Virus record (IMG/VR): IMGVR_UViG_2734482549_000007
Length of the DNA: 4,615 nt
Direction: 5' to 3' (one strand)
From: a virus
Taxonomy: Duplodnaviria; Heunggongvirae; Uroviricota; Caudoviricetes
In this document: positions 1 to 4,615 of the stretch, piece by piece
How positions within the stretch are numbered: the stretch's first letter is position 1
Layout: the number at the start of each line of letters is the position of its first letter
Made by a program: the position numbers and the translations under genes
Notes under the pieces: generated by a model
What the model saw: the letters and a program-made list of their open reading frames with translations, nothing else
Told to the model about the DNA's origin: nothing
Database searches by the model: none

Positions 1-155
1 TTGAACTCTTTAGAGTAACGTTGGGTTTTTCTGCTCATTATTAGCTCCTTCTGATGCCATTCTATTTCAGGAAGGAGTGTCCGTTAAACTCAGGCTACCT
101 CAGGTTATTCGCTTCTGGGCATGGGCGGATCAACAAATGATAGACGGTAATGCAG

Positions 156-178
156 ATTGTAACGCTCGCGGCGTTACA
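156..178. repeat. Perfect dyad TTGTAACGC-N5-GCGTTACAA (iteron- or operator-like site)
   Basis: 9-bp arms that are exact reverse complements around a 5-nt spacer, read directly from the sequence; lies inside the initiator coding region. Confidence 0.5.
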
Positions 179-367
179 AAAAGTGCAATAGATCGCATCA
201 CTTTTATGTCTGGTTTTGCTGATGCGTTAATTCAGGTTGGATGGCTGGTCGAAAATGACGGAGGGCTTTCTCTACCTAACTTTGAACGTCATAACGGAAA
301 AAGCTCTAAAAAAAACGGGCGGTTACAAACGAGCGAGTAACAAAAATACGCGAACTGAAACGAAAAG

Positions 368-386
368 GTAACGCTGCCAGCGTTAC
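368..386. repeat. Perfect dyad GTAACGCTG-C-CAGCGTTAC (second copy of the same GTAACGC motif)
   Basis: 9-bp arms exactly complementary around a single central base; shares the GTAACGC/GCGTTAC core with the 156-178 dyad. A further half-site CGTTAC sits at 404-409 and GTAACG at 15-20. Confidence 0.5.
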
Positions 387-785
387 ACAAACGGATCAAA
401 AAGCGTTACCAGAGGAAGAGGAAGAGGAAGATCTAAATACTGATCTCCCCCTCGCCAAAAACGAGCGTCTAAAAAATTCGAGCCGGAGGCTATTGAGCTG
501 CCCGATTGGTTGCCGGAAACACTCTGGCATGAGTGGGTCCGGTTCAGACAGGCATTGCGAAAACCGATTCGAACGGAGCAGGGCGCTAACGGGGCGATAC
601 GGGAACTGGAAAAATTCCGTCAGCAGGGTTTTACACCTGAGCAGGTGATTCGACACAGCATCGCCAATGAATACCAGGGCCTGTTCGCGCCGAAAGGTGT
701 TCGGCCTGAGACGTTGCTCCGACAGGTTAACACCGTCTCGTTGCCGGACAGTGCGATCCCGCCAGGCTTCAGGGGGTAACGGACC

Positions 786-1493
786 ATGAAAAATATTGCG
801 ACAGGCGGCGTTCTGGAACGCATCCGCCGACTGACCCCGCCACATGTAACCGCCCCATTCAGAACGGTAGCGGAGTGGCGCGAGTGGCAACTTGCTGAAG
901 GCCAGAAACGTAGCGAGGAGATCAACCGCCTGAATCGCCAGTTGCGGGTGGAAAAAATTCTGAATCGCTCAGGCATCCAGCCGTTGCACCGTAAATGCTC
1001 GTTTGCGAATTACCAGGTGCAGAACGACGGCCAGCGATACGCGTTAAGCCAGGCGAAATCCATCGCCGATGAACTGATGACCGGGTGTACAAATTTTGCG
1101 TTCAGCGGAAAACCTGGTACCGGGAAGAATCACTTAGCGGCAGCTATCGGGAATCGCCTGCTGAAAGACGGTCAGACAGTGATTGTGGTTACCGTGGCTG
1201 ATGTTATGAGCGCCCTGCNNNNNNNNNNNNNNNNNNNNNNNNNNNNNNNNNNNNNNNNNNNNNNNNNNNNNNNNNNNNNNNNNNNNNNNNNNNNNNNNNN
1301 NNNNNNNNNNNNNNNNNNNNNNNNNNNNNNNNNNNNNNNNNNNNNNNNNNNNNNNNNNNNNNNNNNNNNNNNNNNNNNNNNNNNNNNNNNNNNNNNNNNN
1401 NNNNNNNNNNNNNNNNNNNNNNNNNNNNNNNNNNNNNNNNNNNNNNNNNNNNNNNNNNNNNNNNNNNNNNNNNNNNNNNNNNNNNNNNNNNNN
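786..1493 (+). CDS. dnaC: DnaC-family replicative helicase loader (AAA+ ATPase), phage-encoded; 3' end lies inside the N-run
   Basis: ATG at 786 preceded by AGGGGG (771-776). The N-terminal 144 aa align by eye with E. coli DnaC: MKN..., ...NRSGI(Q/R)PLH..CSF.NY..., Walker A FSGKPGTGKNHLAAAI, ...V(I/L)..TVAD(V/I)MSA. The frame after the gap (SFRRIYGETF...) does not resemble the DnaC C-terminus, so the stop must be within 1219-1493; the end coordinate is a bound, not an observation. Confidence 0.85.
1219..1493. other. Unresolved sequence (275 N)
   Basis: Run of n characters; interrupts the dnaC-like CDS. Confidence 0.95.
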
Positions 1494-1509
1494 AGTTTCA
1501 GGAGGATTT

Positions 1510-1932
1510 ATGGCGAAACCTTTTACTCCCGAACAGCGGGAAGAACTGAAGACGCGAATTGTGGAACTCGTGCATCAGGACGGTCGGGTCACGATTCGGC
1601 AGTTGTCAGATGAAACAGGTATCAGTCGTGCGTCTGTCGGTCGCTTATGCATAGAACTGGTCGCAAGTGGTGATGTATATAATTCTGGCTACGGCTTATT
1701 CCCGTCTGAACAGGCTCGCAAGGACTGGCAAAGCGCCCGCAAAAAACTCTCGAGAGTAAAGGTGAGGAAACCGGTTGTTGTTGATCCGGACCTTATCTGG
1801 TCATTACCTGACGGAGAAATACGCCGCTACGACAGGCGCCTGAATATAATCTGTCGCGAGTGCCGGAAGAGCGAAGCTATGCAGCGTGTACTGGCTTTCT
1901 ATCAGGGTAATTTTCAGGAGGCGATACTGTGA
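1510..1932 (+). CDS. Hypothetical phage protein with predicted N-terminal winged helix-turn-helix
   Basis: ATG at 1510 with GGAGG at 1501-1505; 140-aa ORF. The segment RVTIRQLSDETGISRASVGRLCIELVASGDV looks like a typical HTH recognition unit; the C-terminal part is basic with a CxxC (CRECRK). Family not recognised. Confidence 0.7.
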   Translation: MAKPFTPEQREELKTRIVELVHQDGRVTIRQLSDETGISRASVGRLCIELVASGDVYNSGYGLFPSEQARKDWQSARKKLSRVKVRKPVVVDPDLIWSLPDGEIRRYDRRLNIICRECRKSEAMQRVLAFYQGNFQEAIL

Positions 1933-1989
1933 ATGAAATTAGCTATCAGGCTTCAATTACCGCTGGCATTCGCATCAAAGGAGAGGAGC

Positions 1990-2346
1990 ATGGAAATAAA
2001 ACCAGAAGATGAGTTAAGCAATATCGTTTTATTTCCGGTAAAAGAGGATGACCCTCGTAATCAGGTTAATTTTCTTTATGAGCCATCGGAAAGACCATAT
2101 TGCCATCACGCCTCTGTACGGGTTGACGAAAAAGAGCGTCAGGTCCGCTGTAAAATCTGCGGTGCGGTTGTGGAGCCGTTTGACTGGATGCTCTCTGTGG
2201 CAAAAAGAGAAACCAGACTGGCAGATGATGTAAGGCTATTGCGCCAGGAGGAACAGGAAAGGCGGAGAAATATAGAAAAGCTGATACAGATTGAGCGTAA
2301 CGCGAAAGCGCGGATACGCAGGGCGACAAAATCCAGAACTGAATAA
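1990..2346 (+). CDS. Hypothetical small protein with putative zinc-ribbon (C-H-H...CxxC) and C-terminal charged coiled-coil
   Basis: ATG 1990 with AAGGAG (1978-1983) at 6-nt spacing. An alternative in-frame ATG at 1933 directly abuts the stop of the upstream gene (TGA 1930-1932) but has a weaker, more distant SD. Motif YCHHASVRVDEKERQVRCKICG; the tail is rich in R/E/Q. Confidence 0.65.
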   Translation: MEIKPEDELSNIVLFPVKEDDPRNQVNFLYEPSERPYCHHASVRVDEKERQVRCKICGAVVEPFDWMLSVAKRETRLADDVRLLRQEEQERRRNIEKLIQIERNAKARIRRATKSRTE

Positions 2347-2493
2347 TTAAATTTAGCACTGTTAAAAATTTAATCCTTAACCGGAGGGATTTCTGCACCC
2401 TCAAATCATCAGGAGACCACCCGAAAGGGCGGGGAGCAGTCACACATCTGTTTCCGATAGCCCCGTTCTAATGCTACACTCTTTGATATTTTT

Positions 2494-3180
2494 ATGACCC
2501 CAATAAACATATTTATGACAGTTGCTGATTTCAAACGGCCCAAATTGGAGCTCCCAAACGGGGCAAACAAACTACTACTGCACTCTTGCTGTGCTCCATG
2601 TTCCGGTGAGGTGATGGAGGCGCTTCAGGCCTCGGGAATCGACTACACCATCTTTTTCTACAACCCGAACATTCATCCTCAGAAAGAGTATTTAATTCGT
2701 AAGGATGAGAATATTCGCTTTGCTGAACAACACGGCGTGCCGTTTATTGATGCTGATTACGACACAGACAACTGGTTTGAACGAGCCAAAGGAATGGAAT
2801 GGGAGCCCGAACGAGGGATCCGTTGCACCATGTGTTTTGACATGCGTTTTGAGCGGACAGCGCTGTACGCCGCTGAAAATGGTTTCAGTGTGATCAGCAG
2901 TTCACTGGGCATTTCACGCTGGAAAAATATGCAGCAGGTTAACGACTGTGGGCGGCGAGCCGTCGCGCATTATCCGGGCATGGTGTACTGGGATTATAAC
3001 TGGCGCAAGCAGGGCGGCTCGTCCCGTATGATTGAAATCAGCAAGCGCGAAAAATTCTATCAGCAGGAATATTGTGGCTGTGTGTATTCTCTGCGCGATA
3101 CCAATCTACACCGCAAATCTCAGGGACGCCCTCTTATCAAAATTGGTCAACTCCACTACGGTAAAGAAGAGAAGGAGTGA
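2494..3180 (+). CDS. queH: Epoxyqueuosine reductase QueH-like protein (DUF208 family)
   Basis: 228-aa ORF containing [11 protein letters not shown] near the N-terminus and EYCGC near the C-terminus, which I recognise as hallmark DUF208/QueH motifs. Start is ATG 2494 or ATG 2515; neither has a clear SD. A possible extended -10 (TGcTACACT, 2472-2480) lies upstream. Identity is from motif memory. Confidence 0.75.
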
Positions 3181-3331
3181 TTTTATGGGGCACCTTTCTG
3201 ATTGATTTCATATTGGCGAGGTAAGTAGAATGACTGCGGGTGCTTGAGGCTATCTGCTTCAGGCATGAACACCAAAAGGCAGATAGAGAAAAGCCCCAGT
3301 TAACATTACGCGTCCGGCAAGACGCTTAACA

Positions 3332-3657
3332 NNNNNNNNNNNNNNNNNNNNNNNNNNNNNNNNNNNNNNNNNNNNNNNNNNNNNNNNNNNNNNNNNNNNN
3401 NNNNNNNNNNNNNNNNNNNNNNNNNNNNNNNNNNNNNNNNNNNNNNNNNNNNNNNNNNNNNNNNNNNNNNNNNNNNNNNNNNNNNNNNNNNNNNNNNNNN
3501 NNNNNNNNNNNNNNNNNNNNNNNNNNNNNNNNNNNNNNNNNNNNNNNNNNNNNNNNNNNNNNNNNNNNNNNNNNNNNNNNNNNNNNNNNNNNNNNNNNNN
3601 NNNNNNNNNNNNNNNNNNNNNNNNNNNNNNNNNNNNNNNNNNNNNNNNNNNNNNNNN
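3332..3657. other. Unresolved sequence (326 N)
   Basis: Run of n characters between the queH-like gene and the terminator. Confidence 0.95.
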
Positions 3658-3701
3658 CGCCCACCTCTGATGTGTCAGGCATCCTCAACGCACCCGCACT
3701 T

Positions 3702-3757
3702 AACCCGCCCATCGCTGTGATCTCTCAGCGTTTCGGCGGGTTTTTTGTTGTTTATTT
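3702..3757 (+). terminator. Putative Rho-independent terminator
   Basis: AACCCGCC (3702-3709) pairs with GGCGGGTT (3735-3742); the loop holds a nested CGCTG/CAGCG stem (3713-3717 / 3726-3730); followed by the T-rich tract TTTTTTGTTGTTTATTT (3741-3757). The loop is long for a canonical terminator. Confidence 0.5.
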
Positions 3758-3766
3758 CCGGTGAAT

Positions 3767-3794
3767 TTGATTCGCGCACCTTCGCAGATAGAAT
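3767..3794 (+). promoter_or_regulatory. Putative sigma70 promoter (-35 TTGATT, 16-bp spacer, -10 TAGAAT)
   Basis: TTGATT at 3767-3772 and TAGAAT at 3789-3794, about 80 bp upstream of the ATG at 3876 and just downstream of the terminator; the -10 overlaps a GCAGATAGA motif copy. Consensus match only. Confidence 0.35.
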
Positions 3795-3875
3795 CGACTC
3801 ACTTAAGTAGCGCGCAGGGAGAAGAGGGATGGACCCCGAACAGGGGAGAGCTATTTATCTGGAAGGATTCTGAAG

Positions 3876-4163
3876 ATGAAAATCGAAGAATTGCGTGAAA
3901 TTTTTAGTGAAAATGGCCTCTATGCTGTGCGCGTTGAGAATGGAGCGATTGTCAGCCATTGCCGCATTAGATGTTTGCAATCTCAACAAAGGAAGAGCGG
4001 TGCTGTGTTATTTTATTTTTGTAATGGACTTCTGACGGACGGTTTTATTTTGCGTGAGGACGAATTTGTCACATCATTACGGGTTTTGAAAGAGATTGGT
4101 TTTAAGGCTGGTTTTCTGCTTTTGCTGAAGAATAAACTCATCTACAATCTTGAGCAGGATTGA
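3876..4163 (+). CDS. Hypothetical small protein (95 aa), AT-rich cargo-like gene
   Basis: ATG 3876 with GGAAGGA (3861-3867) at 8-nt spacing; stop TGA 4161-4163. By eye, clearly more AT-rich than the flanking genes. No family recognised. Confidence 0.6.
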   Translation: MKIEELREIFSENGLYAVRVENGAIVSHCRIRCLQSQQRKSGAVLFYFCNGLLTDGFILREDEFVTSLRVLKEIGFKAGFLLLLKNKLIYNLEQD

Positions 4164-4201
4164 ACTCCTGCTGTGTAACACCGTGCCACCGGAGAAAGCC
4201 G

Positions 4202-4555
4202 ATGGCACATATACAACTGGTCAAACAAACCTCTTCCGGATTACTTCTCCCGGCGACGCCGGAGAGTTGCGATTTTCTGCATCAAATCAAAATAGGTGAG
4301 TGGATACACGCAGACTTTAAGCGTGTGTGTAACTACGCATTCCACAAGCGTTTTTTCAAACTCCTGCAACTGGGTTTCGATTACTGGACTCCGGTCGGTG
4401 GGGCGATCACGCCTCGCGAACGAAAACTGGTGTCCGGTTTCGTTGATTACCTGTGTGAATCAGTAGGCCGGGAACATACGCCAGCTCTGAGCGAAGCCGC
4501 AGAGCAATTGAGGTGTACTGGCAATAGCGGACACTACCATTTGTTCTTTTTTTAA
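4202..4555 (+). CDS. Conserved lambdoid nin-region protein, DUF1367-like; possibly truncated by a frameshift at a T7 run
   Basis: ATG 4202 with GGAGA (4191-4195) at 6-nt spacing; the TTG at 4160 listed in the ORF track is unlikely to be the start. The N-terminus MAHIQLVKQTSSGLLLPATPE...FHKRFFKLLQLGFDYWTPVGG resembles DUF1367 proteins as I remember them. The ORF stops right after TTTTTTT (4547-4553) while the -1 frame stays open to the window end. Confidence 0.55.
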   Translation: MAHIQLVKQTSSGLLLPATPESCDFLHQIKIGEWIHADFKRVCNYAFHKRFFKLLQLGFDYWTPVGGAITPRERKLVSGFVDYLCESVGREHTPALSEAAEQLRCTGNSGHYHLFFF

Positions 4556-4615
4556 GCAGCCATCTGATGATATTTTTCCCTGAAGGCTGCCGGGGAGATA
4601 TTCCCCAGACGAGAG

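Follow-up and report, generated by a model that had tools for sequence, protein, structure and literature searches.

A candidate replication origin within the decayed YdaU-family initiator gene of a Rac-like prophage

A stretch of 4,615 nucleotides from a virus record (IMGVR_UViG_2734482549_000007), referred to here over its whole length as the window, carries a cluster of GTAACGC repeats within a gene for a phage replication initiator. Do these repeats mark the place where the phage starts to replicate its DNA, or do they serve the gene, its transcript or its protein in some other way? A preliminary description of this DNA had proposed a replication origin by analogy with phage lambda, the origin of which lies inside gene O. 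We have compared the window with homologous loci from phages and prophages. Our reading is that the segment from 147 to 452 is probably the core of a prophage replication origin located inside the gene of its own initiator; this origin would be lambda-like, with an initiator domain unrelated to that of lambda O.

Repeats in the window and state of the initiator gene

The window was found to contain the following features:

1 to 101, minus strand: end of an IS600 element (IS3 family) with 100% identity to multi-copy IS600; not part of the origin
102 to 779, plus strand: remnant of a YdaU-family (phrog_2509) replication initiator gene, a pseudogene, assigned by alignment and PHROG match
147 to 153, plus strand: GTAATGC as a degenerate left half-site; the left arm of dyad 1 lies 12 bp downstream
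157 to 179, no strand assigned: dyad 1, TT GTAACGC TCGCG GCGTTAC AA, palindrome arms 157-165 and 171-179
368 to 386, no strand assigned: dyad 2, GTAACGC TGCCA GCGTTAC, palindrome arms 368-376 and 378-386
403 to 410, plus strand: last right half-site GCGTTACC, conserved, directly abutting the purine tract
411 to 431, plus strand: polypurine tract AGAGGAAGAGGAAGAGGAAGA of 21 nt, containing (GAGGAA)x3 at 412-429; candidate DNA-unwinding element
432 to 452, plus strand: A/T-rich patch with GATC at 442, then the remnant of a C5-N-C5 element cut by a 10-bp deletion
786 to 1219, plus strand: ydaV, partner gene of the initiator, coding for a helicase loader of the DnaC-like AAA+ type (NF009043, E 8e-154; DnaC equivalog model, E 2e-91 but under the cut-off of that model)

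Exactly two occurrences of the motif GTAACGC-N5-GCGTTAC were found in the window (159-177 and 368-386), as compared to 0.14 matches in shuffled sequence even with three mismatches allowed. Both perfect dyads had been described before and both were confirmed, with the arms of dyad 1 reaching from 157 to 179. Dyad 1 is a solitary, distal site within the region coding for the N-terminal domain, where it codes for C-N-A-R-G-V-T. Dyad 2 forms the core of the origin-proximal site cluster and is located in the linker-coding segment. The half-site GCGTTACC follows 23 bp past the right arm of dyad 2, corresponding to two phasing units of 11-12 bp. The degenerate half-site at 147-153 has an exact GTAACGC as its counterpart in L006, another E. 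coli copy of the gene. Further GATC sequences are present at 394 and 430.

Eight GTAAC/GTTAC pentamers were counted in the segment 1-431 as compared to about 0.84 expected, in agreement with the roughly ten-fold excess claimed initially. Among the pentamers that had been listed as additional half-sites, the one at 404-409 was retained as part of the conserved GCGTTACC, and three others had to be discarded. The sequence GTAACG at 15-20 sits in the IS600 end; 322-326 (GGTTAC) and 337-341 (GTAACA) were rejected for want of the C-G that is near-invariant at site positions 6 and 14 (110/111 and 108/111 sites, respectively). Neither of the latter two pentamers is kept in homologues, and position 337 reads GTTAC in other E. 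coli copies. The (GAGGAA)x3 repeat was found as described, inside the purine run of 21 nt. The tract itself is GA-rich and not A-rich. The localization of the cluster inside an initiator gene is correct for the sequence from 102 onward, which belongs to the YdaU family; this gene is a pseudogene, and 15-20 lies outside of it.

Homology to Rac-like prophages of E. coli starts at position 102. The IS600 portion to the left contains the transposase start MSRKTQRYSKEF on the minus strand, reading leftwards from about position 37. Alignment with intact relatives revealed that IS600 sequence occupies the place of the initial 103 nt of the initiator gene, and the insertion also removed a third, upstream dyad from the window. 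In the remaining part, a domain model assigns the coding region of the N-terminal DNA-binding domain up to about 340, that of the linker to about 340-470 and that of the C-terminal domain to the rest of the gene until the stop codon at 777-779. Two lesions were identified, namely two extra A in the A-run 308-315 and 10 bp deleted after 446, both of which shift the reading frame. Intact E. coli relatives possess a 789-nt gene encoding a protein of 262 amino acids, and their ydaV gene begins 7 nt beyond the initiator gene; one intact copy is labeled 'phage replication initiator YdaU family protein' in RefSeq. The 3' part of ydaV is masked by N in the window.

The gene that hosts the repeats is a decayed Rac-like 'YdaU-family' initiator. 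It was inactivated by IS600 and the two frameshifting indels, and this copy cannot make its initiator. The prophage in the window is replication-dead, and its origin element could act only with an intact initiator supplied in trans. Many initiator copies in Shigella database entries are broken in similar fashion. The pseudogene status, the half-site at 147-153 and the upstream third dyad of intact loci had all been missed in the preliminary description.

Initiator family and conservation of the sites among homologues

Comparison with the PHROGs database identified the initiator as a 'replication initiation protein' (phrog_2509, E 1e-89). Its C-terminal domain matched the PHROG families 'O-like' (678) and 'primosomal'; C-terminal domains vary among homologues and include DnaT-type domains. 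The N-terminal domain matched no Pfam family at E <= 0.01 and no NCBIfam family, and a sequence search of the PDB with an N-domain profile gave no matches. This domain is putatively winged-helix-like, a class of fold in which a beta-hairpin wing comes after a helix-turn-helix. A profile search yielded 10,087 cluster representatives at 50% identity, with 3,700 at E <= 1e-30. Family members are found in epsilon15-like phages, in Rac-like prophages of E. coli and Shigella and in prophages of Pseudomonas, Akkermansia and Planctomycetota; phage TL-2011b, also a member, comes from an EHEC O103:H25 outbreak strain.

The gene following the initiator gene was determined at ten diverse loci. It encoded a DnaC/IstB-like loader in three cases, a lambda-P-type loader in two, and a DnaB helicase and a primase-helicase in one case each, the remaining three products being of other or unknown type; hence, a loader or helicase was the next gene at 7/10 loci. 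A DnaC-like partner was detected by tblastn at only 8/47 loci, and Pfam assigned the partners to several different loader and helicase types. In a 41-kb circular phage genome of Pusillimonas, the initiator gene and an ATPase gene are the sole replication genes. These data show the initiator gene to be the first gene of initiator-plus-loader or initiator-plus-helicase modules. A search among plasmids returned only two records with the gene, both of them phage-like, namely a circular assembly of a complete lambdoid phage genome and a phage-like chimera. Plasmid records as examples of a minimal replicon were therefore rejected; they show no more than that the phage in question has no second replication module.

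Homologues were gathered from phage records, by protein search and from one genome per species. The one-genome-per-species set comprised 80 loci with 31-70% amino acid identity from Enterobacterales, Pseudomonas, Burkholderiales, Planctomycetota and Verrucomicrobiota including Akkermansia; the non-redundant set comprised 53 loci at a 90% identity cut-off. Two copies of the dyad, one at gene nt 149-161 and the second at nt 338-394, were present at nearly every locus. At one mismatch or less, the 53 loci contained 91 dyads within gene nt 1-480 (3.6 per kb). Outside this region, the flanks, amounting to about 290 kb, had only six dyads (0.02 per kb), each of them being the upstream dyad at -31 to -43. 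In phage TL-2011b, two dyads were present in the complete genome of 44.8 kb, both of them in the initiator gene. At intact enterobacterial loci, a third dyad precedes the start codon by 31-43 nt; it reads TGTAACGCTGCGAGCGTTACAAGGTGAAAACAAATG in the copy L002, ends 13 nt before the start codon and adjoins the ribosome-binding site. Most lineages are devoid of this upstream dyad.

Around dyad 2, a layout common across phyla was observed, in which left half-sites are followed by the dyad, right half-sites, the polypurine tract and the A/T-rich patch. The left half-sites consist of one to five GTAACG in direct repeat, and the right half-sites of one or two CGTTAC. The last of these is always CGTTACC with the polypurine tract immediately after it, which is usually of the type (GAGAA)n in homologues and GAGGAA x3 in the window. 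A total of 111 sites gave the consensus aaNG-GTAACGC-T-nnn-A-GCGTTAC, with GTAACGCTnnnAGCGTTAC as the 19-bp dyad consensus. The two hexamers of one dyad start 13 bp apart, and neighbouring half-sites are spaced by 11-12 bp or double this distance; as judged from the 11-12 bp phasing, the sites therefore lie on one face of the helix.

The tract was the longest purine run on either strand of the whole 6.5-kb locus in 42/51 loci. Furthermore, according to a nearest-neighbour stability scan, 20/47 loci have their least stable 40-bp segment starting within gene nt 370-415. The stability rank of the tract had a median percentile of 0.2% (47 loci); for the E. coli locus that is closest to the window, it was 5%. 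Among loci of the E. coli type, the tract falls within the least stable 5% of segments without being the minimum of the locus. According to the domain model, the dyad 2 cluster and the GA tract map to a disordered linker (residues about 115-157). A C5-N-C5...G5 element after the tract was considered as a part of the core and rejected; it is present in only 8/47 loci, always at the same position, and constitutes a subfamily feature. Related genes of several bacterial phyla have this DNA signature conserved.

Selection on the sites and alternative explanations

Such a repeat might be a by-product of protein conservation, arising from a duplicated G-N-A-x-S-V-T peptide and an acidic linker; dyad 1 in fact overlaps the most conserved peptide of the N-terminal domain, and linkers of the EEEEEE type are common. 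However, the synonymous positions turned out to be fixed against host codon usage. At dyad 1, Gly was encoded by GGT in 40/41 cases, Asn by AAC in 44/44 and Val by GTT in 44/46, as compared to 9.6, 27.6 and 12.6 cases, respectively, expected from local codon usage. The Leu codon of the last half-site was TTA in 44/45 loci (3.7 expected) and the Arg codons of the GA tract were AGR (AGA/AGG) in 72/72 cases (12.9 expected); this TTA/AGR bias persisted in hosts with at least 55% GC. Moreover, homologues fall into two groups by the frame in which dyad 2 is read (32 vs 14 loci); it codes for VTLAAL in a Klebsiella phage as compared to GNAASVT in the window, and the GA tract encodes EKRRE, REEKR or EEEEEE depending on the frame. 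The occurrence of two reading frames together with the fixation of synonymous sites places the constraint on the DNA, and the repeated peptide is the by-product. Selection acts on the sites at the DNA level, whatever the reading frame; the protein-level explanation was rejected on the codon and frame tests, and its probability is negligible. Lack of dyad conservation in homologues had been named beforehand as a refuting outcome; the comparison revealed conservation of the dyads far beyond the codon requirement at 31-70% amino acid identity and in several phyla. The mutual constraint between a DNA site and a coding sequence is clearly illustrated by this element. The dyads could also form hairpins in RNA or DNA, acting as terminators, attenuators or RNase III sites in the mRNA or in an antisense transcript. 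Their perfect stems of 8-9 bp would suit this function, and in E. coli the sequence of dyad 2 on the minus strand fits a terminator-like pattern. However, among 777 arm pairs, 65 one-sided changes creating a mismatch were counted as compared to 3 compensatory changes, and all 3 were the same A-to-C/T-to-G switch, altering every site of the respective locus alike. Single half-sites that cannot pair are conserved and phased at 11-12 bp, and the arms are invariant in sequence across phyla with a variable loop. Based on the arm-pair counts the hairpin reading was rejected; we regard it as extremely improbable.

Concerted changes of the sites bear on the protein that reads them. At the locus L157, every half-site is GTCACG/CGTGAC, both at dyad 1 and throughout the dyad 2 cluster. 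In the more distant subfamily of epsilon15 and BUCT711 (about 28-33% identity), every half-site is GTCCGC/GCGGAC; these phages keep the hexamer-N7-hexamer dyad, additional half-sites at 12 bp, an abutting AGAGAAGAGAAG tract and a solitary distal dyad. A concerted switch with the initiator subfamily under preservation of the geometry matches the prediction of recognition by the locus's own initiator. This indicates that the half-sites are recognized by the cognate initiator, and the dyads and single half-sites are putative binding sites of the YdaU-family N-terminal domain. The three half-site classes GTAACG, GTCACG and GTCCGC represent a natural specificity series for studying initiator-DNA recognition. 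We consider it very unlikely that the sites are bound by some other protein, be it a host factor or a phage regulator encoded nearby (Cro/CII/YdaT-like). It may be argued in favor of this reading that binding of the initiator is deduced from sequence comparison and that four viral contigs contain similar arrays without an N-domain gene and without the GA tract; the sites can therefore occur in other contexts, and similar arrays were seen in a cro-proximal intergenic region (L240) and beside a LexA-like box (L184). However, the sites accompany the N-terminal domain across phyla while flanking genes and C-terminal domains change, the half-site sequence switches with the N-domain subfamily, and we know of no host factor with such a sequence specificity that is common to Planctomycetota, Verrucomicrobiota and Proteobacteria. 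Autoregulatory operators, by which the initiator would repress its own operon with the origin being located elsewhere, are an unlikely though conceivable explanation, and a dual role of the sites would be compatible with either function. The inverted-repeat form of the sites, the enterobacterial dyad at the ribosome-binding site and the positions of the L240 and L184 arrays point in this direction. On the other side, the upstream dyad is absent in most lineages, and a promoter scan around it found nothing promoter-like; a 44.8-kb phage genome scanned for the motif contained no other repeated site cluster. Furthermore, operators would leave unexplained both the phased array that ends on a conserved low-stability polypurine tract under DNA-level selection and its linker-coding placement, which is the same as in lambda ori.

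Proposed origin and comparison with known systems

The reading of the element as an origin inside the initiator gene is favored by dyads that are confined to this gene, co-vary with the initiator subfamily and lie in the linker segment next to purine-rich DNA of low stability. Comparative evidence thereby supports the lambda-analogous origin proposed at the outset, as a candidate origin. The inverted-repeat form of the sites, the higher stability rank of the tract in E. coli-type loci, the distal dyads without a counterpart in lambda and the arrays without an initiator gene count against it. In iteron plasmids, an inverted-repeat arrangement is typical of autorepression operators and not of origin iterons. 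GC skew was left out of the evidence because it tracks the direction of transcription in temperate phages.

We infer which protein binds, where the DNA melts and that the origin would fire. Initiator dimers would occupy the dyads, and further subunits would bind to the half-sites located one helical turn (11-12 bp) apart. The array ends on the low-stability polypurine tract, and opening of the DNA would take place there. The variable C-terminal domain would bring in the helicase via the partner encoded downstream, which is the DnaC-like YdaV in this case. DNA looping or wrapping probably draws two more sites into the complex, namely dyad 1, located about 200 bp upstream, and the third dyad of enterobacteria, which lies another 200 bp or so upstream; the distal dyads may also serve autoregulation.

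In the literature searched, we found no binding, unwinding or replication data for members of the family. Publications on YdaU, oriJ, DnaT-like initiators, replication modules and epsilon15 yielded no description of a motif or an origin of this kind; the epsilon15 record has repressor and IHF sites annotated and nothing in the initiator gene. As a tentative possibility, which we put forward with considerable doubt, the element may represent a very widespread origin cassette that has so far gone undescribed and accompanies about 10,000 protein clusters (50% identity) in at least four phyla. It would consist of a winged-helix initiator encoded over its own sites, with these sites dictating peptides of the protein (G-N-A-x-S-V-T and the EKRRE/EEEEEE linker). 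The initiation complex may be looped or wrapped by means of dyads separated by about 200 bp and may melt a GA-polypurine tract in place of an AT-rich element, and satellite-like elements with orphan arrays (L184, for example) may exploit the initiator of a helper phage. If confirmed, the origin and the recognition code would become available for one of the largest uncharacterised families of phage initiators. The succession of a dyad, a half-site ending in C and a GA tract gives an annotation rule, by which origins could be annotated in thousands of prophages.

Three known systems were compared with the YdaU-family element. With iteron-type plasmid replicons (RepA, pi, RepE) it has in common a putative initiator of the winged-helix type, helically phased sites by an easily melted region and inverted repeats which are possibly autoregulatory. 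It differs from them in that the initiator has no sequence similarity to Rep proteins (no Pfam or PDB hit), the sites are located inside a coding sequence, and half-sites of 6-7 bp are spaced at 11-12 bp as compared to iterons of 17-22 bp.

The Rac prophage of E. coli K-12 is of the same prophage type, with the same gene order, a C-terminal domain that is 85% identical and the same DnaC-like YdaV. However, YdaU of K-12 has an unrelated N-terminal domain (DUF1376), and its gene contains no GTAACGC dyads but a mid-gene repeat of its own, ATGTTCAAACA, in four copies. The oriJ of K-12 is thus predicted to represent a different specificity in the same scaffold, the two types being domain-swapped alternatives with different predicted origin specificity.

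The lambda ori contains iterons and an AT-rich tract in the middle of O, and the O protein also binds the single-stranded tract (PMC7466680). Four iterons are annotated mid-gene, and about 20 bp past iteron 4 an 18-nt purine run follows on the coding strand, which is the longest of the region. The YdaU-family element resembles this origin in its location within the linker-coding segment of an initiator gene, in putative binding sites with internal dyad symmetry followed by a long purine run of low stability, and in a helicase loader as the product of the next gene, with a true lambda-P homologue in some YdaU-family relatives. The N-terminal domain, however, has no detectable similarity to that of lambda O (no Pfam hit, hhalign probability 0.1%); homology of the Phage_rep_O type was not found for it, and only the C-terminal domain matches the 'O-like' PHROG 678. 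Hexamer half-sites at 11-12 bp are arranged around one dyad as compared to four iterons of 18-19 bp in lambda, and additional solitary dyads about 200 and 400 bp upstream in YdaU-family loci have no lambda counterpart. Moreover, the tract is GA-rich and not A-rich, and the sites are near-invariant across phyla and not phage-specific. Taken together, the YdaU-family element appears to work like lambda ori and is not a member of this group by descent.

Decay of the initiator gene and masked parts of the window

The initiator gene, a member of the YdaU family, is a pseudogene in the window. The following features bear on its state and on that of the neighboring genes.

Window 1-101: terminal part of IS600, a multi-copy IS3-family element, matched at 100% identity
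Window 1220-1493 and 3332-3657: N runs

The IS600 end truncated the initiator gene and deleted the upstream dyad, the copy of the predicted initiator site that precedes the start codon in intact enterobacterial loci; its presence suggests a Shigella-like, IS-laden genome. Furthermore, two extra A in an A-run (window 308-315) shifted the reading frame, and a 10-bp deletion at window 446, located between TCCCCCT direct repeats, led to a second frameshift. Many copies of the initiator gene among Shigella and E. coli database entries are likewise broken, each in differing ways. The first N run masks the 3' part of ydaV; the second, located downstream of a QueH-like gene (2494-3180), probably hides a hokD-type toxin region, as judged from synteny with the intact E. 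coli relative L002.

Site arrays in other loci

Related arrays and repeats were located at the following positions.

L292 (epsilon15), gene nt 66-84 and 330-420, also in L294 (BUCT711): epsilon15-like sites
L184 ~6940-6970; L240 ~6455; L276 ~5976; L278 ~2273: orphan arrays
L007 (K-12 Rac) 2472-2578: mid-gene repeats ATGTTCAAACA of ydaU, three direct copies and one inverted

In the epsilon15-like subfamily, the half-sites read GTCCGC/GCGGAC, with geometry and GA tract (the polypurine run after the last half-site) unchanged; the solitary distal dyad lies at gene nt 66-84 as compared to about 150 otherwise. A dyad with phased right half-sites was also observed in four viral contigs (L184, L240, L276, and L278), in which neither a gene for the N-domain could be detected nor a GA tract was present. 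These arrays may be orphan sites using the initiator of a helper phage, or sites of a divergent initiator. L184, with genes for an integrase and an HK97-type capsid as well as a replicase-like ORF, looks like a capsid-encoding satellite; a LexA-like box (CTGT-N8-ACAG) adjoins its array.

Although its record classes it as a plasmid, the 41-kb Pusillimonas sp. T7-7 entry NC_015459 (L171) comprises the complete genome of a lambdoid siphophage; its only replication genes are the initiator gene (38043-38816) and the adjoining ATPase. YdaU of E. coli K-12 differs in its N-domain, which is DUF1376, and the ATGTTCAAACA repeats within its gene are candidate oriJ iterons.

Elements around the GA tract

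Window 446-452; L002 gene nt ~441-470: C5-N3-5-C5 element, often with G5 after it
Window 394, 430, and 442: three GATC (Dam) sites around the GA tract, all in a stretch of 50 bp

In total, the window contains twelve GATC sites; the one in the spacer ahead of the last half-site also occurs in several enterobacterial homologues. On the minus strand, the sequence formed by dyad 2 (window 368-386; L002 4265-4283) and the CTTTTCGTTT that follows it fits a terminator-like pattern; the T-run of this match is short, and beyond the enterobacteria it is not conserved.

In 8 of 47 loci, the C5-N3-5-C5 element was found 32-48 nt past the last half-site; the plus strand of the 286 kb of loci holds nine such elements, eight of which lie at this distance. 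In the window, one of its C-runs was lost through the 10-bp deletion. Phage lambda carries a palindrome to the right of its AT-rich region, and the placement of the C5-N3-5-C5 element resembles that of this palindrome.

Follow-up and report, generated by a model that had tools for sequence, protein, structure and literature searches.

Lambdoid prophages of Escherichia coli carry a predicted canonical QueH, apparently captured from a host chromosome and possibly a cobalamin-independent backup for QueG

The 4,615-nt stretch of viral DNA analysed here (the window) raises the question of whether a gene lying among the early genes of a lambdoid prophage encodes an enzyme for the last step of queuosine (Q) synthesis and, if so, why a phage would carry it. 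The initial annotation had read an intact open reading frame (ORF) with HSCCAPCS and EYCGC motifs as a QueH/DUF208 epoxyqueuosine reductase, and had called for a Pfam DUF208 profile search, an inspection of the Cys and Asp ligands, and a search for recurrence at the same position in other prophages. The ORF listing of the window contains this intact frame at 2494..3180 on the plus strand (228 aa), and both motifs were located within it: HSCCAPCS at 2581..2604 (+; Cys32, Cys33, and Cys36 in the 228-aa numbering) and EYCGC at 3067..3081 (+; Cys194 and Cys196, in invariant columns, and the near-invariant Gly195). A third Cys motif, RCTMC, lies at 2821..2835 (+; Arg110, Cys111, and Cys114, all in invariant columns). 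Although the frame proposed earlier was correct, its start probably was not: the ATG at 2515 is kept in chromosomal homologs and is used by NCBI's PGAP (221 aa, WP_012421537.1), whereas the ATG at 2494 is present in prophage copies only. The position at 2515 is the more likely true start, giving a coding sequence at 2515..3180 (+; 221 aa plus stop) that agrees with the Pfam and PDB matches, the structural model and the PGAP call. The seven in-frame codons from the upstream ATG (2494..2514, +) begin only 14 nt past a −10-like hexamer described below and are probably leader rather than coding sequence. Two parts of the window are masked with N (1219-1493 and 3332-3657).

The profile search returned Pfam PF02677 (QueH) at E 1.9e-65, with 220.6 bits against a cut-off of 23.5 and covering profile positions 1-174 of 175; with such a match, the ORF is not fortuitous. 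Structures of Thermotoga maritima QueH also matched the window protein by sequence (PDB 7lc5, E 5e-22). An NCBIfam scan of the protein gave no family at E ≤ 0.01, and despite this PGAP applied the name QueH in all listed genomes, presumably through another rule. In a 46-sequence alignment that combined the window protein with T. maritima QueH and 44 diverse homologs taken from 50%-identity clusters, all invariant columns are retained (C32, C33, P35, N59, R69, E106, R110, C111, C114, K144, C194, and C196), as are the near-invariant N57, E65, Y66, Q191, G195, and S199; conservation looked no different in a further alignment, of 41 sequences. The Cys motifs CCxPC, RCxxC, and YCGC, which hold the Fe-S and metal ligands, are thus complete (C32, C33, C36, C111, C114, C194, and C196). 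Of the ligands that were to be inspected, the cysteines are all in place and the expected Asp is a Cys: Asp13 of T. maritima (CCAPD) corresponds to Cys36 here (CCAPC), in a column that is otherwise invariant among the 46 sequences. Among the 233 homologs having the motif, 223 read CCAPC and three CCAPD, so that Cys accounts for about 96% of the sampled family. Because Cys is the family norm, Asp13 is a T. maritima-type variant rather than a family-defining residue, and no ligand has been lost.

An AlphaFold2 model built on the alignment (mean pLDDT 95.5, pTM 0.91) was closest in the PDB to the five entries for T. maritima QueH (target-normalised TM scores of 0.90-0.92, rmsd of 1.2-2.0 Å and ∼30% identity); superposed on 7lc5 it gave a TM score of 0.92 and an rmsd of 1.2 Å. 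Remoter structural matches were to tRNA enzymes of the adenine-nucleotide alpha-hydrolase type (TtuA, TilS, and MnmA). By all tests run, the protein belongs to the QueH family; its sequence, its conserved residues and its modelled fold bear out the identification first made from the motifs. We predict that it is a functional, canonical QueH, and consider this very probable. Its enzymatic activity, the conversion of epoxyqueuosine (oQ) to Q without cobalamin, may be extrapolated from its 83–93% identity to chromosomal QueH proteins found outside any phage.

E. coli FDAARGOS_944 has a lambdoid prophage, inserted beside ybhA in the gal-mod region, to which the window is 98.8–99.9% identical. Gene order in that prophage runs from integrase and excisionase through cI-like, cro-like, ydaT, DUF1376-like, ydaV (DnaC-like), DUF977, and hypothetical genes to queH, which is followed by sok/hokD, a hypothetical gene, DUF1367, DUF1364, DUF1133, four tRNA genes, and lysis, head, and tail genes. 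This gene order bears out the earlier placement of the gene between the replication and nin-type genes of a prophage. Upstream in the window, the replication module ends with a DUF977/Ren-like gene at 1510..1932 (+; Pfam DUF977 E 1.1e-33, PHROG 142 “Ren-like exclusion protein”), followed at 1933..2346 (+) by a gene for a 137-aa zinc-ribbon-like protein (PHROG 1621, E 5e-56) that PHROG leaves without a function, that has a weak Zn-ribbon match below the cut-off, and that is missing from many prophages with QueH. Downstream, a module of sok antisense RNA and hokD toxin lies at approximately 3238..3563 (+), coordinates mapped from locus L001 because 3332-3657 is masked; in L001, sok (Rfam RF01794, 117 bits) occupies 20745-20920 and hokD is annotated at 20915-21070. 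Compared with FDAARGOS_944, the upstream DUF1376-like gene of the window is broken up among three frames, whereas QueH is 100% identical. The four prophage tRNA genes were considered as possible sources of QueH substrates and rejected, since their anticodons (CAU, UCU, UGU, and UCC) are not those of Q-tRNAs.

This gene content bears on the earlier suggestion that QueH was recruited to a different 7-deazaguanine substrate, for example in modified phage DNA or as a free nucleoside. The DNA of some phages is known to contain 7-deazaguanines derived from preQ0 (PMC6884629), and T. maritima QueH has been crystallised with GMP and with queuosine, according to PDB titles. Against such a change of substrate, no DpdA/Tgt, FolE, QueD, QueE, or QueC is annotated in the 40.7-kb prophage region from integrase to baseplate genes, and the close identity to chromosomal QueH, the retention of the invariant residues and a very low dN/dS (see below) all argue for the ordinary reaction. 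To our knowledge, moreover, oQ is known on tRNA only, as the product of QueA. The 7-deazaguanine-DNA phages analysed in a 2019 survey (Hutinet et al.; PMC6884629) were likewise without QueA, QueG, and QueH. We regard a new substrate as extremely improbable, and the suggestion found no support here.

Comparison across loci delimited the unit that carries the gene. The block common to otherwise differing prophages and to chromosomal homologs spans 2444..3186 (+) by its homology boundaries. Homology to the window starts sharply at 2444 in most prophage variants, with 2420 as the starting point in a few; at the far side it stops at ∼3186 in some loci, among them the temperate phage HannyBb, where it breaks at 3186, and continues into sok/hok in most. 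Chromosomal copies align from 2451-2467 to 3184-3187. Among the 84–86 of 89 loci with enough flanking sequence, we distinguished 15 upstream and 16 downstream flank classes. The position is nevertheless a recurrent one: of 77 distinct prophage loci, 68 extend far enough upstream to be scored and 64 of these have DUF977 on that side, 67 extend far enough downstream and 56 of these have hok there, and recurrence at the same prophage position was thereby confirmed. Given the diversity of flank classes, the sharp boundaries and the repeated DUF977 and hok neighbours, queH is a discrete cassette occupying a constant slot in mosaic prophages. Apart from hok/sok and DUF977, both generic to lambdoid phages, the prophage loci showed no conserved partner gene.

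A megablast search found queH in 995 of 5426 complete E. coli genomes (∼18%), in 985 of them at ≥80% coverage; nearly all matches are 95–100% identical and nearly all comprise the full gene, and every match listed is annotated “epoxyqueuosine reductase QueH.” Carriers include pathogens (O157:H7, O104:H4, ST131, APEC O1, and strain 042) as well as laboratory strains (B, REL606, ATCC 11303, C, and ATCC 8739). The gene is absent from MG1655 in the regions checked, and in the Qin prophage of that strain relBE fills the corresponding slot. Among one-genome-per-species representatives, a prophage context was seen in E. albertii and Shigella flexneri only. On the viral side, 188 IMG/VR contigs hold close copies and 215 hold any relative with the QueH motifs, so that roughly 27 are not of the E. 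coli type. In the isolated temperate Escherichia phage HannyBb the gene is 95.6% identical in nucleotide sequence and is labelled “hypothetical protein,” and among phage records with QueH-like matches HannyBb is the sole isolated phage that is also a close match. The other such records are human-gut “Bacteriophage sp.” fragments (32–50% identity, unannotated) and Staphylococcus and Listeria records. A QueH-like match to “Acinetobacter phage MD-2021a” was set aside, the record being a bacterial chromosome segment. PHROG 3217 labels the QueH protein “unknown function,” and its profile begins at residue 34, past the CCAPC motif, which suggests that the gene calls behind it lacked the N terminus.

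The closest relatives outside Escherichia are from Enterobacter hormaechei, Scandinavium, and Kluyvera (91–93% amino acid identity), followed by other Enterobacter (83–90%) and by Erwinia, Providencia, Proteus, and Serratia (roughly 80–88%). In the genomes inspected, the settings of these genes are not those of phages: in Providencia, queH adjoins tmcA with purC, bamC, and dapA nearby; in Erwinia it lies between purL and glrK-glrR-glnB; and in Enterobacter, Serratia, and Kosakonia it stands amid ordinary chromosomal genes. The GC content of queH does not differ from that of its flanks. Upstream of the gene in the window is a putative extended −10-like element, TGCTACACT, at 2472..2480 (+), with the hexamer TACACT at 2475-2480, for which a promoter function is predicted. 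It lies ∼43 nt before the start and is kept both among the prophages and on the chromosomes of Enterobacter, Scandinavium, Kluyvera, and Sodalis; Scandinavium, Kluyvera, and Sodalis have TGCTACAAT or TGCTATATT, and the Erwinia hexamer is TACACT or TAAACT without the TG. Because both the limits of the cassette and this element match chromosomal copies, the simplest reading of the comparison is that queH and the promoter-proximal DNA before it were captured together from an Enterobacteriaceae chromosome.

Persistence of the prophage-borne gene was assessed on 84 copies aligned from the conserved start (80 viral contigs, HannyBb, FDAARGOS_944, E. albertii, and S. flexneri). All 84 are intact at 221 codons, and their 20 nucleotide alleles encode only six proteins. 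The most divergent alleles differ from the window allele by 19–22 synonymous and 1–5 non-synonymous changes, corresponding to dN/dS of 0.01–0.05 at dS of 0.15–0.18; the prophage copies are under strong purifying selection. In E. coli B/REL606, moreover, queH is intact within a defective Qin-like prophage in which methyltransferase, DUF968, and tail genes are pseudogenes. These data bear on the view that queH is a functional yet useless passenger spreading with successful lambdoid prophages. Every host genome already has QueG, and a recombination-prone mosaic junction would permit spread by linkage, both of which suit a neutral passenger; neutrality, however, sits poorly with dN/dS this low at dS up to 0.18, with full length in all 84 aligned copies and a whole gene in nearly all of the 995 genomic matches, and with survival in a degraded prophage whose other genes have decayed. 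We consider neutral hitch-hiking highly unlikely.

If the gene is selected, it may serve either the lysogen or the lytic cycle. A generic promoter scan around queH called no convincing sigma-70 promoter and did not call TGCTACACT; a terminator scan found none on either side; no obvious Shine-Dalgarno sequence precedes the start; and folding of the 161-nt leader RNA gave no significant structure relative to shuffles (z = −0.43). The gene has the orientation of the early-right operon, and its expression could therefore be limited to lytic growth. As a lytic-cycle auxiliary gene, queH would be read on an early-right (pR-type) transcript after induction or infection, and more Q relative to oQ would aid translation of phage mRNA or pre-empt a host response to Q level. 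Besides its orientation and its place between replication and nin-type genes, the missing terminators and the presence of the gene in at least one free temperate phage, HannyBb, fit this role. A 2026 preprint reports that infection by a Shewanella phage shifts oQ to Q via queG induction, indicating that the oQ-to-Q step can matter during infection. Codon usage points the other way: the NAU/(NAU+NAC) ratio of the prophage genes, early and late alike, is 0.54, and that of the small set of flanking host genes sampled is 0.65, so that by this weak test NAU codons are not enriched in phage genes, and the earlier idea that the phage retunes host decoding gains nothing from it. A lytic role also does not account well for retention of the native −10-like element with the gene, for an intact copy in a prophage incapable of lytic growth, or for tRNA turnover that is probably slow against a lytic cycle. 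We judge a lytic function unlikely, and in our view queH would be transcribed in lysogens from a promoter of its own.

What the lysogen would gain depends on QueG. Genes for QueG were present at ≥80% coverage in all 5426 complete E. coli genomes, and since queG is universal in the species, QueH would duplicate QueG in carriers. E. coli does not synthesise cobalamin de novo and QueG needs it, which makes a B12-independent backup the most economical function for the prophage enzyme. We know of no strong phenotype of oQ in place of Q in E. coli. Coexistence of the two enzymes has a precedent in Acinetobacter baylyi ADP1, in which Zallot et al. in 2017 reportedly had to delete both queG and queH before Q was lost. 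Work by Frey et al. (1988), as cited in PMC4646009, showed the last step of Q synthesis to be cobalamin-dependent, and QueG is described as a cobalamin- and Fe-S-dependent enzyme (PMC4646009). QueH is its non-orthologous replacement (PMC5372724), dependent on iron rather than cobalamin. Staphylococcus aureus also has both QueG and QueH, viewed there as alternatives that differ in cofactor, and their differing expression has been read as a response to cofactor availability (PMC13443448).

The sequence of events that we propose is as follows. A lambdoid phage would have taken up queH from the chromosome of a member of the Enterobacteriaceae, along with ∼70 nt of the DNA that natively precedes the gene, and the captured gene would since have ridden as accessory cargo between replication/Ren-like genes and hok/sok. 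Its product, predicted to be an iron-sulfur, cobalamin-independent reductase, would convert oQ to Q at wobble position 34 of tRNA-Asp, -Asn, -His, and -Tyr, duplicating what QueG does in lysogens of E. coli, Shigella, and E. albertii with no need for B12. Q-tRNA maturation could then continue when corrinoids are scarce or not imported, to the gain of the lysogen and hence of the prophage. Purifying selection and retention in a defective prophage are indirect pointers to expression and benefit in the lysogen, and independence from B12 is the benefit that we infer. Taken as a whole, this explanation (a canonical QueH, chromosomal capture, and a cobalamin-independent backup for QueG that benefits the lysogen) is the one we favor, with moderate confidence.

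A different benefit would be counter-defence, which the initial annotation had raised as a link to anticodon-directed nucleases. Here, Q rather than oQ at position 34 would alter recognition of GUN-anticodon tRNAs by nucleases of the colicin E5 type, or QueH would let the host lose BtuB, the receptor for B12, phages, and colicins, at no cost to Q synthesis. The targets of colicin E5 are precisely the Q-family tRNAs, and BtuB is its route of entry, a coincidence of target and receptor that suits this reading; so does the slot beside hok/sok, which holds conflict cargo elsewhere (e.g., relBE in Qin of K-12), and the strong purifying selection shows that queH matters. However, colicin E5 cuts G34 and Q34 tRNAs alike, leaving an effect of oQ versus Q uncertain; a PADLOC scan of QueH and three neighbors gave no match; no conserved partner accompanies the gene beyond the generic lambdoid hok/sok and DUF977; and the prophage QueH is indistinguishable from housekeeping QueH. 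We give counter-defence only a slim chance, and the proposed nuclease link was not supported.

As for novelty, RefSeq already names the protein “epoxyqueuosine reductase QueH,” and the initial annotation's expectation of an undescribed function was for that reason too strong. In the searchable literature on QueH, DUF208, or epoxyqueuosine reductase together with phage or prophage, we found no paper discussing a prophage-borne QueH; the enzyme is ordinary, and its carriage by phages appears undiscussed in searchable papers. The undescribed part is the reason phages carry it. The backup reading, carried further, would have lambdoid prophages use the captured QueH as a lysogenic-conversion gene that uncouples Q-tRNA maturation from vitamin B12 supply and from BtuB, an extension that we put forward tentatively and consider doubtful. 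Were it true, about one-fifth of E. coli strains, including major pathotypes as well as B/REL606, C, and ATCC 8739, would decode NAU/NAC differently from K-12 under B12 limitation, with possible effects on gut fitness, on tolerance of btuB loss (and so resistance to BtuB-using phages and colicins), and on sensitivity to toxins that cleave Q-tRNAs. E. coli is the textbook queuosine organism, and the last step is taught as QueG- and B12-dependent, yet ∼18% of its complete genomes hold a second, prophage-borne enzyme predicted to be independent of B12; strains should accordingly differ in their queG phenotypes and in whether their tRNA carries oQ or Q. The list of host-derived phage cargo gains an enzyme for the last step of a tRNA modification, where the 2019 viral survey had none of QueA, QueG, and QueH, and two phage-database labels can be corrected (“unknown function” for PHROG 3217 and “hypothetical” for HannyBb).

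Among characterised systems, the closest to the window protein is T. maritima QueH (PDB 7lc5, 7lc7, and 9deu), with which it shares the full-length domain, the invariant Cys, Asn, Glu, Arg, Lys, and Gln residues and the fold. It differs in having Cys where T. maritima has Asp13, in having ∼20 extra residues at each end, a trait common to other gammaproteobacterial QueH, and in its prophage location, as opposed to a housekeeping setting on the chromosome. The chromosomal QueH proteins of Enterobacterales are similar in length (about 214–231 aa) and use the same start, and the closest of them share the upstream −10-like element with the prophage copy; in contrast to it, they lie amid housekeeping or accessory genes (the purL-glrK and tmcA-purC regions, LysR neighbors) rather than in prophages. 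QueG (YjeS; cobalamin- and 2×[4Fe-4S]-dependent) would, by family assignment, catalyse the same reaction as QueH in the same cells, but it shares no homology with QueH, requires cobalamin, and is a chromosomal enzyme present in all of the complete E. coli genomes searched.

Two kinds of phage cargo offer a further comparison. Phage 7-deazaguanine gene sets (DpdA, FolE, QueD, QueE, and QueC, sometimes with QueF, ArcS, or Gat-QueC) resemble queH in being phage-carried genes of the queuosine/7-deazaguanine pathway; those sets insert preQ0 derivatives into DNA, whereas the window prophage has a lone last-step tRNA enzyme. The lambdoid “morons,” such as relBE next to hokD in Qin of K-12, differ from queH in that queH has no terminator that we could find and no GC content distinct from its flanks. 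In other respects the two are alike, occupying the same slot directly upstream of hok/sok, with mosaic flanks, a host-derived gene, and possibly a promoter of its own.

In the window, a DUF1376/YdaU-like gene (262 aa, positions 1–787) falls into three reading frames relative to the copy in the E. coli FDAARGOS_944 prophage locus (L001), and the comparison shows 12 gap positions. No match to that locus exists for the window's first ~100 nt. The splitting of this gene reflects either prophage decay or indel errors in the assembly, and it leaves QueH unaffected. The DnaC-like gene ydaV and the hok/sok region are each partly masked by a run of N (1219–1493 and 3332–3657, respectively); the second of these runs exceeds the corresponding stretch of L001 by 63 nt. 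Between the Ren-like DUF977 gene and QueH lies a 137-aa protein of PHROG 1621 (window 1933–2346; unknown function), which has a weak zinc-ribbon match below the cut-off and is missing from many other QueH prophages.

In phage resources, QueH is annotated as “unknown function” (PHROG phrog_3217) or “hypothetical” (phage HannyBb, L002 8001–8687). The phrog_3217 profile starts at residue 34 of the 221-aa QueH and thus does not include the CCAPC motif, which suggests that gene calls in phage genomes are systematically truncated at the N-terminus. A QueH homolog with 78% identity was also found in the phage collection on the 328-kb “Acinetobacter phage MD-2021a” (CAKLQH020000001.1), where it is surrounded by dadA, soxR, tadA, cynX, and further ordinary genes; rather than a phage, the record appears to be a contig of a bacterial chromosome that was mislabelled.

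Among complete E. coli genomes, QueH was plasmid-borne in three of its 1017 places, possibly on phage-plasmids, and chromosomal in the others, and some genomes carry two copies. The FDAARGOS_944 prophage encodes a cluster of four tRNAs between its DUF1133 gene and the lysis genes (L001 23276–23586), with anticodon CAU (annotated as Ile), Arg-UCU, Thr-UGU, and Gly-UCC; none of the four is a queuosine tRNA.

QueH is followed directly by a sok antisense RNA, which matches Rfam RF01794 at 117 bits, and by the type I toxin hokD; the two lie at approximately 3238–3657 in the window, where 3332–3657 is masked, and at 20745–21070 in L001. This pairing of QueH with hok/sok is kept in 56 of 67 distinct prophage loci. 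In the Qin prophage of K-12 (MG1655, L233 5120–5873), the slot directly 5′ of hokD is filled by the relBE toxin-antitoxin pair; E. coli B (L171 7022–8455), REL606, C, and ATCC 8739 have QueH at this place in their Qin-like prophage. The hok-adjacent position looks like a hotspot of cargo exchange.
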